Shown here: positions 1 to 64,000 of the stretch, piece after piece | How positions within the stretch are numbered: the first letter of the stretch is position 1 | How the letters are laid out: each line of letters starts with the position of its first letter | Sequence record: NC_054912.1 | From: Escherichia phage vB_EcoM_F1 | DNA length: 64,000 nucleotides | Reading direction: 5' to 3' (one strand) | Notes under the pieces: model-generated | Database searches by the model: none | What the model saw: only the letters and a program-made list of their open reading frames with translations | Told to the model about the DNA's origin: nothing | Made by a program: the position numbers and the translations under genes

Positions 1-2178
1 TTAGGCCGCAAGGGCCTTCATAGTTTTAGCGATTTGGGAAACTTCATCATCACTTAAAGAACTGCGATATCCGATGAAGTCGGAAACAATACGGAATTTC
101 TTGGTAAACTCAGCAACCATTTTATCACTGTTTTTTGAAGCATTATTTGATAATACACCAAAAAGATTAGTTACTGTCCAGATGTCATGACCGATGGTAT
201 CTCTTCCACCATTAAAATATACACCCTGTAATGAACTAACCATATTAGCGAGTCGTGTATATTCTTCAGAAACTTCATCTACACTGAAGTACTTCATCAT
301 AAAATCTAGCTCAGGATACTTGATAATTTTATCAATATATCGTTTAGCTGAACTTGAATAACCTACATACTTATCATAATCTACATCATCAAAAGCATCT
401 ACATATAAATCACGCAAAGCTTCAAAAATACATTGGCACTGACCGAGTTCTTTTACCTTTTTCTGTAAAAGCGGACGAATAACATAAAATTCATTAATGC
501 CAATAAGATTAGCCATACGAATCAAAATATTCATAGATGGATGACAAAGAGATGTAGTACCATCCATAGAGAAAATATCAGAACGATGCATATACGCTAC
601 ATAACCAGTAATTTCATCTGCTTCTGATGTGAGCGTAAATAATTCCTCTTTTTCCCAGCGCCCGTCTTTAATTTCAAACTTAAATGCTGTAGCAGCTTTA
701 GGACGAGGAGCTTTACTTTTAACTACCTTTGGAATATAACTTTTAACTAAAGCTTCAATTTCTGACAAATAATGAATGTTAACTTCATCACTTTCAAACA
801 TCGCCATAATATCAGGAAGCAAATCAATCTGCGATTCTACTTCCGGATTAATAAACAGAAGACGCTCATTATGATGAATATTCAAAGTGTTATTAAATTC
901 ACTATCATCTAACGCACGTGCTAATCCACGGATAATATTAACACGATTTTTAATATTATCAATAACAATATTAATTTTTGTTGTATTAATACCAAACAGA
1001 CGATAACTTGATGCAACGGCTGAAGTTTCATGACTTTGCTTAATGCGTTTCAGTCGAGGGTCAAGATTTACTTCATACACAACTCCTGCATTGCATAACT
1101 TACTGTCAGGTTCAAACATGCTCTGCATCTTTTTATATGACAGATTTTTAGTCGTGAATTTGACTGAATTACTAATCATATAATCTCGAGCAGAATACCC
1201 CATCTTCATCAATTCACGATATGTGTGACGAGGAGATGTAGATTCTTTAAATCGTTTTACATCTTCATTAAATGCTTTCTCACTGAGTTCTTTAACTCGT
1301 TCAATAATATTTTTACGAGTACGATCATCCAGTGAAAGAGCTTCACGTGATGGAGCAATATCAAGTGAACCCATTGGAAACTTAATGTAATTCACTTCAT
1401 TGCGAATGCTTAGCCAGTTACGGTCTCTAATAACACCATCGATAGGATAAACAATACCACCATAGATAGCATATAATCCACCACGATCTGGCCAGTATCT
1501 TTCTGGATTTACACCGTAATAATCATCAAAATCCGGAAAATAATCAATTTCGCGGTCAAGACCATTAATGATAGCCAAATCTTTGAACGGTCGCATGATA
1601 TAAGAAACTTCATAAGCAAAGTTTCTAAAGTCTTTTTCTTCAACTGGAACTACGATTTCAATACCAGTTTTATCATCTGGACCCATTTCTTTTACGAATG
1701 TAGGTTTAATCTGTGGTCCATCACCATCCATGTAAGCTACATAACCACGAATTTCACCTTTATGATACGAAGTAATACTAAACGTATCAGTATAACTAAA
1801 CGGAGATTTAGAACCTAAACCAAATCCGCCAATGAAATCGTTAGATTCAGCCTTAGATGAACTGAAGTATGAATTATATAGACCAGGAGAATTATCATCA
1901 CCCTGAATATCAAAATCACTCATACCCGGACCAAAATCTCGACAAACAAATCGTGGATCTAAACGTCCAGGAACTTGTATGATAAATTTTTCAGGATTTC
2001 CATTGAGTGCATGGGCATCAATCATGTTAGTAATCAATTCACGGACTACTGCGCGAATCTTGTTTGTATACAAATCAGATGACAGAATTTTAAATACTTT
2101 AGGAGATGCTGTGATGCTAAATGCTTTTGATTTAGAACCATTACCAAGAATTGTTTCTTTTTCAGTGGTGATAATCAT
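1..2178 (-). CDS. rIIA: rIIA protein (rapid-lysis / exclusion locus, GHKL-ATPase-like N-terminal region)
   Basis: 725-aa ORF with stop at 1-3; sequence recognised as T-even rIIA; 725 aa is the T4 rIIA length as I recall it. Confidence 0.9.
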
Positions 2179-2188
2179 AATTTCCTCA

Positions 2189-2392
2189 TTAATTCATATT
2201 ACGCTTAATAACTTCAGCAACTTCTAGTAGTTCATCTTTAGTTGCAGTGTCGGATTGAATTTTATCTCTAATATCCTTAAAGCGGTTTTTAAATTCTTCG
2301 GCTTCTCCCATATCGAAAAAGCGTTGAATGATTCTATATTCTCGATGAACTGCTTTATCAAAAAGTTCTAAATTTACTTTATATGATTTCAT
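2189..2392 (-). CDS. small hypothetical protein (rIIA.1 position)
   Basis: 67-aa ORF directly upstream of rIIA on the same strand. Confidence 0.5.
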
Positions 2393-2417
2393 TTCAATAT
2401 CCTCATTTGCCCAATTA

Positions 2418-2447
2418 ATTATACCACATCCTTGTGGTAAAGTAAAC
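2418..2447 (-). promoter_or_regulatory. T4-type early promoter (GTTTAC -35, TGGTATAAT -10) reading toward rIIA.1/rIIA
   Basis: minus strand reads GTTTACtttaccacaaggatgTGGTATAAT. Confidence 0.5.
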
Positions 2448-2547
2448 TACTGGCTCATCCATTCTTTACGAAGGTCAGGATTAAATGGGACTGCACGAGA
2501 TGGGATAAACATAACTTTCATAATTAAGCCTTATTAAAATTAAAATG

Positions 2548-2565
2548 AAGCTCCCGAAGGAGCTT
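2548..2565 (-). terminator. stem-loop with UUCG tetraloop followed by U-rich tract (intrinsic terminator-like)
   Basis: aagctcc-cgaa-ggagctt inverted repeat; minus-strand RNA continues cauuuuaauuuu. Confidence 0.5.
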
Positions 2566-3361
2566 AGGACATCCAACACATTTTATAACCTTTGCAGGTT
2601 CTGTTAGGATTATTTAATGCTTTCAATATATTAGAAGACCCTATATCTAAATACTCCCTTAATTCATAAAGATAGTTAAAATCAATAGTTTCACCTGTTT
2701 TTACACTTGTGATTCTTATAGGCCTTCTTTCATATTTAGATTTATACAACTCTCTAGTCTTAGCTTTAGTTTCTTCTGACCTAGGAGTGTATGGTTTAAA
2801 TCCTTTTGTTTTAAATGTTTCCATTCTTGATTTAGTTATTTTATCCTGGTGTTCTTTTGTTTTTACAGGTGCTTTTCGCCCATTCTCCCAAGATAACTTG
2901 TTGGCCTGTATTATTTTATCTATTGCTTCTTGCGTATGAGTTTTACCATAAAATGGATTTAATTCGCCTATACGTTGTGAAGCAATATGTGACATTAATT
3001 CTCTTGTTGCTTTAGTATGTTTTTTACCTTTAAATGGGTTGCCATTTTTAGCAATCCATTCTTTCATAAATCTAGAGTGCTCTTTAGAGAATTCTTGTTT
3101 AAGCCAATCATAATCTCTAGAATTTCTAGCTCCCATGTAAAAAGCTCTAATAGCCATAAGCATAGAACGGTTCTTATGAATTTTATAAAGCAATAAATGG
3201 GCGATAAAATGCTCTCTAGGGGTCATTTTAACTAGATTTGATTTAGCATTACTCCCGCCCATAGATTTAGGCAAAATATGGTGAGTTTCAGTATAATTAG
3301 GAATAGTGCTGCGGTTTTTAGCCGCAGCGATAAGTTTATCATAAATTTTACGATAATTCAT
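2564..3361 (-). CDS. HNH-family homing endonuclease-like protein
   Basis: 265-aa ORF with HHILPKSMGG..N motif typical of HNH nucleases; ATG overlaps gene 39 stop (TAATG); track start at 3376 is a TTG. Confidence 0.7.
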   Translation of the reverse strand: MNYRKIYDKLIAAAKNRSTIPNYTETHHILPKSMGGSNAKSNLVKMTPREHFIAHLLLYKIHKNRSMLMAIRAFYMGARNSRDYDWLKQEFSKEHSRFMKEWIAKNGNPFKGKKHTKATRELMSHIASQRIGELNPFYGKTHTQEAIDKIIQANKLSWENGRKAPVKTKEHQDKITKSRMETFKTKGFKPYTPRSEETKAKTRELYKSKYERRPIRITSVKTGETIDFNYLYELREYLDIGSSNILKALNNPNRTCKGYKMCWMS

Positions 3362-5178
3362 TATCCTAGCATCCAATCTTTACGGAGTTCAGGGTCGTTA
3401 CCCATGAGCATTTCAAATAGTTCTTTCCAATTTTCAGGAAGTTTAACTACGTCGTACACAGGGTTTTGAATCATTTCTTTATATTCATCCCGCTGAAGTG
3501 AGCCCAATCCCTTGATGTATCGAATACTATGCTTAGGCAGTGTATCTTTAGCTTCTTCATACTCAGCTACAGTATAAAACCATTTTTGAGTTTTGCCAAT
3601 TTGTGCAATAATTACAGGCGTTTTAACAAAGCGAATACGTCCTTGTTCAAACAATTCAGGCCAATTACTAAAGAAAGCAAGCAAAGCCGGATAAATACTT
3701 CCAAGACCGTCGTGATCTGCGTCAGTCATAATTGCAATATTACGATAGTTCGTATTCTCTGCCTTTTCACCAAGAACTAGACCAGTGATTGCGCAAATAT
3801 CAAATAGTTCTTTGTTTTTAAGCATATCAGCATATGACATACCCCAACTGTTGAGAACTTTACCACGTAATGGATAACCACCATGAAGTTCTTTATCACG
3901 AACATCAATAAGATATCCGATAGCAGAATCACCCTCAGTCAAGAAAAGAGTAGTGTCAGCATCTTTACCACAAAGATTCGCTTTGATATGTTTATGAACC
4001 TTAGCTTTAGAAGCCTTTTTAGCTGCTTTAGTTTCTGCTGCTTTTTCTGCCGCCAATTTACGAGCCAAAGCAGCTTCAATAATCGGCATTAGAATTGCTT
4101 CATTATTTAGAATAGCGCGTGAAATCTTTTTAGCATCAAGTTGAATATGACTACGAATTTCGCCAAATGGAGAAGTCAAACGCTCTTTAGTTTGAGAATC
4201 AAATCGCATGTTTTTCATATCACGAACAAACATGACGATAGTCAAACATTCTTTGACACGTGCTTTAGTTACATCAATTTTGAACTTACGTTTGATTTGT
4301 GGAATAAGGTCTTCACAAATATCATCCATAACACAGTCAATGTGATGGCCACCATTCTTAGTGTGAATGTTATTCACATAAGTTAATTGACGAAAACCAT
4401 CCGGTGAACGACCAACTGCAATAGAACAATTTTCTTGTTCTTGAACGATAGCATGCTCATCATATTGGCGTGCATATTTCTTAAAATTACCCTGAACCTT
4501 TTTACCATTAAAGGTAAATTGAATATCAGGATAAACAACAGCAAGTGTCTGGAGACGATCTAGTGTAATGTCAAGATAAACTTGGGACAGCTCATTAGTT
4601 TCAAATGACATAAAATCAGGAATGAAAGTAACACGAGTTCCTTTCCATTTTCCTGGAATAGTTTCCCATGATTTATTTTCCATGCCATTTGAACAACGAA
4701 CTACAATATTATTTTGACCATCGCCAGTTTCACCAACAAACATCACAGAAAAAATGTTAGTTAAACTAGAACCAACACCATTCATACCGCCAGTGACGCG
4801 TTCTTTATCATCACCGAAGTTACCACCTGCTTTTGGAATAGTCCATGCAGCAACAGGACCAGGAATTTCTTCACCGGTAGGTGTTTTAACCATAGCCTGT
4901 GGAATACCACGACCGTTATCTTCAACTGTTACTTGATTGTTTTTAATAGTAACATTAATTTTATTTGCGAATTTAAACTTAGTACGAATACCTTCATCTA
5001 CTGAGTTATCGATAATTTCATCAATAAGCTTAACAAGACCAGGTACATACTGAACACTTTCCCATTTACCAAACAGAAAGCGCTCATGCATTTCATTAGC
5101 AGAAGAGCCAATATACATGCCGCTACGCTTTTTGATATGTTCAATATCGCTCAGAATTTTAATTTCATTCTTAATCAT
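3361..5178 (-). CDS. 39: DNA topoisomerase II large subunit, unsplit form (gene 39)
   Basis: 605-aa product from the ATG at 5178 (track ORF starts one codon upstream at a GTG); GHKL ATPase and TOPRIM-like motifs; N-terminus MIKNEIKILSDIEHIKKRSGMYIGSS recognised. Confidence 0.9.
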   Translation of the reverse strand: MIKNEIKILSDIEHIKKRSGMYIGSSANEMHERFLFGKWESVQYVPGLVKLIDEIIDNSVDEGIRTKFKFANKINVTIKNNQVTVEDNGRGIPQAMVKTPTGEEIPGPVAAWTIPKAGGNFGDDKERVTGGMNGVGSSLTNIFSVMFVGETGDGQNNIVVRCSNGMENKSWETIPGKWKGTRVTFIPDFMSFETNELSQVYLDITLDRLQTLAVVYPDIQFTFNGKKVQGNFKKYARQYDEHAIVQEQENCSIAVGRSPDGFRQLTYVNNIHTKNGGHHIDCVMDDICEDLIPQIKRKFKIDVTKARVKECLTIVMFVRDMKNMRFDSQTKERLTSPFGEIRSHIQLDAKKISRAILNNEAILMPIIEAALARKLAAEKAAETKAAKKASKAKVHKHIKANLCGKDADTTLFLTEGDSAIGYLIDVRDKELHGGYPLRGKVLNSWGMSYADMLKNKELFDICAITGLVLGEKAENTNYRNIAIMTDADHDGLGSIYPALLAFFSNWPELFEQGRIRFVKTPVIIAQIGKTQKWFYTVAEYEEAKDTLPKHSIRYIKGLGSLQRDEYKEMIQNPVYDVVKLPENWKELFEMLMGNDPELRKDWMLG

Positions 5179-5230
5179 CACTTATCCTCGTTTGGTTTCG
5201 GGAATATTATACTCCAATAATCATAAAGCT

Positions 5231-5248
5231 AAAGGCCCGAAGGCCTTT
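5231..5248 (-). terminator. GC stem-loop (aaaggcc-cgaa-ggccttt), T-rich on both sides
   Basis: perfect 7-bp stem with CGAA/UUCG loop between gene 39 start and upstream gene end. Confidence 0.45.
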
Positions 5249-5508
5249 TATTTAAAACGAATAGTCGAATCCTTGAAGAATAGTCCAGAACATACTGTTC
5301 CTTCTACTTTCTGCCCAGTAGGTCCAATAGCACGAAATCCAGTATGCTGGAAATCATTTTCAGAGCAACCAAACCAATTGTATCCAGTGATTTCAATATT
5401 AGTAAACCCACTTGAAGACAAAACTTTGGTTGCATTATCAGCATCAGTACATCCTACTAAAGACACTGCTAATACTAATGCTGCAATAGAACGATTAACA
5501 TATTTCAT
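5248..5508 (-). CDS. predicted lipoprotein (signal peptide with LVGC lipobox)
   Basis: 86-aa ORF, N-terminus MKYVNRSIAALVLAVSLVGC. Confidence 0.6.
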   Translation of the reverse strand: MKYVNRSIAALVLAVSLVGCTDADNATKVLSSSGFTNIEITGYNWFGCSENDFQHTGFRAIGPTGQKVEGTVCSGLFFKDSTIRFK

Positions 5509-5510
5509 AA

Positions 5511-5687
5511 TTACCCTTTAAGTAAGTCGTAAAATCCACCGTTCACATGCTTAGGAGCGGAAACTAACCGAATAGCAATCCGATGACAATCAGGACATAC
5601 ATCAGTATCCCTTTCAGAAATTTTCTTGATTTTTTCATATTCTTTTGCGCAGTCTTTGGATTGACATTTATAATCATAAAGAGGCAT
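5511..5687 (-). CDS. small zinc-ribbon protein (CxxC..CxxC, FmdB-like)
   Basis: 58-aa ORF MPLYDYKCQSKDCAKEYEKI...CPDCH found by manual translation; below the 60-aa track cutoff. Confidence 0.5.
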   Translation of the reverse strand: MPLYDYKCQSKDCAKEYEKIKKISERDTDVCPDCHRIAIRLVSAPKHVNGGFYDLLKG

Positions 5688-5689
5688 AA

Positions 5690-6103
5690 TTATTCCTTAA
5701 AGTGAGCTTTCAACATCTGATACAAGGACCATGCCTGTTCATTATTTTCAATAGTAACTTTCATGATCGGGAATTCAGATGGTTCAGTTACTGGTGCAGG
5801 GTCTTCCTGCTCTTCAGCAGCCTGATATGGATTTTCCACTTCATTAAAGAACTCGGCTTCGTTGCTAGAAAGCCAGATAAAGTTTTCGTCAATGACTGTA
5901 CCTCGTGATGAATATCCAACTATGCCAGTAGATGTCACAATTTTAGTAGGACGCCCGTAATAGTCAACATCTAAAATTTTAAAAGGTTCCATACCTAAAC
6001 GCCGCGCATAGATTCCGTTATCAGTATGGTCTTTAATAAAATTTTCTTGAGCTTGTTTATTTTTGAATTGATACCATTTATTAACTTCAAATTTAATAGC
6101 CAT
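5690..6103 (-). CDS. hypothetical protein
   Basis: track ORF 5690..6121 trimmed to ATG at 6103 (track start is TTG); ATG overlaps upstream stop. Confidence 0.5.
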
Positions 6104-6321
6104 TAATAAATTTCCTTCCAATAAGTTGTGCCATTTTCAGTAATTTCACGAAATACACCATAAATTGGTTGTTTATCACCGACTTTCTCATACACATAAA
6201 CAGAAGTCAAGTGAGTAAACTTGCTAGTATGTTCCTTTTGAACTACTACCAAATCTGGATCGAATAATACATCTTCAAATTCATCATTAGTGCAATTCTG
6301 AACAATTTTACGTTTCATCAT
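6103..6321 (-). CDS. hypothetical protein (72 aa)
   Basis: ORF with ATG start; same strand, tightly packed. Confidence 0.5.
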
Positions 6322-6418
6322 AATTTCCTCATTAATTGAACATTGGAGCGATGCGTTTCAGAAGAGTATCAGCGCACCTTTAACGAATTTCCATTTTATT
6401 CTTCAAGTTGTTTTCTGT

Positions 6419-6461
6419 ATCAGTAGTTGATATTGATATAGTACCATAATCAACTACTGAT
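6419..6461 (-). repeat. 13-bp perfect inverted repeat (atcagtagttgat / atcaactactgat) flanking a TGGTACTATA -10-like element
   Basis: seen directly; arm sequence also recurs downstream of other early promoters. Confidence 0.5.
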
Positions 6462-6491
6462 GTATATAGTTTTATGAAAAAATTTTAAACT

Positions 6492-6989
6492 TTATGCATA
6501 GAGAGCATTGCTATAGTGTTTAATCCAACTTTCAGGAATGACTTTGTATGTTCCTAAAAATACCACATTGTACAGCTTAACACCATCTTCTACCCATTGA
6601 TCGGTAATGTATGCACACATAGCGCGAGTACGATGTTTTTGAACAACCCCTTCCTCATCTTCGGTAAATTCGAATTCATAAGGAGCAACGAACTTGATAG
6701 CTTGACCGAGTTTCCACTTAAAGTCTACACCTACATGCGAAGTATCAATCGTTTCAATTCCTTTAGCAGGAACAGCTTTCAAAAACACAGATTCAAGAAA
6801 TTTCGCGCGAACATAACCAAACTGGGGTTTAGACTTTCCATCTTTAGGAATGATACGCACTTTTACTTCAGAATCTTCATCTTTAACGCCATGTTTAAGC
6901 TGAATGCTTACAATTTCGACCAATTTTCCTGCTGCTTTAGAACGGGATTTATCAGATACACGAGCAATTTCACCAATATTAATAATCAT
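6492..6989 (-). CDS. hypothetical protein (165 aa), paralog of 7066..7611
   Basis: shares TDQW[VI]EDGV.L.NVV motif with the neighbouring ORF. Confidence 0.55.
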   Translation of the reverse strand: MIINIGEIARVSDKSRSKAAGKLVEIVSIQLKHGVKDEDSEVKVRIIPKDGKSKPQFGYVRAKFLESVFLKAVPAKGIETIDTSHVGVDFKWKLGQAIKFVAPYEFEFTEDEEGVVQKHRTRAMCAYITDQWVEDGVKLYNVVFLGTYKVIPESWIKHYSNALYA

Positions 6990-7065
6990 AGTTATCTCTC
7001 ACCTGTTAAAAAGATTTTATACTCCACAGGACCATTATACTCTGGTCCCAAGAGTTTGTAAACTA

Positions 7066-7611
7066 TTAATTCAAAATAGCTACCACCGCACTACGAGGTA
7101 CTACACTAAAATCTCCTACATGGACAACGTTCAGAAGCTCAACACCATCTTCAATCCACTGGTCTGTTACCCAACCACAGATAGGATTATCAAAAGGACG
7201 ACGGATAGACACAGCAGCACACAACAGGTCTGTAGGGTCTTGTTCTTCAACTTCTTGGAACAGGATGAACTCATCTTCATAAACCAGGTTTTTCTTTATT
7301 TTGTTATTATCTAACCGGCGACCGTGGATGACGTAAGATTTGTCAAACCACTCACTTTTGGCAAATTCTTCAACAATAAATTCGCCTTCGCCAAAAACAT
7401 CAGTCAGAGTTTTATGACCAGAAATCAAGGCATTAGTTTTAATTTTAGGTTCAACCAGTTTGTAGGTTTTGCCGATTTCAATAGCGGTAGTCATAGTAGG
7501 TTCCTTAATTTCCAGTGGTTTAACAGGGCATACATAAGTGCTTACAACATCAAAATCAATCAGTTTAGCTACCGGATTTGGTATGTATTCAGGATTATAA
7601 TTAAATTTCAT
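7066..7611 (-). CDS. hypothetical protein (181 aa), paralog of 6492..6989
   Basis: shared C-terminal motif with neighbour. Confidence 0.55.
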   Translation of the reverse strand: MKFNYNPEYIPNPVAKLIDFDVVSTYVCPVKPLEIKEPTMTTAIEIGKTYKLVEPKIKTNALISGHKTLTDVFGEGEFIVEEFAKSEWFDKSYVIHGRRLDNNKIKKNLVYEDEFILFQEVEEQDPTDLLCAAVSIRRPFDNPICGWVTDQWIEDGVELLNVVHVGDFSVVPRSAVVAILN

Positions 7612-7613
7612 AA

Positions 7614-8114
7614 TTATCTCATTTCAATAAAATCTACGAGTTCAGCATGCGATTTGCGGAACATTACTTGGTGCCCACCAATGATAACTTCATCTTCAGG
7701 AACTTCGTATACAGCGAGATAAAATCCTTTAGAAGATAATTCTTCCCGCTCTTCTCGTGTGAACCATCTCATCATATCATATTCGCTAGCGAAAGCAAAA
7801 TGATAAAGACCTATAAACCATCCTGGAATATGATATTCTACTCCAACATAATCTTTCTTGAACTTAGTATTAATTACTATATTAGCGTTTTTAACTAATA
7901 GTTTATCTTCGTGTGGTAAAGGAATTCTTTTATTATTATCGCTATGATGCATAAAATTAGGTCTGTCATAACCTACGTGTAATAGCCACTCTTCGCTCCA
8001 TGAATCTATTATACTCCTGTACGGCGTTATTTGAACACAAAGATTTCGACGTATTGTTATAGCATCTTCATTATTAAGAATACTAAAAGATGATTCAACA
8101 CGATAAATTTTCAT
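7614..8114 (-). CDS. hypothetical protein (166 aa)
   Basis: ORF with ATG; early promoter immediately upstream. Confidence 0.5.
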   Translation of the reverse strand: MKIYRVESSFSILNNEDAITIRRNLCVQITPYRSIIDSWSEEWLLHVGYDRPNFMHHSDNNKRIPLPHEDKLLVKNANIVINTKFKKDYVGVEYHIPGWFIGLYHFAFASEYDMMRWFTREEREELSSKGFYLAVYEVPEDEVIIGGHQVMFRKSHAELVDFIEMR

Positions 8115-8138
8115 TTTATTATCCTCAGTAGCTATGGT

Positions 8139-8171
8139 GTTATAATACCATAACTAACCGAGGAAGTAAAC
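8139..8171 (-). promoter_or_regulatory. T4-type early promoter
   Basis: minus strand GTTTACttcctcggttagttaTGGTATTATAAC upstream of 7614..8114. Confidence 0.45.
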
Positions 8172-8177
8172 AACTTT

Positions 8178-8861
8178 TTATCGTTTTGTTGGAAGAGACA
8201 GAGGATCGCACTCTTCCTCTGACGGAGCATCTTCAAGACCCATAGCGTATCGCAAAGCATACTTCATCATCAGGATGTCTTTCGCACAGTCATGAATAGA
8301 ATTATGCGCAACGAATCCATCTAAAGTTCCTTTTGGAAGAGGACACGTGGTCATATCACGAACAAGGAGAAGTGCTTCAATTCTAGTACGAATATCACGC
8401 TGATTCCAGAATTTACATGGTTCTAACTTAAATGTGTCAAGCTCATTCTCAGAAACGCCGTTAAGACGTTGAATATCACGAATGAGATCGACTAAAATTG
8501 GAAAATCAAACGACATTCCACGGCACCAGCCTTGAGATTTCCAAGGATCGATATTATGTGCATTGATGTAATCATTAAATTTTGCAATACCATCAATGGT
8601 GCTTACATCTTCATCTGATGGTGCAATATTTTTTCTAGCTTCAGGTGATTGATTTTTCCACCATTCGATAGTGCTTTTAGTAAAAAGACGATGTCCTTTT
8701 TGGCTTTTTAAATCAAATTTGATTTTAATGCCACGTGAAACTAGTTCATCGAATGTTTCAACTACTTCTGGATTAGGGTCAAAAGCAATTACAGCCAAAT
8801 CAATAACCGCTGCTTTTTCACCACTTCCCATTGTTTCAAAATCTATAATAAAATCAAACAT
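8178..8861 (-). CDS. dexA: exonuclease A (3'-5' DEDD-type exonuclease)
   Basis: 227-aa ORF, N-terminus MFDFIIDFETMG recognised as T4 DexA; length matches. Confidence 0.85.
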   Translation of the reverse strand: MFDFIIDFETMGSGEKAAVIDLAVIAFDPNPEVVETFDELVSRGIKIKFDLKSQKGHRLFTKSTIEWWKNQSPEARKNIAPSDEDVSTIDGIAKFNDYINAHNIDPWKSQGWCRGMSFDFPILVDLIRDIQRLNGVSENELDTFKLEPCKFWNQRDIRTRIEALLLVRDMTTCPLPKGTLDGFVAHNSIHDCAKDILMMKYALRYAMGLEDAPSEEECDPLSLPTKR

Positions 8862-9103
8862 TAAATTTTCCTTGCTAAATCGCGAATTTGACCTACAGTA
8901 TAGTCTTGAATATAAACTTTATTAATGGGCTCATCAATAAATTTTGCCACAGATTCAATATCTTTTTGTATTTCTTCAAGACTGTATACTATCTTTGAAG
9001 CTTTTTCGCGAATAGTAATATTTTCAGGACCTGGATTTTCTTCAATGACATCTTTAACACTTGTCATAAGAGATTTAAACTGCCACCAACTTAATTCAAT
9101 CAT
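8861..9103 (-). CDS. hypothetical protein
   Basis: track ORF 8861..9136; internal ATG at 9103 avoids long overlap with upstream gene; start uncertain. Confidence 0.4.
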   Translation of the reverse strand: MIELSWWQFKSLMTSVKDVIEENPGPENITIREKASKIVYSLEEIQKDIESVAKFIDEPINKVYIQDYTVGQIRDLARKI

Positions 9104-9356
9104 TAATAACCGCCTTATAAAGATGGCTAATTTCACCTAAAATGTAATCACTGATTGTAACAGTTTTTACTTCACCACAAAAGAATTCTAACGCAATCAA
9201 ATCTCGTTCAATTTCTTCCAATTGAAGCATTAACTTACTAGATTCAATTTTTACAGTTTTGCGATTTTTGCTATAAGCTATTTCATAAATTTCGCTTACT
9301 TTATCTTGAAGAAGATAAAACTGATCTTTAGTTATTTCCACGAATAGCTTCCTCAA
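9096..9356 (-). CDS. hypothetical protein (86 aa)
   Basis: ORF in track. Confidence 0.45.
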   Translation of the reverse strand: MRKLFVEITKDQFYLLQDKVSEIYEIAYSKNRKTVKIESSKLMLQLEEIERDLIALEFFCGEVKTVTISDYILGEISHLYKAVIND

Positions 9357-9362
9357 ATTTAA

Positions 9363-10682
9363 TCATACATAAAATACATCATAACGACCACGGGTAACAC
9401 CAACATAAAGAAGTTGTTGGGCCAATTCAGCGTCTGCATAATGAATACAAGGCGTATAAATGAAAGCACGGTCTACAGACATACCCTGTGCTTTATGGAA
9501 TGTTGATGCAGGAAGTGCTTTCACTTTATTAAACTGTGATTTAGCATCCCAAAAATCACTCCATGGAGCTTTTCCACCTTTGTTCCAATTTTTATAAGTT
9601 TCTGCTGTTTTACCTAAAAATAGGTTAAACTTATACAGCTCTTCATCAGATGAAATTATTTTAATCTTTTCACGATAATATTCATCATCGCCGTAAGTTT
9701 CTACTGTTAAATCCCAATGACGAATTAGATATTCTCCAGAAACACCACGAGCTTTAACAAACGTCGATGTATACTCTGCTTCTATAATACGAACTAACTG
9801 TCCGTTATTAAAAATAATTTCTGACACAGGCTTTCCATCAATTTTATATGTTTTAATTAATGGTTCCTGCATTACAATAATTTCACCAACAATAAAATCT
9901 TTATCAGTTTCAAAAATCTTTTTACGAATAATGCTATTTAACTTATCAACAGATTTATTCGTAAATGCCATTACGCGATTTTCAAACAAATCATCTAAAG
10001 ATTTGACGATTGAAAAATAATTTACCATAAAATCGCGTAAAGCGGTATCACCAGTAAATCCACGTACTCCATGCCCGTCAACAACTTTATCATAAATCCA
10101 CTTACCGTTACGAACGTCAGTAGCTACATCAATAATAGGAGCATTACTGCGTTTAACTTCAGTGAGTTCGCACTGATAAAAATCTTTATGTGTAAAGAAT
10201 GGACTGATATAAGCAGTGTTTTCTCCTGGGTCAACAGGTCTAATTTGCTTATTATCCCCTATTCCAATTATAGTACACCAAGGTGGAATAGTTGAAAGCA
10301 GAATTTTAAATAGCTTTCTATCATACATTGACACTTCATCGCAGATTAATACTCTGCATTTAGCTAAATCTGGTACTTCCTTCTGCTCAAAGAGGACATT
10401 TTCTTCATATGTTACTGGGTTAATTTTAAGAATGCTGTGAATAGTACTCGCTTCTTTCCCCGACAGTTTTGAAAGAATCTTTTTAGCTGCATGTGTAGGA
10501 GCTGCTAAAATAATACCAGTTTCACCCGTAGATATTAAAGCTTCAATGATGAACTTAGTAAGAGTAGTCTTACCAGTACCAGCAGGTCCATTAATAGTCA
10601 CATGATGTTTCTTTTCTTTGATAGCCCTCATAACAATGTTAAAGGCATTTTTCTGACCTTCGGTCAAATCATCAAATGTCAT
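9363..10682 (-). CDS. dda: Dda SF1B DNA helicase
   Basis: 439 aa; Walker A GPAGTGKT; sequence recognised as T4 Dda. Confidence 0.9.
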   Translation of the reverse strand: MTFDDLTEGQKNAFNIVMRAIKEKKHHVTINGPAGTGKTTLTKFIIEALISTGETGIILAAPTHAAKKILSKLSGKEASTIHSILKINPVTYEENVLFEQKEVPDLAKCRVLICDEVSMYDRKLFKILLSTIPPWCTIIGIGDNKQIRPVDPGENTAYISPFFTHKDFYQCELTEVKRSNAPIIDVATDVRNGKWIYDKVVDGHGVRGFTGDTALRDFMVNYFSIVKSLDDLFENRVMAFTNKSVDKLNSIIRKKIFETDKDFIVGEIIVMQEPLIKTYKIDGKPVSEIIFNNGQLVRIIEAEYTSTFVKARGVSGEYLIRHWDLTVETYGDDEYYREKIKIISSDEELYKFNLFLGKTAETYKNWNKGGKAPWSDFWDAKSQFNKVKALPASTFHKAQGMSVDRAFIYTPCIHYADAELAQQLLYVGVTRGRYDVFYV

Positions 10683-10990
10683 CGTAAATTCCCTGCAATT
10701 GGTATACTAACAATACGCCCAGTATCTAAAATTCGCCGATATAATCTTTGTGTGTCTACATCAGGCTTAACATGTTTAACTTCTATTTTATTAAACCAAA
10801 ACTTGCGTGGAGTCTCAACTAATCTCGGAATTCCCATACCTAAAGCTAGTCGATACTGCTCTTTAAGAGTGGTAAATACTTTATCAGCAATCTCCCTTTC
10901 AAAAAATACAGCAGGGCGATGTTCATCAAGAGGAACTGGCGCCGTAAATCCATCTTTATCTCTATAAACTATCGCATATACATAAACCAT
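10679..10990 (-). CDS. hypothetical protein (103 aa)
   Basis: ORF with ATGA overlap to dda. Confidence 0.5.
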   Translation of the reverse strand: MVYVYAIVYRDKDGFTAPVPLDEHRPAVFFEREIADKVFTTLKEQYRLALGMGIPRLVETPRKFWFNKIEVKHVKPDVDTQRLYRRILDTGRIVSIPIAGNLR

Positions 10991-10991
10991 A

Positions 10992-11738
10992 TTATCCTCG
11001 GATAAGTTTAAAAATTGAACAATCTAGCGGGTATCCTCTTTTTAATTTGAGTTTATCAATAAATGACAAGTTTTGAAACCGCTCTACACCTTGAATAATT
11101 TTATCACACATATCATATTGCATTTCTGCTTCTGACAACTTTTTCACAGTTTTCCAATCCGAGCCTTTAAGAAGAACGTTCAGTTTAACAACTTCAGCGC
11201 CTTCTGCTATGCGAGAACCATCAATACGAGCTTTAAGTGCTATAATCGTTAGCTTAACGTCAGAAGTTTGTTTTGATTTAGAAAGCTGAGAAATGTGCTC
11301 AATTCGGTTTTCACGTTTTTTCTGTATAGCTTTAATTTGATTATAAGTCTTTTTGATTTTAGCCCATTTCTTTTCATCTAAATTTAGTTTATGAACTTTT
11401 TTCGCAGATGAACGACCAATTCGCAGAGCAAATAAATCACGCTTTTCAATCAACTCCTCTAAAGTATAATCAGAACGAAATGTATTATACTTTTTCTTTA
11501 CTGCAATAACATTCCCTTTAATGTATCCAACGTTATTATCAAAACGTTCTAATGATAATTTCTCTCCTTCAATACGATTATCAAAAGGTTCTCCCGAGTA
11601 AGCACAAACTTTTTGGTCTAAAATGTTCTTAATGTAATTGAAGTCTAAGTTAAAATCTTTAGAACGTCTTTTTGCAGATGCCTGAGTATGCTCTAGACGA
11701 CGTTTAATTTTACGAATTTGATTATTAGACAGCTTCAT
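10992..11738 (-). CDS. Srd-like protein (candidate)
   Basis: 248-aa ORF in the T4 srd position between dda and modA; identity by synteny only. Confidence 0.45.
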   Translation of the reverse strand: MKLSNNQIRKIKRRLEHTQASAKRRSKDFNLDFNYIKNILDQKVCAYSGEPFDNRIEGEKLSLERFDNNVGYIKGNVIAVKKKYNTFRSDYTLEELIEKRDLFALRIGRSSAKKVHKLNLDEKKWAKIKKTYNQIKAIQKKRENRIEHISQLSKSKQTSDVKLTIIALKARIDGSRIAEGAEVVKLNVLLKGSDWKTVKKLSEAEMQYDMCDKIIQGVERFQNLSFIDKLKLKRGYPLDCSIFKLIRG

Positions 11739-11773
11739 ATTTTTCTCACATCTTACGGACGATTTAATACTTT

Positions 11774-11806
11774 ATTACTATAACATTTTTACCTTAACTT
11801 GTAAAC
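11774..11806 (-). promoter_or_regulatory. T4-type early promoter
   Basis: minus strand GTTTACaagttaaggtaaaaatgTTATAGTAAT upstream of srd-like gene. Confidence 0.4.
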
Positions 11807-11863
11807 AACTTTATGTAAAAATGCTTTAAAAATTTCATGGTATAATGAATCTAAGTCCTTCCA

Positions 11864-12406
11864 TTATAGATTAAATCCTTCAAAATCAAGAGTATAGATA
11901 GTGTATGTTGAATACTTTTTGTACTCATATCTATCTGCAATTCTAAATACACTTCCAGCTGGTATCATTACTTCTTGTTCATCTGAAACTAATTCCATAT
12001 TACGATAACGATGACTATCCGGAAACTTAAAGTTTGGATTGTATTCTTTACAGCGTAGAGCTTTTATAGCATACTCCTGGAAATTGAATATCATAGGAGC
12101 TTTGAATTCAAAAATAACTTGTGTGTTATACTCTAAACCGGAAGCAAAATGTAGAGCTATATTTTTATCATATGAAGCTGATACTACTTTATCAAATGTA
12201 ATAATATCAATTCCTTGATTTAACACCTGCTTAGTCTCAGCTGGAACACCTCTCCAAAGAGGTTTATCGTTTGGTTCCAAACGAGATTTGATTATTTCAT
12301 TTAACCAAGTATGGTCATCTGGTTTATTAGTAATACAATGCAATTTCAGATAAATTAAACCCTTCAGAAAGTAATTCTTCACGAATAGAAGCACGCACCG
12401 ATGCAT
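11864..12406 (-). CDS. modA: ModA-like ADP-ribosyltransferase; N-terminus appears frameshifted
   Basis: R-S-E ART motifs (LWRGVPA, VVSASYD, EQEVMIPAG); a 42-codon ORF starting at ATG 12455 (ATGA with modB stop) lies in another frame and terminates at 12327. Confidence 0.6.
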   Translation of the reverse strand: MHRCVLLFVKNYFLKGLIYLKLHCITNKPDDHTWLNEIIKSRLEPNDKPLWRGVPAETKQVLNQGIDIITFDKVVSASYDKNIALHFASGLEYNTQVIFEFKAPMIFNFQEYAIKALRCKEYNPNFKFPDSHRYRNMELVSDEQEVMIPAGSVFRIADRYEYKKYSTYTIYTLDFEGFNL

Positions 12407-12451
12407 CCATTGATTTTATTTTAAAATCTTTTAGTTGCATTACTGAGTATT

Positions 12452-13075
12452 TCATTCAACTACCTCAATATCATAAACTTTAAATGTTCCAAACGAATCG
12501 TGTAATTTTTCTTTTGAAATAGAAGTTATTCTATACTTTCCAATTGGAATCATCCATTCTTGTTCACGCACAATCATCATTAAGTTATCAGTACGCTCTG
12601 AATCTAGCCCATCAGTATCTTCATACGTGTACTTAAACTCAGTATTAGGAGAAGAAAGTATAATATCGCTGATATGGTCAGAATAATTAAAAGCTTTATC
12701 AGTTTTTAAGCGAAATATTATTTCAGTGAAATACTCAACATAAGAAAAACCACATGCTGTGTGCAAACTAGTAGTAAATGAATCTACCCTGTTCGTTGAA
12801 AACACTTCTCCAACTTGTAAATCTTTAATGAGTTCTTTTGTCGATTTTGATATACCACGATATAACTGATATGGTGATTTAGTTAAATGCTTTTTAACGA
12901 TTTTATTCAACTGCCGATGAAGAGCTTCATTCTTTTTGGCTTCCATACATTGCCAAAGAACAGACTGCTCAAAATCAGTAAATTTTTCACAGACCTTTTT
13001 ATACATATCATATTGAAAATCAACGCTTTCAGCTTTTATAGATAACTGTTCAACATCTGCAAGATTAATAATCAT
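12452..13075 (-). CDS. modB: ModB ADP-ribosyltransferase
   Basis: 207 aa, ART motifs LYRGISK / FSTNR / EQEWMIP. Confidence 0.75.
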   Translation of the reverse strand: MIINLADVEQLSIKAESVDFQYDMYKKVCEKFTDFEQSVLWQCMEAKKNEALHRQLNKIVKKHLTKSPYQLYRGISKSTKELIKDLQVGEVFSTNRVDSFTTSLHTACGFSYVEYFTEIIFRLKTDKAFNYSDHISDIILSSPNTEFKYTYEDTDGLDSERTDNLMMIVREQEWMIPIGKYRITSISKEKLHDSFGTFKVYDIEVVE

Positions 13076-13099
13076 GATAGCCTCCGTATACTTCAGAAG

Positions 13100-13131
13100 C
13101 TATCATATCATCGTTAGAAAGGAAAGTAAAC
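13100..13131 (-). promoter_or_regulatory. T4-type early promoter
   Basis: minus strand GTTTACtttcctttctaacgatgATATGATAG upstream of modB. Confidence 0.4.
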
Positions 13132-13142
13132 AACTTTTTGAA

Positions 13143-13325
13143 TTATTTTGCCCAGGGAGCCCAGGGCGGAGGGTCAAGATGGTATGAAGCTAGTTCTTCT
13201 AGAAGAGCATCTGGGGCTTCAATTCCATAATTCTGTAATACTATACGGTACTCTTTCTTATAATCACTAGAATCATTCTGGTTATTCGTAGAATGATTAT
13301 CTTCTAACATCTCAAATAAATCCAT
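13143..13325 (-). CDS. hypothetical protein (60 aa)
   Basis: track ORF. Confidence 0.4.
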   Translation of the reverse strand: MDLFEMLEDNHSTNNQNDSSDYKKEYRIVLQNYGIEAPDALLEELASYHLDPPPWAPWAK

Positions 13326-13333
13326 ATTAATTC

Positions 13334-13804
13334 CTAGCGATAAAAACCAAAATGACGATTAGCTTCAGCAATCTTTCTTTCTTCTTCGGACATTCTCCAG
13401 CGTAGTCCAACATCAAAATGAGCCCAGACCATCCTAACAAATGCATTTATATCTTTAATATCTTCAATAATGAATGTTTTACTTTTAGAAGGTTGACTCG
13501 CTAATTTAACTTTATCGTCTTCAAACATGTCAAAAAGACCATATTCATGAGCTCTTTTATAGCCTTTAATAGTTAAAGCTTCAGAAGAAGAAAACGGTGA
13601 ATCAGTATTCTGCAAAATATCTTCAGTATGCTTTATAATTAGAATAATATTTTCTGGATATTTTCTTTCTTTTATATCTTTAATTAAAATATCCGGATTT
13701 TCTGCTAAAGGAATAATTAATGAGCATTCTTTATCAAGCGTATTTACTGATTTACCTTCTTTAGACATAAATTCTATTGAATAATGTTTTGCTACTTCAA
13801 TCAT
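13334..13804 (-). CDS. hypothetical protein (156 aa)
   Basis: track ORF. Confidence 0.5.
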
Positions 13805-13957
13805 GTGATTTCCTTTTGCCTACTAATGGACCATCGGGAATTTTGTTTTCCTGGATATATTTCTCATTTTCTTCCATCATTTTACTGCCGATTTTAAGAA
13901 GCAAATCCAGTGCTTCATTTGCTTTTGCTTTAGCCTCTTCTAATGTCATATCTTTGT

Positions 13958-14161
13958 TCATGATTTATCCCCATAGATGTCTCTCATCAATTTAAGCGCT
14001 GAGCGCTCTAATTTCTTTTCTTTCTCAGCGCTAATCATTGATTTCATCCATTCTTCCGATTCGTTCTGCATTTCTTTATTTGCTTGTTCAACCCAACCAT
14101 CATCAATATACATTGAGTTTGGTCTATTAAACCATTCAAGTATTTTCTTCAGAACTTTCAT
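13958..14161 (-). CDS. hypothetical protein (67 aa)
   Basis: track ORF. Confidence 0.4.
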
Positions 14162-14633
14162 TTGTTTTACCTAAAACGACAGTAGGAGCATCGTCAAATT
14201 CATGAATTTTTAGCAAATTTGGATGTAAACTATTCCATACAGAAGAAATAAAGTATGATAAAGCGTCTTCACTCGCAATTATAAATTTATTTCCTTTATC
14301 TATTTTCCAACTATATAATGAATCGTACGAATAGAAAGATAAAGGTTTATCATTATATTGTTCTGCGCTAACATTAATGTATTCGGATTTAGTAAATGCT
14401 TCAATTGCTCTAAACGGAATATTTGGCACAGTTTCAATAATACCAATCTTTTTAAGTTTTATTTCAGCATCTTCTGGAACTGGCATTGAAACGAAATTTT
14501 CTACGAGATACATTGGGTCACAATAACCCTTATCAATCATTACTGCTACTGTAATTGGAACATCTTTAGCAAACGACATACTATTACTGCTAATATACAT
14601 TTCAAACAAAATAGCTTCCATAATTTTCCTCAA
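14136..14633 (-). CDS. hypothetical protein (165 aa)
   Basis: track ORF, ATGA overlap with upstream gene. Confidence 0.5.
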
Positions 14634-14965
14634 TCACAAGACGTAGATGAACAACTAGAATCACAAGAACTTCCACATGAATCGCCTGCCCATACATGAA
14701 CAGGAACATTCGTATCATATGAATCAGAACTAGACTGTGTATTAGATGGTGCAGACGTAGGTACTGACCAGCGCCAAGGATTTTTATAATATTCTTGGGC
14801 TTCTTCATAAGTCATAGTAACTGCTTCTACTGTTCCATCTCCCATATAAACATACTCAACTACAGTTAAAGGAAGGTAGTCATTTGAAATAGGAACTACA
14901 CCTTCTCCAGGAGTTGTAGAGAAAAAATCTGTGAACAAACTTTTAAACCAATTAAAGATAAACAT
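14630..14965 (-). CDS. hypothetical protein with Cys/Ser-rich C-terminal tail
   Basis: 111 aa ending [18 protein letters not shown]. Confidence 0.5.
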
Positions 14966-15177
14966 TACAAAAAGCCTCTTTGAAATTCGACTCTTTGAAA
15001 TCCACCCCAGTCAGTATATCGCATTTCAGCATTGAACTCGACTGAACCATCTGCATGCATCATGAATGAATGCGTGACGATATCACAATCCCAGCTTTTC
15101 ATACCCCATTTATCAGAGATAGCTTTATCAAGAACCTTCTGGAGGTCTTCATTTGGTTTAATCCAACGATTTAACAT
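14965..15177 (-). CDS. hypothetical protein (70 aa)
   Basis: track ORF downstream of an early promoter. Confidence 0.5.
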   Translation of the reverse strand: MLNRWIKPNEDLQKVLDKAISDKWGMKSWDCDIVTHSFMMHADGSVEFNAEMRYTDWGGFQRVEFQRGFL

Positions 15178-15203
15178 AGTGCTCTCCTCTATAAGATAAT
15201 TCT

Positions 15204-15233
15204 ATTATACCACACTCATTTTGATATGTAAAC
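15204..15233 (-). promoter_or_regulatory. T4-type early promoter
   Basis: minus strand GTTTACatatcaaaatgagtgTGGTATAAT. Confidence 0.5.
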
Positions 15234-15247
15234 TGCAAAAACGAAAA

Positions 15248-15269
15248 AAGGAACCCCGAAGGATTCCTT
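15248..15269 (-). terminator. stem-loop with U-run, likely terminator after soc
   Basis: aaggaacc-ccgaa-ggattcctt (one bulge); minus RNA followed by uuuuuucguuuuu. Confidence 0.5.
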
Positions 15270-15276
15270 AAATTAT

Positions 15277-15534
15277 TTAACCACCTACACCTGATGCAGG
15301 TGTAACAGTCCAAAGACCTTCATTTGCAGTAATCCAATCAGCACGCTGATTTTCTTCATATACTGTTGAATACGCTGCTTTTTCTGAAGGAAATGTCTGA
15401 TAATGGGCCCCAGAAATTTTGTGAACATCAGAATAAAGAGGGAAAGCTACAGAAATTTCTTTACCCTGAATTTTACCACCATCAACTACTTGGTCAAATG
15501 TTTTGATATTAACATAACCGCGAGTACTAGCCAT
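15277..15534 (-). CDS. soc: small outer capsid protein Soc
   Basis: MASTRGYVNIKTF...SVAFPLYSDVHKISGAHYQTFPSEKAAYSTVYEENQR recognised as T4 Soc. Confidence 0.9.
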   Translation of the reverse strand: MASTRGYVNIKTFDQVVDGGKIQGKEISVAFPLYSDVHKISGAHYQTFPSEKAAYSTVYEENQRADWITANEGLWTVTPASGVGG

Positions 15535-15564
15535 GTAATTCTCCTTTTATTTAAATTACATGAT

Positions 15565-15572
15565 TATTTATA
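15565..15572 (-). promoter_or_regulatory. T4 late promoter (TATAAATA) for soc
   Basis: exact TATAAATA on minus strand about 31 nt upstream of soc ATG. Confidence 0.6.
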
Positions 15573-16257
15573 CATCTTCTTTTCTGAATAAATAAATTAA
15601 ATTCTTAAGAGCTGAACTTGTTACATCATATTTTCCTTTAAGCGCCTTTACAACCGGGCCTGTTGCTGGTTTACCTAAAGAAACCCATAACTCATGTATT
15701 TCGCTTTTAAGCGGTTCATGCCAATGCGGCGCTTTTCTTTGCGCCCTTGAAGTTCCTTCTGAAATCTTTTTATTTCCGCCATTCGAATAAAACTTTTTCA
15801 TTACTTCAGATTGCCGAGCTTTTCGTTCTGCTCTATTTTGGGCTATACGTTGTGAATTCTTCATCCGAGTTTTTGTTTCAGGATTGTTTAATCTAAGTTT
15901 ATGTTCTAATCGTTGTTGCTCAGTCCATTTTCTTCCTTCTCCACCCTGACCACCAGGAGAAATATTAATGCAAGTATCTGGGTGTTTACGTTTTAATGCA
16001 GATATTAGCTCGCGTTCAACTTCATATGATTTTTCTCTAGAACCATGGCATTTTGACCAACGTATTTTATAATTAAAACCATACTTACGATATATGTTCC
16101 ATAGTATTTTGCCTGACCCCGGATATTTATCATCATATGGATTTACAATAAATGATTCATGTTTCCCAGCGTACCAAAAGACGCCTTTCGGCGTCCTAAC
16201 TTTTACTATATATGTTCTATAAAATTTTTGTTTAATACCCATTATCTTGACGTTCAA
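15568..16257 (-). CDS. segF: GIY-YIG homing endonuclease-like protein (SegF-like position between 56 and soc)
   Basis: 229-aa ORF, N-terminal YIVKV...FWYAGKH GIY-YIG-like motif, basic C-terminal region; position as in T4. Confidence 0.55.
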   Translation of the reverse strand: MNVKIMGIKQKFYRTYIVKVRTPKGVFWYAGKHESFIVNPYDDKYPGSGKILWNIYRKYGFNYKIRWSKCHGSREKSYEVERELISALKRKHPDTCINISPGGQGGEGRKWTEQQRLEHKLRLNNPETKTRMKNSQRIAQNRAERKARQSEVMKKFYSNGGNKKISEGTSRAQRKAPHWHEPLKSEIHELWVSLGKPATGPVVKALKGKYDVTSSALKNLIYLFRKEDV

Positions 16258-16747
16258 AATTATGTTTATTTTTCAAATAATAAAGTTTAAAGATTTCTTC
16301 CGCATTCATTCCAAGGCCAGCAAACATATTTAATACGAAATGAAATATATCCACAAGCTCAAATTTAATTTCGAGCTGATCTTCTGGGGACATTTCATCA
16401 ATGCGTTTTTCTTGCGCTTCAATATAACGTGCTTTCCATTTTTTCCAAACTGCCGATGCATCTTTTTCACCACGTGACATTTCACCAAGAGAAGTCAGAA
16501 GTTCGCGGAATTCATCATCAATACAGTCTTTTTGTTCACGCATCCAAGAAACAACATCACCGGCAGTTTCTAATTTATCTGGATGATAACAGTATTCGCG
16601 GTCATTTGCTAAACGAATCTGCAGAGATTTCTGCATGTCAAGCATTACCTGCAGCGGGTCTTTTTCATCACCGAGAATATCCCAGTATTCATTTTGAGCT
16701 TTATCAGCGCCTTCGATCAGTTGACTACATTCGTTAAAGTAAGCCAT
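16232..16747 (-). CDS. 56: dCTP pyrophosphatase (gene 56)
   Basis: 171 aa from ATG at 16747 (track ORF begins at an upstream start); MAYFNECSQLIEGADKAQNEYWDILG recognised. Confidence 0.85.
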   Translation of the reverse strand: MAYFNECSQLIEGADKAQNEYWDILGDEKDPLQVMLDMQKSLQIRLANDREYCYHPDKLETAGDVVSWMREQKDCIDDEFRELLTSLGEMSRGEKDASAVWKKWKARYIEAQEKRIDEMSPEDQLEIKFELVDIFHFVLNMFAGLGMNAEEIFKLYYLKNKHNFERQDNGY

Positions 16748-16807
16748 TATTTTTCCTTTCAATTCATTAATAAGTTAAATAATTATATCATTTGAATATG
16801 TAAGCAA

Positions 16808-17596
<789 letters not shown>

Positions 17597-17698
17597 TCAT
17601 TTATTGCAGCAAAAAACGAATTATATAATTCTTCATCATATGTATTTGATAGTAATACTAACACGTTTTGCGATAAATATTAATTTAAAGGAGGACAT

Positions 17699-17899
17699 AT
17701 GGTACAAAAATTAATGGCACTTGTTAATGCCATAAAAGGTAATAAGAAACGTATAGCTTTTACTATTTCTGCTATGATAGGAATTTTACTTTGGAATTTT
17801 GTTTTATCGCCAGTTGCTATTGCTCATGGCGTTAGTATTCCAGTAGTTACTCTTGATACATTCGTAGATTTAGCATTTGCTTTAGTTGGGTTAATTTAA
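17699..17899 (+). CDS. candidate small membrane protein (66 aa, two hydrophobic segments) on the opposite strand
   Basis: AAAGGAGGA Shine-Dalgarno about 4 nt before ATG; lies in the dam-61 intergenic gap; stop overlaps gene 61 stop. Confidence 0.45.
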   Translation: MVQKLMALVNAIKGNKKRIAFTISAMIGILLWNFVLSPVAIAHGVSIPVVTLDTFVDLAFALVGLI

Positions 17900-18924
17900 A
17901 TCTTAGCATATTTAGATAACCGCATTTTAGCCATCAACCCCTGGGCAATATTATTTTTCATATATTCCATAATTTGTTCAGGGGTTGCACCTTCCTTTCT
18001 AATCATATCATTAACATCTTTTGATTTCCAGGGAGATTTATCCCAAAACATAACCCTTTCTCCTGCATCAACTAATTTAGTCATTCGTTTGATAGTGTCA
18101 GGGTGACGAGGTTCATTATCTAAAACCCACACTCGTCTATCTTTAAATGGAACAACTTCTAGGTCTAATTGACCACCCGTAATAGCTATACCATTTTCAA
18201 TAAAAAGTGAATCTATAGGTCCTTCTAGAACATATACATCACCATCTTTAACCCGTTCGACTCCATAGATTTTTGTTGCCTCAGGATAAGCTTTGATGGT
18301 GATATATTTTTGAGGAGCATCTTTCTTTAATGCACGTCCTTGAAAAGACTCAGCTTTTCCATTAGCATTATAAATTGGAATAACAAGACGAGGCTCAGAA
18401 ATTTCCTTTTTATATGTTCCCGGTGCTATGCTATTAACTAATTTAGGCCATTCGGTTGTAAACCAAAGATATTTCCATTTATCCTTTGGAATACAACGAG
18501 CTTTTACATATTTTATAATTGGATGGTCTTCCGACAGTTTATCTAATCTAACACATGACGGAAGAGATTTAATTATTTTCTTCTCAGGTTGTTTAGGAAG
18601 TTCTTTAGGTTTTTCTACTGGACGACTTTTACCTTTTTCTTTTCTTATTTCAAAGATATACTCACGATATAAATCAGGTTCAAACTCCTTTAAATATATT
18701 CCGATTGGTGCATGATAGTTACAGTTATAACAATGAATATTTCCTTCATTATTATCGCCATAATACCATCCACGGGCTTTATTTTGATCGGTTTTTGAAT
18801 CTCCACAAACGGGACATCTAAACCGTAATTTAAAAGTTGAACTATTATTTACTTGTGCGAATTTAGGTAAATGAGCCAATGCACGGTATGCAAACTCATT
18901 ATCAATCCAAGGTATTGATGACAT
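17896..18924 (-). CDS. 61: DNA primase (gene 61)
   Basis: 342 aa; N-terminal zinc ribbon CPVCGD...CYNC; TOPRIM region; recognised as T4 gp61. Confidence 0.9.
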   Translation of the reverse strand: MSSIPWIDNEFAYRALAHLPKFAQVNNSSTFKLRFRCPVCGDSKTDQNKARGWYYGDNNEGNIHCYNCNYHAPIGIYLKEFEPDLYREYIFEIRKEKGKSRPVEKPKELPKQPEKKIIKSLPSCVRLDKLSEDHPIIKYVKARCIPKDKWKYLWFTTEWPKLVNSIAPGTYKKEISEPRLVIPIYNANGKAESFQGRALKKDAPQKYITIKAYPEATKIYGVERVKDGDVYVLEGPIDSLFIENGIAITGGQLDLEVVPFKDRRVWVLDNEPRHPDTIKRMTKLVDAGERVMFWDKSPWKSKDVNDMIRKEGATPEQIMEYMKNNIAQGLMAKMRLSKYAKI

Positions 18925-18926
18925 TT

Positions 18927-19091
18927 TTACTCTTCTTTTTCTTTAGATTCCTCTTTTTTCTTTTTAGGAATCTGTTCAGGACCTTTATTTACTACAGCAC
19001 CTGATGTTGTTCCAGTAGAGATATTTTCAGGATTACCACCTGAATCTCCAGCAACCATATCTTCTTTAATAAATTCTTTATATGTTTTCAT
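18927..19091 (-). CDS. small Lys/Glu-rich hypothetical protein (54 aa)
   Basis: manually translated MKTYKEFIKEDMVAGDSGGNPENIS...KEKEE; fills the gap upstream of gene 61. Confidence 0.4.
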   Translation of the reverse strand: MKTYKEFIKEDMVAGDSGGNPENISTGTTSGAVVNKGPEQIPKKKKEESKEKEE

Positions 19092-19137
19092 ATTAACCTC
19101 TATTCATAAAAGCATTAAAAATTTGGTCATCAATAGA
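19089..19137 (-). repeat. 49-bp direct repeat, copy 1 (spans stop of 19093..19449 and start of downstream ORF)
   Basis: catattaacctctattcataaaagcattaaaaatttggtcatcaataga; 46/49 identical to copy 2. Confidence 0.6.
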
Positions 19138-19449
19138 TGGAATAGCAACCTTTTCGGCATCATTTAGCAAATCATTAATTTCATCAGATAGCATAACACA
19201 TGTGCCTTTATTTCCTGTAATTGTTACTGCACAATTACGAACGTTTTCTTTATCAAATTTTAGGTTAATATTTTCGTAGTGAAAATCCTTTAATGCCGAA
19301 TATATCTTTAAAATGAAATTGTCTTTTACTACAATAAACCCAACCTCACTATTAAAACGTGGTTCATGGAAACTGTAATAAACCTTTTCATCTATAAAAT
19401 CGTATGAAATTTTTTCCATTTTTAAATATGAAAATTCAGAACTATACAT
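19093..19449 (-). CDS. hypothetical protein (118 aa) with one G.IFV.KDN.I domain
   Basis: shares domain motif and C-terminal tail SIDDQIFNAFMN with the next ORF. Confidence 0.55.
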   Translation of the reverse strand: MYSSEFSYLKMEKISYDFIDEKVYYSFHEPRFNSEVGFIVVKDNFILKIYSALKDFHYENINLKFDKENVRNCAVTITGNKGTCVMLSDEINDLLNDAEKVAIPSIDDQIFNAFMNRG

Positions 19450-19495
19450 ATTAACCTTTATTCATAAAAGCATTAAAAATTTGATCGTCAATAGA
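19447..19495 (-). repeat. 49-bp direct repeat, copy 2
   Basis: catattaacctttattcataaaagcattaaaaatttgatcgtcaataga. Confidence 0.6.
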
Positions 19496-20083
19496 AACTT
19501 TTACTTTAGGCTGTTCTTCAAACGTTAATTCATATCCACATATTACAATTTTGTGATCGATACCAAAATACACAGAAGCAATATTATTAATATTATTTTC
19601 AGTGAAATCTAAATCAACATCAATATCTTTTTGACTAACGCTCAAAGGATAATTAATACGAATAATTCGATTATCTTTAACAAAGATTCCACCGACATAC
19701 TCTGTGCTGCGTTTAAAGTTTACACGTTTCCTAAATGAAAAATATTCAGGCTCTTTATGGGCTCGACTCATAGGGCTTAAAGTGTATTCCGAATATGAAA
19801 TATCAAATCCTACACCTTCAATATGAGCCAAAGTGTCATGATTAAACCAATTATAATCGTATGCCAAATCCATTAAATTGTAATATGTGAAAGGCACCGG
19901 ATTAACATCATATGTTGTACCTTTAAAATCTGCCCAGGCAACGATTTCGTTATCTTTAACAATTACAAAAATTGTGCCAATAAGATATCCACGGTTATTT
20001 TCATCAGGCGTTATATTATAACATTGTGCATCAGGAAATTTACCGTATTTAAACGGTGGATTTTTGTGCATATAATAAATCAT
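19451..20083 (-). CDS. hypothetical protein (210 aa) with two G.IFV.KDN.I domains
   Basis: internal duplication; same C-terminal tail as 19093..19449. Confidence 0.55.
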   Translation of the reverse strand: MIYYMHKNPPFKYGKFPDAQCYNITPDENNRGYLIGTIFVIVKDNEIVAWADFKGTTYDVNPVPFTYYNLMDLAYDYNWFNHDTLAHIEGVGFDISYSEYTLSPMSRAHKEPEYFSFRKRVNFKRSTEYVGGIFVKDNRIIRINYPLSVSQKDIDVDLDFTENNINNIASVYFGIDHKIVICGYELTFEEQPKVKVSIDDQIFNAFMNKG

Positions 20084-20084
20084 A

Positions 20085-20378
20085 TTATTCGCCTGTGATT
20101 TCGGTTACGGTATTTTTGTTATTAAAGTTTTTATCGCAATACAGAACATAATTATACTGCATTACACCGCCAGACTTAAGTTGTTTTTGAACTTCGGCTT
20201 TCATTTCAGGACGATCACGCTCAACGATATTCATAATATCTGCTTCAATTTGAGTTTCAACCTCAGTCTGATCTGCAGTCATAGACCATTCGCACAAATC
20301 TTTATCATAACCTGCCATAGCAGGCTGAGCAGCGCAAGAAGCTAAAGCAAAAATTGTAGCAAAGATAAATTTTTTCAT
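20085..20378 (-). CDS. sp: Spackle periplasmic protein (superinfection/lysozyme inhibitor)
   Basis: 97 aa from ATG 20378 with GAGGAG RBS; signal peptide MKKFIFATIFALASCAAQPAMA; recognised as T4 Sp. Confidence 0.8.
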   Translation of the reverse strand: MKKFIFATIFALASCAAQPAMAGYDKDLCEWSMTADQTEVETQIEADIMNIVERDRPEMKAEVQKQLKSGGVMQYNYVLYCDKNFNNKNTVTEITGE

Positions 20379-20404
20379 GATTAATCTCCTCAGTAGTTTA
20401 TGTT

Positions 20405-20437
20405 TATATAGTATCTCAATTTCCAATAAAAGTAAAC
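20405..20437 (-). promoter_or_regulatory. T4-type early promoter upstream of sp
   Basis: minus strand GTTTACttttattggaaattgagaTACTATATA. Confidence 0.45.
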
Positions 20438-20439
20438 AG

Positions 20440-20697
20440 TTATTTTAAAACTTTTGCGTAATCACATGTTACAAACTGTTTCTCTAGCTTAACGATCTTA
20501 CGAAAATACCTTTTACACTGACGAATCTGTCGCTTCGTAGGGCGCACAGCAAACTTAATAAATTCTACTCGACCAAATGGAGGGCTTTCTTCCGCTGGAA
20601 TATCTAACACCAATTCCCACGTATCCGCAATAAGTGCCTTGAATTGAGTATTTTTCCTGACGTTATACGGAGTAGGTTTAAATAAAACAATATGCAT
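20440..20697 (-). CDS. hypothetical 85-aa protein in the 61.4 position (possibly TifA-like)
   Basis: ATG at 20697 one nt after dmd stop; track ORF extends to 20739; identity by position and length only. Confidence 0.45.
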   Translation of the reverse strand: MHIVLFKPTPYNVRKNTQFKALIADTWELVLDIPAEESPPFGRVEFIKFAVRPTKRQIRQCKRYFRKIVKLEKQFVTCDYAKVLK

Positions 20698-20698
20698 A

Positions 20699-20881
20699 TT
20701 ATCCTCGGCAATCCACTTCGCACACTTTCTTGTCATCAATGAAAGCTTTAACTAATGCTTTATTAACTTCAGCATACTGAGTAGTAGCCCATTGAACGTC
20801 ATCTTTCATCATTGTGGTTTCTTTAGTAAACATGCTTTCATTCTTAAACCACCCCATAAAAACTACCTTTACCAATTCCAT
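20699..20881 (-). CDS. dmd: Dmd, antitoxin against RnlA/LsoA RNase toxins
   Basis: 60 aa MELVKVVFMGWFKNESMFTKE... recognised as T4 Dmd. Confidence 0.85.
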   Translation of the reverse strand: MELVKVVFMGWFKNESMFTKETTMMKDDVQWATTQYAEVNKALVKAFIDDKKVCEVDCRG

Positions 20882-20910
20882 AACAATCTCCTCATTTAAC
20901 CAACAAGACT

Positions 20911-20940
20911 ACTATACCATAGTCTTGTCAGCTTGTAAAC
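20911..20940 (-). promoter_or_regulatory. T4-type early promoter upstream of dmd
   Basis: minus strand GTTTACaagctgacaagactaTGGTATAGT. Confidence 0.5.
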
Positions 20941-22367
20941 TAAAATTTTAATTCATTTGCCAAAGCATCTAACTGAGCTCGAGTCGATTCGTTTCTTTGA
21001 TAGCGATTCTGCTCAGCTTGTATCTGTTGTGAACCTGCTACCTCACTCACTTCAGTTGGAGTAGAATCTTGTTCAATTTCTACCCATTTCTGATTTCCTT
21101 TTTGAACACCCATCAAAAACTTATTCCATTTATTCTTATCACCATATCGTGATTTGATTTGCTTAATAAGTTGTTGCTCAGCAGCTGCTAACTCCTCAGT
21201 TTCAATGACCGCAAGCATAAAATCAGCTGTTGCTGGAAGACCAGCAGATTCTGCAATATCGCTCATGTTAACATCAGAAGAATCCCAAGCTTGTTTACCA
21301 ACCTGTGCTGCAGTCCAAAGAACAGTTTCGGTTTCAACAGCCAGAGCACGCAATTCCTCTGCAATAGCTTTAACAGTTGTGTAACTATTTTCTGAATAAA
21401 CTCTAATGCGGCAAGATTTACAAATACCTAGATAGTCAACAATAATGATTGTTGGAACAAAATTCTTCTTGAGCTTCAATTCGTTTAAAAGTGATCGAAA
21501 TGTATTAGCATCTGCCCCACCAGTAGGATACTGTTTAACGATTAAACGACCGAGAGTAGATTTCTCACGCCATTTTTCCATTTTTCCTTTATACTCAGCG
21601 TAAGAAATATGTCCATCATCAATATCGTCAAGAGAAACATCGAGCATGTTAGCATCAATACGTTTAGCACAGACTTCTTCTGCCATTTCCATGGAAATGT
21701 AAAGAACATTATGTCCGAGCTGTAAATAATCTGCTGCCAATGAACACAGACCTAATGACTTACCAACGTTAACGCCAGCCATTAAAACGTTCAGTGTTCC
21801 AGTCTCAGCTCCGCCTTTAGTAATTTTGTTTAGAATTCTGAGTTTAAATGGAACCTTGCGAGCTTTATTCATATAAGATAGCCAACGTGCTTCGTAGTCA
21901 TCCATCCAATCATGACCAACGTAGCTATCAAATGAAATTGATAATGCTTGGCGCATGATGTCAGGAATAGCACCAACATCCGGCAATTTCTTATTTCGTT
22001 TTTCCGGAGGAAGTTCAGCATTAGTTTGAATTTCGATTATTTTAGACGTAGCATTAAACATCGCCCTTTGCTGAACATATTTTTCTGTTTCTTTTACTAA
22101 CCAACTGTGGTCTTCTGGAGAATCAGCTAGTTTTGAAATAAGTGTTTTTACACCAGAATATTCTGTTTCAGTAAATGAACTATTTTCTAATGCAACATTT
22201 AACGCATTAATAGATGGAACGCTATGATACTCATTAACATGGGATTTAATTAATTTGAATGTATTTTTAGCTGGACCACTTTCAAAATATTCTGAATCCA
22301 TATATGGCCAAACTTTTGAAAAATAAGCTTGATCAAATATGAGATGAGAAAGAATAATTTCTACCAC
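20940..22367 (-). CDS. 41: replicative DnaB-like helicase (gene 41)
   Basis: 475 aa; Walker A GVNVGKS; recognised as T4 gp41. Confidence 0.9.
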   Translation of the reverse strand: MVEIILSHLIFDQAYFSKVWPYMDSEYFESGPAKNTFKLIKSHVNEYHSVPSINALNVALENSSFTETEYSGVKTLISKLADSPEDHSWLVKETEKYVQQRAMFNATSKIIEIQTNAELPPEKRNKKLPDVGAIPDIMRQALSISFDSYVGHDWMDDYEARWLSYMNKARKVPFKLRILNKITKGGAETGTLNVLMAGVNVGKSLGLCSLAADYLQLGHNVLYISMEMAEEVCAKRIDANMLDVSLDDIDDGHISYAEYKGKMEKWREKSTLGRLIVKQYPTGGADANTFRSLLNELKLKKNFVPTIIIVDYLGICKSCRIRVYSENSYTTVKAIAEELRALAVETETVLWTAAQVGKQAWDSSDVNMSDIAESAGLPATADFMLAVIETEELAAAEQQLIKQIKSRYGDKNKWNKFLMGVQKGNQKWVEIEQDSTPTEVSEVAGSQQIQAEQNRYQRNESTRAQLDALANELKF

Positions 22368-22376
22368 ACTTACTCC

Positions 22377-22739
22377 TTAAAAGAATTTAAACTTTTTCTT
22401 TGATCTTTTATTAAATGCATCTTGTAGTTGCATTGTAATACATTTTTCTACATGAGGAGCTAACTCAGCTTTTCTTTCTTGGTCAAGAACAGCAAAGTCC
22501 ATTACGACTTTTCCATCAACCCAATCTAATTTTGTCACATACACAATGTGTGTAGAACCATCTTCTAGTTTAATAACAATCTCCTGGATAACATTTTCCA
22601 TGGCAGATTTAATTATCTTAAGAGATTCATTAAAAAGACGTTCTTTTCTTTCTTCTTCCCCCTCCGAAGAGGGGGATTCGTCGATAATTTCTAGATCTAA
22701 ATCTAAATCATCTTTATTCATTAAATTCTTCCATATCAC
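22377..22739 (-). CDS. 40: gene 40 head-assembly protein (candidate)
   Basis: 120-aa acidic protein between 41 and uvsX as in T4. Confidence 0.55.
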   Translation of the reverse strand: MIWKNLMNKDDLDLDLEIIDESPSSEGEEERKERLFNESLKIIKSAMENVIQEIVIKLEDGSTHIVYVTKLDWVDGKVVMDFAVLDQERKAELAPHVEKCITMQLQDAFNKRSKKKFKFF

Positions 22740-23895
22740 TTAGCTGATCTAGGTCAGTTTCTAAATCAGCCGCTGATTTACTTTTACTTTCTGGAGATTT
22801 AAATTTTTCAACCTTTGAGTTAATCAATTCATCAACTTCAGCTTCAACAATTTCATTACTATCAATAGCACCTAACTGATAAGCACGTTTAATAGCATCT
22901 CGGAATGGTTGATGCTTAAATAAAGGACCCCAGAATGTAGTGCAGTTGGTATCTTTTGCACGCCAAGATTTTTCTTCGCGAATCATCTCGCCGGTTTCTT
23001 CATCAAGAAATTCACGAGCATACCAGCCATTTTTTGGTTTTACTACAAATCCTAATTCTAGAGCCATATCTAACAATCCAGAATAAGGATCGATACCACC
23101 GTCAAATTTAACATCAATAAAGAATTTACTTTTTTCTTTAACGGTACGAGATTTTTCTACATTTAGAACAAATTGATACCCCTGAAGATCAGAACCATCT
23201 TTAATCTGACGTTTACCGATAATGAATACGGTATCAGCCGAATACATTACGCCTGTACCACCTGTCATCACGGTTTTACTAAACATTTCAATTGTTTCAA
23301 TTGTATGGTTAACCGCAACACATGGAATATTTTTAATGCTAAAATAAGGAGTAACAATACGGAATAATGACTTCAGTGATTTAGCACGAGTCATATCTGC
23401 CACAGATTTTTCATTCAAGGCATCTTCCGTTTCTTTCTTAGAAGCCATATTACCGATTGAGTCGATGAATACAATAACCTTTTCACCACGCTCAATAGCT
23501 TCAAGCTGGTTCACCATATCAATTTTCAGCTGTTCAACTGACTGGATTGGCGTATGAATTACTCGTTCCGGATCAACTCCCATGGATCGCAAATAAGCTG
23601 GAGTAATACCAAATTCGCTATCATAGAATAGACAAACCGCGTCAGGATATTTGTTCAAATATGCCGCAACCATAGTCAAAGACATATTTGATTTAAAGTG
23701 TTTAGAAGGCCCTGCAAAAATAGTTAAACCAGACTGCATACCGCCATCAATCGCACCAGAAATAGCGATATTAAGCATTGGAATTTTTGTACGAATTACA
23801 TCCTTTTCATTAAAGAATTTAGATGTAGTCAGTTCAGCAGTCATTTTAGAAGTGGAAGCTTTAATCAAACGGGATTTTAAATCTGCAATAGACAT
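22714..23895 (-). CDS. uvsX: UvsX RecA-like recombinase
   Basis: 393 aa; Walker A GPSKHFKS; recognised as T4 UvsX. Confidence 0.9.
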   Translation of the reverse strand: MSIADLKSRLIKASTSKMTAELTTSKFFNEKDVIRTKIPMLNIAISGAIDGGMQSGLTIFAGPSKHFKSNMSLTMVAAYLNKYPDAVCLFYDSEFGITPAYLRSMGVDPERVIHTPIQSVEQLKIDMVNQLEAIERGEKVIVFIDSIGNMASKKETEDALNEKSVADMTRAKSLKSLFRIVTPYFSIKNIPCVAVNHTIETIEMFSKTVMTGGTGVMYSADTVFIIGKRQIKDGSDLQGYQFVLNVEKSRTVKEKSKFFIDVKFDGGIDPYSGLLDMALELGFVVKPKNGWYAREFLDEETGEMIREEKSWRAKDTNCTTFWGPLFKHQPFRDAIKRAYQLGAIDSNEIVEAEVDELINSKVEKFKSPESKSKSAADLETDLDQLSDMEEFNE

Positions 23896-23972
23896 TCATT
23901 TTTTCCATAGGCATCATTATATTTTCCTCACTGGTTAAAGATAGAGTAATTATAACACAATAAATTTAGGCA

Positions 23973-24821
23973 TTAATCAACTGCTATTGGATGAATAGCA
24001 TTAAACTTATGAAATGCTTCTGATTTTTCTTTACGCGAAACACACATGCGAAGAACCTTTAATGGCTCGTCTTCTTCACCCAACGATTTTCGTTTTTCAA
24101 TATTCGATGTTTTCCAACGAGCTTGCTCTGGAAACTCTCTATTGATTTGCTCAAGCGCTCTATTGTGTTTAGAATTACTACGAATTGAACTACACCCACC
24201 GGGAGCGTGTGATTTTCCAGATACAACTAGATATTTGAACAAGGCCAAATGCGGATAACCTTGATTAATTAAATTGAGAAATGCATACATATCTTCGCAT
24301 AAATCAATTTTTCCATACCCAATTTGTTCTGTCGTAAGTTTTCCGAGGTCATACCACGTATTCGTGAATCCATATGAATTTTCACGATAATTACCCCAAG
24401 ATGAAGTAATTTTAAAAATTGGTAGACGAGCATGGCCATGATAATACCCACAATCCATGGCATCCTCAACGTATTGAATCAATTCATAGAACTGTTCACG
24501 AGTTAATTGATTAATTTTATCTACGCGCCGTTTATCGTCTCTCTTTCGTATTGAACTCATACGGATAGTAGTATCATCGTCAATCATCCAGATTCGTTGA
24601 CCTGCATACATATCAGTAATTGCTTTACGAGTTCCGGCAATTCCGTTTACATCATCAGGAATAGTTACAATTTTAGCTCTAGACCCATAAGCATCATAAT
24701 AAGCTTTTTCTTCGTGTTCACGCACTACAATATGGGGTTCATAATCAGTCGGAAACATATCAAGGGCAGAAACTGCCCCTACACGCTGATAACTTGGAAT
24801 TACGAATTGAATCATTTCCAC
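23973..24821 (-). CDS. predicted DNA-modifying glycosyltransferase (not T4 beta-gt; possibly T2/T6-type beta-alpha-gt)
   Basis: 282 aa at the beta-gt position between uvsX and 42; DxD-like IWMIDDDTTI motif; no resemblance to T4 beta-gt as I recall it. Confidence 0.5.
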   Translation of the reverse strand: MEMIQFVIPSYQRVGAVSALDMFPTDYEPHIVVREHEEKAYYDAYGSRAKIVTIPDDVNGIAGTRKAITDMYAGQRIWMIDDDTTIRMSSIRKRDDKRRVDKINQLTREQFYELIQYVEDAMDCGYYHGHARLPIFKITSSWGNYRENSYGFTNTWYDLGKLTTEQIGYGKIDLCEDMYAFLNLINQGYPHLALFKYLVVSGKSHAPGGCSSIRSNSKHNRALEQINREFPEQARWKTSNIEKRKSLGEEDEPLKVLRMCVSRKEKSEAFHKFNAIHPIAVD

Positions 24822-25552
24822 TCACCGTTATAATCTTTTTTCACAATATGAGTTTCGCCAGTATTCCACCAATGATCAACCAAGTAAAAATGACGAGAAT
24901 ATACATGAAGACTTCCAACATTCCATATAATAGAACCTGCTTTATACTGACGAGTTGAATCGCCTGCATTCAAATCAGATACTAATTTATCTAATACGTA
25001 TTTTTGCCATGCATAATCATTACGGAATCCGAAGACCACGTCATTTGAGCGCATGCTTACTACTGCATTGACTTTCTTATCACGAATCAGGTACTGTACT
25101 GTATTAGTACACATGAAATCTGACATACCATCTTTATTGTAGTCAAATTGCATGGATGGACGAGTATAAATCATGATACCACGTCGAGAATCAGGATTTT
25201 GACCAAGTTCAGCTAAACACATATCATACTGGGCATAGTTATCTTCTGACCAGATAGCCCAACCATAATTTGAGTTAATTTCACCTTTAGAAGATGCTAC
25301 TTGTTGCCAAATCTTTGGTGTTTCACCTGGAATATCTTTAACAAACAGACTTTGAGACTTATACCATTCAAGTTCACGCTGAATGTATTCATCATTAAGA
25401 GCGCCAAAAATAAACGGTTCATCTGCTACAAATGATGCGCCAATAATTTCAATAGTTTTAACGCCAGTTTTATCAACTACGAAATCTTTTTCTTTTAATG
25501 CAAGCCCCAAATGAAGACGGATTTCTTCAACTGTCATAGAATCACTAATCAT
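24812..25552 (-). CDS. 42: dCMP hydroxymethylase (gene 42)
   Basis: 246 aa; thymidylate-synthase-like fold motifs; recognised as T4 gp42. Confidence 0.9.
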   Translation of the reverse strand: MISDSMTVEEIRLHLGLALKEKDFVVDKTGVKTIEIIGASFVADEPFIFGALNDEYIQRELEWYKSQSLFVKDIPGETPKIWQQVASSKGEINSNYGWAIWSEDNYAQYDMCLAELGQNPDSRRGIMIYTRPSMQFDYNKDGMSDFMCTNTVQYLIRDKKVNAVVSMRSNDVVFGFRNDYAWQKYVLDKLVSDLNAGDSTRQYKAGSIIWNVGSLHVYSRHFYLVDHWWNTGETHIVKKDYNGEWK

Positions 25553-25705
25553 TTAAACCTCAATTGATACATTCATATTTAACTTGTAACAGTAATAAAC
25601 CCCAACCTAAAATAATAGTTGGAATCATAAGAGGAACCGTTACACTATAGTATATACTTATTATAATCATCAAGATTAAAAGCAATGCTGCTATAATTTT
25701 GCTTT

Positions 25706-25957
25706 TCATTCCTTCTCTCTGATGATAATTACTTGATTTGGCTGTGCAGACTTTTTAGTTTCACCCGCAATTGACCAAATAAATGTAATAAACCAACCAA
25801 TAATTGACCAGTTAAACAGTAAAGATGTGAAAAAGATTCCTACTGTCGATTTTGACCCACGCATCAAGGCGATAAACCATGGAAGCATGTATATAATAAT
25901 AGCCAACACGCCTGAAACTAAAACCATAAAAATTGAACCTGCTACTAAAGTTTCCAT
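25706..25957 (-). CDS. imm: immunity protein Imm (membrane, superinfection exclusion)
   Basis: 83 aa, two hydrophobic helices, downstream of 43 as in T4. Confidence 0.6.
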   Translation of the reverse strand: METLVAGSIFMVLVSGVLAIIIYMLPWFIALMRGSKSTVGIFFTSLLFNWSIIGWFITFIWSIAGETKKSAQPNQVIIIREKE

Positions 25958-25964
25958 GTTTTCC

Positions 25965-26345
25965 TCACTTAGTCAAATTTTTTACACATGAATTATAAGA
26001 ATTCACTACATACTCCATCGGAGCATTTTTACCTGTACGCCATTGGTAATTATTAGCCCAATTTGCCCAAAGTTCTGCACAGTAGTTTTCAATTTTTTCT
26101 TCGCGTGTAATTACATCCGAATTACGATATGCTTGAGCAGATTCATCTGGACGAATAGCTTCGTCAAAATTCGCCTGCATTTGTTCTACTGTCTGTTTTG
26201 GAGCTTCTTTATAACACTTGACATTAGGATTATAAAACTTGCTTGAACAGTTTACAATTTTTCCTACATCAGACTGATTTACTACCGGTCCTTGAGCTAC
26301 ACAACCAGTAAGACCTAATGCAATAACCAAAATAGCGATTTTCAT
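25965..26345 (-). CDS. predicted lipoprotein (126 aa)
   Basis: signal peptide MKIAILVIALGLTGC with lipobox. Confidence 0.55.
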   Translation of the reverse strand: MKIAILVIALGLTGCVAQGPVVNQSDVGKIVNCSSKFYNPNVKCYKEAPKQTVEQMQANFDEAIRPDESAQAYRNSDVITREEKIENYCAELWANWANNYQWRTGKNAPMEYVVNSYNSCVKNLTK

Positions 26346-26355
26346 AATAATTTCC

Positions 26356-26592
26356 TCAAATGCAAGTAGTAATTACTCCAGTAGTGCTTATGCAGGTATT
26401 ACCCATTTGCACACCTAAAGATCCATTTGTATTCACATGAAGATTATCATCAATTTTAACTGATATTTTACCATTAGTGTGAATAACGGTGCTAGATTTA
26501 ATCACAGGTTGAGTATCATTTTCAACACTAACAAATGGAACTGCTACTAATGCAACTAAACACACTGCTAAGCAACCATAAACAATTTTCAT
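26356..26592 (-). CDS. small secreted protein (78 aa)
   Basis: ATG at 26592 with GGAG RBS and signal peptide MKIVYGCLAVCLVALVAVPFVSV; track ORF extends upstream through a promoter. Confidence 0.5.
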   Translation of the reverse strand: MKIVYGCLAVCLVALVAVPFVSVENDTQPVIKSSTVIHTNGKISVKIDDNLHVNTNGSLGVQMGNTCISTTGVITTCI

Positions 26593-26627
26593 TTCATTCT
26601 CCAAATCCGTATCAGTAGTTGATAGTT

Positions 26628-26659
26628 GTATAGTACCATAGAAGAACAGGGATGTAAAC
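26628..26659 (-). promoter_or_regulatory. T4-type early promoter (TGGTACTATAC variant)
   Basis: minus strand GTTTACatccctgttcttctaTGGTACTATACaactatcaactac. Confidence 0.45.
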
Positions 26660-26748
26660 CGTTTTGTGAAAAAAATTTTTAGGGAATCCAAAGGGTCCAG
26701 AATCATCTCTTTTTCATAAGTATAGATTTATATTACTTGTATGAAAAA

Positions 26749-26764
26749 GGGACCTGGAGGTCCC
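26749..26764 (-). terminator. stem-loop plus U-run after gene 43
   Basis: gggacc-tgga-ggtccc; minus RNA followed by uuuuucau. Confidence 0.55.
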
Positions 26765-26777
26765 TAGATTTATTCTA

Positions 26778-29474
26778 TCAGCCAAACAGGAAGTCTAACG
26801 AAGCTTTTTCTTCATAGTCCATACCAGCCGATTCACACATGCCTGCAAGCGGTTTAACAAACGATTTTTGGAACAAAGTTGAGTGGTCAATCCAAGATAG
26901 TACGTCAGAACGAATTTCTTTTGGAAGTTCTGTACCCGATGGCCAAGCAATACACTTGTCACCAAATGGATTTCCTTCACGCAATGGAAGAACCATTACC
27001 TTATTTCCATCCAAAATTGGAGCTACACCCAGACCACTAACAGCTCGACGATAAGTTAGCACCCCACGAATGTGGAACGGGCATTTAAATCCTGGCCAAC
27101 CTTTATCATCATATTTCGCTATATCGTTCGCAGTTTTTACTTCAGCAATAACTTTATAGTCAAGTTGACGATATTCTTTCTCGAAGTTCTTGTAATATTC
27201 TTGGACAGACTCTTCACCTTCCTGAAGAATACGACGAATACTTTCTTCGAGAGCTTCTTGTACTGCTTTTGGTGTTGAACTCTGTTGAGTTTCCATACCC
27301 ATGATTTTTAGATGCGGTTCAGCAAATCGCTTATCTTCCATATCATAAACGTTCAGAGCATAACGCTTTTTCGCTTTCCAAAATCCACCAACACCCTTTG
27401 AACCAAGTGGAGGGCAAGAAATAGCTTCACGGTCCATATGCATCAGATGCTCGCGGTTATTCATATAATCACATAACTCACGATATGCAACATCAATCAT
27501 AGGTTCCATCTTTTTCTTACCGAACTGATTCATGAATTCAACCAAATCGTTCTGCTCTTTGAATCGGTCAAGACCAACTTTTTCAATAACTTTATCTACA
27601 CAAACATATACCGAATCAGTATCACCTGCTGCGATAAAATCTTCACCATTAGTTCCGCATACTTTATTCAGATATTCATTGATTTTACGAGCAATCCACT
27701 GAATACCGACTTGGCCAAAAATTGTGATAGCAGTAGCATTTCGCAAATCATAGTAACGGAAATGAATATTACCAAGAGCACCATAAAGACTGTTAATGAG
27801 AATTTTACGGTTCAGCTGATTTGTGTTAGCAAGTGTAGCAGCTTTTTCACATTCCTCAATCAGACTATTGAGAACAGATTCAGTATAATTCGACAGTTCA
27901 TTTAAGAAATCATCACTGAACTTAACATATCGTTCAACTTCTGGTTTAGTTGAACAAGACCCTGCGCCTTTCATAATAATCTTTTTAATAGCTTCGGCAT
28001 TCATTTCTTCAGCGAACATTTTCTTTTTCCAGTCTTTACGCTGGAAAAATACTTTAGCGATTTCCTTTGGAATGATACCTTCTTGATGCTTATCATACAT
28101 CCATCCATTCGGAGAACAAGAATATTCTTCACTTGGCTTAGGAGCTGTTCCTGCGATATATTCATGGATTGGATGAACTTTAAATTGTCCACGAATAGTC
28201 TCAGGACTAATGTTAACCTGACGAATAATGCTCGGATACAGAGACGTCAAGTCAAAACTCATAATATATCGACGAGCAATTGGTTTAGGTTCAAACACAA
28301 ATGCACCCGGAAAACTCTGTTTAACGTGCGAACCTTGTTGAGGAATAACCTTATGTTCACCTTTCAATGAGTTAAAAATAATAGCATCCCAAGTTTTAAT
28401 AGGACTCATTACACCAGAAAAAGGCATTTTAGCATAATAAGACATACTTAAAACTAGATCGATAAACCCGCGAATTTTATCAATTGCTTGAACTGATTCT
28501 ACGTCAATGATGTTATAACTAATGTATCGTTGATGATTAGTCTCACGAAGTTTATTAATAGGACCGTCGTATGGTAATTTACCTTTTTTGGTTTCATGTT
28601 GAGCAACTGATTCCAAAGAGAATGACGGCAAATTAGTAAATGCGAATTTCTTGTACAAATCTAAATAATCAAGAATAGATACGCCATCAATAGAATAAAT
28701 TTCTTTGCTACCGTACACATTTTGAATTAGTTTAGATTTTACCCGACCGATTGGAGAGAAACGTTTCATACTGCGTTCACCGAGAACCATTTTAACGCGA
28801 TTCATGATATATGGAACGTCAAACCCCTCAATATTCCAACCAGTAAAAATAGCAGGTCGTTTCTGTTCCCAGAGATTGATATATTCCATGAGCATATCAC
28901 GCTCATTATCGAATGGCATATAAATTACTCGGTCAAGAATTTCTTGAGGAACTTCATCACCACCTTCACAGTCAAGCTTAGCAGCTAACTTTGCATCCCA
29001 TTTTGATACTGAACCGTACATTGAATTCAAAAGGTCGAAAACATAAAAACGATCGTCAATTGAATCGTAATGAGTGATAGCATCAATTTCATATTCTGCT
29101 TTCATTGGGTCAGGAAATTTATCACCAGTAACCTCAATATCACAGTTAGCTATACGAACAAATTTTCGGTCATAAACAATTTCTGAACCATATGTATCAC
29201 TGATATAAGCGAGTTTAAAATCGTTCATACCGAGAGCTTCGAGACCGATGTCTTCCATTCGCTTCATCCAATCTCGAGCATCTTTCATTGATGGAAATTT
29301 TTGAGGAGCGCAGTTTTTACCGTAAATGTCTTTGTATTTTGATTCTTCCTTACAGTGTCTAAACATAGTTGGAAGATATTCTACTTCACGAGTACGTTCC
29401 TTTCCGTTTTCATCAATATAACGTTCAACAATGTTATTTCCGACTGTTTCGATAGAGATATAAAATTCTTTCAT
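26778..29474 (-). CDS. 43: family B DNA polymerase with 3'-5' exonuclease (gene 43)
   Basis: 898 aa; exo and polymerase motifs (FDIE, YGDTDS); recognised as T4 gp43. Confidence 0.95.
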   Translation of the reverse strand: MKEFYISIETVGNNIVERYIDENGKERTREVEYLPTMFRHCKEESKYKDIYGKNCAPQKFPSMKDARDWMKRMEDIGLEALGMNDFKLAYISDTYGSEIVYDRKFVRIANCDIEVTGDKFPDPMKAEYEIDAITHYDSIDDRFYVFDLLNSMYGSVSKWDAKLAAKLDCEGGDEVPQEILDRVIYMPFDNERDMLMEYINLWEQKRPAIFTGWNIEGFDVPYIMNRVKMVLGERSMKRFSPIGRVKSKLIQNVYGSKEIYSIDGVSILDYLDLYKKFAFTNLPSFSLESVAQHETKKGKLPYDGPINKLRETNHQRYISYNIIDVESVQAIDKIRGFIDLVLSMSYYAKMPFSGVMSPIKTWDAIIFNSLKGEHKVIPQQGSHVKQSFPGAFVFEPKPIARRYIMSFDLTSLYPSIIRQVNISPETIRGQFKVHPIHEYIAGTAPKPSEEYSCSPNGWMYDKHQEGIIPKEIAKVFFQRKDWKKKMFAEEMNAEAIKKIIMKGAGSCSTKPEVERYVKFSDDFLNELSNYTESVLNSLIEECEKAATLANTNQLNRKILINSLYGALGNIHFRYYDLRNATAITIFGQVGIQWIARKINEYLNKVCGTNGEDFIAAGDTDSVYVCVDKVIEKVGLDRFKEQNDLVEFMNQFGKKKMEPMIDVAYRELCDYMNNREHLMHMDREAISCPPLGSKGVGGFWKAKKRYALNVYDMEDKRFAEPHLKIMGMETQQSSTPKAVQEALEESIRRILQEGEESVQEYYKNFEKEYRQLDYKVIAEVKTANDIAKYDDKGWPGFKCPFHIRGVLTYRRAVSGLGVAPILDGNKVMVLPLREGNPFGDKCIAWPSGTELPKEIRSDVLSWIDHSTLFQKSFVKPLAGMCESAGMDYEEKASLDFLFG

Positions 29475-29532
29475 AGATATTCCTTAGTTTATAGCCCGAG
29501 TTATTAGGCTCTTGATATATTATACTCCAAAT

Positions 29533-29550
29533 AAGGGGCCGAAGCCCCTT
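29533..29550 (-). terminator. stem-loop aaggggc-cgaa-gcccctt downstream of regA
   Basis: perfect 7-bp GC stem with UUCG loop on minus RNA. Confidence 0.5.
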
Positions 29551-29552
29551 GC

Positions 29553-29921
29553 TTAATTACCAATCGTATATTTAGGAACGAGTTTCCATTCATGTTTTTG
29601 TTTAAAAGAAATAACTCGGAAGTTATTAGTTAAATCTTTCATAAAAGTTCTTTGACCAGGAACGATTTCAATCAGTCCCCAATCTTCTAATAGCCATGCA
29701 ATCGAATCGCGACGAACTTCATCTTCTTCTGTCATTTCAACTTGACGACCATCCATACGAAGCATTTCTTTAAAATGAACGATATAGTATAGTCCTTTTT
29801 TCTGAAGAATATGACAGGACTGATACAGAACTTTATCTTTATTATTAGCAATTCCCATACGAGTCAAAGTTTCTTTTACTTTCAGAAAATCTTCAGGTTT
29901 TTTAAGAGTAATTTCAATCAT
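29553..29921 (-). CDS. regA: translational repressor RegA
   Basis: 122 aa MIEITLKKPEDFLKVKETLTRMGIANN recognised as T4 RegA. Confidence 0.85.
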   Translation of the reverse strand: MIEITLKKPEDFLKVKETLTRMGIANNKDKVLYQSCHILQKKGLYYIVHFKEMLRMDGRQVEMTEEDEVRRDSIAWLLEDWGLIEIVPGQRTFMKDLTNNFRVISFKQKHEWKLVPKYTIGN

Positions 29922-29922
29922 T

Positions 29923-30486
29923 TTACCATTCCAATGCTAGTTTTTTGAGTTGTTTCTGTTCTTTTACGTTCTTAGTCACTTCTTTCAAAAAATCATCCGT
30001 GACTAAACCTTTTAGTTCTTTTAATACTAAAGGAAGTTTTCCATTTTTAGTAAGAATTGATTTATAGTTAATTGCATCATTTGTATTAACTTGATACCGC
30101 TTAGCAAGTAACTTAATAATCAATACTTCGGTAGAATCTTCAACCAGTTTTGCCCATTTACCATATCTTTTACCCCGAGGAACAGCAGCCATTAGATAAT
30201 TAAAATGAGCTTCATCACTTAATCCAGAACCGATTAAATTCATTGCATATACAGCTGGCATGCACTCTGGAAATTGTGATAATGCATTTTCAACCATGAA
30301 TTTTGAATAATCTTTTTGGGCAATTGAGCATTTAGTTTTATTATTAATAGCTCCAATTATTTCAAAAAACTCATTTTCAGCTTTTTCTTTAAAAGAATCA
30401 GCAGCGGATTGGACAGCTGTCCAATCTTTAGAATACCAAGCAACTTGATGCTCGTTTAATTGAATATCATCTTCAAATAAGCTCAT
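29923..30486 (-). CDS. 62: clamp-loader small subunit (gene 62)
   Basis: 187 aa from ATG 30486 ([14 protein letters not shown]); track start is further upstream. Confidence 0.85.
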
Positions 30487-30487
30487 A

Positions 30488-31447
30488 TCACTTCCACTGC
30501 ATTTCACATGCTAATTGAATGAAAAGATAAGCTAAATGTAATTCAGTATTAGCCGCAATTCCATGATACTGGTTATTTTCACCAACAATTTCGTACATAC
30601 GAATAATACTTTGCGGAGTTACACGTGAATAGATTTCTTCGGCAAGTTTACCCACGAACCACGAATAATCAGCTGCATATTTTGGTGCTAAAGCTCTGAG
30701 CTGTTTAACATCTTTATTTTTGAGAGACTCAAGAACATCATCAATAGCACCACGATCGTTAGTAACCAGTGATAAAATACCAGCATCCAAAACACCTTTA
30801 GATGAATAACTATCGAGCTCGCCAATAGTTTTACGAAAATCAGGAAAATTCTTTTTAACCAAAGCTGCTACAACTTTCATATCAGCTATAGCAATTCCTT
30901 CATGCTTACAGATTTCAGTCAATCGACGAATCATCTGCTTCATCATTTCAATTTTATCTTCATCGGTCGGTTGACCGAATGTAATAACTCGACAGCGTGA
31001 CTGAAGTGGTTTAATAATACCATCAATATTGTTAGCAGTAATAATAATACTACAGTTTGAACTATAAGCTTCCATAAAGGAACGAAGATGTCGCTGAGAC
31101 TCTGCTAACCCTGAGCGGTCAAATTCATCAATAACGATTACTTTTTGACGACCATCAAATGAAGCGGCGCTGGCAAAATTAGTCAAAGGACCACGAACGA
31201 AATCAATTTTACAATCTGACCCATTCACAAACATCATATCAGCATTTACATCATGACACAATGCTTTTGCTACAGTTGTTTTACCTGTTCCTGGAGAAGG
31301 AGAATGAAGAATAATATGTGGAATCTTACCTTTACTTGTAATAGATTTAAAGGTTTCTTTATCAAAGGCGGGAAGAATACATTCATCGATAGTAGATGGA
31401 CGATATTTCTGTTCAAGAATGTGTTCTTTTTCATTTACGGTAATCAT
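30488..31447 (-). CDS. 44: clamp-loader AAA+ ATPase subunit (gene 44)
   Basis: 319 aa from ATG 31447; Walker A GTGKTT, SRC motif. Confidence 0.9.
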
Positions 31448-31481
31448 AATTTCCTCATTCAAGTTTTAGTGTAAATTATAA

Positions 31482-31495
31482 AGGGCCGAAGCCCT
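31482..31495 (-). terminator. stem-loop agggc-cgaa-gccct downstream of gene 45
   Basis: GC hairpin with UUCG loop. Confidence 0.45.
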
Positions 31496-31498
31496 CTA

Positions 31499-32185
31499 TT
31501 AAAAATCGTGGGTGGAATCAGCTTCAAGAGCTACCACATAATTCGCGTGTTCACCTTCAAATTTAGCAGCACCTTGTTTACCTTTTGCCCAGAGCAGAAG
31601 TTTATAATTTCCTGGTTGCATTTTCATATTTGCCATGTTGATAATGAAATTAAATGTATTTTCACCATCATAATCACCAAGAGTCAAAGAATATTTAACA
31701 CGGGTCAGAGCAGAATCTTCTACTTTATTAAAACCGTTAATTACGATTTTACCTTCTTTTACCGTGATAGCAATTGTATCAATTTGCAGACCACGAGATA
31801 CACGCAACAGTTGTTGAAGGTCTTCAGCTTTAATTTCAGTAACAACAGATGCTACCGGGAATGGAATTGGTTTATTAGGAGCAACTACTGTACTCGGATC
31901 GGCTGCTGGCCAAAAAATTGTTGAGCGGGCATCAGCAATTTTAATATTTCCATCTTCTGACTGGGAAATTTCTGCATCATCATTAACTAGAGACAGAATA
32001 CCGAGAAAACCGTTCAAATCGTAAATTGCTACATCAAAATCAATAACGTCAGAAATATTTGCTTCCGCATAAGTTGTACCATTAACTGCGCGAGTCATAA
32101 TAAATTGACCTGATTTAAGCATAATACCGGAGTTAATGGTAGCGAAATTTTTCAAAATATTCAGTGTATCTTTAGACAGTTTCAT
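31499..32185 (-). CDS. 45: sliding clamp (gene 45)
   Basis: 228 aa MKLSKDTLNILKNFATINSGIMLK recognised as T4 gp45. Confidence 0.9.
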   Translation of the reverse strand: MKLSKDTLNILKNFATINSGIMLKSGQFIMTRAVNGTTYAEANISDVIDFDVAIYDLNGFLGILSLVNDDAEISQSEDGNIKIADARSTIFWPAADPSTVVAPNKPIPFPVASVVTEIKAEDLQQLLRVSRGLQIDTIAITVKEGKIVINGFNKVEDSALTRVKYSLTLGDYDGENTFNFIINMANMKMQPGNYKLLLWAKGKQGAAKFEGEHANYVVALEADSTHDF

Positions 32186-32240
32186 GTAATTTCCTTCAAT
32201 TCAAATGAGATTTAATTTTATAACTAATTTAATAAAGCAA

Positions 32241-32630
32241 TTAACGATTAAAATCAGCCGCAATTGTTTCCGCAATAATTTGAGCAGCAACAATTAGACG
32301 TTCATCTGCATTACCACAATAATCATCTTCAAGGCGTTCACCACATGAAGTCATAATAAATTTAGCACCGGCGTTTAGGGATTCTGCAGTATGTTTGCGC
32401 ATTAGTTCAATCCATTTATTACTTACTTCACGATCGATAGCTTCATAATACGCATGACGAGCAGGTGCAGATTTAATTTTGTTCTGAATAACTTCCATTG
32501 CGTTATCAGAAAGAGACAAAACCCATGCTCGGCGAATTTTATTTTGGTTTTGCGGATTTGAGTCAGAACGCACGTGTTTTGGCTGAATATCTTTTACATC
32601 AACAGTATAATTCACAGTAATTTTAGTCAT
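32241..32630 (-). CDS. rpbA: RpbA-like RNA polymerase-binding protein (candidate)
   Basis: 129 aa, position immediately upstream of 45 as in T4. Confidence 0.5.
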
Positions 32631-32639
32631 AATACACCT

Positions 32640-32828
32640 TTAGTCATAATAATCAGTAACAGTCCAAGCTTCATTTCTGTTGGACATTATTTTTGTATAT
32701 TCTGATTTAAATGCATTCTTAAGCATAGATTCAGTAACTATATGCTCTTCATTAGAAAAATTATTTCTCAGAATATATCGTTTTATTTCAGGAAAAGTTA
32801 ATAAATGCTGTCCAGTTGAATATTCCAT
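32640..32828 (-). CDS. hypothetical protein (62 aa)
   Basis: track ORF. Confidence 0.45.
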   Translation of the reverse strand: MEYSTGQHLLTFPEIKRYILRNNFSNEEHIVTESMLKNAFKSEYTKIMSNRNEAWTVTDYYD

Positions 32829-32883
32829 GTTTTTCCTCCATAGAGATTATACTCTAATAAATTAAAGCATAATCTCTTATAAA

Positions 32884-34566
32884 TTAAACCATTACAGTAA
32901 ATCGACCGACTTTCTTCATTTGAAGATGCTGACCATATTCTTGCGGGTCATGGTCTTTATGTGAAATTATAAAAACATTAGTGTTTTTCATTGAATTTAT
33001 AATATTAGCTACACCTTTAATACCTTCGGCATCAAATGACCCGTCAAACACTTCATCGAGTATTAATGTACTAATACTAACACCAGATACAATAGAAGCA
33101 ATATCACGCCAAGTAAATAAAAGAGCAATATCAATTCTTGCTTTTTCGCCTTCACTAAATGAAGCATAACTAAAATCTTCACGACCACGGGATTTAATTG
33201 TCTCATTAAATTCTTCATCTAATGTAAACACATAATCCGCTTCCATTATTTTAAGATAATGGTTAATCTGCTTATTAAATAATGGAATGTACTTTTTAAT
33301 AATAGCACCTTTAATACCAGAATCTTTGAGCATATCAGTCAAAATTCCTCGGTGATATTTTTCCATTACTAAATTAGTTTTTGTCTTAACAATTTTATCA
33401 AGTTCTTCTTGAAGCAGTGCTATTTCGTCAGCATGGTCAATAAACTCAGAAGATGCTTTTTCTATAGCCGCTTTAACCTTTTTAGCTTTATCTACCGTCG
33501 TGATTAGAGATTGCTTTTTATTGCGAATATCATTTGCCAACGACTGTTGGGTTTTAATATTATCTCGGTATTCATCAACAAGAACTTTTAAATTATCACG
33601 GTGTGTTGAAAGCTGTTCAAACGAATGCGTACATTCAGAAACTTTATCTTTAATTTTAGAAACAACTTTATCACCGGAACTCAATTGTGACAAACAGGTT
33701 GGACATAATCCACCTTCGTGATACATATTAATGACTTTATTATACGAGTCAATTTTTGATTTAATTAAAAATGCTTCTTGACCGATTTTATTAAATGCAT
33801 CAGTTGGGTCTTCGTCTAAAACAATATTAACTAATCTTTCATTAGCTTCTTCTATTTCCGATTTTAGCGTTCTAGCTTCTTTTGCCAAATCATCATACAT
33901 ATTTTGTAGACGAGTAAGGTTGTCACCAGTTAATTTTTTCTGGCGTTCAACGTTATCATTATATATTTTAATTTGTTGGATAATACTATCTTTTTTAACA
34001 TCAAGCACTTGGTTCTGCGAATTTAATTCACGTATTAGTGCTTTATTAAGCTTATCCATTTCAGCTAATGTTCCTACCTCAAGCAGGTCTTCCACAAGCT
34101 TTCTTCGTGCAGGGGTCGACAAACCCATGAAAGGGGTATACCCTGCTGTACCAAGGACAACAATCTGCTTGAAACTGGCATATGACATTCCGATAAGCTG
34201 TTCAAATTCTGCTTGGAAATCTTTACTGCTGGCAGATTCATTAAGACGTGTACCGTTAACGGTGATTTCGAAAACGTTTGGTTTTTGTCCTCTTTTGATA
34301 TAATACTTTTTCTCATCATATTCCATCCACAGTTCAACTAAAAGTTCTTTCTTATTTGTGCTGTTTATTAATTGACCTTTCTTTACATCACGAAATGGCT
34401 TGCCAAAAAGCCCAAACGTGATGGCTTCTAGCATAGTAGACTTACCACCGCCATTTCGTCCAGTAATAAGAGTTTTTTGAACCTTATCTAGTTGAATGTC
34501 AATAGGATTTCCACCTACTGACATTATATTTTGATACCTAACTCGGTTTAGTTTAAAATTCTTCAC
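32884..34566 (-). CDS. 46: Rad50-like recombination ATPase (gene 46)
   Basis: 560 aa; Walker A GRNGGGKST, zinc hook CPTC, Walker B/D-loop LILDEVFDGSFD; start codon is GTG. Confidence 0.9.
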   Translation of the reverse strand: MKNFKLNRVRYQNIMSVGGNPIDIQLDKVQKTLITGRNGGGKSTMLEAITFGLFGKPFRDVKKGQLINSTNKKELLVELWMEYDEKKYYIKRGQKPNVFEITVNGTRLNESASSKDFQAEFEQLIGMSYASFKQIVVLGTAGYTPFMGLSTPARRKLVEDLLEVGTLAEMDKLNKALIRELNSQNQVLDVKKDSIIQQIKIYNDNVERQKKLTGDNLTRLQNMYDDLAKEARTLKSEIEEANERLVNIVLDEDPTDAFNKIGQEAFLIKSKIDSYNKVINMYHEGGLCPTCLSQLSSGDKVVSKIKDKVSECTHSFEQLSTHRDNLKVLVDEYRDNIKTQQSLANDIRNKKQSLITTVDKAKKVKAAIEKASSEFIDHADEIALLQEELDKIVKTKTNLVMEKYHRGILTDMLKDSGIKGAIIKKYIPLFNKQINHYLKIMEADYVFTLDEEFNETIKSRGREDFSYASFSEGEKARIDIALLFTWRDIASIVSGVSISTLILDEVFDGSFDAEGIKGVANIINSMKNTNVFIISHKDHDPQEYGQHLQMKKVGRFTVMV

Positions 34567-34826
34567 AAAAGATTCCTTTTAATGTATCTTTTAGACCATT
34601 CTATCATATCATCATAATCTAAAAAGTATTCATCAAATTCAGCCATGCAAACAACACCTTGTGCTGCTTTTGATGTGATATAAATTATTCCAACATATCT
34701 AGAATCTTCTTCGGTATAATCAATATTTGCTATGAATTCATCATTAATGTCAAATGTCGAAAACTTCACAATACGCATCCTTAATACAAGATACAGCCAT
34801 ATCTCGTAATGATTTAGGTGTGTCAT
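34563..34826 (-). CDS. hypothetical protein (87 aa)
   Basis: track ORF; start uncertain (overlaps upstream ORF by 77 nt). Confidence 0.4.
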   Translation of the reverse strand: MTHLNHYEIWLYLVLRMRIVKFSTFDINDEFIANIDYTEEDSRYVGIIYITSKAAQGVVCMAEFDEYFLDYDDMIEWSKRYIKRNLL

Positions 34827-35013
34827 TATCTAAAATGTTGAAGTTAAAAGATACAGCCCAGTCAGTGCAGACAGTAACCTTTTTAATACAATTATCTTCA
34901 ACCTCTAACGGTTCAAACCAATATTCAATAATTTCTTTATGCCCAATATCATCTTTTACTTCGCATTCAAAATGCTGACTCATCATAACATTTTTAAATT
35001 CATCAAAAGTCAT
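34750..35013 (-). CDS. hypothetical protein (87 aa)
   Basis: ATGA overlap with gene 47 stop. Confidence 0.5.
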   Translation of the reverse strand: MTFDEFKNVMMSQHFECEVKDDIGHKEIIEYWFEPLEVEDNCIKKVTVCTDWAVSFNFNILDNDTPKSLRDMAVSCIKDAYCEVFDI

Positions 35014-36029
35014 TGTGTTGCCTCTACATATAGCTGATTTGCATATTGAATAAGTGCTTCACGGTCAGAATCAGTGATGTCTGGAATTGCATTAATATAC
35101 TCTTCCATCAACGTCTGAAGCGATTGAACTTCAACTTCTTCACTGTCATCTGACTCGACAGAGTTATCAATTTTTGACACAACTCGTAATGAATGCACAA
35201 CTTTTTCTAGTTCAGATTCGAACTTCGTTAGATTTTTGTCTACTTCAGTTACTATAACACGTACTGATAGATTTGTAAAATCTTTATAGTCAATTTTTCC
35301 TTTAAATGGATAATGAATTCTACGATGCCAGGTAGTATTGTTTGGAATAAATTCCATTCGTTCTGTTTCTGTATCAAACATCCAGAACCCACGAGGGTCA
35401 TTCTCGTCACCTGCAGTTAGTGTCCATGGTGTCCCAATATATCTGACGTTTGCAGCCTCAGAGATAGTATGGAAGTGACCAGACCACACTTCTTTATAAG
35501 TCTTAAGGAAATCAGGTTCAAGACCGTGAGATTTCATTCCTTTATAAAAATAAAATCCATTCAGTTCCCAGTGACCAACACAAAAAGAAGCAGATGAAGT
35601 TTTGATATGCTCAAGAATTTCACCAGTATTTTCTTCACACATCCAAGGAATTAAATCAATCAAACATCCGTCAAAATCTACTGTAGTAGGCTTATCATAT
35701 ACTTTAACATTAGGATATTTAGCCAAAAGCTCAGTAGAGGCATTTGGATGCATTACATTTTTATAGTGGAGATCGTGATTTCCTACAATAGTGTGTAATG
35801 TAATTCCAGCATCATCAAGCGTTTGAACTATTTCACGAGCGAACTCCATAGTTTTATGTGTGATTGCTTTTCGCACATCAAAAATATCACCGTATTGAAT
35901 CCAGGTAGTAATTCCATTTTTCTTAGAATATTCTATTGCTTGTTTAATTCCATCAATTTGAATACCGCGAATCCACTCATCATCGGCTTTAACGCCTAAA
36001 TGCCAATCACCTAAATTTAAAATTTTCAT
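35010..36029 (-). CDS. 47: Mre11-like recombination nuclease (gene 47)
   Basis: 339 aa; phosphoesterase motifs GDWH, GNHD, GHxH. Confidence 0.9.
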   Translation of the reverse strand: MKILNLGDWHLGVKADDEWIRGIQIDGIKQAIEYSKKNGITTWIQYGDIFDVRKAITHKTMEFAREIVQTLDDAGITLHTIVGNHDLHYKNVMHPNASTELLAKYPNVKVYDKPTTVDFDGCLIDLIPWMCEENTGEILEHIKTSSASFCVGHWELNGFYFYKGMKSHGLEPDFLKTYKEVWSGHFHTISEAANVRYIGTPWTLTAGDENDPRGFWMFDTETERMEFIPNNTTWHRRIHYPFKGKIDYKDFTNLSVRVIVTEVDKNLTKFESELEKVVHSLRVVSKIDNSVESDDSEEVEVQSLQTLMEEYINAIPDITDSDREALIQYANQLYVEATQ

Positions 36030-36166
36030 ATATCAAGAACCGTCATTGAAATGCAAAATAAAATTATTGAAATAAATCCATCTGGAGTGCTAAAGAACCC
36101 AATCCAACATGCTCTAGTGAATAGATAAAATGCAAGAAAAAGTATCACATATCCAAGAAATATCAT
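36026..36166 (-). CDS. small hydrophobic peptide (46 aa)
   Basis: manually translated MIFLGYVILFLAFYLFTRACWIGFF...; stop overlaps gene 47 ATG. Confidence 0.35.
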   Translation of the reverse strand: MIFLGYVILFLAFYLFTRACWIGFFSTPDGFISIILFCISMTVLDI

Positions 36167-36190
36167 TATATCAAACTCCGTATAAAGCTA

Positions 36191-36206
36191 AAGGGCCGAA
36201 GCCCTT
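36191..36206 (-). terminator. stem-loop aagggc-cgaa-gccctt at the 3' end of the alpha-gt gene
   Basis: GC hairpin with UUCG loop. Confidence 0.45.
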
Positions 36207-37408
36207 TATTTTGTAATAATGTCAAACTGTTCTTTAAAGCAGAAGCTTGAATCTTGATGCTGATACAAAAATTCATATGCTTTTTCACGTTCACGGTCAT
36301 AAAGAGCTCGGTCAGATGACAGTTCTTTAATACGCTCGAATGTTGATTCCATGTCATTTTCATCAAACCAAATGATACCGCTATCATGTGAGGTCAAAGG
36401 AGTATTATCAACACGGAATTTTAAATTTTCGCCAGTAGATTTCCAGAAAACAGGAATTGTTCCACATGCACCAAGCTCGAGATGAGTATATTCGAGTGAG
36501 CGTTGTAAGTATTTCTGGTTAAGTTTACTCAACTGATATCCAAAGCCAGATTTACTCATTCGTTCAAGCATTTCACTATTAATATAACAATCTAGGATTT
36601 GTGCCGGTTGATTCGGCGCGAGATTCATTTTATCAATCTCACGATTACCGTAATATTCATACGGAATACCTTTTTCCTTAATTGCAATAAAAGCAGGGGA
36701 ACGTTCAAGACCTTCCATTACAGTGGATTTACCAGCAGGTTTTAAGAATTTTTCATGAAAATCAAACATCTGATAAAAACCTTTCCATGTAGTCGTACGA
36801 CCAATCCAACGGTTGATGTTCATGTTAATTTCAGAAACATCTTTCCAATAAGTTGACCGAACCTTCGCAATATCCATAGGAGGCTGAAAATTATATACTG
36901 TTGGTGCTTCTTCAATATCATCAAACAGAGAAACAGTTTCTGGATACCATTCTTTCATCAGAACTTTATTAAAATCGCCATTATCAGAATGACTAAAAAT
37001 AACATCAGCTCGACGAACAGTTTCTTCTAATCCCAAATTTCGACGCAAAGAAAGAACAGAATGATCATGCTGATAAACTACAACACGAATAGAAGGTTTA
37101 ATATTATCTAAAAGTTTTTTATAGTTATTAATCGTGGCTTCTTGAACGGAAGTAGCAGGAACAGAATTAATAATTAGAATATCACAATCATTTACCAGCT
37201 TAAGTGTTTTATCGTATTCTTTAGCTAAAATAACTGGAATTGAAAATGATTTGTGGTCATGAGAACTTGTACGAGTAAATGATTTATCTTTAGCATAAAC
37301 CAAAGTTACTTCATGACCATTTTTAATAAACCAATCACGCTGCTCAAGAGAAAATTTAGTTACACCGCAACCTTCAAGACCCCGAGCCAGAAAAATGCAT
37401 ACTTTCAT
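36206..37408 (-). CDS. agt: DNA alpha-glucosyltransferase
   Basis: 400 aa, MKVCIFLARGLEGCGVTKFSLEQRDWFIKNGHEVTLVYAKDK recognised as T4 AGT. Confidence 0.85.
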   Translation of the reverse strand: MKVCIFLARGLEGCGVTKFSLEQRDWFIKNGHEVTLVYAKDKSFTRTSSHDHKSFSIPVILAKEYDKTLKLVNDCDILIINSVPATSVQEATINNYKKLLDNIKPSIRVVVYQHDHSVLSLRRNLGLEETVRRADVIFSHSDNGDFNKVLMKEWYPETVSLFDDIEEAPTVYNFQPPMDIAKVRSTYWKDVSEINMNINRWIGRTTTWKGFYQMFDFHEKFLKPAGKSTVMEGLERSPAFIAIKEKGIPYEYYGNREIDKMNLAPNQPAQILDCYINSEMLERMSKSGFGYQLSKLNQKYLQRSLEYTHLELGACGTIPVFWKSTGENLKFRVDNTPLTSHDSGIIWFDENDMESTFERIKELSSDRALYDREREKAYEFLYQHQDSSFCFKEQFDIITK

Positions 37409-37462
37409 TTAATATCCTCTTTGTTTTGGTTTATTTTATCAAAAAATTTATAAAGCAATATA

Positions 37463-37478
37463 GGAGCCGAAGCTCCTA
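37463..37478 (-). terminator. stem-loop aggagc-cgaa-gctcct
   Basis: GC hairpin with UUCG loop upstream of agt. Confidence 0.4.
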
Positions 37479-37515
37479 TCCACATAATACGCCATACAGA
37501 GGCTCATTAGAACTT

Positions 37516-37656
37516 TTAAATTTTTATGCGCCTATATGTTATAGTTCCTTCTGCTTTAGCGTTATCATGAGACTCTTTAAAGCGTCTCATCATTTCCTCT
37601 TTAGAGGAACGAATTTTATTATAATCTATTTCAGAAGTCTGGTGTTCATCTTTCAT
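37516..37656 (-). CDS. small hypothetical protein (46 aa)
   Basis: manually translated MKDEHQTSEIDYNKIRSSKEEMMRRFKESH...; ATGA overlap with upstream ORF. Confidence 0.35.
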   Translation of the reverse strand: MKDEHQTSEIDYNKIRSSKEEMMRRFKESHDNAKAEGTITYRRIKI

Positions 37657-37859
37657 AACTGCCACCATTTTTTGACTTGATAAGAATCAACCCACACTTT
37701 CATATTAGGGTCTGCTCTTACAATAGGAGGATTAACTTCTTTAATTGAACTATCATGGTATTCTTTTTCAGAAATTTTCACACAAAGATGACCATTCAAA
37801 GATTCAGTAAATCCTGCATTAATTTTAAGACGCTTGAATTTTACGTGTGTAAGCATCAA
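37653..37859 (-). CDS. hypothetical protein (68 aa)
   Basis: track ORF. Confidence 0.45.
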   Translation of the reverse strand: MMLTHVKFKRLKINAGFTESLNGHLCVKISEKEYHDSSIKEVNPPIVRADPNMKVWVDSYQVKKWWQL

Positions 37860-38142
37860 TCATATCCTCAATCTGCGATCTAGTAGTCTTCCAAAGAATA
37901 CTAATGAGTTCATCGTTATATGGCTGTTTTAGAATATCCCGACTTTTCTTGATAGCATATTCGTATTGAGCAAAATTATTATTTTCAGCCGCAATCTGAG
38001 CATGCTTATAAAGACGATTCAGTTCGCGTTTGTTTTTAGACAATAACTTATTTGCTTTTCTTTCTGCTTCAAGACGGTTCTTTTCTTCAATAGAAGAAAT
38101 AAGCTTTTCCACTTCATCATTAATTTCGGGTTTATCAGTCAT
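37825..38142 (-). CDS. hypothetical protein (105 aa)
   Basis: track ORF. Confidence 0.45.
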   Translation of the reverse strand: MTDKPEINDEVEKLISSIEEKNRLEAERKANKLLSKNKRELNRLYKHAQIAAENNNFAQYEYAIKKSRDILKQPYNDELISILWKTTRSQIEDMIDAYTRKIQAS

Positions 38143-38143
38143 A

Positions 38144-38362
38144 TTATTTCTCTAATATAAAATAAAAATCATCATCTGTTAAATGATACCGATAGTTTAA
38201 TTCTACACCATTAGATTTAAAAGCGGTATCATACGGATTTTCTGGGTCAATATCAATGTCAAGAGCTAAAACTTCCCTGAGATACATTTTAAGTAAATAG
38301 GGAATAGCTTCAACTTCAGGTATTTCTTCCAAGAATCCGGAGAGGTTAATCGTTAGCCTCAT
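38144..38362 (-). CDS. hypothetical protein (72 aa)
   Basis: track ORF. Confidence 0.45.
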
Positions 38363-38903
38363 ATAAAAAATCCAAACTAGGAGAATCGTCTACAACACTT
38401 TTCTTTTCAGCCCCCGGTGTTCTATAGGTTGATTCTTCGTAATGCGTCATTTTATCGTAGATGTCTTGAATAAAAGTTTCATCTACTAACGCAACCATAT
38501 CGTCGTCACGACTGTCATAGACATTGTGAACGAAGTAACTATATTTCTTTGCAACTTCCTTACGTTCTTTTTTAATACGTTGGACGAATGCATTAAAACA
38601 AGCTTGAGTTATATATGCATGTGGGTTTTTATATTTCGTTTCATCAAAATTATGAAGCCCCTTAATAGAAGCTTCTATACCATCTGCAATCATTTCTTGT
38701 TTCCAAGACTGGGTGTATCCTGAAAAGTTGAAACGTTTAGATAAGCCTTCTGCAATAAGCATAATGGCTAATCCGATAGTATCATTCTGACGAACTACTT
38801 TATTTGGGTCTTTATTATTTTCTAATTCTGTTTTCCAATCAATAATAGCTTGTAAAAGCTCTTTATTGTTTACGTAATTATATTTAGGCTTAGTTTCTGA
38901 CAT
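38346..38903 (-). CDS. 55: late-transcription sigma factor (gene 55)
   Basis: 185 aa from ATG 38903 ([23 protein letters not shown]); track start is GTG two codons upstream. Confidence 0.85.
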
Positions 38904-38981
38904 TTTCACCTCTTAGCTCAATTCATAGATCTATTATATCATAATATTTGAAGATCTATCTTAAAGCATAGAGGATATCAG

Positions 38982-39251
38982 TTATCTAAGTAAACAGTAT
39001 GCTTGGAATACTTTCTCCATCATCTTTTTAAATTCATGAATATCTATGTAATGACTAGTTAAATCAGCATGATATAAAAAGTCTAAAAACTTTTCATGTG
39101 TACTAACATATTCACTTTCATTTAATTCAGAAACATGACTTTCCCAATATCCAACACCAGTCTTATTTGGGAAAAATGAAATTTTCATGTATTGGTCAAC
39201 ATAGAAAATGCCATAATTTTCAATAGTAATAGAAATATTAATAAATTTCAT
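38982..39251 (-). CDS. hypothetical protein (89 aa)
   Basis: track ORF. Confidence 0.45.
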   Translation of the reverse strand: MKFINISITIENYGIFYVDQYMKISFFPNKTGVGYWESHVSELNESEYVSTHEKFLDFLYHADLTSHYIDIHEFKKMMEKVFQAYCLLR

Positions 39252-39463
39252 ACATTCATCAACTTAGCCGCTTCAAGAGCTGCATCTAGTGAATCAAATT
39301 GGTCAACATATTCAATCAATTCGCCGTAATTGGCATATAACCACCATTGGCTAAATTCATACTCAAGGATGAATCCATTTCCTTCAATTTGAGTTAAACC
39401 AATGCCATTTGTATTTACTTCATACCCAGCAAGACGTAAATCGTTAATAAGAGCTTCGTTCAT
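39248..39463 (-). CDS. hypothetical protein (71 aa)
   Basis: track ORF, ATGA overlap. Confidence 0.45.
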   Translation of the reverse strand: MNEALINDLRLAGYEVNTNGIGLTQIEGNGFILEYEFSQWWLYANYGELIEYVDQFDSLDAALEAAKLMNV

Positions 39464-39465
39464 AA

Positions 39466-39792
39466 TTATACCTTAGTAATTTTCAGGTCTGCAAATTTTT
39501 TCTTGCGTTGATTTTTCATGCGACGAATAGTTTTATCGGAAATTTCATGCTTTTGATAAGCTTTAGATTCTACACCAAAAGCTTTAACATCAAATTCTGA
39601 CAAGATATATTGAACCAACAATTCACGGACAGTATTGCGTCCAATCTTCTGATCATTCTGTTTCATCATCTGATGAAGCTCTTTTTCCCATTTATCCAAA
39701 ATTTGAGGAGTTACAATATCGCCTTTTTCTAGCAAAGAAACTACTTTATCATATGCGTAAGAATTAATGACGTTTTTAATCTGAATAGTCAT
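39466..39792 (-). CDS. hypothetical protein (108 aa)
   Basis: track ORF. Confidence 0.45.
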   Translation of the reverse strand: MTIQIKNVINSYAYDKVVSLLEKGDIVTPQILDKWEKELHQMMKQNDQKIGRNTVRELLVQYILSEFDVKAFGVESKAYQKHEISDKTIRRMKNQRKKKFADLKITKV

Positions 39793-39831
39793 ACATTATC
39801 CTCAATTACGTTAAAATTTTATTATCCAAAA

Positions 39832-39847
39832 AAGGGCCGAAGCCCTT
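39832..39847 (-). terminator. stem-loop aagggc-cgaa-gccctt
   Basis: GC hairpin with UUCG loop. Confidence 0.45.
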
Positions 39848-40046
39848 AGCTAAACTTTTTGGCACCCTTCCAGCCTTCGTACATCATTGCTACTGACAAT
39901 GACAAAGCTCCTTCACATGCTGCATACTTATTATTCCAGAACCAATTTAGAAAAACTTCATCCTCAATACCATTGTGTTTCATGTTCTGGAAAAATTTGG
40001 CGCGTTCTTCAGCAATTCGCTGCGATAATTTAGATTCAGGATTCAT
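39846..40046 (-). CDS. hypothetical protein (66 aa)
   Basis: track ORF. Confidence 0.45.
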   Translation of the reverse strand: MNPESKLSQRIAEERAKFFQNMKHNGIEDEVFLNWFWNNKYAACEGALSLSVAMMYEGWKGAKKFS

Positions 40047-40055
40047 TTAAATTTT

Positions 40056-40178
40056 TCAGTTACCGTTTTCATCAATAAATTTAATCCAGTCATTTACTGA
40101 CCACTTAGTTGTATCGCCTTTTGGAGTAACATTTAAAGTGTATAACCCTTGTTTAAAAAGCATTCGTTTGATATTCAT
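40056..40178 (-). CDS. small hypothetical protein (40 aa)
   Basis: track ORF 40056..40262 trimmed to ATG at 40178 preceded by GAGGAA RBS. Confidence 0.35.
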   Translation of the reverse strand: MNIKRMLFKQGLYTLNVTPKGDTTKWSVNDWIKFIDENGN

Positions 40179-40185
40179 ATTTTCC

Positions 40186-40479
40186 TCAGCTGTAACGATA
40201 GCACTCGTTTGATTTACGCTTAGCAACTCGTTGAGAAGTATTATAATCAAAATCATCGTCAATGTAAACTGATTTTTTCAACTTTCTTACTTCACCGCGT
40301 AATTGACGATTTAACTCATCTTTAACTTCTGAATCAATACCTTTCATTCTACGCCATTTATCTGAGCGAAAAATGTTTTCAACCATATCTTTATGATTTA
40401 CACCATCAGGAGCTTTACGCTTTCCGAAATAGTCATAATCACGCACTTTTAAGTCTTTACGACGATACGTTTTACCCAT
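40186..40479 (-). CDS. hypothetical basic protein
   Basis: track ORF 40186..40524; internal ATG at 40479 chosen to limit overlap; start uncertain. Confidence 0.4.
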   Translation of the reverse strand: MGKTYRRKDLKVRDYDYFGKRKAPDGVNHKDMVENIFRSDKWRRMKGIDSEVKDELNRQLRGEVRKLKKSVYIDDDFDYNTSQRVAKRKSNECYRYS

Positions 40480-40654
40480 GGAGTTTAATTTCCTTAGCAA
40501 CTGAACTAAATACAGCACGGTCACAAATCATCTGTTTATGTAACTTGAGTATAAGATAATAAACTTCAAAACCGTTTACATAAGTAACACGAACAACATT
40601 ACCATTAATAAAATAATACTGTCCCTTTTTAATTTCTTTATCAACCACAACCAT
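40472..40654 (-). CDS. hypothetical protein (60 aa)
   Basis: track ORF directly downstream of an early promoter. Confidence 0.45.
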   Translation of the reverse strand: MVVVDKEIKKGQYYFINGNVVRVTYVNGFEVYYLILKLHKQMICDRAVFSSVAKEIKLHG

Positions 40655-40684
40655 ATCAATTCCTCAAAGGCAATTCATATGTTA

Positions 40685-40714
40685 ATAATACCACAGTTTG
40701 AACTTCTTGTAAAC
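40685..40714 (-). promoter_or_regulatory. T4-type early promoter
   Basis: minus strand GTTTACaagaagttcaaactgTGGTATTAT. Confidence 0.45.
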
Positions 40715-40812
40715 AACTTTGTGAAAAATATTTTAGGGAATGACAAGAAGGGAACGATAGCTTAGAATGGTAATATACAGAATGTGAGAAAGAAAGGCCC
40801 AGAGGGCCCGCC

Positions 40813-41136
40813 TTAGTCTTCTATGATATCTCTATCATATCCAAGTGAAATGAGAGTTTCTTTGAAGTGTTTAATGTTCTTTTGTCTAGAATCATTGATG
40901 AAAATGACTGGATAACGAATGTTAAGAGATGTGAATCCAGCGCGTTTAGCAAGAGATACAATCAGTGGACGATCATACTCAATCTTACCATTATTTGTAA
41001 GAACTTTATAGAAAGTAAAAGGAGCATTAAGCTCCTTTAGAAGTTTTGTAACTGATTGACATCCAGGACAACGACCTACTTCATCTGGAATTCCATAGAC
41101 TTCAATCTTATTCTTTAAGTTCGAGTTTTGTTCCAC
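40813..41136 (-). CDS. nrdH: NrdH-like glutaredoxin
   Basis: CPGC redox motif; no in-frame ATG in the conserved region, so start is uncertain (GTG at 41136 proposed). Confidence 0.55.
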   Translation of the reverse strand: MEQNSNLKNKIEVYGIPDEVGRCPGCQSVTKLLKELNAPFTFYKVLTNNGKIEYDRPLIVSLAKRAGFTSLNIRYPVIFINDSRQKNIKHFKETLISLGYDRDIIED

Positions 41137-41419
41137 GAGAAATAATTCCTTGGTAAGCCCAATAAGGAGGATTAACAGAATCCTCACCAGAGTTTTCTTC
41201 AGGAAAATAAACCTGGATAACGAAACCGGATTCATCAAAGGTAAAATAAACCGTAGGCAGTTCACCTAACAAATCGGCACGAGCGTTGATTTCTTCGAGG
41301 TCTTGTTCACGTCCAGCCCAGAAGCTTGGGTTCAGACTACATTCATAGAAATAATAGTCATTACCGAACATATCAAAACCATTCCAACTCTCTACTACAT
41401 ATCGCTCAAAACTAATCAT
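41108..41419 (-). CDS. hypothetical protein (103 aa)
   Basis: track ORF. Confidence 0.45.
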   Translation of the reverse strand: MISFERYVVESWNGFDMFGNDYYFYECSLNPSFWAGREQDLEEINARADLLGELPTVYFTFDESGFVIQVYFPEENSGEDSVNPPYWAYQGIISRGTKLELKE

Positions 41420-41421
41420 AA

Positions 41422-41637
41422 TTATTCCTTTTTATCAAGAACCGCATTCAGCTTGTTAGTAATTTTATCCAGACGCTCACTGAACTCACTTGAAGATAAG
41501 CCCTTTTCTGGAGAAATTAAACTAATCACGAAAAATATAGCAATAAAAGGAATAAGGAAAATAGCTCCAACTGCCATAAACAGAAAGAATGTTACAGTTG
41601 TAAGAAAATCAGCTAAACCTTTACGAAATTTATACAT
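41422..41637 (-). CDS. small membrane protein (71 aa)
   Basis: hydrophobic core FLTTVTFFLFMAVGAIFLIPFIAIFFVISLI. Confidence 0.45.
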   Translation of the reverse strand: MYKFRKGLADFLTTVTFFLFMAVGAIFLIPFIAIFFVISLISPEKGLSSSEFSERLDKITNKLNAVLDKKE

Positions 41638-41752
41638 ATTTTACCCTTAATTGATTAACCAAGCATTGATAAGCACTAAACTATATTGCGAATAAAATTC
41701 TGGACCAAAATGAAAAATCATATCATTTATAGTATCCATAATATAATTCAAT

Positions 41753-42223
41753 TTAATCATGTTTCCACACCCCATCGGTATTTGACCAAAGTCGCTGATT
41801 ATCTGATCCTCGCCACAGCTTTTTAGTCGGAAGATTTTTCTCATACTTCCCATCAATAATAACATCAACATATTTAAGCATTTCTAGTTGTTTAATATCT
41901 TCAAACTTATATCCTGTCCACAACCAAATGCTTTTATTGGGATAAAGATTTTTTACTGTTTGAACGATGCAATGAATCACGTCTCTGTTATCAGGATAAA
42001 GAGGGTCACCTCCGGTTATAGTTAATCCTTCTATATAATCATTATTCAAACATTCAATTAATTGTTCTAGTGTTTCACCAGTGAATGGAATACCATTTCT
42101 AGCATTCCATGTTGATTTATTATAACACCCTTCGCATTTATGCAAACAACCTGTAACGAAAAGAACGGTCCTGCATCCAGGGCCATTCACAAAATCGCAA
42201 GGATAAAATCTATCATAATTCAT
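41753..42223 (-). CDS. nrdG: anaerobic ribonucleotide reductase activating protein (radical SAM)
   Basis: 156 aa; CxxxCxxC radical-SAM motif GCLHKCEGC. Confidence 0.85.
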   Translation of the reverse strand: MNYDRFYPCDFVNGPGCRTVLFVTGCLHKCEGCYNKSTWNARNGIPFTGETLEQLIECLNNDYIEGLTITGGDPLYPDNRDVIHCIVQTVKNLYPNKSIWLWTGYKFEDIKQLEMLKYVDVIIDGKYEKNLPTKKLWRGSDNQRLWSNTDGVWKHD

Positions 42224-43499
42224 TGGTGTTTAACCCTATGCATGATTTCTTTATTTTTACCGAGATTAAATCCGCGTTCGTTCGGATTTCCCAAATAACC
42301 ACATGTTCTTCTTATGGTATTCATCTTTTTAGGATCAGTTTCTCCACAAATAGAACAAACAAATCCGTTTTCAGTAGGAGTCATTTCATGGGTACTTCCA
42401 CATGTAAAACATTTATCTACTGGCATATTAACACCAAAATAATCTAAATGTTGTGCAGCATAATCCCACACGGCCTCAAGACCCTTTAAGTTATTTTTCA
42501 TATCAGGAAGTTCAACATAAGAAATGTGACCACCTGTCGCAATGAAATGATATGGCGCTTCACGAGAAATCTTTTCAAACGGAGTAATATTTTCTTCTAC
42601 TGAAACATGGAAACTGTTAGTGTACCAACCTTTATCAGTAACATCCTTTACACTTCCATATTTTTCTGTATCGAGTTTACAGAAGCGATAACAAAGGTTT
42701 TCAGCAGGAGTAGAATATAAACTAAAAGCAAAACCGGTTCTTTCAGTCCACTGTTTAAGATGAGCATTCATTTTAGTTAAAATTTCTCGTCCAATATCAC
42801 GACCGACAAGAATATTCAATTCGTGAATACCAATGTATCCTAGGGACACTGAACTTCTACCGTTTTTAAATAACTCAATTATGTCGTCATCAGGTTTAAG
42901 ACGAACCCCGAATGCACCTTCTTGGTAAAGAATAGGAGCAACAGTAGCTTTAACTCCTTTTAAGGAACTAATTCTACACATCAAGGCTTCAAAACATAAA
43001 TCCATTCGCTCATTGAATAATTCAGTAAATTTCTGTTCATTGAGCTGTGTTCCAATATAAGAATCTAACGCGATACGAGGAAGATTCAGTGTTACAACAC
43101 CAAGATTATTACGTCCATCAAGAATTTCATTACCAGTCGAATCTTTCCATACGCTCAAGAAACTACGGCAACCCATTGGAGAAACAGGAATAGATGAACC
43201 AGTGATAGCTTTATTGTTCTTAGCTGAAATAATATCAGGATACATTCTTTTGCTTGCACACTCTAGAGCAAGCTGCTTAATATCATAGTTCGGATCGTCT
43301 TTATAAAGATTAACACCTTCTTCAACAAACATAACAAGCTTAGGGAAAATAGGAGTTATCCCATCACGACCAAGACCTTTAATACGATTTTTCAGAATTG
43401 CTTTCTGAATCATTCGTTCAGTCCAGTCAGTTCCCGTACCAAATGTAATTGTTACAAAAGGCGTTTGCCCATTAGAGCTGAAAAGTGTATTTACTTCAT
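42220..43499 (-). CDS. nrdD: anaerobic ribonucleotide reductase NrdD, exon 2
   Basis: C-terminal glycyl-radical motif RRTCGYLG and Zn-ribbon CFTCG..CSICG; exon start inferred at 43499 (after intron terminal G). Confidence 0.75.
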
Positions 43500-43727
43500 C
43501 ATTATATTCAGCATGAGTCGCAAATTCATGCCCGTTTATATGAAACAACAAAATTTGGATAGTCCATAGATATGCAACGTTCTTTTATAGTGCTAGGATG
43601 AAAATTTAGCGCTTTAGCTGCTTCTATATAAGACGTATACTTAATACCGTCAACAACCACATATTCAGGAACTTTATGAATAGTAGTCTTAATACTCAAA
43701 ACAAGAGGATGAGTTTCGACTTCACTT

Positions 43728-44297
43728 TCAGTGCAATTTAAATATTCCGCTGCTTTTTTTAAAACTTCTAAAAGTTTTATTTTTAAGCTTTATCGATACT
43801 TGTTTTTTACTTTTTCGACTATTGATATTATTTTGCACATGTTCCTTAGATCTTCCGTTTTTAGCATAATATTCAGCTATAGAAGATTTTATATTGTTTT
43901 TATGAGATTCGGATAACACTTTACCCTTATGAGCATCTCTTAATTTTTGAATATGTTCTTCAGTATCCGGATGCTTATAAAACTTTTTACCGCCTATGGA
44001 TTTATTTAAACATTTTTTGCTATAAAAATGTTTACGTATGACCTCTTCTTCATGTTTTAATGCATCTTTATAACTATCAAATGTTTTTAAAATTATCCAT
44101 TTAGTAGGTGTATCAGTTTTTAAGCGTTCATTTATATACTTAGATGACGTTGTGTAAGTTTTCCAGTTTGTGGGCTTGTTTTTAATTGTTCTAAATTTTT
44201 TATAACCGATATAAATGTCGCCGTTAGAAAACTTAACTAAGTATGTAAATGCGTCTTTATCTTTTATTTTAGTACAACGTCTTTTTATCCATTTCAT
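43728..44297 (-). CDS. intron-encoded GIY-YIG homing endonuclease (I-TevII-like), apparently truncated by a frameshift
   Basis: 189-aa ORF with GDIYIGY motif; a further open stretch ending at 43526 in another frame encodes a NUMOD-like DNA-binding segment (YTSYIEAAKALNFHPSTIKERC); A7 run at 43754-43760. Confidence 0.65.
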   Translation of the reverse strand: MKWIKRRCTKIKDKDAFTYLVKFSNGDIYIGYKKFRTIKNKPTNWKTYTTSSKYINERLKTDTPTKWIILKTFDSYKDALKHEEEVIRKHFYSKKCLNKSIGGKKFYKHPDTEEHIQKLRDAHKGKVLSESHKNNIKSSIAEYYAKNGRSKEHVQNNINSRKSKKQVSIKLKNKTFRSFKKSSGIFKLH

Positions 44298-44326
44298 TGT
44301 TTCACCTCGTATTCATAAGATAATCT

Positions 44327-44334
44327 TATTTATA
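44327..44334 (-). promoter_or_regulatory. T4 late promoter (TATAAATA) inside the intron upstream of the endonuclease ORF
   Basis: exact TATAAATA on minus strand about 30 nt upstream of the ATG at 44297. Confidence 0.5.
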
Positions 44335-44545
44335 CAAGATGACTGCTGCATGTCGCCATGCAGATTAGACTATATCTTCATCTTTCGATGCCGGCCGTTT
44401 CGAATAGCATTAGCTTCTATTCTACACCGCTACATTCATCACGGTTAGTCGTTAGGCATTTAGTTCAAAAGAACATTTAGCACGGGATTGTCTACTAGAG
44501 AGGTTCCCCGTTTAGACCGGTTTTACATGAGCCTGAATTAAATTA

Positions 44546-45083
44546 ACTCATACGCCTGGAACGCGTCATAGACATCTTTTTCTGTTTTAGATTGAGCATA
44601 ATTCAATGCATCAGCGATTTGCCATTTTTCTGCATCCTCAATATGTTTTGCATAGGTGCGTTTAACATAAGGAGAAAGTACTTTATCTACATTCGCAAAA
44701 GTCGTTCCGCCATATTGATGGGAAGCAACCTGTGCAGTAATTTGTGCCATAATTGCAGTAGCAACACCGATTGATTTAGGAGTTTCAATCTGTGCATTAC
44801 CAAGCTTAAATCCATTCTCAAGCATTCCTTTTAAATCTACTAAACAGCAATTAGTAAATGGAAGAGCAGGGGAATAATCAATATCGTGGAAATGAATAAT
44901 TCCGCTTTCATGCGCTTTCATAATAAAAGACGGGACCATATTTTTGGCAATGTGTTTAGACACAATACCAGCCATAAGGTCCCGTTGAGTTGGAAAAACA
45001 CGAGAATCTTTATTAGCATTCTCGTTTAAAAGGTCTTTATTAGTTTTATGAATCAATCCTTCAATTTCTTTTTCAATTGTCAT
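44546..45083 (-). CDS. nrdD: anaerobic ribonucleotide reductase NrdD, exon 1
   Basis: N-terminal 179 codons; track ORF continues 2 codons into the intron before a stop at 44538. Confidence 0.75.
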
Positions 45084-45553
45084 TTTAAACTCTTTCTAAG
45101 CTGCTTCTTAAATGAAGCTATTAACTGTGTTTTGGTGTCAGATTCATTATATTCAAATCCTCTTTGAAGCATCTCAGCCATCATTTCCTCTTTTCCTAAA
45201 CGAGAAAATTCCTTTGATTTATCTCCAACAAAGTTAGGGTGAATATTATTTTGGGTGTAATCGGATTTTAAATAAGTAAGTAAATTTTCTAACCATTCAA
45301 GATAATCAACACCTTGTCCCTTTAAGCCAGAACGATTAAATTTATGCTTCATTTGACCTTCTGCAGCATTGCAGAGATTACAAAGCAATCCACGTACCTT
45401 TCCTGCTTTTGGTCCATTTAATTCATGGTCATGGTCGAGGTGATTAGCTTGAACATCAGGATTTAGTTCTCGTTGGCAAATTAAGCATTTACCGTTTTGT
45501 GCATCATAAAATTTCTGTTTTTCTTCTTTGTATAATTTGCCAGTCAATAACAT
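45080..45553 (-). CDS. 49: endonuclease VII, Holliday junction resolvase (gene 49)
   Basis: 157 aa; Cys-rich Zn site CLICQ...CNLC; recognised as T4 endo VII. Confidence 0.85.
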   Translation of the reverse strand: MLLTGKLYKEEKQKFYDAQNGKCLICQRELNPDVQANHLDHDHELNGPKAGKVRGLLCNLCNAAEGQMKHKFNRSGLKGQGVDYLEWLENLLTYLKSDYTQNNIHPNFVGDKSKEFSRLGKEEMMAEMLQRGFEYNESDTKTQLIASFKKQLRKSLK

Positions 45554-45595
45554 AATAAAACCCTTACCTTAAATAGATAAGGGTATTTATTATTT

Positions 45596-45772
45596 TTAAG
45601 TATTGTAAAACATTCGATGCAATCGTTTATACTGTCGAATCATCTTTTTAGTAGGACGAGAATAGGTTCCTACGCAAGTGGTCATATGAGGGTCCGTAGA
45701 ATGTCCTTTAATAAAAAGTTTCCAAACCTTACCGCCATTTAACTTTTCAGTATAAACCAATTCGGTTTTCAT
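45596..45772 (-). CDS. small hypothetical protein (58 aa) whose C-terminus duplicates the Pin C-terminus
   Basis: manually translated; ends KKMIRQYKRLHRMFYNT versus Pin QKIRQYKRLNQMFYNT. Confidence 0.4.
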   Translation of the reverse strand: MKTELVYTEKLNGGKVWKLFIKGHSTDPHMTTCVGTYSRPTKKMIRQYKRLHRMFYNT

Positions 45773-45807
45773 TAAAATGCCCTGTCAGAAAAAGAATTTT
45801 GAGTTTT

Positions 45808-46293
45808 TCAAGTATTATAAAACATTTGATTCAATCGCTTATATTGCCGAATCTTTTGGTCAGAAAAAGAAATTTGGGTTTCAAGCCATTCAATATATTC
45901 TGCCGCAGCTTGCATCAAATTTCCTTCATAGCCATCGTTATTTTCTTGTGCAGCTAATTTAGCTAATGCGTATGAAATACGTTCACCTTGAAAACCGGCT
46001 TTAGGTTTATGAATAGCTTGATCAACTCGTTCTACAACTTCTTCAATTTCGCCGTTTTCGACTGATTCAGTATTCCACAAACACCAATACGTAATTGGCT
46101 TATCATAGATGTTAATAATCTTTCCGTCGGAAAGTTCAATTTCAATAATTCCAGTATCAGGTTCTATATCATCTTCACATTCTTTTGCAAGTTCACGAAC
46201 TTTAAAGACAGTACCTGCACTAAGTTCCGGCCAGTAATTACATAGCCCTGTATCAGCACGATTAATTCTAAACCACTTATCTACTGTAATCAT
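45808..46293 (-). CDS. pin: Pin, inhibitor of host Lon protease
   Basis: 161 aa from ATG 46293 (MITVDKWFRINRADTGLCNYWPEL); recognised as T4 Pin. Confidence 0.7.
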   Translation of the reverse strand: MITVDKWFRINRADTGLCNYWPELSAGTVFKVRELAKECEDDIEPDTGIIEIELSDGKIINIYDKPITYWCLWNTESVENGEIEEVVERVDQAIHKPKAGFQGERISYALAKLAAQENNDGYEGNLMQAAAEYIEWLETQISFSDQKIRQYKRLNQMFYNT

Positions 46294-46415
46294 GTCCCAT
46301 CTCCATATCAATTAAGTCATTTATCGTTGGTTCATTATATACTGTTTCTTCATCAGTGTAAACCGGTTCTTCCGGCTCTGGCTCTACAGTTTCCCATCTA
46401 GCCGCCCACCAAGGT

Positions 46416-46586
46416 TTAACCCCGAAGCTTATTAAGTTCTTCATAACCAATCCAGGATTCTAATCCTGATGGCAGGTCACATTCAATTTCCCAAAGAAGT
46501 TCTTCAATTTTATGAAGACGATCTAATTCTTCAGCTGGAATAGTAACCATTGATGGAGTTATTGATACACTAATATCGTAAATCAT
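46416..46586 (-). CDS. small hypothetical protein (56 aa)
   Basis: track ORF 46416..46625 trimmed to ATG at 46586 just after upstream stop. Confidence 0.4.
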   Translation of the reverse strand: MIYDISVSITPSMVTIPAEELDRLHKIEELLWEIECDLPSGLESWIGYEELNKLRG

Positions 46587-46588
46587 AT

Positions 46589-46804
46589 TTACCCCAGTTT
46601 GACCATGCAATCGCCGTATTTCCACTTAGAAATAGACTTTTCGCCATTAGAATAATAAACTTCGAGTTTAGCACGATTATTTTTAATTTGAATAACCTTT
46701 GCTGTCATCAAAGTTCCATACCCATAATAAACTGCAACTTCATCACCTACATATACCGCGCTTCCGCGGTAATCGTGAATATAGTCAGTTCCTTCGATCA
46801 TCAT
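46589..46804 (-). CDS. hypothetical protein (71 aa)
   Basis: ATGA overlap with nrdC stop. Confidence 0.45.
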   Translation of the reverse strand: MMIEGTDYIHDYRGSAVYVGDEVAVYYGYGTLMTAKVIQIKNNRAKLEVYYSNGEKSISKWKYGDCMVKLG

Positions 46805-47064
46805 TTAAAATATTCTCGCAGTTGGTCAAATCCACCAATATGACTTCCATCAGGAGCAAATACCTGGGGCATTGTCAAGCCAATTTGAGTATCACGACCT
46901 AGTTTAGTCAGAATCTCAGCGATTTTCTCATCATCAAAAACACCTTTTTCCGGCATAATGTTGATAAATTCAAACGGCTGTTTCTTCACGGTCAAAAGAC
47001 GTTTTGCATTATCGCAATACACACATTTATGAATGTTGCTATCATAACCATATACTTTAAACAT
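46801..47064 (-). CDS. nrdC: glutaredoxin/thioredoxin NrdC
   Basis: 87 aa MFKVYGYDSNIHKCVYCDNAKRLL, CVYC redox motif; recognised as T4 NrdC. Confidence 0.85.
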   Translation of the reverse strand: MFKVYGYDSNIHKCVYCDNAKRLLTVKKQPFEFINIMPEKGVFDDEKIAEILTKLGRDTQIGLTMPQVFAPDGSHIGGFDQLREYFK

Positions 47065-47065
47065 A

Positions 47066-47308
47066 TTATTCCTTAATTCCTAGTACTTGTTTAAAAGTCT
47101 CGTCGTAATCAAGACTTTGGCCCGTTTGTTCTTTATGTTTGTATATAATATCACTTACTTCTGATAGCATATTTTTATATGAACGAGTTAAAGCAGATTT
47201 AAGCACGCTGTATCTATCAGGAAATTTACCATGTTCATTATAATAAGCTATTGCTAATTCACGGACTGCCTTTTCAGCAGCCTCCATATATTCTTTACGC
47301 TTGGTCAT
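47066..47308 (-). CDS. hypothetical protein
   Basis: track ORF 47066..47449 trimmed to internal ATG ([13 protein letters not shown]); start uncertain. Confidence 0.4.
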
Positions 47309-47609
47309 TTTCTTCTCGGTCAAATCGGTGTTTACAATGGCGACATTTATAACGAAGATTACTAGTCTGCCAATGGACCAATTGCACCTGTTCAGTTCCA
47401 CATTCAGGGCAATTAGGAACGTTTTTAGAAGCCCTTTCACGACGTTCAACCATGACCATTACAGAATCCCAATTAATAGGAGGGCTATAATCATCACAAC
47501 CATGAATCTTTCCACGCATTTCCAAATCGTCTTCTTCACCAGCCATAATAATTTTAATTAGACTAGAATTACTTGAAGCTGCAATGTCTTCTAATAAACG
47601 CTTTTTCAT
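47295..47609 (-). CDS. zinc-ribbon protein (104 aa)
   Basis: CPECG...CRHCKH four-Cys motif. Confidence 0.5.
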
Positions 47610-48532
47610 TTCAATACCTCAATAGCATTACGTAAACCATTTGCTTTGGAGGTTAAAGCCTTAAGAACTTTAGTATGCTCTTCAATTTGTTTTTCAACTT
47701 CAGCCAAACGGGCATTGAGATATTCGCGTTCTTCTTTCATAGTATCATTCCCATGATTGGGTTTTGGTGCAGATTTAAATTCACTAGGGTCCTTTAACTT
47801 AATAACAAATTTAGTTTCAAACAGTGAAAGACCATAATTCGTATTATCATCAAAGGATTTAACTACATCCATATTAGATAATAACTCATGCAAATTATAA
47901 GACAAAGAACTAATAGTTTCATTGTGTTTATTAGCTTCGCGTGGTTTCATATACGGAAGATTTTTATATATCTCATGCGGAGCGCAAACGATAATTGACA
48001 ATTCAAATTGTCCATTCTGGGACGATGGAATGAATTTAGCCGTAACCCAGTCTTTTACATTCACATTAATAGTACGGTTATCACCATGACAAAACAGTCT
48101 ACGAGAATGCTTAAAAAGCATATTCACGTTATTATTGAATTCGTGTGAAAATTCACTAGCAAATTTTTCTTTACTATCTTTAGAAAACCATTCTTCTAAA
48201 TAAGTTCTTTTCACGTCGTTAATAATATTAAATGTAACAACACTAGCATTTGATACATTAGTCTCAATGTAGCTTGGATACATAAATTTTTTAACATTAT
48301 TAACAGCTATCACAGAAGATAGTAATCGGGAACGTTTGAACCACTCGAGCAAAGAACCAAGAGAATGTGAATACGCATTTTGTGTATCTTTACAAATATG
48401 GTTTTCCCATCCAATATAGTCTAAAAAATCACGAAGAATATTATTGATTACTGCTCTGTGTCCGATCTGATAATTACGGTGTTTAGTAATAAGACTGTCA
48501 AAATAATCAATATAATGTTTACGAGTTTTCAT
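47606..48532 (-). CDS. coiled-coil family protein, paralog 1 of 4 (308 aa)
   Basis: C-terminal heptad-rich segment; W..F...Q.L..AS+L core motif shared with the next three genes. Confidence 0.6.
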   Translation of the reverse strand: MKTRKHYIDYFDSLITKHRNYQIGHRAVINNILRDFLDYIGWENHICKDTQNAYSHSLGSLLEWFKRSRLLSSVIAVNNVKKFMYPSYIETNVSNASVVTFNIINDVKRTYLEEWFSKDSKEKFASEFSHEFNNNVNMLFKHSRRLFCHGDNRTINVNVKDWVTAKFIPSSQNGQFELSIIVCAPHEIYKNLPYMKPREANKHNETISSLSYNLHELLSNMDVVKSFDDNTNYGLSLFETKFVIKLKDPSEFKSAPKPNHGNDTMKEEREYLNARLAEVEKQIEEHTKVLKALTSKANGLRNAIEVLK

Positions 48533-48586
48533 GTTCTTCTCACTTGGTTAATGATTTATGCTCCGAGCCATCCTTGGCTTTAAATT

Positions 48587-49588
48587 TTACTTAATTAACT
48601 GTAAAGCTTGTTCAAGACGATCAAGGCGATTAACAGATTCTTCCCAAATCCTTTTAGCCTGCTCATATTCTTTGTGCGCTTTATTAGAAATTTCTAGAAC
48701 TTCTTTATAAGCTTTTTCTAATGCAATAACTTCTGGACGAATTTCTACCGGTTCAGGTGAATCATCAAGATTATCCATTAGTTCCTCAAGAGTAGTTTCT
48801 TCTTTAGGAGTATTCACAATTTCATCACATTTTTGTTGATAAATTTCTTTACTAGTAGGTGAATAAGTACATTTCACTTCACGAAGACTAACTACAATTT
48901 TATATCCTTCCCAACCACACAGATTTTTGAAAGGATATGTATGAATACTTTTTACAGTTTTCATACAGCCCAAAGCCGCCTCTAATTGATGAGTTGTGGT
49001 TCTAGCAATTGAGAAAAATTTATTAATATTCTTTTGGTTAGTTTCTGGTGTAAAAAATCTGTAATTAATAAAAATAGCTACTTTGTTTTTATCAAGCTCA
49101 TATTCTTCTGCTATAATCATATCATCAGCTAAGGGATGAATTTGACGATAATCGCCATAACATAATTTAGAAGCTGATTTTAGAATTTGCTTCGTAAAAC
49201 TCCTAAATTCACTAACCCAACGACGAGTAAAAATATTCTCAGGGTCTTCTTTATTATTAAGATGATAAGAATTAACATCACCGAACCAATTATATCCTAC
49301 TACATCTTTGGTTCGTTTAATTTCTTTCCCAAAATTACCAAGAATATCCCGATTAACCAAATATGAAAGAAGACGAGACTCTTTAAAAGTTTTCTTGATA
49401 ACATCTTTATCTACACGGCTAGAAATTTTACGAATTTCATGAATAAATTTAGTAGAAGAAACAATACTTGCATCAACACTATTGAGCCATTGATTGATAA
49501 TAGAAAGAACGATATTTTGACCAAACATCGGTATAGCTTTATCATCAATAACTCTATTGAATGATTTGATATATTCGTTACGAGTCAT
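48587..49588 (-). CDS. coiled-coil family protein, paralog 2 of 4 (333 aa)
   Basis: ATG at 49588 with GAGGAG RBS directly downstream of an early promoter; track ORF extends to 49639. Confidence 0.6.
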   Translation of the reverse strand: MTRNEYIKSFNRVIDDKAIPMFGQNIVLSIINQWLNSVDASIVSSTKFIHEIRKISSRVDKDVIKKTFKESRLLSYLVNRDILGNFGKEIKRTKDVVGYNWFGDVNSYHLNNKEDPENIFTRRWVSEFRSFTKQILKSASKLCYGDYRQIHPLADDMIIAEEYELDKNKVAIFINYRFFTPETNQKNINKFFSIARTTTHQLEAALGCMKTVKSIHTYPFKNLCGWEGYKIVVSLREVKCTYSPTSKEIYQQKCDEIVNTPKEETTLEELMDNLDDSPEPVEIRPEVIALEKAYKEVLEISNKAHKEYEQAKRIWEESVNRLDRLEQALQLIK

Positions 49589-49616
49589 AATAATCTCCTC
49601 AGTAGAAAGTAAGAAC

Positions 49617-49646
49617 ATTATACCACATCCTTGTGGCAAAGTAAAC
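49617..49646 (-). promoter_or_regulatory. T4-type early promoter
   Basis: minus strand GTTTACtttgccacaaggatgTGGTATAAT. Confidence 0.5.
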
Positions 49647-50671
49647 TAGTTCAGTGCATTTAGTGCATTGTTCAGTTTAGAACGTTGCTTTGTCAGATTT
49701 TGAACCCTTGACTGAGCTTGTTCTAACGCCTTTTCAGCTTCTAGCACTTCATTGGTCGCTTTAACGAGTTCATCATCTACTGCCTTAAGAGACTTCTCAA
49801 TCGCGTCAGCGTGCCATTTTTCTACAGGTTTAAAATTTGAATTTTCAGTAGGAAGAAAACTCACTTTATTAAGTTTACATGCATCTATATTGCTTGAGCT
49901 ATACATCCAAAATTTAGGATCGTTTGATAAGTAATTGGATAAATTTAAATTTAAGTTATCTTGTACTTCCTGCTTTTTCTCTTGCGTGACTTCGTCCTTT
50001 CTCAAAAAATCGTATTTAAATGAAACGATCATATCAAGTTCATACGTTGTTGTGTCTAACTTAAATCGTTCAAAACGAGGTAAAATCTTAGATTGAACAG
50101 CAGCAACAACATCCATATACTTAAATGCTTCTGTCAACTGTGATTTAAGGCATTCACAAATTGAAAGAGAATTTTTTGTATTAGGTTTAAAGCTAATTCG
50201 CGCAGTTCTATTATTTTCTTTTAATGGTCTTACTTCCATTTGAAGAGTATAACCATCAAATTTCAGATTCTTTAAGTTAATATCAGAACCTTTTAATCGA
50301 CTAGCAGTAGACAAAATTTGCTTTAATTGTCTACGGAACAGAGCAATAAATCTCCATTCAATACGATAATGATTTGGATTGAAAAATCCAGATGATAAAT
50401 CGACCTTACTCTGACCAACGCCTTGAACAAATAGAGGATTTTTATAATCAATAGTTTTACAGAAATCGGTGAGCTGTTCACGAGCAGTCATTTGTGTAAT
50501 ATATCCAGCTTTATCAAAATGACGTAACCATTCACTGCTATTCATATACTTAAAGTGAATATCACGATTAACTTTATCAGGGTCTAAATTATTTTGGCAC
50601 AAAAATGTCATAACATCACGAGTATAGCTGGCATTACGAACCATATCTTCAATTTGAGAACGAGTTTTCAT
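49646..50671 (-). CDS. coiled-coil family protein, paralog 3 of 4 (341 aa)
   Basis: motif YRIEWRFIALFRRQLKQILSTASRL aligns with paralog 2 RRWVSEFRSFTKQILKSASKL. Confidence 0.6.
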   Translation of the reverse strand: MKTRSQIEDMVRNASYTRDVMTFLCQNNLDPDKVNRDIHFKYMNSSEWLRHFDKAGYITQMTAREQLTDFCKTIDYKNPLFVQGVGQSKVDLSSGFFNPNHYRIEWRFIALFRRQLKQILSTASRLKGSDINLKNLKFDGYTLQMEVRPLKENNRTARISFKPNTKNSLSICECLKSQLTEAFKYMDVVAAVQSKILPRFERFKLDTTTYELDMIVSFKYDFLRKDEVTQEKKQEVQDNLNLNLSNYLSNDPKFWMYSSSNIDACKLNKVSFLPTENSNFKPVEKWHADAIEKSLKAVDDELVKATNEVLEAEKALEQAQSRVQNLTKQRSKLNNALNALN

Positions 50672-50679
50672 AGTGTTCC

Positions 50680-51588
50680 TTAAGATTTAAGTAAATCAAC
50701 AATTTTAATTAATTTTTCACGCTCAGATTTAGCTTTACTACTCAATCCAGATAGTCTGAAAATTTCATCGTCATACTGTTGAATAGAAATATTCAGCTCT
50801 TCAATTTGCTTATTAAAATAATCAATTTGTTCAGAATGTTTTTCGTTACTACGAACTGGTACAGGTTTTGTAGGTAATTTAGATGAACTGGATTCATCCG
50901 GGCGATAAATTAAAATACAACTTGAACCAATAGGGCATTTTGCACCAGATGAATATTCTAATGTTCCGGCTTCTTTTAAAACTTCAAAAGCTAAACAGAG
51001 ATGATGCCCCATATTAACATAATCAGTAGAGCGAGCTCTGATATAATAATCATCGCCGCGAATACTAAATTTAAAGCATTTAAGGTCTTCTGTATTATTG
51101 GTCTTAAAAATCATTTGTTTATCTAGACCTTTAGCTAATCGAGCGCCTAATGCTAATAATCGTCGTTGATTTTCCCACAAATCCGCAATCATTTGATCAA
51201 ATGATAATTTCGGCATTAGTCGACCATAAAGGTCGTATCCTTTATTATAATTGCGAAGGATTTCACTCGCATTAATACGAGACAATGCTCCAATTTTATT
51301 AAGGGCTTTCATGATGCGATTAGATAAACCCATTCCAGACCCATTTGTTCGTTGTAAATGTTTATCTAATCCAAACCCAATATCAACTTTAAATTTATCT
51401 AAAATTTCAGCATGAACATCTCTGTCAATAACATTCAAATCCAAAGTTGGGTTAAATCTATGAAAAAATTTATCTGGCTCTCCACGACGAAGTACAGTCC
51501 ATTCATTCAATTTTTTATTAACTAAAGATTTAATTACTGCATTGACATTATTAATTACGACTGACATATTTTCCTCACTCAATTTCAA
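50680..51588 (-). CDS. coiled-coil family protein, paralog 4 of 4 (302 aa)
   Basis: more divergent; retains W.NQRRLLALGARLAKGL core and C-terminal coiled coil. Confidence 0.55.
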   Translation of the reverse strand: MKLSEENMSVVINNVNAVIKSLVNKKLNEWTVLRRGEPDKFFHRFNPTLDLNVIDRDVHAEILDKFKVDIGFGLDKHLQRTNGSGMGLSNRIMKALNKIGALSRINASEILRNYNKGYDLYGRLMPKLSFDQMIADLWENQRRLLALGARLAKGLDKQMIFKTNNTEDLKCFKFSIRGDDYYIRARSTDYVNMGHHLCLAFEVLKEAGTLEYSSGAKCPIGSSCILIYRPDESSSSKLPTKPVPVRSNEKHSEQIDYFNKQIEELNISIQQYDDEIFRLSGLSSKAKSEREKLIKIVDLLKS

Positions 51589-51982
51589 TTTTACTAAATA
51601 CGCAGAATATGATGGAAAAGACTATATAAGCACCACACACAGATTGAACTAATACCATTCCAAAGAACCAAACAATATTATCAAACAATGTCTGTTTTAC
51701 GTCGAAAGGACGTAAACTTACAGTAATATTATCGCCTTTTTCTATTGATGAATACATCTCTGGGGAAATATATTCGCTAAATCTATAACCGTCATTGAGT
51801 TCATATACAGCAATAAACGATAAACTAGATCCCTTTCCTTGAGTTCCTGTAAGGGTATTAACTACAGTAACATCATAATCTTTATAATGCATATAATCAT
51901 TAATTGCGTAATAACCATATGCAATTACTATACATAAACAACATATCAATAAATTCAATCTTTTAATTATCAACTGTTTCAT
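51575..51982 (-). CDS. membrane protein (135 aa, N- and C-terminal hydrophobic helices)
   Basis: LLICCLCIVIAYGYYAI and IVWFFGMVLVQSVCGAYIVFSIIFCVF segments. Confidence 0.5.
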   Translation of the reverse strand: MKQLIIKRLNLLICCLCIVIAYGYYAINDYMHYKDYDVTVVNTLTGTQGKGSSLSFIAVYELNDGYRFSEYISPEMYSSIEKGDNITVSLRPFDVKQTLFDNIVWFFGMVLVQSVCGAYIVFSIIFCVFSKIEIE

Positions 51983-52037
51983 AATAATCTCAGTTAAAAG
52001 GGCTTAGAACCATTATACCATCCTTGGTATAAAGCGG

Positions 52038-52565
52038 TTATGCGAGTACCGTCTTTAACCGTTCTTCAAACTTCCGAAGAGTATTCTGGCGTTCAGCTCT
52101 TTGCTTTTTGTAAGTTTCAATACGCTCTGAAATGAGAGTGTATCGTTCATTTACTGATTCTTTCATAAAATCAGGAATTTCACGAGAAGATTTAATCTCG
52201 TCAAATTTATCAATAACAGCTTGCTCTTCAGCAATTAAGTTATCATACATCAAAATATCTTTCTTGATGAACTCAATATCTTCTTGAGTTACACGAGATA
52301 ATTTAGATGCTTTATCCTTTTTGTACTGTTCATTAGTATCACGAGACCAGTGTAATGTACGATTTTTATTCGTATTTTTGTAAATTTCTACAATACCGAT
52401 CTCATCAATAATAACGATCCAATTCCAACGAGATTTGTAAATTTGCCCTCCATCAACCGTGATTTCACCTCCGATTGAGATGTCATTAAAGAACTTGCTT
52501 TGTGCTTCAGATTTAAATTTACCATCATTGTAGTTTACCAAGTTGAAAATATCTTTAGCATTCAT
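52038..52565 (-). CDS. hypothetical protein (175 aa)
   Basis: ATG at 52565 with GGAGGA RBS downstream of an early promoter; track ORF extends through the promoter. Confidence 0.5.
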   Translation of the reverse strand: MNAKDIFNLVNYNDGKFKSEAQSKFFNDISIGGEITVDGGQIYKSRWNWIVIIDEIGIVEIYKNTNKNRTLHWSRDTNEQYKKDKASKLSRVTQEDIEFIKKDILMYDNLIAEEQAVIDKFDEIKSSREIPDFMKESVNERYTLISERIETYKKQRAERQNTLRKFEERLKTVLA

Positions 52566-52591
52566 TTTCTGTTCCTCCGTAGTTGATAGTT

Positions 52592-52623
52592 GTATAGTAC
52601 CACAGAGGAACGGTCTTGTAAAC
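52592..52623 (-). promoter_or_regulatory. T4-type early promoter (TGGTACTATAC variant)
   Basis: minus strand GTTTACaagaccgttcctctgTGGTACTATACaactatcaactac. Confidence 0.45.
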
Positions 52624-52625
52624 AA

Positions 52626-52940
52626 CTAAAAGAAACTTCTTTCACAATTTTTTCCACTGAACCACGCGCTCACTGCTTTCTTAGTCTCAGGAGCAGTGTT
52701 ATCCATAAACCATTCAAAGGCAGCCTTTTTATGATTCTGGAGAGCTTCTCGGGCTTTAATCTGCTCACGGTCTATTAACACTAACATATGAGCCTTTCTT
52801 GTCACCAAGGGCTTCTTATGATTCTTGGAGTATTCCCAGTCATTTGTCCAACGCATTGTCGTTGCGAACTGAAATACTGCTTCTTTAATTTTAGTTTCGT
52901 AAATTTCACGAGCCTTTGAGTATAACATCATTACCTCCAT
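52626..52940 (-). CDS. hypothetical protein (104 aa)
   Basis: track ORF. Confidence 0.45.
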   Translation of the reverse strand: MEVMMLYSKAREIYETKIKEAVFQFATTMRWTNDWEYSKNHKKPLVTRKAHMLVLIDREQIKAREALQNHKKAAFEWFMDNTAPETKKAVSAWFSGKNCERSFF

Positions 52941-53029
52941 TTACCAGTTTAATTCTAGTCATCTTTTTGATGGCAGTCCATATAATCTATTTCTGAACTG
53001 CCTTTTTGTCATAGAAGGCCTCTTATGAA

Positions 53030-53998
53030 TTATTTCAGAAGAGTAACCTCAGCAATTTCTTCCCAACCATTTTTGTCGGTCATAATAAAGTCAGCAAGAT
53101 AAAGAGCAGTACGCAGTGAAACATTGCGTAAACGATTAACATTGACTTTCATCCATGATAATGCTTTATAAGTTTCTTCATCAGAAAGACCGCGCTTTTG
53201 CATCATGTCAGTTGAAAGAATAACATCTTCAACCCTGACCATAATTTCTTCATTAGTGTGAACACCCAAATCCAAATAAACCGAGCGGGACACTAATGCT
53301 TGTAAATGTGGAGCAAGTTTAGTACCACGGTCTAATTCGCGGTCAATGTCAACGTTTGTGATAAAAACAATCGTTCCTTTAAATTCAAACTCACGCTCAA
53401 TGCCTTTTTCTTCTAAGTAAGAAGATGCAGTGCTCCAGCAGACTTTACGGGTCTCTCCAGTGTCCAGAGCAGCTTTCAGAAGATTAAGAATGTCCATATC
53501 AGAGAAAACATCCACATCATCAATCAAAAGGACAGAATTCTCTTCACGATTATTCCAAAGCTGTTCATAAAGACCGATACCAGAGATTTTACCATTAATG
53601 CTTTTATACTCAATGTATCCAATGTCATTTGCTTTATTTAAAGCTTTATCTAAAGAATACGTTTTACCAATACCCGCCGCACCAGAGATAATTAATGAAC
53701 GAATGTTTCCGTTAATAATACCATTCGTCATCATTCCCATAACATTAAATCTTTTATTAATGCGGGTTTTCATATCTTCATATGATTCTTTAACTTCTTC
53801 AACTTTTACACCATCATATGAAATGTCTGATTTGTAAACCCAAACACCGCGACGCTTACCGTCAATTTCAACAAAAACTTTACCATCTCCTTGTGCATCT
53901 ACCGGAGCATTATCTGGGAACCATTCACCTAAGAGCTCAAAAGTTCCAGAGATTTCTTTACCGAAGTAGATACCCTTATTGATAGTTACAGTTTTCAT
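53030..53998 (-). CDS. P-loop AAA+-type ATPase (322 aa)
   Basis: Walker A GAAGIGKT, Walker B LLIDDVD, sensor-like FITN; ATG at 53998 with GGAGAA RBS (track start is GTG). Confidence 0.6.
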   Translation of the reverse strand: MKTVTINKGIYFGKEISGTFELLGEWFPDNAPVDAQGDGKVFVEIDGKRRGVWVYKSDISYDGVKVEEVKESYEDMKTRINKRFNVMGMMTNGIINGNIRSLIISGAAGIGKTYSLDKALNKANDIGYIEYKSINGKISGIGLYEQLWNNREENSVLLIDDVDVFSDMDILNLLKAALDTGETRKVCWSTASSYLEEKGIEREFEFKGTIVFITNVDIDRELDRGTKLAPHLQALVSRSVYLDLGVHTNEEIMVRVEDVILSTDMMQKRGLSDEETYKALSWMKVNVNRLRNVSLRTALYLADFIMTDKNGWEEIAEVTLLK

Positions 53999-54033
53999 TT
54001 TATTCTCCAATCTCACATTTGTTTTGATAGGGT

Positions 54034-54064
54034 AATAGTATCACACTACTACCCTTCTGTAAAC
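54034..54064 (-). promoter_or_regulatory. T4-type early promoter
   Basis: minus strand GTTTACagaagggtagtagtgTGATACTATTACC. Confidence 0.4.
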
Positions 54065-54067
54065 AAT

Positions 54068-54331
54068 TTATTTTAACGTTCGCCAAATTTTTACTGCTTC
54101 ACGGCGAGATACTTCTACAGCTCCAAGTTCTACAGCTTTTTGGCGTCGCCGAGCGTGTAAGTCATAATGTTTAATGCGTTTATCTTGAAACCAAGAACGT
54201 TTCATTCCTATTGCTTCTGCCATTTCGTGAAGCTCTTCAATATCTCCATCAGTGAACATATGACAATTTTTAGTTGGATGACCGCGAAGTTTCCATCCAT
54301 GATTCATTAAAACATCTACGTAAACTGTCAT
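54068..54331 (-). CDS. hypothetical protein (87 aa)
   Basis: track ORF. Confidence 0.45.
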   Translation of the reverse strand: MTVYVDVLMNHGWKLRGHPTKNCHMFTDGDIEELHEMAEAIGMKRSWFQDKRIKHYDLHARRRQKAVELGAVEVSRREAVKIWRTLK

Positions 54332-54477
54332 TGATTCTTCTCCAAATAAGTTTCGATAATTTTCTGGGCGAGATAAACCGCGTTATCTTCAGTTGCGTCT
54401 TCTAAGAAACTTTCAAAACACTCTGAAATTTCTTCTGTATCAATCAACTTTTTTACTTCAATTGGTGTAATTTTCAT
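54328..54477 (-). CDS. small acidic hypothetical protein (49 aa)
   Basis: manually translated MKITPIEVKKLIDTEEISECFESFLEDATEDNAVYLAQKIIETYLEKNQ; ATGA overlap with downstream gene. Confidence 0.35.
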   Translation of the reverse strand: MKITPIEVKKLIDTEEISECFESFLEDATEDNAVYLAQKIIETYLEKNQ

Positions 54478-54511
54478 TTTGTTTTCCGTTTAAGTGTTTG
54501 TTTTGATAGTT

Positions 54512-54543
54512 GTATAGTACCATAAAGCTTTATGCTTGTAAAC
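54512..54543 (-). promoter_or_regulatory. T4-type early promoter (TGGTACTATAC variant)
   Basis: minus strand GTTTACaagcataaagctttaTGGTACTATACaactatcaaaac. Confidence 0.45.
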
Positions 54544-54573
54544 AACTTTGTGAAAAATTTTTGAAATAAAAAA

Positions 54574-54591
54574 GGGAGCCCGAAGGCTCCC
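54574..54591 (-). terminator. strong stem-loop gggagcc-cgaa-ggctccc with U-run
   Basis: 7-bp GC stem, UUCG loop, minus RNA followed by uuuuuuauuuc. Confidence 0.6.
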
Positions 54592-54593
54592 TA

Positions 54594-55607
54594 TCATTTA
54601 TAATAACTTCGGTGGTTTTCAAGATAGACCTTCTCAAGGAAGTCATCCCAGAAACCCATGTCTACTTTTTGCTGCATACCGTTCTTAGAAGCTTCAGTAG
54701 ATGCTGCTTCTACTTGATCGACCACATCTTCCAAAAACTCTTGAACTGTTTTAAATGGATGCTTACCCAACTTCACGTCGAGAATAAATGGAGCATCTTG
54801 GAGTGGATAAACCAAGTCACCAGTTTTGTAAATTTCCAATAGTTGGAGTCCACCACGGCAAGCATGACTCAGAGCTTTCCAGTCAATACCTTCATTGGCT
54901 TCGGCCTTACGAGCGCGTTCACCATATTCAGCATCTAATTTGTTCAGTGACTGCTTAAGCTCAATAAGAGAAAGAGTTGTCTGATATTTACGACCCAACA
55001 CTGTGTAAAACGTCTGTGGGCCTGTTTTCTCATGATTATGGAACACCCATTCACAGAATTCGTTTTCTGGAAGACGATGCTTAATATCTTCAACTTTAGT
55101 ACGACGCTGCTTAATGGAACCGTCTTCTTGGTAATCAACCCATTGCTCAGGGATTTGATTAACTACTTTCAATACATCGCGTAATGCAGCCAAACGAGAA
55201 CCCTTAACGCCGTATTTAGAAGCTTGCTTACGGACATATCCTAAATATGATTTCATGTTAGTCGTATAAAAACGAGAACGGTTGTCTTGAATAAACTTCC
55301 ATACATCAGGCAAATCAGATTTAACCACTAGTTCAGGCGGAGTGTGAAGCATATCCAATGCTACAGTTTCACCATCTGCCGCTAATTTAAAGAAATACTT
55401 AAGACTGTATAGTTCATGGTCAATATCATCTTTAGTGTTTTTAGATGATGTGTTGTTAGTGTTTTTGCTCATATGCTCTTTAACATTTCCGATAAGAATA
55501 TCGCGAGCAGGAGGAACAAAAATTTCTTTAAAATCTACATCAGATTCTGGAGTAGAAGTTCCATAAAGATGACTACCAAAATAGCTTTTCATTACTGTTT
55601 TCATCAT
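54594..55607 (-). CDS. Pol-beta-superfamily nucleotidyltransferase-fold protein (337 aa)
   Basis: GS(x10)DVD motif FGSHLYGTSTPESDVDF plus downstream acidic residue (ALDML), followed by helical C-terminal domain. Confidence 0.55.
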   Translation of the reverse strand: MMKTVMKSYFGSHLYGTSTPESDVDFKEIFVPPARDILIGNVKEHMSKNTNNTSSKNTKDDIDHELYSLKYFFKLAADGETVALDMLHTPPELVVKSDLPDVWKFIQDNRSRFYTTNMKSYLGYVRKQASKYGVKGSRLAALRDVLKVVNQIPEQWVDYQEDGSIKQRRTKVEDIKHRLPENEFCEWVFHNHEKTGPQTFYTVLGRKYQTTLSLIELKQSLNKLDAEYGERARKAEANEGIDWKALSHACRGGLQLLEIYKTGDLVYPLQDAPFILDVKLGKHPFKTVQEFLEDVVDQVEAASTEASKNGMQQKVDMGFWDDFLEKVYLENHRSYYK

Positions 55608-56065
55608 TCAGCCTTATATTCAATAACAGGACATACTTTAGCTTTACGAGCTTTTAAAAATTCAACGATAATCGATTTCTTGGGTTGAATAGGAGGTAAA
55701 CCTTTATTTTTCCTATCAATGTTTTCTACGTGTAAAGCATAATCCTTTTTCCATTTATAATCTTTATATTTTTCACGCAAATGTACAGGAATAACAAATG
55801 AACCAATAATAAGTAAAACAAGCAAAATGGCAAGTATAAATGCTGATGGAAGCAAAGTCCATAAACTACCGAAAATAAGCCATCGTTGTAAGCTTTCTGC
55901 ACAAATAATTGTTAGCCCTACGAGTATAGCACACCCAAAAATAGAAACGAAAAATGTAGGGATAACAATAGACCAAAAATATGCGCATAGTGTCTTAGGT
56001 CGTTGCCATTCATCGTTAAACAATTTGAATAATTTATAGTGCCAAGAGTTTTCATTAATAATCAT
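55604..56065 (-). CDS. polytopic membrane protein (153 aa)
   Basis: three to four hydrophobic helices; ATGA overlap with upstream stop. Confidence 0.5.
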   Translation of the reverse strand: MIINENSWHYKLFKLFNDEWQRPKTLCAYFWSIVIPTFFVSIFGCAILVGLTIICAESLQRWLIFGSLWTLLPSAFILAILLVLLIIGSFVIPVHLREKYKDYKWKKDYALHVENIDRKNKGLPPIQPKKSIIVEFLKARKAKVCPVIEYKAE

Positions 56066-56067
56066 AA

Positions 56068-56589
56068 CTATCCTTTCATTGAAGGCGTAACAGTTGTTAA
56101 ATACTTAATCATAGCTTCAGCTTCTGATTTTGATAGTGAAATTTCTCCATTGTTTTGACGAATAGAAATAAAATCCGGATGACGGTCACCACCAGCTTTT
56201 AAAACACACATATAAGTATCAGTTTCATCTTCAATATCTGAAATGATTGAAGCAGTTCCACATGAATGTGGTTTTTGATAAATCAATACAGCTTTTCTTC
56301 CACCGTTTGACTGTTCATAAACTTTTAACACATCAAACAAATCGCTTCTTTTATCAATAGCTAAGATGTTGTTTTCATCTTCAATATTAAATCCTTCGGA
56401 TACTTCATAAAGTGTCACCCATAAATCACCAATATCAATAACAGCGTTCACTTTTCCATGACTTTCAAGAGCATTACAAATTTTCTTAATTTCATCATAA
56501 CTCATTTTAATAATATCATCTCCTTGAATAAGGAAGATGTCATTTTTAAATTCAACACGAATTAAACCACTTCCACTTGAAATAAACAT
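56068..56589 (-). CDS. hypothetical protein (173 aa), paralog of 56596..57129
   Basis: shared C-terminal segment (EAEAMIKYLTTVTPSM vs DEAIALKTYLDSVIPTM). Confidence 0.5.
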   Translation of the reverse strand: MFISSGSGLIRVEFKNDIFLIQGDDIIKMSYDEIKKICNALESHGKVNAVIDIGDLWVTLYEVSEGFNIEDENNILAIDKRSDLFDVLKVYEQSNGGRKAVLIYQKPHSCGTASIISDIEDETDTYMCVLKAGGDRHPDFISIRQNNGEISLSKSEAEAMIKYLTTVTPSMKG

Positions 56590-56595
56590 ATTTCC

Positions 56596-57129
56596 TCACT
56601 TTGAAATCATAGTTGGAATGACAGAATCGAGATAAGTCTTTAGCGCAATAGCTTCGTCTTTGGTAAATGTGACAATATACGATCGAAAATCATCAATTTG
56701 ACGAATAGTTAAGACATCACCATCTTCATAGCATTTTGATACGTTTAAAACAGTTTCATCATTCTGATTGCAAGCGTTAGTAATAATAGCATTGCAATTT
56801 TTGAGCCATTTTAAACTATGTTTTCTTTCATTAGAATAATAAAAATATTTAATCTTATCTATAAAACTATCCCAATGGATAACTGATAAACACATTGACT
56901 CACTTTTAATATTAAATCCTGGGCATGAAGAATAAAAATGAATTTTGTGCTCATCATTGATGCTTACTATTTTATCAGTATAAGGATATTCAATTTGGGT
57001 TAAATGAATGATTTCACTAGGCGTAAAATATAGCATATCGTCTTCTTGTGTCAAACGATACATATTATTTACTTTTTCTATAGCTAATTCACCAAAAAGC
57101 GGACTAACTTCTAATACTAATCGTTTCAT
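56596..57129 (-). CDS. hypothetical protein (177 aa), paralog of 56068..56589
   Basis: ATG at 57129 with AAGGA RBS; track ORF extends to 57150. Confidence 0.5.
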   Translation of the reverse strand: MKRLVLEVSPLFGELAIEKVNNMYRLTQEDDMLYFTPSEIIHLTQIEYPYTDKIVSINDEHKIHFYSSCPGFNIKSESMCLSVIHWDSFIDKIKYFYYSNERKHSLKWLKNCNAIITNACNQNDETVLNVSKCYEDGDVLTIRQIDDFRSYIVTFTKDEAIALKTYLDSVIPTMISK

Positions 57130-57130
57130 A

Positions 57131-57397
57131 TTAATCCTTTTTATTGGCACGAATTTGTTCTAAAATTTTAGAATATTCCTTTGTATCAGATTTACGTACA
57201 ATTGATACACTATAAGGCATACTATCGGTGTCTTTTATAAAGCGTTCCAAATGACACTCTAACAAAATTTCTGGATTATAAATCGTGTACATCAAATTAC
57301 CTGTTGCTCCACGATATTGGCAGATTTCTACTGATTGAACACCATTCCATAATTTTGTTAAAACTAAATCACCTACTTCTAATTTAGGAAAGCCCAT
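57131..57397 (-). CDS. hypothetical protein (88 aa)
   Basis: track ORF 57131..57409 trimmed to ATG at 57397. Confidence 0.4.
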   Translation of the reverse strand: MGFPKLEVGDLVLTKLWNGVQSVEICQYRGATGNLMYTIYNPEILLECHLERFIKDTDSMPYSVSIVRKSDTKEYSKILEQIRANKKD

Positions 57398-57398
57398 G

Positions 57399-57584
57399 TT
57401 ATTCACCAATTAAAGTTTCAATATAAGAATCAAGATTTACTTTAGCTTCTTCCATAAGAGTTTTGTATTTAATCTTGTTAGCATGTCCGGAGAAAGCTGA
57501 TTCATCAATAACTGTTGCTGTATGAACAGCTTTGCTATATGTTTCAATTAATTCTTTTAATTTAAAAGCCTGCTCACTTGTCAT
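57399..57584 (-). CDS. small helical protein (61 aa), member of a short-protein family
   Basis: N-terminus MTSEQAFKLKELIETY resembles 57912..58106, 58109..58300 and 60108..60293. Confidence 0.45.
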   Translation of the reverse strand: MTSEQAFKLKELIETYSKAVHTATVIDESAFSGHANKIKYKTLMEEAKVNLDSYIETLIGE

Positions 57585-57713
57585 TACATACTCCTTTGAA
57601 TAATATCAATAATGTTGTTCACCAGATTATAAGTAAACATTGGGTAATTATATTGAATCATCACATACACAACAAACAAAACTTTCATTCTCTTCTCCTT
57701 GGCAGTTGACAAG

Positions 57714-57746
57714 ATTACTATACCATAACCTTGCCAACTTGTAAAC
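57714..57746 (-). promoter_or_regulatory. T4-type early promoter
   Basis: minus strand GTTTACaagttggcaaggttaTGGTATAGTAAT. Confidence 0.45.
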
Positions 57747-57911
57747 CATTAAATGACGTTTTCAATAAAATTCTGAAGCTTTGTATGAGCATCAACCATG
57801 ATTTTCAATTCTTCTTTAGCGAAAGCTGTACCTCTTTCACGAGAAGAACATTCATAGTCAGAAACTGCATTAGCATATTCTTCAATTAGCTTCATTAAAA
57901 ACATCTGCTTT

Positions 57912-58106
57912 TCAGTTTTCATTATTCCACCTAATCATTTCAAGATATTGAACTAACTTAGCTTTGGATTTATCCAAATCCTTTTTAGCTGCTTCTATAC
58001 CGTCGTATGAATATCCTTCACAATGCTCAACTGCTAATTGGTATGAATCTATTTCAATATCACGTGCTAATTTAATGATTTTTTCAAACTGTTCACGTGT
58101 TAGCAT
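57912..58106 (-). CDS. small helical protein (64 aa)
   Basis: MLTREQFEKIIKLARDIEID... Confidence 0.45.
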   Translation of the reverse strand: MLTREQFEKIIKLARDIEIDSYQLAVEHCEGYSYDGIEAAKKDLDKSKAKLVQYLEMIRWNNEN

Positions 58107-58108
58107 AC

Positions 58109-58300
58109 TTACACTCTCGTATTATGATCGATAATTTCATCAAGAAACATATCTAACGCTTCTACAGCATTATTAAATTTAGCTTCAAATTCTTCAATAC
58201 CTGATAAACCTGATAAGGCAAAGTTAATGCGTTCCTCATCTGCTTTACGAATTGAAGCCACTAATTCCTTGATTTTATCCGCTTGCTCTACACTAATCAT
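58109..58300 (-). CDS. small helical protein (63 aa)
   Basis: ATG at 58300 ([17 protein letters not shown]); track ORF extends to 58336. Confidence 0.45.
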   Translation of the reverse strand: MISVEQADKIKELVASIRKADEERINFALSGLSGIEEFEAKFNNAVEALDMFLDEIIDHNTRV

Positions 58301-58488
58301 TATTCCACCACATATGAAAGAGAGAATATTGCACACGCCATGTGAGTTGCAACTTCATCACACATATCATAACGTTTCTTAAGAAGTTCTACAAGTTCTT
58401 CACTAGTGACTTCATCCATGTCGACGAAAAAATCACCATTAATGATGACATAGATATTTCCTTCTTGATTAAGTGCTTCAATTTTCAT
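58300..58488 (-). CDS. small hypothetical protein (62 aa)
   Basis: ATG at 58488 with GAGGAG RBS downstream of an early promoter; track start is TTG at 58533. Confidence 0.45.
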
Positions 58489-58514
58489 GATGTTCTCCTC
58501 TTTATCCGATGGTT

Positions 58515-58546
58515 GTATAGTATCACAGCTCAAATGGAAAGTAAAC
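58515..58546 (-). promoter_or_regulatory. T4-type early promoter
   Basis: minus strand GTTTACtttccatttgagctgTGATACTATAC. Confidence 0.45.
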
Positions 58547-58561
58547 CGGTAAAATGAAAAA

Positions 58562-58579
58562 AGTCTCCCGAAGGAGACT
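58562..58579 (-). terminator. stem-loop agtctcc-cgaa-ggagact with U-run
   Basis: 7-bp stem, UUCG loop, minus RNA followed by uuuuucauuuu. Confidence 0.55.
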
Positions 58580-58583
58580 AATG

Positions 58584-58859
58584 TTATTCGAGGGAAAGAA
58601 GATACTTACTCTGGTAAAACATTCCAGTAATATCATCTATCGTGCTTTGGATGGCTGGAGGCATTTCTTTATAAATGCTGTTAGATTGGTCTAGTATGCG
58701 ATCAATCATTTTAATTGTGTCGGTAGGAAGTTTACTAGCATCTGGAATTGAAGGTGTGTATTTTCTACCAGAATACCCCAAATATTGCTCACCAAATTTA
58801 TCAATCAAATCTGGCAACTCGGAGAAAATAAAATCGTCTAGCATAACTTTTAGTTTCAA
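58584..58859 (-). CDS. hypothetical protein (91 aa)
   Basis: track ORF. Confidence 0.45.
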
Positions 58860-58955
58860 AATGCGCAGAATGAAAATAAGCTTGTGCAGCCATTAATAAA
58901 CCTAAGTATTCATCTGCCTTTGAAGGTTTTCCACTTTGTGAAAAGTCGCTGAATT

Positions 58956-59249
58956 TCATTCAGTCTCCAATTTAATGTTCATAATTCTAGCGTATGATTG
59001 TGCCATCTCCGCGCCTCGCTCTATACATTCAAAATCGGAAGAGCACGGGTCATTTTTATAAGTCGTTCGCATAAAACTATAGAACTGTTCAGATGATTCT
59101 ACGCTTTTATTTTCAAAAAGCATATAAACGTGTCTAATACCAGATTCCATAAATTTATCAAAATGAGGATCGACATTCGCTTCAATTGGTGGAGATAAAG
59201 CAAACGCTAATCCTAGCATGGCAAATAGTGCCGTTGCTTTTAAGGCCAT
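58956..59249 (-). CDS. rI: lysis-inhibition regulator rI (periplasmic antiholin)
   Basis: 97 aa with N-terminal signal-anchor MALKATALFAMLGLAFALSP; recognised as T4 RI. Confidence 0.8.
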   Translation of the reverse strand: MALKATALFAMLGLAFALSPPIEANVDPHFDKFMESGIRHVYMLFENKSVESSEQFYSFMRTTYKNDPCSSDFECIERGAEMAQSYARIMNIKLETE

Positions 59250-59261
59250 AAAGGCCTCCTA

Positions 59262-59474
59262 TCATTTTTGTCCTGTATTTACTTTATGCCGATGCACGGC
59301 CTTAACTTTATCAAGGTATTTTTCAAAATTTCGCAATCTAGTATAGTCTGCCGGAGATTGGTTGAGTGATACTTCTCGACGCAAAGCTGAAATGATATTT
59401 CCAACTTCCCTACGAATTTCATCTAATTGAAGAACAGTAAGATTGCAAAGTTGCTTTTCAGTTAATTGTAGCAT
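59262..59474 (-). CDS. hypothetical protein (70 aa)
   Basis: track ORF. Confidence 0.45.
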
Positions 59475-59516
59475 ATATACCCCTTTAGTTAGATAAACCT
59501 ATTTATAACTTTTGCA

Positions 59517-60098
59517 CTAACCGAGCTTTTTAGTTAATTCGTTCCAATGTTTTCTACACAAAGAAACATAAATTTCATCACCAATACAGATTTGATTACC
59601 TTCTTTAACTGGTGTTCCATCTTCCATTAATCGAGCTGTCATAATAGCTTTTTTACCACAATGACAAACTGCCTTTAGTTCAATAAGTTTATCTGCAATC
59701 GCCAAAAGTTCTTTAGAACCTTCAAATAATTTTCCAGCGAAATCAGTCCTTAATCCATAAGCCATAACAGGAACATTATATGTATCAACAATTCGGCTTA
59801 ATTGATGCACTTGTTCAGTTTTTAAAAACTGAGCTTCATCTACAAATACGCAATGAATATCTTTTTGTGCTTCAGCCCATTTATAGAACTCGAAAATATC
59901 CATATCATCTGTAATAATATTCGCTTCCTGCTTAATTCCAATGCGAGAAACGACTTCACAGACAGAATCGCGAGTATCAATAGCGGGTTTAAGAACTAAT
60001 ACACTCATTCCACGTTCTTTATAATTATGTGCGGCAGTCAAAAGAGAAGCAGATTTTCCAGCATTCATTGCTGCATAAGTAAAAATTAAACTCGCCAT
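59517..60098 (-). CDS. tk: thymidine kinase
   Basis: 193 aa; P-loop AAMNAGKS; C-terminal Zn site CHCG...C; recognised as T4 Tk. Confidence 0.9.
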   Translation of the reverse strand: MASLIFTYAAMNAGKSASLLTAAHNYKERGMSVLVLKPAIDTRDSVCEVVSRIGIKQEANIITDDMDIFEFYKWAEAQKDIHCVFVDEAQFLKTEQVHQLSRIVDTYNVPVMAYGLRTDFAGKLFEGSKELLAIADKLIELKAVCHCGKKAIMTARLMEDGTPVKEGNQICIGDEIYVSLCRKHWNELTKKLG

Positions 60099-60107
60099 AT
60101 CACCTTC

Positions 60108-60293
60108 TTAAAGCGTATTCACATAAGCTATTAATTCATTTTCTTTCTTATCAAACCGATCAGCAAATTCTTCCTGCTGTTCGGGAGATAACGGGCCGTA
60201 TTCATCATAAAAGGTGTTTGCTTCTGTATGCTCATCTAGAAGTTCATGGATAAGCTCAAATAATTTATCTTTTTGTTCTTTACTCAGACTCAT
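60108..60293 (-). CDS. small helical protein (61 aa)
   Basis: MSLSKEQKDKLFELIHELL..., same short-protein family as 57399..58300. Confidence 0.45.
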   Translation of the reverse strand: MSLSKEQKDKLFELIHELLDEHTEANTFYDEYGPLSPEQQEEFADRFDKKENELIAYVNTL

Positions 60294-60459
60294 ATATTAA
60301 TTTCCAGGAGTTTTAAAATAATTCGCTTTTGCTTAAATATTTCCATAGTTAAATGACCAGTATCTTTTTGACCGATTCCAATGGCAAAACCTTTATTAAC
60401 AGCGAGTTCAATTAAATTATCAAGCTCACGTAACACTTCGTATTGTAACTCAAAACTAT

Positions 60460-60666
60460 TCATTTTGGTTTACCTTCTTTAACGAAATCTGGATAAGGAT
60501 AAAATCCCGAATAAAATCCTTCACCTTTATGATTGATACATCCTTTATTAGAACAATAGCACCAATAATCGAAATCACAAGCCATTTCATCGTTGCATAA
60601 AGCAAAAACAACCGGCCACTTACACTTTTCACAATGGGCATTTTTAAGAATACTAGTTTGGCTCAT
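60460..60666 (-). CDS. Cys-rich small protein (probable Zn-binding)
   Basis: CEKC...C...C.C..C motif; ATG at 60666 overlapping upstream stop (ATGA); track ORF extends to 60687. Confidence 0.45.
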   Translation of the reverse strand: MSQTSILKNAHCEKCKWPVVFALCNDEMACDFDYWCYCSNKGCINHKGEGFYSGFYPYPDFVKEGKPK

Positions 60667-60875
60667 AACCATGTCACCTTCAAGCAATATTCTTCTACGT
60701 GCTGTTTGCGACCTTTCTTATCAATAAAGGTATATTCAACGAATGTTCCAATGTAGTCTTTATCTACATCATGTAGACTATTAATTGGGCATTTAGTACG
60801 GCAAATGCGTTCCCATTGACGAATAATTTCTGCTTTGTTTTTAGGATCAAACGGATGCGGGTAATGCACTTTCAT
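60663..60875 (-). CDS. hypothetical protein (70 aa)
   Basis: track ORF. Confidence 0.45.
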   Translation of the reverse strand: MKVHYPHPFDPKNKAEIIRQWERICRTKCPINSLHDVDKDYIGTFVEYTFIDKKGRKQHVEEYCLKVTWL

Positions 60876-61326
60876 AATCCACCACTATTAAATCAATATC
60901 AGGAGTAAACATGTCGATTAATTTAGAAACCTTATCCCAATCACCGCCAGCAATACCACAACCTATGCGTGGAATGTAAATTACTGGTTTAAACAAAAGG
61001 GTTTCTGCCTGTAGATTTAATTCTATCATGCAGTTTACTAAAGCACCATAATCAAGATTAGGACCTGGTTCGTATTGCGTATACAAGTTATAACATATGC
61101 CAAAACCATTAGGTTTATGTTTAAAAACAATAGACATATCACCGAGTTTTTCACGCGAACCATATTCAGTAGTAGTTTTATCTATTTCTAAAATTTTAGG
61201 ATAGGCCCTTGCTAATTGACCAGCTACACCACTGCCCATTGTATGAAAACAATTGCATCCATGCGCAATATTTTTACCTTCAGCGAAAAGGGCGACAATA
61301 TCGCCCTTGATATATTTTACAATCAT
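60847..61326 (-). CDS. macro-domain protein (predicted ADP-ribose binding/hydrolase)
   Basis: 159 aa with HGCNC...GSGVAG and GCGIAGGDW glycine-rich loops typical of macro domains. Confidence 0.6.
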   Translation of the reverse strand: MIVKYIKGDIVALFAEGKNIAHGCNCFHTMGSGVAGQLARAYPKILEIDKTTTEYGSREKLGDMSIVFKHKPNGFGICYNLYTQYEPGPNLDYGALVNCMIELNLQAETLLFKPVIYIPRIGCGIAGGDWDKVSKLIDMFTPDIDLIVVDYESALPASV

Positions 61327-61670
61327 CTAGTACTCAATCCTCGATTATAAGAATCTACCAAACGGTCAACCATTGAATGACAAGCGGCTTTATCTTTCTC
61401 CTCCGCAACTGAACATTCTAAGGTATTCCACTTTTTAGCATATCGTTTTAATAATGTATCGTTTTTGTATCTGCTTGATTTATCTCTTTCTCCGTCTTTA
61501 TATGCATATATTAATTTCTGTGCAAATTCAGCTTGGCATGCTTTATTTTTCCCACAATAATCTGCCGCAGTGCGGTTTACATATTCTCTAATTTCAGTAT
61601 ATGATGTATCTGCTGACGCAGAAGCAGAAAATGAAATTAATCCTATACATAAAACCAAAATTTTAGTCAT
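61323..61670 (-). CDS. secreted Cys-containing protein (115 aa)
   Basis: signal peptide MTKILVLCIGLISFSASASA. Confidence 0.5.
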   Translation of the reverse strand: MTKILVLCIGLISFSASASADTSYTEIREYVNRTAADYCGKNKACQAEFAQKLIYAYKDGERDKSSRYKNDTLLKRYAKKWNTLECSVAEEKDKAACHSMVDRLVDSYNRGLSTR

Positions 61671-62208
61671 TTACTATTTCCAAAAGTTTATTATTTTTAA
61701 GGTAATTAGCCTTTTCTAGGACTTCAGAAGCATATTTAGAACCTGCTTTAACATTCCATCCCGAATTATAAGAGGATATTGCTTTTCTTATATCGCCCTT
61801 ATGTATATTTAACCAATAAGAAAGTTCAATGTACGCCCAGGAAGCTGAATTGGATCGTTTATTCAACATTCTTTTTATTTCAGCATCGGTCATATTATAA
61901 CCAAGTTCCTTAACTCTTGCTCGCATAGTAGGCAAATAATTTTGGAACATTCCATAAGCGTGATGCTTTGGTTTAGATTTTAAATTAACTCCGCCAGAGC
62001 TTTCTTGCCATAAAATAGCAGCCATTATATGACCTAATCCGCTCTTGTGGATATTTTTATGTGTTTTATATTTTCCATCCTTAGAAAATTGTTCCCCGAA
62101 TTGATACGCGTAACGCATGTTATCGAGTTGGACATTACTGAAAGTATGCTCGGAGCTATGTGCCATCATTGAAATGGCCAATAGACCAGCGAGTAGTGCT
62201 TTTCTCAT
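61663..62208 (-). CDS. secreted lytic-transglycosylase-like (SLT domain) protein
   Basis: signal peptide MRKALLAGLLAISMMAHS; ILWQESSGG and SSYNSGWN motifs. Confidence 0.55.
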   Translation of the reverse strand: MRKALLAGLLAISMMAHSSEHTFSNVQLDNMRYAYQFGEQFSKDGKYKTHKNIHKSGLGHIMAAILWQESSGGVNLKSKPKHHAYGMFQNYLPTMRARVKELGYNMTDAEIKRMLNKRSNSASWAYIELSYWLNIHKGDIRKAISSYNSGWNVKAGSKYASEVLEKANYLKNNKLLEIVND

Positions 62209-62215
62209 GCTTACC

Positions 62216-62677
62216 TCATTGAGTTTTAATTACTGCTTTAGAAGCCTTTCCTGGTAAACGACGACTGTTAATAATTGCCATCCTACATTGAAGTGACGGG
62301 TCTTTGAACTTCGCATTAGGTTTACAAACTGTAAATCCAAGCCAAAGATTTCCATCTGTGATTTCTAAACGTCCAGGACGATATTCAACCCCATCAATAA
62401 AATCCTCGTCAATGTCAGGACGCGGAGGCATACTCAGGAATTCATTAACTTCTAAAACATGGTCTTTTATTTTATGGAATAATTCAAAAACGTATGTCTC
62501 ATCAATCTCCCGTTGAATTGCGCGATCAAGAAGATGTTGAGAATATTTTAGATGAAACGATGAGACCCCTGCTGCTTTTGATGCCTCACGAATCTCATTG
62601 TTAATTTGACGAAACTCCGACTCAAAGTGACGACGAAGCTTATTTCGACGGATAAAAACTTCTGTATTGATAGTCAT
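62216..62677 (-). CDS. regB: RegB sequence-specific endoribonuclease
   Basis: 153 aa MTINTEVFIRRNKLRRHFESEF; recognised as T4 RegB; early promoter upstream. Confidence 0.75.
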   Translation of the reverse strand: MTINTEVFIRRNKLRRHFESEFRQINNEIREASKAAGVSSFHLKYSQHLLDRAIQREIDETYVFELFHKIKDHVLEVNEFLSMPPRPDIDEDFIDGVEYRPGRLEITDGNLWLGFTVCKPNAKFKDPSLQCRMAIINSRRLPGKASKAVIKTQ

Positions 62678-62704
62678 GTTATTCTCCTCTTAACTGATAG
62701 AAAA

Positions 62705-62734
62705 ATTATACCACAGTCAAGAGGAAAAGTAAAC
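62705..62734 (-). promoter_or_regulatory. T4-type early promoter upstream of regB
   Basis: minus strand GTTTACttttcctcttgactgTGGTATAAT. Confidence 0.5.
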
Positions 62735-62736
62735 AG

Positions 62737-63015
62737 TTATTCTTTAAATCTAATCAATTTATTCATAGACTTTGAAACTTCTGCACGAACCTCATGTAGA
62801 TTTTTGAGCTGTTCAAGACGCTGCTCATAGTAAGCAATTTCATCTTCTTCGAGACAGTCCTGTGAATCTTCTTTAAGATAACGTGCATAGTCCTGAAAAG
62901 CGTTACGAACTACTTCCTGGAAATCATCAAGACTTTGAATTTTCTTAGGAGCAGCAGATACACGACGAGGGGCAGTATAATACTCATAACCAAACCCTGC
63001 GCTTAATTGAGCCAT
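62737..63015 (-). CDS. hypothetical protein (92 aa)
   Basis: ATG at 63015 with GAGGAA RBS; track ORF extends to 63057. Confidence 0.45.
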
Positions 63016-63281
63016 TAGTATTTTTCCTCTGGTTGGAACACAGCACGGCAAGCCCACATACTGGCTTCTTTGAGTTTCGTTTTAGCAATAGTTAACTGAT
63101 CGAGGCTTTCGGCGTAATTCTTCGCGAGTTCATCATCTTCACAGCTATCAAATGCTTCCCAAAATTCATCGTATAAAGCATCAAAGATAAGTCCTAAACG
63201 AACTTCAGCGTCTTTGATAGCATTCACTTTACCGATTTTCTCTTCAGTATGTGGTTTATAACCTTTAATATCTTCAATCAT
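63015..63281 (-). CDS. hypothetical protein (88 aa)
   Basis: ATG at 63281 with GAGGAA RBS; track ORF extends to 63317. Confidence 0.4.
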
Positions 63282-63495
63282 ATTTGACTTCCTCACCAGT
63301 ACATAAATCATATTCAACTAAACGAATAGGTTCATGAATGCCATATCCTTGAACAGAAATTTCTGTAGTAGGATAAATTCCATTAATATCACCCATGTTC
63401 CATGCTTCGTTAAATTGCTGTTCGCCTGAATTACTAAACCATTCGGCGAAAGCATTTAACACATCTTCAGAACCTTCAATAATTATCTTTGCCAT
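63274..63495 (-). CDS. hypothetical protein (73 aa)
   Basis: track ORF. Confidence 0.45.
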   Translation of the reverse strand: MAKIIIEGSEDVLNAFAEWFSNSGEQQFNEAWNMGDINGIYPTTEISVQGYGIHEPIRLVEYDLCTGEEVKYD

Positions 63496-63857
63496 TACAA
63501 ACTCTCGGTAAAGGTACGAGCGATAACGTCGCGCTGCTGTTCCGGAGTCAGAGAGTTAAAGCGAACTGCATAACCGGATACACGGATGGTCAGCTGTGGA
63601 TATTTTTCCGGATGCTTAACTGCATCTTCCAGAGTTTCACGACGCAGAACGTTAACGTTCAGGTGTTGACCACCTTCAATTTTAACTGTAGGCTGTTGCT
63701 CAATTTCAATTTCACGGGCATGCAAACCATAGAAAATTTCTGGGTCTACAAAAGAGTCCTCTTTAAAGGTTTTAGAGACAATAATTCGCGCTTGAATACC
63801 ATCTTCAAAATAAATAGTACCTTTATGTGTGCCTTCAAGAATTTGATATGCTTTCAT
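63495..63857 (-). CDS. autonomous glycyl-radical cofactor (GrcA/YfiD-like)
   Basis: 120 aa ending with glycyl-radical signature [17 protein letters not shown]. Confidence 0.75.
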
Positions 63858-64000
63858 ATAAACCTCAATTAGAAAATAAATTTATCCAAGATTGTTCTTT
63901 AATTAAAAATGGCTCAGAATCATATGCCATTAAACTCTGTGTGATTAGTCCTTTAAAAGGCCCATCAATAAATTCCATGGTAAAATATGGAATTTTATTC

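What the first reader, a model, noticed from the sequence alone, without database searches (positions are those of the whole stretch)
43500..44545. Group I intron in nrdD whose GIY-YIG endonuclease ORF is split by a frameshift at an A7 run
nrdD coding sequence is interrupted for about 1.05 kb. The interruption holds a GC-rich structured segment and an ORF with a GIY-YIG motif (GDIYIGY), preceded by a late promoter TATAAATA and an RBS. That ORF stops at 189 codons (43728), but an open stretch ending at 43526 in another frame encodes a NUMOD-like helix-turn-helix (YTSYIEAAKALNFHPSTIKERC). The two frames overlap across an A7 homopolymer (43754-43760); removing one A would fuse them into a protein of about 256 aa. 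So this is either an inactivated homing endonuclease, a sequencing error at a homopolymer, or a slippage site.
Basis: partly seen in the sequence, partly recalled or inferred. Interest (0 to 1): 0.7.

Follow-up and report, generated by a model that had tools for sequence, protein, structure and literature searches.

The report
Frameshifted homing endonuclease in nrdD intron
A T4-like coliphage carries the well-known self-splicing intron in its anaerobic ribonucleotide reductase gene, and the intron's "selfish" endonuclease gene has been broken by one extra A, which is a real but ordinary case of such a gene decaying.

Summary
The window is the first 64 kb of Escherichia phage vB_EcoM_FN (MZ170041). 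Its nrdD gene, on the minus strand, is interrupted at 44545..43500 by a 1046-nt group I intron. Rfam Intron_gpI scores 74 bits. The insertion site is the same as that of the T4 nrdD (sunY) intron. The intron carries a GIY-YIG/NUMOD1 homing endonuclease gene that is a 56%-identical sister of T4 I-TevII, not I-TevII itself.

In 41 of the 42 phage records that carry this intron type, the gene is one 256-codon ORF with an A6 run. Only this record has A7 (43754-43760). The extra A shifts the frame inside the NUMOD1 DNA-binding module and leaves a 189-aa product.

The same A7 allele appears in vB_EcoM_F1, a near-identical record made from a different library kit. It also appears in a third-party assembly of that phage's raw reads. 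It is the only lineage-private frameshifting indel inside a gene in about 44 kb compared. A sequencing error is therefore unlikely, and because relatives are in frame, programmed slippage is not supported.

Other phages carry independent lesions in the same gene: a +1 G and a 567-nt deletion. The best reading is recent, ordinary pseudogenisation of a homing endonuclease in an intact intron. Interest is low.

The parts
44546..45083 (-). nrdD exon 1 (179 codons plus the first base of the junction Tyr codon, T|AT); last base is T 44546
   Evidence: ORF list. Spliced translation is 605 aa, 602 of 606 aligned positions identical to T4 NrdD. Colinear with the intron-less RB14 allele.
43500..44545 (-). 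Group I intron, 1046 nt, at the same insertion site as the T4 nrdD (sunY) intron
   Evidence: Boundaries come from the T4 alignment, where the same boundaries give 1033 nt in T4, and from the intron-less RB14 junction. Rfam hit.
44346..44545 (-). Ribozyme core (P1 to the P9 hairpin CTGCATG-GCGA-CATGCAG at 44363-44346)
   Evidence: Rfam RF00028 scores 74 bits, E 2e-18, over 44577-44346. Against T4 there are 53 predicted pairs, 13 kept through changes on both sides and none broken. GC is 0.42.
44526..44552 (-). P1: the exon end plus the first intron base (44552-44545) pairs with the internal guide GGCTCATG (44533-44526); U 44546 pairs with G 44532 at the 5' splice site
   Evidence: fold_alignment pairs, columns 7-14 with 26-33.
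44302..44342 (-). Hairpin UCAUCUUGUAU / AUACGAGGUGA that sequesters the endonuclease Shine-Dalgarno sequence in read-through transcripts
   Evidence: RNA fold -28.7 kcal/mol, z -5.55. T4 has the equivalent CCUCGUAU/AUACGAGG hairpin. A transcript starting after the late promoter lacks the 5' arm and folds at only -3.7 kcal/mol. The regulatory logic is described for T4 in PMC2988022.
44327..44334 (-). T4-type late promoter TATAAATA inside the hairpin
   Evidence: Sequence. The same motif is annotated as a late promoter in phage SA20RB.
44305..44308 (-). Shine-Dalgarno GAGG, 7 nt upstream of the ATG at 44297
   Evidence: Sequence.
43728..44297 (-). Truncated endonuclease ORF, 189 aa: GIY-YIG domain (residues 9-87), linker, then 8 out-of-frame residues (SSGIFKLH) and a stop
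   Evidence: ORF list. Pfam SegE_GIY-YIG scores 28.1 bits against a cut-off of 25, and the NUMOD1 hit is lost. Annotated as hypothetical protein QYW00438.1.
43754..43760 (-). A7 run, the +1 insertion; relatives have A6
   Evidence: Sequence. Alignments to SHSML-52-1, SA20RB, B1.1, JM10, 236Ecol005PP and FL23. 41 of 42 records are one base shorter over this 81-nt stretch.
43526..43753 (-). Orphaned C-terminal coding frame of the endonuclease (rest of NUMOD1 module 1, a second HTH-like module and the conserved tail YPNFVVSYKRA); the listed ORF 43699..43526 (57 aa, TTG start) is the annotators' fragment
   Evidence: Frame translations. 56% identity to T4 I-TevII extends through this part. No private base substitutions downstream of the shift.
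43511..43531 (-). 3'-terminal intron hairpin GCATGA-(loop)-TCATGC spanning the endonuclease stop codon; T4 has GTAGAG...CTCTAC at the same place
   Evidence: Inverted repeat found by the terminator scan. T4 and window sequences printed. The compensatory difference was read from the sequences by eye.
42220..43499 (-). nrdD exon 2 (begins ATGAAGTAAAT...); the GenBank CDS 42220..43551 starts at a spurious TTG inside the intron

Best explanation
This is a mobile group I intron of the T4 nrdD (sunY) type. The ribozyme looks intact, so nrdD should still be expressed by self-splicing. Its homing endonuclease gene, a 256-aa GIY-YIG + NUMOD1 enzyme that is a 56%-identical sister of I-TevII, has recently been knocked out in the vB_EcoM_F1/FN phage lineage.

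The lesion is a replication-slippage insertion of one A in an A6 run. The frame changes at codon 182, inside the first NUMOD1 DNA-binding module. The product is a 189-aa protein that keeps the catalytic domain but lacks the C-terminal DNA-binding domain that would tether it to the nrdD homing site.

The intron can therefore no longer promote its own homing. It simply persists as a neutral, self-splicing passenger. This is the 'degeneration' stage of the homing endonuclease life cycle.

Shown here: the intron, its boundaries, the domain content, that the insertion is unique to this lineage, and that it is present in independent sequence data. Inferred: splicing competence, loss of endonuclease and homing activity, and replication slippage as the mutational mechanism.
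For: Intron:
- Rfam group I hit of 74 bits.
- P1 with a U-G pair at the 5' splice site. Against T4 there are 53 predicted pairs, 13 compensatory and none broken.
- The spliced NrdD is 605 aa, essentially identical to T4 NrdD. The intron-less RB14 allele confirms the junction.

Endonuclease:
NUMOD1 is lost in the actual 189-aa product.
- 56% identity to I-TevII over the full length.
- PHROG 314 'homing endonuclease', E 1.8e-28.

The insertion is derived and lineage-private:
- 41 of 42 phage records have A6 and annotate a 771-nt ORF.
- T4 has no homopolymer at this position.

The insertion is real rather than an error:
- The exact 189-aa and 57-aa fragments are also in vB_EcoM_F1.
- F1 was sequenced from a KAPA HyperPlus library at 125x on MiSeq. 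FN was sequenced from a TruSeq Nano library on MiSeq.
- A Logan assembly of SRR12228473 carries A7 and is 100% identical to the window over 10,777 nt.
- Across about 44 kb compared with three relatives, the only other lineage-private single indels not divisible by three lie in intergenic DNA or at a stop codon.

The insertion is recent:
- There are no private base substitutions downstream of the shift.

Decay is a pattern for this gene:
- 236Ecol005PP has a +1 G elsewhere in the ORF.
- 215Ecol030PP has a 567-nt internal deletion flanked by AAGAC microhomology.
- Other truncated fragments appear in read assemblies.
Against: - No read pile-up was inspected, so a minority A6 sub-population in the stock cannot be excluded.
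- FN and F1 are essentially the same phage, so the two records are replicates of one lineage rather than independent natural isolates. That they come from separate libraries rests on the papers' methods sections.
- Loss of activity is inferred from domain logic and, from my own knowledge, from the behaviour of I-TevI. Nobody has assayed this enzyme, intact or truncated.
- An A7 run could allow rare restoration of the frame by RNA polymerase slippage or a +1 ribosomal shift, so the knock-out may be leaky.
Confidence: 0.85

Rival explanations
1. Sequencing or assembly error: the phage really has A6 and an intact 256-aa endonuclease, and the extra A is a homopolymer miscall in the consensus.
For: It is a single-base difference in a homopolymer. 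It appears in only one of the 42 records in the phage collection. Both GenBank records come from one laboratory and one assembler, Geneious.
Against: The platform was Illumina MiSeq at 125x, which is not prone to consensus errors at 7-mers. The same A7 is found in two records made from different library kits. It is also in a third-party assembly of the raw reads made with different software. No other lineage-private frameshifting indel inside a gene was found in about 44 kb.
Confidence: 0.07
2. Slippage site in use: the A7 run lets RNA polymerase drop one A, or lets ribosomes shift +1 (AAA AAA A to A AAA AAA). The phage would then make mostly a truncated protein plus a small, tolerable amount of full-length endonuclease, either as a regulatory device or as a leaky 'savior indel'.
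For: Lysine tRNA can re-pair perfectly after a +1 shift on A7. Deleting one A in the mRNA restores the frame (sequence). Low-level compensatory frameshifting at 7-8-nt homopolymers is documented for herpesvirus thymidine kinase (PMC5009743). The downstream frame is still undamaged.
Against: The split is not conserved: 41 of 42 records have A6 and one ORF, and T4 has no run at all. Reading the sequence, there is no stimulatory element: no stop or rare codon after the run (the next codon is AGC) and no Shine-Dalgarno-like motif upstream. From my own knowledge, seven A's is below the run length at which E. coli RNA polymerase slips efficiently. An undamaged downstream frame is equally expected for a very recent mutation.
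Confidence: 0.05
3. Split-gene reading: the two fragments (the 189-aa catalytic part and the 57-aa HTH part) are both made and act together, or the truncated GIY-YIG protein has taken on a new role.
For: Both fragments are annotated as separate CDSs in GenBank. The GIY-YIG domain is intact in the 189-aa product.
Against: The 57-aa ORF starts at a TTG with no Shine-Dalgarno sequence upstream (sequence). It also lacks the first NUMOD1 module, which the shift bisects. The arrangement exists in one lineage only. Other lineages break the gene at other places, which is the pattern of decay rather than of a new design.
Confidence: 0.02

Closest known systems
Phage T4 nrdD (sunY) group I intron with I-TevII
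   Same: - Same host gene and exactly the same insertion site.
- Same layout: ribozyme core first, then the ORF in a 3' peripheral region, then a short 3' tail.
- Same late promoter TATAAATA inside an RBS-sequestering hairpin.
- Same enzyme architecture, GIY-YIG plus NUMOD1, at 256 versus 258 aa.
   Different: - Intron DNA is roughly 55-78% identical per alignment block, while the exons are 92-100% identical.
- The endonuclease is 56% identical.
- The two types form discrete groups in the phage collection (25 T4-type records, 43 of this type) with nothing in between.
- In this window the ORF is frameshifted, whereas T4's is intact and active.
Phage T4 nrdB intron with defective I-TevIII (intact in phage RB3)
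   Same: A T-even group I intron that still splices while its endonuclease gene has been inactivated by mutation. Intact versions exist in related phages (PMC2988022; PMC1865063).
   Different: I-TevIII is an HNH enzyme inactivated by a large deletion. Here the enzyme is GIY-YIG and the lesion is a single-base insertion. The deletion counterpart for this intron type is seen in phage 215Ecol030PP.
Homing endonuclease life cycle (invasion, fixation, degeneration, loss) and frameshifted HEGs in other phages such as ICP1
   Same: Variable presence among close relatives. When present, the gene is unstable through frameshifts, premature stops and in-frame deletions (PMC10448857; the cycle is mentioned in PMC2988022).
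   Different: Nothing of principle differs. This is one more instance, in the classical T4 system.

Membership tests
Group I self-splicing intron (Rfam RF00028) | Match to the covariance model above the curated gathering score | tested here: met
   74 bits against a gathering score of 50, E 2e-18, model positions 1-253 of 253, at 44577-44346.
Group I self-splicing intron (Rfam RF00028) | 5' exon ends in U paired with G in P1; the intron ends in G | tested here: met
   U 44546 pairs with G 44532 in the predicted P1. The last intron base, 43500, is G.
Group I self-splicing intron (Rfam RF00028) | Removing the insert restores the host reading frame, colinear with intron-less alleles | tested here: met
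   The spliced NrdD is 605 aa, with 602 of 606 aligned positions identical to T4. RB14 nrdD is contiguous across the junction.
Group I self-splicing intron (Rfam RF00028) | Secondary structure maintained by compensatory changes relative to a homologue | tested here: met
   Against the T4 intron there are 53 predicted pairs, 13 kept through changes on both sides and 0 broken. Only two sequence types were compared.
Group I self-splicing intron (Rfam RF00028) | Guanosine-dependent self-splicing | not testable with these tools
   Needs in vitro transcription and splicing, or RT-PCR.
GIY-YIG homing endonuclease, I-TevII lineage | GIY-YIG catalytic domain | tested here: met
   Pfam PF19835 SegE_GIY-YIG scores 27.6-28.1 bits against a cut-off of 25, at residues 9-87. 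The motif GDIYIGY is present.
GIY-YIG homing endonuclease, I-TevII lineage | Full-length homology to I-TevII | tested here: met
   For the repaired ORF, 143 of 257 positions are identical (56%), E 7e-101, over residues 1-256.
GIY-YIG homing endonuclease, I-TevII lineage | C-terminal DNA-binding domain (NUMOD1/HTH) joined to the catalytic domain in one polypeptide | tested here: not met
   In the window the frame breaks at codon 182, inside NUMOD1 (residues 171-193 of the repaired protein). The real 189-aa product has no NUMOD1 hit. Relatives meet this feature.
GIY-YIG homing endonuclease, I-TevII lineage | Site-specific cleavage of intron-less nrdD, and homing | not testable with these tools
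   No assay exists for this sister enzyme, intact or truncated.
Programmed frameshift / transcriptional slippage gene | The two-frame arrangement and the slippery run are conserved among homologues | tested here: not met
   41 of 42 records have A6 and a single ORF. T4 has TTTTAAATCAGC, with no run.
Programmed frameshift / transcriptional slippage gene | Stimulatory context: a stop or rare codon after the slip site, an upstream Shine-Dalgarno-like motif, or a downstream structure | tested here: inconclusive
   None was seen on reading the sequence (AGAAGUUUUAAAAAAAGCAGC). No dedicated predictor was run.
T4 intron-endonuclease expression control (late promoter plus RBS-sequestering hairpin) | TATAAATA immediately upstream of the ORF, placed so that late transcripts lack the 5' arm of a hairpin that covers the Shine-Dalgarno sequence | tested here: met
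   TATAAATA is at 44334-44327. The hairpin spans 44342-44302 and folds at -28.7 kcal/mol, z -5.55. The transcript truncated at the late start folds at only -3.7 kcal/mol. The scheme is described in PMC2988022. Transcription starts were not measured.

The most novel reading that the evidence does not exclude
The A7 allele is not a dead gene but a leaky one. Rare loss of one A by RNA polymerase, or a +1 shift of lysine tRNA on AAA-AAA-A, would restore the frame in a small fraction of products. That could give just enough full-length endonuclease for occasional homing while sparing the phage the cost of a DNA-cutting enzyme. This would be a 'savior indel' of the kind known from herpesvirus thymidine kinase, but in a homing endonuclease.

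A second reading is also not excluded. This intron/endonuclease lineage and the T4 lineage may differ in target specificity and compete for the same nrdD site.
Probability: 0.05. Interest if true: 0.4.

Novelty: new member of a known kind. Interest (0 to 1): 0.15.

Why it matters
It matters little beyond housekeeping. It is a tidy natural example of the degeneration stage of the homing endonuclease cycle in the classical T4 intron system.

Three independent lesions (+1 A, +1 G and a 567-nt deletion) occur in one intron type that is otherwise about 99% conserved across Tequatrovirus and Mosigvirus phages.

It shows that the nrdD site is occupied in nature by two discrete intron/endonuclease lineages. 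The uncharacterised one is found in more records of this collection than the textbook T4 type (43 against 25).

It also flags annotation problems in MZ170041 and its relatives: nrdD is annotated as two unjoined CDSs, exon 2 is given a spurious TTG start, and the endonuclease is labelled as two 'hypothetical proteins'.

Tried and rejected
- IMG/VR exact-pattern scans for the A7 and A6 contexts both found nothing. That collection gave no frequency information.
- MT682712 (vB_EcoM_F1) is not in the phage collection. F1 was compared only through its proteins and the Logan read assembly.
- My first reading of the 236Ecol005PP lesion, as GGG to GGGG, was wrong. Direct inspection shows a G inserted at GAAG^AAC.
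- RNAalifold on the 3' tail did not recover the hairpin that each sequence forms on its own, because a gap offsets the two arms. I therefore cite the hairpin from the inverted-repeat scan and from the sequences.
- The sigma-70 promoter scan of the region is uninformative: 1 site found against 5.3 expected. T4 late promoters are not covered by that scan.
- I considered a 'T4 I-TevII with a sequencing error' reading and rejected it. The gene is only 56% identical to I-TevII and belongs to a separate, well-populated lineage.
- I ran no structure prediction or large protein-database search, because domain content and homology were already unambiguous.

Full report
**Identity of the window**

The region 43400-44650 matches Escherichia phage vB_EcoM_FN (MZ170041.1, Tequatrovirus effone) at 100% identity and at the same coordinates. 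The window is therefore the first 64 kb of that record. GenBank annotates the locus as two separate 'ribonucleotide reductase class III large subunit' CDSs with two 'hypothetical proteins' between them.

**The observation**

All genes here are on the minus strand.
- nrdD exon 1 runs 45083..44546.
- The insert runs 44545..43500 (1046 nt).
- Exon 2 runs 43499..42220.

Joining the exons gives a 605-aa NrdD with 602 of 606 aligned positions (stop included) identical to T4 NrdD. The same boundaries applied to T4 give a 1033-nt intron. Intron-less alleles are common: 690 records cover at least 80% of a 160-nt spliced-junction query. RB14 nrdD is contiguous exactly across the proposed junction. The junction sequence leaves no alternative placement of the boundaries. 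The exon ends in U and the intron ends in G.

The 5' 200 nt of the insert is a group I ribozyme. Rfam RF00028 scores 74 bits against a gathering score of 50, E 2e-18, full model length. Its GC is 0.42, against 0.288 for the ORF and 0.342 for the window. A consensus fold with the T4 intron predicts P1, with U 44546 pairing with G 44532. It gives 53 pairs in all, 13 kept through changes on both sides and none broken.

Downstream lie, in order:
- the P9 hairpin at 44363-44346;
- TATAAATA at 44334-44327;
- GAGG at 44308-44305;
- the ATG at 44297.

The Shine-Dalgarno sequence is buried in a hairpin at 44342-44302 (-28.7 kcal/mol, z -5.55). Its 5' arm lies upstream of, and overlaps, the late promoter. 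A late transcript would therefore lack that arm and fold at only -3.7 kcal/mol. T4 achieves the same with a different 5' arm. This is the published control scheme for the T4 intron endonucleases (PMC2988022).

**The ORF and the frameshift**

ORF 44297..43728 encodes 189 aa. A second frame is open to the stop at 43526. The two overlap at an exact A7 run, 43754-43760. Removing one A gives a 256-aa protein.

The repaired protein has these features.
- Pfam SegE_GIY-YIG at residues 9-87 (27.6 bits, cut-off 25).
- Pfam NUMOD1 at residues 171-193 (25.3 bits, cut-off 22.8).
- PHROG 314 'homing endonuclease', E 1.8e-28.
- 56% identity to T4 I-TevII (258 aa) from end to end.

The shift falls at codon 182, inside the NUMOD1 module. 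The real 189-aa product keeps the GIY-YIG hit and loses NUMOD1. It is probably a second NUMOD1-like module, because it repeats the x-S-x-x-x-A-A-x-x-L pattern of the first. That judgement comes from reading the sequence.

**Not T4's intron but a sister lineage**

Exons are 92-100% identical to T4 per 100-column block. Intron blocks are 55-78% identical.

A protein search of the phage collection finds two discrete groups: 43 records at 95% identity or more to this enzyme, and 25 records at about 55%. Those 25 match the 25 records that a DNA search with T4 I-TevII finds, all at 99% or more. Nothing lies between the groups.

Within its group the intron is about 99% identical even between phages whose flanking exons differ at many synonymous sites, and across two genera, Tequatrovirus and Mosigvirus. 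That is the classic signature of recent horizontal spread by homing. The stretch of flanking exon that travels with the intron differs between phages, as expected for co-conversion tracts.

**Is the extra A real?**

1. All five relatives that I aligned base by base have A6. Of the 42 records that contain this 81-nt stretch, 41 match with a single gap over 80 nt, and only FN is exact. Most of them annotate a 771-nt 'homing endonuclease'.
2. FN was sequenced on Illumina MiSeq (2x300, TruSeq Nano library).
3. The exact 189-aa and 57-aa products are also encoded by vB_EcoM_F1 (MT682712; 168,410 bp against 168,411 for FN). F1 was isolated in 2007 as phiF38E. It was sequenced from a KAPA HyperPlus library at 125x (run SRR12228473).
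4. A Logan assembly of SRR12228473, made independently of the authors' Geneious assembly, has a 17.9-kb contig with A7. The 10,777 nt of it that I retrieved are identical to window 44504..33728.
5. Across about 44 kb aligned to three relatives, only a few indels of length not divisible by three are private to the window. They are this one, one in intergenic DNA (39828), one at a stop codon or intergenic edge (48587), and a compensating +2/-2 pair at 47360/47368 that looks like an alignment artefact. The assembly is therefore not littered with homopolymer errors.

The A7 is thus a genuine majority allele of the F1/FN phage lineage. FN and F1 are effectively one phage, so this is replication of sequencing, not of nature.

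**Is it programmed?**

No. The split is not conserved, and T4 has no homopolymer there (TTTT-AAATCAGC). No stimulatory context is visible in the sequence. Restoring the frame would need a +1 ribosomal shift or loss of one A in the mRNA. Both are possible in principle at A7 and are known at low level for comparable runs (PMC5009743), so a trace of full-length protein cannot be excluded. Runs of 7 or more A/T are rare in this genome: 2 in 64 kb against 60 runs of six. That fits the A7 being a fresh slippage product of an A6 hot spot.

**Context of decay**

The same intron type carries other, independent lesions in its endonuclease gene.
- 236Ecol005PP has a G inserted at GAAG^AAC, splitting the gene into 123-aa and 130-aa pieces.
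- 215Ecol030PP has a 567-nt internal deletion flanked by AAGAC microhomology. The ribozyme core and the 3' end are intact.
- Read assemblies contain a 96-aa fragment explained by A6 to A5 at AGCAAAAAATGT (7 contigs) and a 130-aa C-terminal fragment (14 contigs).

In FN there are no private base substitutions downstream of the shift, so the event is recent.

**Mechanism**

The ribozyme should still splice, leaving nrdD functional (inferred). The endonuclease lacks its DNA-binding domain. By analogy with I-TevI, whose catalytic domain depends on its C-terminal DNA-binding domain for specific cleavage (my own knowledge; domain layout in PMC2988022), it should be unable to cut intron-less nrdD or drive homing (inferred). 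This corresponds to the degeneration stage of the homing endonuclease cycle. The T4 nrdB intron with its defective I-TevIII is the closest precedent. Frameshifted homing endonuclease genes are also routine in other phages (PMC10448857).

**Verdict**

The thing itself is an ordinary member of a very well-known kind. The mildly new points are that it belongs to an uncharacterised sister lineage of the T4 nrdD intron and I-TevII, and that this lineage shows a small series of independent endonuclease-gene lesions. Interest is low.

Noticed in passing
L013 (PP328843.1, Escherichia phage 215Ecol030PP), locus 301-939: The same nrdD intron type carries a 567-nt internal deletion of the endonuclease gene. 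It removes window 44256..43690 and is flanked by AAGAC microhomology. The ribozyme core, promoter, RBS and 3' tail are kept, giving a natural near ORF-less derivative of about 479 nt.
   Followed up: partly
L007 (PP434423.1, Escherichia phage 236Ecol005PP), equivalent to window ~43958; proteins P0010, P0011, P0013, P0015: Independent frameshifts occur in the same gene. One is a +1 G at GAAG^AAC, giving 123-aa and 130-aa fragments. In public read assemblies there is a 96-aa fragment consistent with A6 to A5 at AGCAAAAAATGT (7 contigs) and a 130-aa C-terminal fragment (14 contigs).
   Followed up: partly
window 43400-44650 versus T4 (L004) and the phage collection: Two discrete intron/endonuclease lineages occupy the identical nrdD site: the T4 type in 25 records and this type in 43, at 55-56% amino-acid identity with no intermediates. 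This type is about 99% conserved across Tequatrovirus and Mosigvirus phages whose exons differ much more. The length of the co-travelling exon tract varies between phages.
   Followed up: partly
window 42220-43551 and 44538-45083: GenBank annotates nrdD as two unjoined CDSs. The exon 2 CDS starts at a spurious TTG (43551) inside the intron and overlaps the end of the endonuclease gene. The exon 1 CDS runs 8 nt into the intron to a stop at 44538. Many related records have the same problem.
   Followed up: yes
window 33728-44504 versus L016 (Logan contig of SRR12228473): vB_EcoM_FN (MZ170041, 168,411 bp) and vB_EcoM_F1 (MT682712, 168,410 bp, isolated in 2007 as phiF38E) are identical over the 10.8 kb compared and share gene numbering. 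They look like the same phage deposited twice under different names.
   Followed up: partly
window 42220-42223 (nrdG/nrdD boundary): nrdG (41753-42223) abuts nrdD directly. The HNH endonuclease gene mobC sits between them in T4, and a MobC gene follows nrdD exon 2 in phage SA20RB. It is absent here.
   Followed up: no
window 26669-26675 and 43754-43760: These are the only two A/T homopolymers of 7 or more in the 64-kb window, against 60 runs of six. The other run also varies in length between relatives: JB75 has two fewer A's there. Whether it is intergenic was not checked.
   Followed up: partly
protein P0004 (WP_171921553.1): An intact 256-aa copy of this endonuclease is filed in RefSeq as 'transposase [Escherichia coli]'. 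The contigs are about 168 kb, so this is probably phage DNA in a bacterial assembly with a misleading name.
   Followed up: no
window 43511-43531: A hairpin (GCATGA/TCATGC) spans the endonuclease stop codon just before the 3' splice site. T4 has GTAGAG/CTCTAC at the same place, so the stem is kept by compensatory changes. It is probably one of the 3'-terminal intron helices.
   Followed up: partly

Follow-up and report, generated by a model that had tools for sequence, protein, structure and literature searches.

TifA (ToxN inhibitory factor A), the product of T4 gene 61.4, is among the few characterised phage inhibitors of toxin-antitoxin (TA) defence and acts as an RNA-binding inhibitor of the ToxN toxin. 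Its C-terminal helix binds RNA and is required for ToxN inhibition, and both activities need a Pro-Thr cap and an adjoining basic cluster (P53, T54, K55, R56 and R59; Guegler et al.). A protruding loop of ~20 aa is the predicted ToxN contact and is thought to set toxin specificity. In a published panel of ten TifA homologues, six inhibited no toxin tested, and the short subfamily described here is absent from that panel. Together with dmd and adfA, tifA makes up the anti-TA island of T4 (Srikant et al.), and inhibition of the host Lon protease by PinA has been named in a review as an anti-TA strategy. Published duplications and deletions of T4 form at microhomologies of 2-10 bp.

The window, by which we mean the whole 64,000-nucleotide stretch of phage DNA analysed here, encodes a TifA identical to the published T2 TifA sequence, and at a separate locus ~25 kb away a small gene is found between pin and gene 49 (Table 1). 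The preliminary description had reported a 58-codon ORF at this position, and such an ORF does exist; its product ends ...KKMIRQYKRLHRMFYNT, nearly identical over 15 residues to the end of Pin (...QKIRQYKRLNQMFYNT). The ORF had been called unannotated, but the public record of phage vB_EcoM_FN (MZ170041.1) has it at identical coordinates as CDS FN1NEW_0082, 'hypothetical protein'. The conservation check that had been proposed shows an undisrupted ORF in 362 of the 368 phage records that match, with identities of 38-100%, and dN/dS is 0.07-0.25 in every pair with measurable dS, as expected of purifying selection; synonymous sites are saturated across genera, and selection acts at the protein level. 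Given the existing annotation, the near-universal intactness and these dN/dS values, the ORF is by all sequence measures a genuine protein-coding gene. It is a short paralogue of TifA (DUF7279). About one third of the Tequatroviruses carry it. The large protein searches gave ten relatives (word-indexed) and nine (exhaustive representative), some of them spurious long repetitive proteins, and none of the three proteins is represented by an NCBIfam model.

Table 1. Features of the window discussed in the text, with their positions
Feature	Coordinates	Strand	Remarks
tifA (T4 gene 61.4), characterised long paralogue	20440..20697	minus	PF23945 72.7 bits; between dmd and spackle
Gene 49 (endonuclease VII), conserved downstream anchor	45080..45553	minus	ORF list, relatives
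Hairpin between small gene and gene 49	45552..45593	minus	RNA fold -18.1 kcal/mol, z = -4.67; terminator-like match
Late-promoter-like TAATAAATA	45584..45592		In 5' arm of hairpin
49-nt direct repeat (D1), two copies	45593..45641 and 45805..45853		42/49 identical; spacing 212 nt
Small 58-aa gene	45596..45772	minus	ATG 45770-45772, stop 45596-45598; ORF list
Native tail copy, small-gene codons 44-58 (MIRQYKRLHRMFYNT)	45599..45643	minus	In repeat D1 copy 45593-45641; most of basic C-terminal helix
RPTKK (Pro-Thr cap + KK) of small gene	45644..45658		Just upstream of tail; outside duplication
33-nt leftover of ancestral pin 3' end	45772..45804	minus	Translation TQNSFSDRAF-stop; alignments A1, A8
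23-nt repeat (D4), two copies	45784..45806 and 45859..45881		91% identical; spacing 75
pin (PinA, host Lon protease inhibitor), 161-aa chimeric form	45808..46293	minus	PF10465; 'protease inhibitor' in relatives
Acquired tail copy, pin codons 147-161 (KIRQYKRLNQMFYNT)	45811..45855	minus	TGA stop 45808-45810; repeat D1 copy 45805-45853

The link to TifA emerged when the window itself was translated in six frames and scanned with profiles. The small protein matches PF23945 (DUF7279) with 62.7 bits against a cut-off of 24.5, its residues 7-56 spanning positions 1-53 of the 53-position profile; it also matches phrog_3272 (E = 3e-34), and hhalign pairs TifA with the small-gene alignment at 92.7% probability. 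These profile matches place the small gene in DUF7279, the Pfam family that it has in common with TifA. The two proteins also share a conserved core, a W followed by R-P-T-K-(K/R)-x-I-R-Q-x-K-R, and a predicted architecture in which a Pro-Thr-capped basic helix at the C-terminus packs against a three-stranded sheet. Residues P40, T41, K42, K43 and R46 of the small protein align to P53, T54, K55, R56 and R59 of TifA (alignment A10) and are invariant among the close relatives of the small ORF, as are R46, H52 and R53 in its close DUF7279 relatives. AlphaFold predicts strands at residues 2-9, 15-22 and 31-36 and a helix at 42-56, a build that agrees with the published description of TifA; only one of the five models reached the pLDDT of 81.6, the other four being at 54-61. 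The tail makes up the distal 15 residues of this conserved basic helix, which in TifA is the one that binds RNA, and it aligns to P53-R63 of the TifA helix. As with tifA, the small gene is an accessory gene of T4-like phages that is gained and lost by microhomology recombination.

The small protein is nevertheless 27 aa shorter than TifA (58 versus 85 aa), is ~26% identical to it, and is without ~15 residues near the N-terminus, three loop residues and the extension that follows the helix (A10). The stretch that aligns to the TifA loop forms strand 3 in the AlphaFold model. The genes also differ in position, the small one lying between pin and gene 49, with the dmd-adjacent copy being a separate gene. 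PDB sequence searches with Pin and the small protein returned no matches even at E = 1 to 10, and a PDB fold search with the small-protein model gave nothing significant (best E = 0.23). Weak and scattered PDB fold matches to double-stranded-RNA-binding domains were seen and are not relied on. The model retrieved only uncharacterised family members from BFVD (S16, Merlin), and these fold searches found no structural neighbour outside the DUF7279 family. The product, here called mini-TifA, would be a TifA-like small RNA-binding protein, possibly directed against a host ribonuclease toxin distinct from the ToxN variants assayed to date.

The preliminary description had also considered the DNA beneath the two tails to be similar, and nucleotide alignment bears this out, the 15 residues being encoded in both genes by the 49-nt direct repeat. 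A degenerate 48-nt pattern (three mismatches or fewer) occurs only at the two repeat sites in the 64-kb window and in none of 100 shuffles, and apart from them the 49-mer finds no ungapped match in the window better than 29/49. Compared codon by codon, the copies show four synonymous differences, one stop-codon change, two non-synonymous differences in the tail and two at the junction. A second repeat, of 23 nt, had gone unmentioned and belongs to the same structure: one copy lies within 33 nt left over from the ancestral pin 3' end, and the other encodes ETQISFSD in pin just before the fusion point. In phage SP1, whose Pin has 148 aa, the leftover sequence actually closes pin. Its TAA overlaps the small-gene ATG (TAATG), and it holds an AGGG Shine-Dalgarno-like element 7 nt before that ATG. 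The 49-nt repeat would represent two diverged copies of the small-gene 3' end, brought into one genome by different routes, and the 23-nt repeat two copies of the pin 3' end.

Four main alleles and one rare allele are seen at this locus. The census was made among GenBank phages with junction-specific queries (~476 Tequatrovirus records, the type C query being coverable only by type C), as an IMG/VR search returned only 6 and 9 loci; the junctions were resolved at base level in alignment A1 and the translations. Type B (68 records) has a 148-aa Pin ending SFSDRAF-stop together with the small gene, and type D (69 records) has the 148-aa Pin alone and no small gene. Type C, the largest (252 records, including the T4 reference, T2 and T6), has Pin fused in frame to the last 15 codons of the small gene, which is lost. 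Type A (87 records, including this window) has the fused Pin, the 33-nt leftover of the old pin end, and an intact small gene. Pin is tail-less in 137 Tequatrovirus records and fused in 339 of about 476. It had been reasoned earlier that an ORF absent or disrupted in close relatives with the repeat persisting would point to a non-coding repeat; among these alleles the ORF-less types keep one tail copy (type C) or none (type D), and wherever two tail copies exist the small ORF is intact.

In the preliminary description the small ORF was a partial duplication of the pin 3' end, the tail being originally a feature of Pin, and within a single window two 86%-identical copies cannot tell the two directions apart. 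Comparison with outgroups reverses the direction. Pin matches PF10465 (Inhibitor_I24) with 163.6 bits (cut-off 27) over residues 4-141 and phrog_2167 covers residues 1-146, so that the PinA family domain runs from residue 1 to about 146; residues 147-161 fall outside both profiles and instead match positions 44-58 of phrog_3272, the PHROG of the small gene. In Dhakavirus, Mosigvirus and phages further removed, the Pin homologues terminate in ...FSD(E/K/R)(A/G)F or ...LERRLS, and the tail is absent from all the non-Tequatrovirus Pins in alignment A4 as well as from the 137 Tequatrovirus records noted above. By contrast, it lies in the conserved C-terminal helix of every DUF7279 member down to ~40% identity and, with the upstream Pro-Thr cap, is invariant in members from four genera and in TifA. 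A DUF7279 profile built from non-Tequatrovirus members only and run against a 2007-sequence decoy database finds the tail on Pin (FN Pin 146-160, E = 1.4e-3; T4 Pin 145-160, E = 1.3e-4), and matches no tail-less Pin. Because the PinA profiles stop at 141-146, outgroup Pins are tail-less and the tail is native to DUF7279, it is Pin that has copied the end of the small gene; these alignments show the tail to be native to the DUF7279/TifA family and a secondary gain in Pin. The pin-first duplication is refuted by these outgroup data, and we give it almost no weight. A recombination scar had been offered as one reading of the duplication, and this was right in spirit, as the repeat would be the footprint of a gene fusion followed by unequal exchange, although its source was not pin. 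Equally hard to credit is a repeat that acts as a regulatory DNA or RNA element (promoter, terminator or processing site) present twice, with the small ORF incidental to it. Gene 49 does have a regulatory hairpin and a late-promoter-like sequence just downstream of the small gene, but neither repeat copy contains a sigma-70-like promoter or terminator, Rfam has no family at gathering threshold in 43300-46500, and type D loses almost the whole tail sequence and keeps gene 49. The ORF, moreover, matches a curated protein family well above threshold and is under protein-level purifying selection across genera with saturated synonymous sites.

The joint reading that we favour, and regard as probable, is that mini-TifA is a genuine gene, that the Pin tail was acquired from it, and that type B gave rise by recombination to types C and D and then to type A. 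The order of events is reconstructed from extant alleles in freely recombining phages. Type B, with a 148-aa Pin and the small gene, would be ancestral, the small gene sitting immediately upstream of gene 49 and being translationally coupled to pin via the TAATG overlap. One in-frame deletion would then have joined pin codon 146 to small-gene codon 44, producing the 161-aa chimeric Pin of type C and removing the gene, and a separate deletion between TTTTAAT and TTTTACAAT would have removed the small gene without fusion in type D. Type A would have arisen when a T6-like C allele with its fused pin recombined unequally with an SP1-like B allele at an A-rich microhomology just after the pin stop, a crossover that would restore an intact small gene and leave the 33-nt copy of the old pin end in between. 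Extant genomes with both putative parental forms were found: T6, phiD1 and ACG-C40, all of type C, have the very pin tail variant of type A (QKIRQ...), and the locus of SP1, a normal type B, has exactly the leftover and the small-gene allele seen in type A. The junction sequence constructed from this prediction is found in one piece in SP1 at 99.1%. In type A the leftover has the codons AGG GCA instead of CGA GCG and still encodes the same ending. Against the proposed order, the pin stop is followed by 5-6 A's where the simplest CTTGAAA crossover predicts three. Among the type B records found, moreover, the AGG-ACA pin ending occurs in SP1 alone, and SP1 may have reverted from type A through recombination between the 23-nt repeats rather than descended from the donor.

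The main competitor to this order starts from type A: in a type B genome the pin 3' end plus the small gene would have been duplicated in tandem, and the first copy would next have undergone an in-frame deletion. Type C would then derive from type A via the 49-nt tails and SP1-like type B via the 23-nt repeats. We consider it improbable, although type A does hold both repeat pairs needed to yield C and B, and recombination between the 49-nt pair or the 23-nt pair would regenerate type C or type B. The tail of phage Shinka is chimeric as this order would have it: its 5' end is T4-like, and its 3' end, with the TAA stop and the GGGTTTT hairpin variant, matches the small-gene tail of type A exactly. 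Only one SP1-like type B record was found. Type C tails are, however, more diverse (junctions CGAATG, CAAATG and CAAAAG) and occur in the classic T-even phages, whereas the small gene of type A shows hardly any variation (109 records at 99% or above). The T4 junction, GAC CGA/ATG ATT, is ancestral on both sides and that of type A is derived; the two tails of type A have 7 mismatches in 49 positions and share no exact block longer than 9 nt, which makes them poorly suited to homologous recombination; and the leftover codons are unlike the adjacent pin body allele, which indicates two different parents. Somewhat less probable still is that the tail has been kept on Pin for a function, such as RNA binding, a Lon or ToxN-like contact or oligomerisation, making the chimera a neofunctionalised protein. 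The fused form is the majority allele (339/~476) and is open and in frame in all 339 records, four of the six in-tail codon differences between the window copies are synonymous, the K49-R50 basic pair is retained in every Pin tail, the biochemically active T4 PinA bears the tail, and a second, independent in-frame fusion has occurred in a Mosigvirus-like phage. The in-frame fusion can, on the other hand, be explained by the keeping of the native stop upstream of the gene 49 hairpin, and the tail-less Pin is the ancestral form, persisting in all other genera as well as in the 137 records. The Pin tail starts at the equivalent of M44 and omits P40, T41, K42 and K43, counterparts of residues whose mutation abolishes TifA function, so that a TifA-type RNA-binding helix is incomplete. 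Residues R46, H52 and R53 of the small-gene family are replaced in Pin tails, with Q, N and Q at these positions, R46 being kept in the FN and T6 tails and lost to Q in T4 and T2. Pins carry five different protein haplotypes of the tail and the Tequatrovirus small genes essentially one, and the structure prediction for Pin is of low confidence (pLDDT 62, tail <50), the tail being readable only as a 'helical extension'. As the Pin tail is without the Pro-Thr cap and two of the three basic residues that TifA requires, it is most likely a tolerated passenger scar and not a functional motif. The suggestion in the preliminary description that the shared residues are a Pin interaction motif fits neither with the tail-less Pins, nor with these substitutions, nor with the missing cap.

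Over residues 1-146 the pin product of the window is a typical PinA, 93-96% identical to T4 and T6 Pin; residues 147-161 are a fragment of the TifA-like neighbouring gene, present only in types A and C of the Tequatroviruses. The biochemically studied T4 PinA (UniProt P07068) carries this acquired tail too. The textbook T4 PinA is chimeric, with its last 15 residues taken from another gene family and absent in the ancestral protein. Constructs for structural studies of PinA with Lon, for which one group has called, should be designed with this in mind.

The hairpin upstream of gene 49 is the only one at the locus, spans the gene 49 Shine-Dalgarno sequence, abuts the gene 49 ATG, and is retained by all five alleles, with no variation in alignments A1 and A8. 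A role in gene 49 regulation is suggested by the RNA fold obtained here and by a review that cites Barth et al. 1988 on this subject. Two further candidate elements were considered for the repeats and rejected. A MotA-type middle promoter within the tail was judged by eye, where the box-like TTGCATCA is too close to TACAAT and is deleted in type D. The mobile PeSL cassettes of T4-type phages reportedly consist of early promoter and stem-loop units that flank a shuffled gene; the repeats here are coding 3' ends, and no sigma-70-like promoter or hairpin is present in either copy.

The pin locus resembles the dmd-tifA-adfA island in that a TifA-family gene is co-transcribed with another factor acting on toxin-antitoxin defence, but it lies apart from that island and any anti-TA role for it is hypothetical. 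It is conceivable, though we think it rather unlikely, that pin and mini-TifA form a second, previously unrecognised anti-TA module, in which a Lon inhibitor is translationally coupled to a minimal TifA-type RNA-binding protein that counters a host ribonuclease toxin left untouched by canonical TifA. If so, the presence or absence of the small gene would be a determinant of host range, and the helix fragment on T4 PinA might keep a residual interaction. The patchy distribution of the small gene and its coupling to a Lon inhibitor make it a cheap and direct anti-defence candidate, and the family assignment provides a function-level lead for a 'hypothetical protein' of hundreds of T4-like phages that could enter anti-defence screens.

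The locus also offers a worked example of small phage genes being assembled, broken up and joined anew by microhomology recombination. As in the T4 events described at rII, genes 16-18 and the dmd-tifA amplification, the junctions fall at short shared strings, namely TTTTAAT/TTTTACAAT in type D, an A-run in type A and ACGTTT in a Mosigvirus fusion; they differ from those laboratory events in being natural, fixed alleles that segregate among hundreds of isolates. The Mosigvirus fusion is independent and in frame, and occurs in a Mosigvirus-like contig in which Pin continues ...YLERR+FHRDFYNVY across the ACGTTT microhomology. Two of these natural recombination events have made in-frame protein chimeras. 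All the parental forms of the locus are still present in public genomes, alongside the parallel, independent fusion, and the Mosigvirus pin is flanked by two such mini-TifA paralogues.

The 58-codon open reading frame between pin and gene 49 is a real gene. tblastn detects it in 368 phage records spanning Tequatrovirus, Dhakavirus and Mosigvirus, of which 362 have at least 80% coverage; identities go from 100% to about 38%, and pairwise dN/dS is 0.07–0.25 in all pairs with measurable dS, and most pairs that include the Mosigvirus copy are saturated at synonymous sites. Its product is basic (pI 10.2; Pin is acidic, pI 4.5), matches phrog_3272 over its full length, and matches Pfam DUF7279 (PF23945) over residues 7-56 (62.7 bits; cut-off 24.5), so that the match includes the tail, the stretch at codons 44-58 that is near-identical to the end of Pin. 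The preliminary description regarded the reading frame as unannotated, which holds for its own track only; in the record it is a 'hypothetical protein'. Truncated or frameshifted versions in metagenomic assemblies (proteins P0013, 41 aa, and P0008, 43 aa) suggest that the gene decays occasionally.

Coordinates of features in the window
Feature	Coordinates	Strand	Remarks
spackle	20085-20378	minus	
tifA/61.4	20440-20697	minus	between dmd and spackle
dmd	20699-20881	minus	
nrdD, annotated pieces	42220-43551, 44538-45083	minus	
GIY-YIG ORF	43728-44297		189 aa; Pfam SegE_GIY-YIG
gene 49/endonuclease VII	45080-45553	minus	
49-nt direct repeat	45593-45641, 45805-45853		42/49 identical
58-codon ORF	45596-45772	minus	58 aa
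leftover of old pin end	45772-45804		33 nt
23-nt repeat	45784-45806, 45859-45881		91%
region of the A-run after pin TGA	45800-45812		run of 5 nt in phage vB_EcoM_FN
pin	45808-46293	minus	161 aa

The locus reads 49.1, pin, 58-codon ORF, hairpin and gene 49 on the minus strand. The peptide endings reported earlier for the ORF and Pin are correct, and both are encoded by the 49-nt repeat. In 64 kb, a degenerate pattern of this repeat matches only at the two known copies, and it has no site in 100 shuffles; elsewhere in the window, the 49-mer is matched at 29/49 positions at best. The 23-nt repeat is part of the same structure. Product names are unreliable at 45080-48532 of MZ170041.1, the record of Escherichia phage vB_EcoM_FN (FN; genus Tequatrovirus) with identical coordinates: 'hypothetical protein' is the label of both gene 49 and pin, and the nrdC.1-nrdC.3 homologues are all named 'thioredoxin'. 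The nrdD pieces (within 42220-45083) lie ~1 kb apart, with the GIY-YIG ORF and a 57-aa ORF in the gap; the break has the position of the T4 nrdD intron with I-TevII, and there is no Rfam match to a group I intron there at the gathering threshold.

A profile scan of the six-frame translation identifies a second DUF7279 member in the window, tifA, and this phage thus has two DUF7279 genes. T4 gene 61.4 has been renamed tifA, and the TifA encoded here is identical to published T2 TifA; dmd, tifA and spackle (20085-20881), downstream of gene 41, constitute the 'anti-TA island' described for T4. TifA inhibits the type III toxin ToxN, and its predicted fold is a three-stranded sheet packed on a basic C-terminal helix with a conserved Pro-Thr cap; this helix binds RNA, and neither RNA binding nor ToxN inhibition is left in the mutants P53A/T54A and K55A/R56A/R59A. 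Residues P40, T41, K42, K43 and R46 of the small protein align with TifA P53, T54, K55, R56 and R59, hhalign gives 92.7% probability, and the small protein is modeled in a TifA-like layout of three strands and a helix at 42-56 (best-model pLDDT 81.6). At 27 residues less than TifA, it is without parts of the region that the TifA authors tie to toxin specificity, as judged from the alignment. Six of the ten TifA homologues assayed in published work inhibited no toxin tried, and none of the ten belongs to its short subfamily. From this comparison and the published panel, we put the chances that it is a TifA-like small RNA-binding protein at about even, and consider it rather doubtful that it neutralizes some host RNase toxin. 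The gene is a direct, testable anti-defence candidate.

The small gene is the original owner of the tail, which is a secondary feature of Pin, as indicated by profile limits, conservation, and the outgroups. The PinA Pfam model spans Pin residues 4-141 and phrog_2167 spans 1-146, and residues 147-161 match the PHROG of the small gene at positions 44-58. The pattern R-P-T-K-K-x-I-R-x-x-K-R-x-H-R-x-F is conserved in DUF7279 members of all lineages. The tail is absent from Pin homologues elsewhere, which end ...FSDEAF and ...FSDKAF in Dhakavirus, ...LERRLS in Mosigvirus, and ...FSSKSF, ...FNAKSF and ...FSDRGF in more distant clusters. A DUF7279 profile made from non-Tequatrovirus members only and searched against 2000 decoys matches T4 Pin at 145-160 (E = 1.3e-4) and FN Pin at 146-160 (E = 1.4e-3), and no tail-less Pin is matched in this search. 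The recombination scar proposed earlier therefore stands with its direction reversed, and a Pin interaction motif as the sense of the shared ending is not supported.

Base-level alignment of representatives and their translations defines four alleles of the locus in Tequatrovirus, with record counts from megablast of GenBank phages using queries specific to each junction. Type B (68 records, e.g. PP01) has a 148-aa pin ending ...SFSDRAF and then the 58-aa gene, the pin TAA overlapping its ATG (TAATG). Type D (69 records, e.g. BYEP01) has the same pin, and the gene is deleted between TTTTAAT and TTTTACAAT. In type C (252 records, e.g. T4), pin ...SFSD-R is fused in frame to M44-T58 of the small gene and the remainder of that gene is gone; this type includes the T4 reference, T2, T6, RB55, RB27 and RB32. 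Type A (87 records, e.g. this window) has the fused pin, the leftover of the old pin end, and the intact gene. Of roughly 476 records in total, about 71% have the chimeric Pin and about 33% the small gene. Type B is ancestral, since its TAATG layout also occurs in Dhakavirus VR5 and, in Dhakavirus and Mosigvirus too, the small gene immediately precedes gene 49; the tail-less Pin is likewise ancestral. Fused Pins have three junction spellings (CGAATG, CAAATG and CAAAAG), and their common fusion codon, together with R53Q in nearly all, argues for one original fusion. A fifth allele, in a single record (Escherichia phage Ec_YwIITB1, locus L035, 321-581), may reflect either rare recombination or faulty assembly; its front is type B, and in its small gene a 17-nt patch of the T6-type pin-tail junction (ATTCTTTTTCTGACCAAACG) shifts the frame after RPTKK, so that an 86-aa ORF extends across the hairpin and into the first part of gene 49.

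The Pin tail is most likely a tolerated passenger. The transferred piece begins at M44, so the Pro-Thr cap and K42/K43 are missing from it; R46, H52 and R53, invariant in close DUF7279 relatives, are changed in Pin tails, with Q in place of R46 in T4 and T2. Five tail protein variants occur among Pins versus essentially one among Tequatrovirus small genes, the Pin tail has pLDDT <50 in the model, and tail-less Pin is common. A retained or new function would fit the fused Pin being the majority allele and the tail being present in active T4 PinA, and we consider it quite improbable. The chimeric nature of T4 PinA is a caveat for structural work on this protein.

The leftover in type A can still be translated as TQNSFSDRAF-stop, but its codons are AGG GCA versus CGA GCG in PP01, and so a diverged type B lineage must once have used it as its actual pin end. 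The predicted donor junction, constructed as a query sequence, is matched in one piece at 99.1% by phage SP1, whose locus is an ordinary type B one and whose leftover sequence and small-gene allele are precisely those seen in type A. Among type C phages, T6, phiD1 and ACG-C40 have precisely the pin-tail variant of type A (GAC CAA AAG ATT CGG..., QKIRQ...). With these matches on its two sides, type A would consist of a T6-like C allele as far as the A-run that follows the pin stop and, starting with ...ACTCAAAATTC, of an SP1-like B allele, and its two tails, which differ at 7/49 positions, would have diverged in separate lineages before meeting in one genome. Recombination at microhomologies of 2-10 bp is well documented in T4 and would be the underlying mechanism. 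The reverse order, with type A first and C and B derived from it, gains something from the chimeric tail of Shinka, which shows exchange between tails, but is unlikely given the more diverse type C tails, the ancestral state on both sides of the T4 junction, and the almost uniform type A small-gene alleles (109 records at 99% identity or more). The 5-nt A-run of FN places the leftover (KTQNSFSDRAF-stop) in the reading frame of pin; the run has six A's in most other type A phages, whose leftover is out of frame, and the FN arrangement is probably a coincidence of A-run slippage.

The gene family and the recombination mechanism are already known, and the finding includes no new kind of system. 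Apparently new are the recognition that the ORF, coupled to pin, encodes a minimal paralogue of TifA, the chimeric T4 PinA, and the allele reconstruction; in the library searched, TifA paralogues, DUF7279, and any TifA-PinA link are mentioned in no paper.

Related rearrangements occur in Mosigvirus (loci L008, L027, L028 and L009). In this genus pin lies between two DUF7279 paralogues, b on its upstream side and a downstream; the order in NBG1 (L008, 306-1080) is 49.1, DUF7279-b, pin (137 aa), DUF7279-a and gene 49. In one metagenomic contig, the final 9 codons of DUF7279-a are joined in frame to pin (...YLERR+FHRDFYNVY; 141 aa) across an ACGTTT microhomology, with gene 49 directly after, and this fusion is independent of that in Tequatrovirus. 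In another, DUF7279-b reads through into pin to give a 191-aa protein with both Pfam domains, and in PECP20 DUF7279-b is directly before gene 49 and pin is lost. Every variant retains, ahead of gene 49, the hairpin (-18.1 kcal/mol, z = -4.67), which pairs the gene 49 ribosome-binding site and has a late-promoter-like TAATAAATA in its 5' arm; one review counts the gene 49 regulatory paper among cases of ribosome-binding site sequestration in late genes. We infer that in-frame fusions survive because a stop codon is kept upstream of this hairpin. In Dhakavirus JS10 (L006, 429-904) pin is split and permuted, a 57-aa ORF (PinA profile 88-136) preceding a 100-aa ORF (PinA profile 3-74), and VR5 (L007, 728-901) has the C-terminal pin piece only, such that Pin looks like a two-module protein.

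What the first reader, a model, noticed from the sequence alone, without database searches (positions are those of the whole stretch)
47606..51588. Tandem array of four paralogous proteins with variable N-terminal domains and C-terminal coiled coils
Four consecutive genes (308, 333, 341 and 302 aa) share a core motif (W..F...Q.L..AS+L: FTKQILKSASKL / LKQILSTASRL / RLLALGARLAKGL) and each ends in a 40-50 aa heptad-rich coiled-coil segment. The rest is highly diverged. One has an early promoter and strong RBS directly upstream. Locally duplicated and diversifying families like this are typical of accessory or host-interaction loci, and I cannot assign a function.
Basis: seen in the sequence. Interest (0 to 1): 0.65.

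Follow-up and report, generated by a model that had tools for sequence, protein, structure and literature searches.

The report
T4 nrdC.3–nrdC.6 anti-defence paralogue array
These four neighbouring early genes of a T4-like phage are diverged copies of one gene; one copy (NrdC.5) is already known to switch off a bacterial immune protein (Dsr1), so the other three are good untested candidates for the same kind of job.

Summary
The window is Escherichia phage vB_EcoM_FN, a Tequatrovirus. The four genes are the orthologues of T4 nrdC.3, nrdC.4, nrdC.5 and nrdC.6.

Relatedness comes in three grades. NrdC.3 and NrdC.4 are certain paralogues (same PHROG and Pfam family; hhalign 98%). NrdC.5 is a probable remote homologue (hhalign 62–74%; shuffle z = 7–11). 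NrdC.6 is a likely one: enriched profiles give 66% (z = 8–11), the AlphaFold models have collinear secondary structure, and both models hit the same Foldseek neighbours.

Only 5 of 68 larger ORFs in the window end that way.

They are not thioredoxins. That database label comes from gene-name propagation.

On function, T4 nrdC.5 was shown to neutralise the Dsr1 sirtuin defence (eLife 2022). The block is dispensable in the laboratory, early-transcribed, variable in copy number (1–4) and hypervariable in allele. The best reading is a diversifying family of anti-defence proteins. This is a useful lead, not a new kind of system.

The parts
47606..48532 (-). nrdC.3 orthologue (308 aa), a paralogue of nrdC.4
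   Evidence: ORF and annotation. Full-length match to phrog_1435, E=3.6e-98. hhalign against the C4 family gives 98.2%, E=5e-14. Allele classes in the phage database at about 90-100%, 60% and 55% identity.
48587..49588 (-). nrdC.4 orthologue (333 aa)
   Evidence: phrog_1435, E=3.3e-164. Pfam PF26897, named Phage_T4_Y04OP. AlphaFold2 model with pLDDT 81.7.
49617..49645 (-). T4-early-type promoter (GTTTACT-N17-TGgTATAAT) in front of nrdC.4, followed by a GAGGAG RBS
   Evidence: Consensus scan, 10/12 matches with the extended TG. Sequence read directly. Function as a promoter is inferred from the consensus and was not measured.
49646..50671 (-). nrdC.5 orthologue (341 aa). It belongs to DUF7235; the T4 orthologue (95% identical) is the published anti-Dsr1 gene.
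   Evidence: PF23882, 382 bits, E=2.4e-114. phrog_2351. 95% amino-acid identity to T4 NrdC.5. Function from PMC9391042. Remote homology to the C3/C4 family: hhalign 62-74%, E=7e-5 to 3e-5, shuffle z=7-11.
50680..51567 (-). nrdC.6 orthologue (295 aa, ATG start)
   Evidence: phrog_2257, E=8.5e-153. PF26899, Phage_T4_Y05B. RBS and start codon. AlphaFold2 model with pLDDT 75.8. Link to the other three proteins.
47609..47746 (-). C-terminal heptad helix of NrdC.3 (residues 263-308)
   Evidence: Heptad scan. Preceded by the Pro-rich linker KSAPKPNHG.
48590..48736 (-). C-terminal heptad helix of NrdC.4 (residues 285-333)
   Evidence: A single 48-residue helix, H285-332, in the AlphaFold2 model. Heptad scan.
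49649..49825 (-). C-terminal heptad helix of NrdC.5 (residues 283-341)
   Evidence: Heptad scan, best score 0.9. Weak matches to coiled-coil Pfam families.
50683..50844 (-). C-terminal helices of NrdC.6 (residues 242-295; H242-271 and H277-294)
   Evidence: AlphaFold2 model. Heptad scan.
49145..49243 (-). Equivalent segments: NrdC.3 48083-48199, NrdC.5 50288-50365, NrdC.6 51118-51201.
   Evidence: Helices H116-130/H132-140 in C4 and H123-132/H134-144 in C6. hhalign alignments. This is the best-conserved internal segment within the C5 and C6 families.

Best explanation
The four genes are tandem paralogues of one ancestral early accessory gene of T4-like phages (nrdC.3, nrdC.4, nrdC.5, nrdC.6).

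Each protein has the same layout. A globular part of about 230-280 aa consists of an N-terminal helical bundle, a conserved helix pair and a four-stranded alpha/beta sandwich. A proline-rich linker follows, and then a 45-58 aa amphipathic heptad helix.

Proposed mechanism. The proteins are made early in infection. The heptad helix makes them oligomers. The fast-evolving surfaces (the N-terminal ~60 aa and the beta-rich sandwich) bind a host immune protein and block it. NrdC.5 blocks the Dsr1 sirtuin (NADase) defence. I propose it does so by binding Dsr1 directly, most simply on its sensor domain, so that the phage trigger cannot activate NAD+ depletion. The other three paralogues are proposed to neutralise other defence proteins or other Dsr1-like variants. 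That would explain why copy number and alleles turn over so quickly.

Shown: gene structure, paralogy of C3 and C4, the early-type promoter sequence, dispensability in the laboratory host, and the anti-Dsr1 phenotype of T4 nrdC.5 (published).

Inferred: homology of C5 and C6 to C3/C4, oligomerisation through the helix, direct binding to Dsr1, and any anti-defence role for NrdC.3, NrdC.4 and NrdC.6.
For: Identity. 100% match to MZ170041.1 and 95% nucleotide identity to T4 across nrdC to nrdC.9.

Paralogy of C3 and C4. Same PHROG. Same Pfam family, named Y04OP. hhalign 98.2%.

C5. hhalign of the merged C3+C4 profile against C5 gives 62-74% (E=7e-5 to 3e-5) over about 140 collinear non-coil columns. 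The score of 37.7 compares with 14.0+-2.2 in column shuffles, and z=7.1 in block shuffles. C3, C4 and C5 share the N-terminal start M(K)TR..(Y/I)I.

C6. The superfamily profile against the enriched C6 profile gives 66%, E=5.6e-5, with z=11 (column shuffles) and z=8 (block shuffles). The order of secondary-structure elements is identical in the C4 and C6 models. Both models hit the same BFVD proteins of other T4-like phages with probability 1.00 for four of the five: IME523 at 1.8e-6 (C6) and 1.9e-8 (C4), PM2 at 3.5e-6 and 1e-7, Acj9 at 3e-4 and 3e-6, fHe-Yen9-01 at 7.7e-3 (C6, prob 0.97) and 1.7e-4, and CBH8 at 3.2e-5 (C4), where the C6 hit is only prob 0.44, E=1.2e-2. The Karamvirus gene at the C3/C4 position next to nrdC.2 is, by sequence, a C6 relative (87%, E=3.7e-6).

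Architecture. Only 5 of 68 ORFs in the window end in a heptad helix.

Accessory and arms-race signature. Copy number is 1-4 depending on genus. NrdC.3 and the Karamvirus homologue each have several allele classes within one genus. dN/dS is 0.2-0.4 for C3/C4 against about 0-0.1 for gp49, NrdC, NrdC.1, NrdC.8 and NrdC.9. Only 9 cluster representatives exist among 1.84 billion proteins, none obviously cellular.

Function. T4 nrdC.5 restores plating of a deletion mutant on E. coli carrying dsr1 (PMC9391042). The nrdC.1-6 block is deletable (PMC9825161). The neighbouring Gp49.2 inhibits OLD (PMC13096335), so the region behaves as an anti-defence neighbourhood.
Against: With the shallower alignments, the session's hhalign tool gives only 25% for C4-C5 and 1% for C4-C6. 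C5 against C6 directly is at noise level.

The C4 model did not retrieve the NrdC.6-family BFVD entries directly, and the C6 model did not retrieve NrdC.3/4/5 entries. The structural link is therefore transitive.

Foldseek alignments have TM-scores of only about 0.45 with large rmsd, partly because the long helix has no fixed position.

The C-terminal helix is not demonstrably homologous between families: a leave-one-family-out HMM fails to find the omitted family.

No experiment addresses NrdC.3, NrdC.4 or NrdC.6. No mechanism is published for NrdC.5, and the eLife paper does not show direct binding.

dN/dS is below 1 everywhere, so positive selection is not demonstrated.
Confidence: 0.6

Rival explanations
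1. Only nrdC.3 and nrdC.4 are true paralogues. nrdC.5 and nrdC.6 are unrelated genes that converged on, or acquired by recombination, a similar C-terminal coiled coil and a few helix motifs. On this reading the 'array of four' is really a cluster of three families.
For: Pfam and PHROGs keep three separate families. The session hhalign on shallower alignments gives 25% and 1%. C5 against C6 is at noise level. The coil shows no cross-family sequence signal.
Against: Enriched profiles give 62-74% (C5) and 66% (C6), with z=7-11 against both column and block shuffles, always over the same collinear region. The order of secondary-structure elements is identical in the C4 and C6 models. The two models share Foldseek neighbours. 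Lengths, linker and helix placement are the same, and the genes are adjacent.
Confidence: 0.2
2. The proteins are morphogenetic or virion-associated factors related to tail-terminator/tail-completion proteins (for example assembly chaperones or neck decoration), not anti-defence proteins.
Confidence: 0.05
3. They are thioredoxin/glutaredoxin-like redox proteins of the nucleotide-reductase pathway, as many GenBank records label them.
For: Product names of 'thioredoxin' in MZ170041.1 and many other records.
Against: There is no Pfam or NCBIfam thioredoxin or glutaredoxin match in any of the four, whereas the true NrdC (46801-47064) matches glutaredoxin models. The predicted folds are not thioredoxin-like. 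The label follows the gene names 'nrdC.x', which only indicate map position.
Confidence: 0.01
4. The proteins act on a host process other than immunity, such as takeover of transcription, the membrane or metabolism. On this reading the Dsr1 rescue by NrdC.5 is indirect, for example by suppressing production or exposure of the trigger.
For: No direct binding of NrdC.5 to Dsr1 is shown in the literature found. Many T4 early proteins remodel host machinery (general knowledge).
Against: Hypervariable alleles and rapid changes in copy number are more typical of direct arms-race interfaces. The block has no phenotype in the laboratory host. Rescue needs only NrdC.5 supplied in trans.
Confidence: 0.14

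Closest known systems
T4 NrdC.5 (UniProt Y05A; Pfam DUF7235/PF23882), anti-Dsr1 factor (Srikant, Guegler & Laub, eLife 2022)
   Same: The gene at 49646-50671 is its orthologue: 95% amino-acid identity, the same position in the locus, and a full-length DUF7235 match.
   Different: The published work covers only nrdC.5 and gives no mechanism or structure. In the passages I read (term searches, not the whole paper) it does not say that the three neighbours are diverged copies of the same gene.
DSAD1 of Bacillus phage SPbeta-like phages (inhibitor of the DSR2 sirtuin defence)
   Same: A phage protein that neutralises a SIR2-domain NAD+-depleting defence protein. It binds the sensor region and competes with the phage structural-protein trigger. 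This is the model I use for how NrdC.5 may work.
   Different: No sequence or fold relationship was found. It targets a different protein (DSR2, not Dsr1). DSAD1 is not part of a tandem paralogue array and has no C-terminal heptad helix, as far as I know from memory.
T4 anti-defence neighbourhoods: dmd-tifA-adfA 'anti-TA island', and Gp49.2 (anti-OLD) next to this locus
   Same: Clusters of small, early, non-essential, fast-evolving genes, each of which disarms one host defence. Gp49.2 lies less than 2 kb from nrdC.3 in T4-type genomes.
   Different: Those genes are unrelated to one another. Here the cluster arose by duplication of a single gene of about 300 aa.
Phage tail terminator / tail completion proteins (lambda gpU, SPP1 gp17-like, T5 p142, DUF3168)
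   Different: The similarity is weak and not specific. The NrdC proteins are twice as long, are expressed early, are dispensable, and carry additional helical and coiled-coil parts.

Membership tests
Pfam PF26897 Phage_T4_Y04OP / phrog_1435 (NrdC.3 and NrdC.4) | Full-length significant match to the family profile | tested here: met
   Against phrog_1435, NrdC.3 scores 3.6e-98 (residues 2-308) and NrdC.4 scores 3.3e-164 (residues 1-333). All C4 homologues carry PF26897. NrdC.5 and NrdC.6 do not match.
Pfam DUF7235 / PF23882 (NrdC.5, anti-Dsr1) | Score above the gathering threshold (30 bits) over the whole model | tested here: met
   NrdC.5 scores 382 bits over positions 1-307 of 307. NrdC.3 scores only 14.9 bits, confined to the coil. 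NrdC.4 and NrdC.6 have no match. Only the gene at 49646-50671 is therefore a member.
Pfam DUF7235 / PF23882 (NrdC.5, anti-Dsr1) | Neutralises Dsr1-mediated defence | not testable with these tools
   Shown for T4 NrdC.5 (PMC9391042). The protein in the window is 95% identical, so the activity is inferred.
Pfam PF26899 Phage_T4_Y05B / phrog_2257 (NrdC.6) | Full-length significant match | tested here: met
   phrog_2257, E=8.5e-153, residues 1-295. All 105 homologues carry PF26899.
Proposed NrdC.3-6 superfamily (all four in one family) | Significant profile-profile similarity outside the coiled coil | tested here: inconclusive
   C3-C4 gives 98%. C3+C4 against C5 gives 62-74% with z=7-11, but only 25% with shallower alignments. 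The superfamily profile against C6 gives 66% with z=8-11, but only 1% with shallower alignments. C5-C6 directly shows nothing.
Proposed NrdC.3-6 superfamily (all four in one family) | Same predicted fold | tested here: inconclusive
   The C4 and C6 models have the same order of secondary-structure elements and share five Foldseek targets, four of them at probability 0.97-1.00 for both models. No direct superposition was possible, and no model was made for C3 or C5.
Thioredoxin/glutaredoxin (database label) | Thioredoxin-fold profile match or CxxC active site | tested here: not met
   No match in Pfam or NCBIfam. The real NrdC in the same window does match glutaredoxin models.
Tail terminator / tail completion proteins (gpU-like) | Fold similarity to solved members | tested here: inconclusive
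Tail terminator / tail completion proteins (gpU-like) | Late expression, essential for tail assembly, present in the virion | tested here: not met
   Early-type promoter and early-region location. The block is deletable (PMC9825161). Presence in virions was not tested.
Coiled-coil proteins | Heptad periodicity of hydrophobic residues in a long helix | tested here: met
   A crude heptad scan picks out the last 45-58 residues of all four proteins. The region is predicted as long helices. Oligomeric state was not tested.
Known anti-phage defence systems (PADLOC) | Match to any defence-system model | tested here: not met
   No hits for any of the four proteins.

The most novel reading that the evidence does not exclude
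The NrdC.3-6 proteins are early-expressed molecular decoys built on a tail-terminator/tail-completion-like alpha/beta sandwich. By imitating a conserved virion-protein surface and oligomerising through the heptad helix, they would occupy the sensor domains of host pattern-recognition defences (Dsr1/Avs-type) before the real late structural proteins appear. Each paralogue or allele would be tuned to a different sensor.
Probability: 0.12. Interest if true: 0.8.

Novelty: new member of a known kind. Interest (0 to 1): 0.45.

Why it matters
T4 is the best-studied phage, yet about half of its genes have no known function. If nrdC.3, nrdC.4 and nrdC.6 are diverged copies of the anti-Dsr1 gene nrdC.5, they become three specific, easily testable candidates for new anti-defence activities.

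It would also give a natural series of related proteins (paralogues, allele classes, and single-copy relatives in Enterobacter and Acinetobacter phages). That series could be used to map which surfaces determine specificity.

The finding also flags a widespread annotation error: hundreds of phage records call these genes 'thioredoxin'.

It is not a new type of system. Anti-defence gene clusters and their rapid turnover are well known.

Tried and rejected
1. Pairwise BLASTP among the four proteins gave a signal only for C3-C4 (E=5e-4); the other pairs were marginal or limited to the coil.

2. A leave-one-family-out HMM of the last 32 residues did not detect the omitted family. I therefore dropped the idea that the terminal '(K/R)L..A(I/L)..LK' ending is a homologous module.

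3. NrdC.8 as a fifth family member: it shares only the heptad ending, with no profile similarity.

4. Searching for distant relatives:
- The search for related loci in IMG/VR returned only close T-even relatives.
- An exhaustive HMM search of 1.84 billion representatives with the C4+C3 profile found only 9 clusters, all belonging to the C3/C4 family.
- tblastn from the Mosigvirus NrdC.6-like gene and from CC31p082 stayed within their own genera.

5. Other library searches found nothing: PADLOC, a PDB sequence search with NrdC.5 and NCBIfam.

6. Literature on other nrdC.x genes. The DRT1 paper mentions nrdC.8 only as a down-regulated 'reductase' and is not relevant. EVADES and the Avs7/Dsr1 paper do not mention NrdC.5.

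7. The thioredoxin annotation is rejected.

Full report
WHAT THE REGION IS

The 5.7 kb around the finding is 100% identical to Escherichia phage vB_EcoM_FN (MZ170041.1, genus Tequatrovirus), and window coordinates equal record coordinates. It is about 95% identical to phage T4. In T4 the four genes are annotated nrdC.3, nrdC.4, nrdC.5 and nrdC.6, all 'conserved hypothetical protein'. In the FN record every gene from nrdC to nrdC.10 is labelled 'thioredoxin'.

All four genes are on the minus strand:
- nrdC.3: 47606-48532, 308 aa
- nrdC.4: 48587-49588, 333 aa
- nrdC.5: 49646-50671, 341 aa
- nrdC.6: 50680-51567, 295 aa

The ATG at 51567 follows GAGGAA, and Met1-Ser2 are invariant in 23 homologues.

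Directly upstream of nrdC.4 lies GTTTACT-N17-TGgTATAAT, followed by GAGGAG-N7-ATG.

ARE THE FOUR PROTEINS RELATED?

NrdC.3 and NrdC.4: yes. Both match phrog_1435 over their full length (3.6e-98 and 3.3e-164). Pfam's newer family PF26897 is named Phage_T4_Y04OP, that is, both T4 proteins together. Profile-profile comparison gives 98.2% probability, E=5e-14.

NrdC.5 (Pfam DUF7235): probably.
- A merged C3+C4 profile aligns with the C5 profile over about 140 collinear columns that lie outside the coiled coil, at 62-74% probability (E=7e-5 to 3e-5).
- With the coil removed the score is 37.7, against 14.0+-2.2 (maximum 22.6) for 100 column shuffles. Against shuffles of 10-column blocks, z=7.1.
- The session's own hhalign tool, on shallower alignments, gives only 25% (E=8e-4), though the alignment runs collinearly from residue about 60 to the C-terminus.
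- C3, C4 and C5 also begin alike: MKTRKHYI, MTRNEYI, MKTRSQI.

NrdC.6 (PF26899): likely, but the evidence is more indirect.
- Family-to-family hhalign is weak.
- I enriched the C6 profile with the divergent Mosigvirus and Karamvirus relatives and compared it with a merged C3+C4+C5 profile. This gives 66% probability, E=5.6e-5, over the region holding two collinear motifs. The z-scores are 11 against column shuffles and 8 against block shuffles.
- In Foldseek searches of BFVD both models hit the same uncharacterised proteins of about 310-335 aa from other T4-like phages, at probability 0.97-1.00 for four of the five: Enterobacter phage IME523, Pectobacterium PM2, Acinetobacter Acj9 and Yersinia fHe-Yen9-01. 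For the fifth, Serratia CBH8, the C6 hit is only probability 0.44.
- In Acj61 the two models hit proteins with adjacent accessions (E5E4A1 and E5E4A2).
- The Karamvirus gene that sits where nrdC.3/nrdC.4 would be, next to nrdC.2, is by sequence a remote NrdC.6 relative (87%, E=3.7e-6).

Caveats. Neither model retrieved the other family directly. TM-scores are about 0.45. I could not superpose the two models.

THE C-TERMINAL HELIX

The last 45-58 residues of each protein show heptad periodicity, follow a proline-rich linker, and are predicted as long helices. Among 68 non-overlapping ORFs of at least 100 aa in the 64-kb window, only five end this way: these four and NrdC.8, which lies two genes away. 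The feature is therefore far from random.

It is not demonstrably homologous in sequence between families. An HMM built from the endings of three families does not find the fourth. NrdC.8 shares nothing else with the four. I treat the helix as shared architecture, most simply an oligomerisation element.

EVOLUTIONARY BEHAVIOUR

The locus changes quickly.
- Tequatroviruses carry C3, C4, C5 and C6.
- Mosigviruses carry only a C3-like and a divergent C6-like gene.
- Dhaka- and Gapriverviruses carry C4, a 27%-identical C5-like gene and C6, with C5 split in SP18.
- Karamvirus and an Acinetobacter phage carry one copy next to nrdC.

NrdC.3 occurs in three allele classes in the phage database, at about 90-100%, 60% and 55% identity. 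The roughly 55% class includes Mosigvirus phages such as G2469, so only the first two classes are shown to occur within Tequatrovirus. There is a breakpoint inside the gene: between FN and phage 107 the first 60 residues are 93% identical and the rest 41-64%. The Karamvirus homologue shows the same kind of pattern.

One metagenomic phage has lost nrdC.4 and fused part of nrdC.5 to nrdC.3.

dN/dS is 0.25-0.42 for C3 and C4 and 0.04-0.20 for C5 and C6. For gp49, NrdC, NrdC.1, NrdC.8 and NrdC.9 it is about 0-0.12. This indicates relaxed or diversifying constraint, but it does not prove positive selection.

Within families, the helix pair and the C-terminal helix are the most conserved parts. The first ~60 residues and the beta-rich sandwich are the least conserved.

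The C3/C4 family is tiny. It has 9 cluster representatives among 1.84 billion proteins, and all of them fall in the C3/C4 family.

FUNCTION

The literature search found one decisive paper. Srikant, Guegler and Laub (eLife 2022, PMC9391042) evolved T4 on toxIN cells. One clone carrying compensatory deletions could no longer infect ECOR17. Deleting dsr1 from ECOR17 restored infection. Plasmid-borne dsr1 protected MG1655 against the clone. Expressing T4 nrdC.5 alone restored plating. The FN protein is 95% identical to T4 NrdC.5.

I found no follow-up on the mechanism.

Related context:
- Dsr1 is a SIR2-domain protein whose sensor domain, shared with Avs7, recognises phage major capsid proteins (PMC13581612).
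- The T4 nrdC.1-6 block can be deleted (PMC9825161).
- The nearby Gp49.2 inhibits the OLD defence system (PMC13096335).

The four proteins have no thioredoxin or glutaredoxin signal, while the true NrdC does. They match no defence-system model and no solved structure by sequence.

FOLD

It does suggest a speculative idea: an early-expressed mimic of a virion-protein surface that occupies immune sensors. I rate this at about 0.12.

MOST LIKELY MECHANISM

The genes encode early, oligomeric binder proteins (oligomeric through the heptad helix). Their variable surfaces engage and block host defence proteins. NrdC.5 acts on Dsr1, by analogy with DSAD1 acting on DSR2. The paralogues and alleles would represent different specificities.

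Shown: gene anatomy, C3/C4 paralogy, the promoter sequence, dispensability, and the published NrdC.5 phenotype.

Inferred: C5 and C6 homology (probable and likely, respectively), oligomerisation, direct binding, and any role for C3, C4 and C6.

VERDICT

The genes themselves are long known. C3/C4 paralogy is already encoded in Pfam and PHROGs, and one member has a published anti-defence function. Two things are new. First, there is evidence that all four genes, and single-copy genes in distant T4-like phages, form one fast-evolving family. Second, this nominates three specific candidates for new anti-defence activities.

This is a solid, testable lead of moderate interest, not a new kind of system.

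Noticed in passing
window 52038-52565 (-), nrdC.8: NrdC.8 (175 aa) is the only other ORF of at least 100 aa in the window that ends in a heptad-patterned helix (...ERIETYKKQRAERQNTLRKFEERLKTVLA). It lies two genes from the array, behind the membrane protein NrdC.7. Unlike the four, it is highly conserved (98-99% identity, dN/dS about 0.02-0.05). hhalign finds no similarity outside the coil.
   Followed up: partly
window 46801-53998; GenBank MZ170041.1 CDS FN1NEW_0087 to FN1NEW_0097: Eleven consecutive genes (nrdC to nrdC.10) are labelled 'thioredoxin' in the source record, and the same label recurs in hundreds of T4-like genomes. Only the 87-aa NrdC matches glutaredoxin models. The four genes I tested show no such signal (the others were not tested), and for them the label is a propagation of the map-position names nrdC.x.
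   Followed up: yes
window 47295-48350 (nrdC.2 and the 3' three-quarters of nrdC.3) compared with L010 (phage 107): There is a mosaic segment. Between FN and phage 107, NrdC.3 residues 1-60 are 93% identical but residues 61-308 only 41-64%, and the adjacent NrdC.2 is 78% identical with dS about 0.8-1.1. Flanking genes have dS of about 0.02-0.17. This looks like cassette replacement with a breakpoint inside nrdC.3.
   Followed up: partly
L030 3070-4400 (metagenomic T4-like contig, 167 kb); protein P0119: This is a natural deletion derivative of the locus. nrdC.4 is absent. A 115-aa ORF (called with no Pfam hit) lies where the 5' end of nrdC.5 would be; I did not check its identity. A 299-aa ORF joins the middle of NrdC.5 in frame to the C-terminal 175 residues of a divergent NrdC.3 allele (junction ...KFNKV|NMLFKH...).
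   Followed up: partly
protein P0121 (Shigella phage Sf25 NrdC.6, 378 aa): This NrdC.6 homologue carries an exact internal tandem duplication of about 83 residues (IRAHSTDYVNMGHH...NKQIEEL appears twice). It duplicates the second half of the sandwich and the start of the coil. It could be an assembly artefact or a real in-gene duplication.
   Followed up: no
window 49621-49638 (-) and 48565-48580: Similar short hairpins sit in the two intergenic gaps of the array. GCCACAAGGATGTGGT lies between the -35 and -10 elements of the nrdC.4 promoter, and GCCAAGGATGGC lies upstream of nrdC.3. Both have the loop A(A)GGA. They might be RNA-processing, stability or attenuation elements, or coincidence.
   Followed up: no
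window 45596-45772 (-) and 45808-46293 (-): A 58-aa ORF lies between gene 49 (endonuclease VII) and pin. It ends in ...IRQYKRLHRMFYNT, almost the same 14 residues that end the Pin protease inhibitor next to it (...IRQYKRLNQMFYNT). T4 has no gene at this position. It may be a partial duplication of the pin 3' end.
   Followed up: no
L028 17116-18114 (Enterobacter phage CC31, CC31p082): tblastn of the Karamvirus homologue matches all relatives only from residue 15 onward, so the annotated start of CC31p082 is probably 14 codons too far upstream. The family is confined to 34 Karamvirus-type records, with allele classes at 90% or more, about 67%, and about 61% identity.
   Followed up: partly
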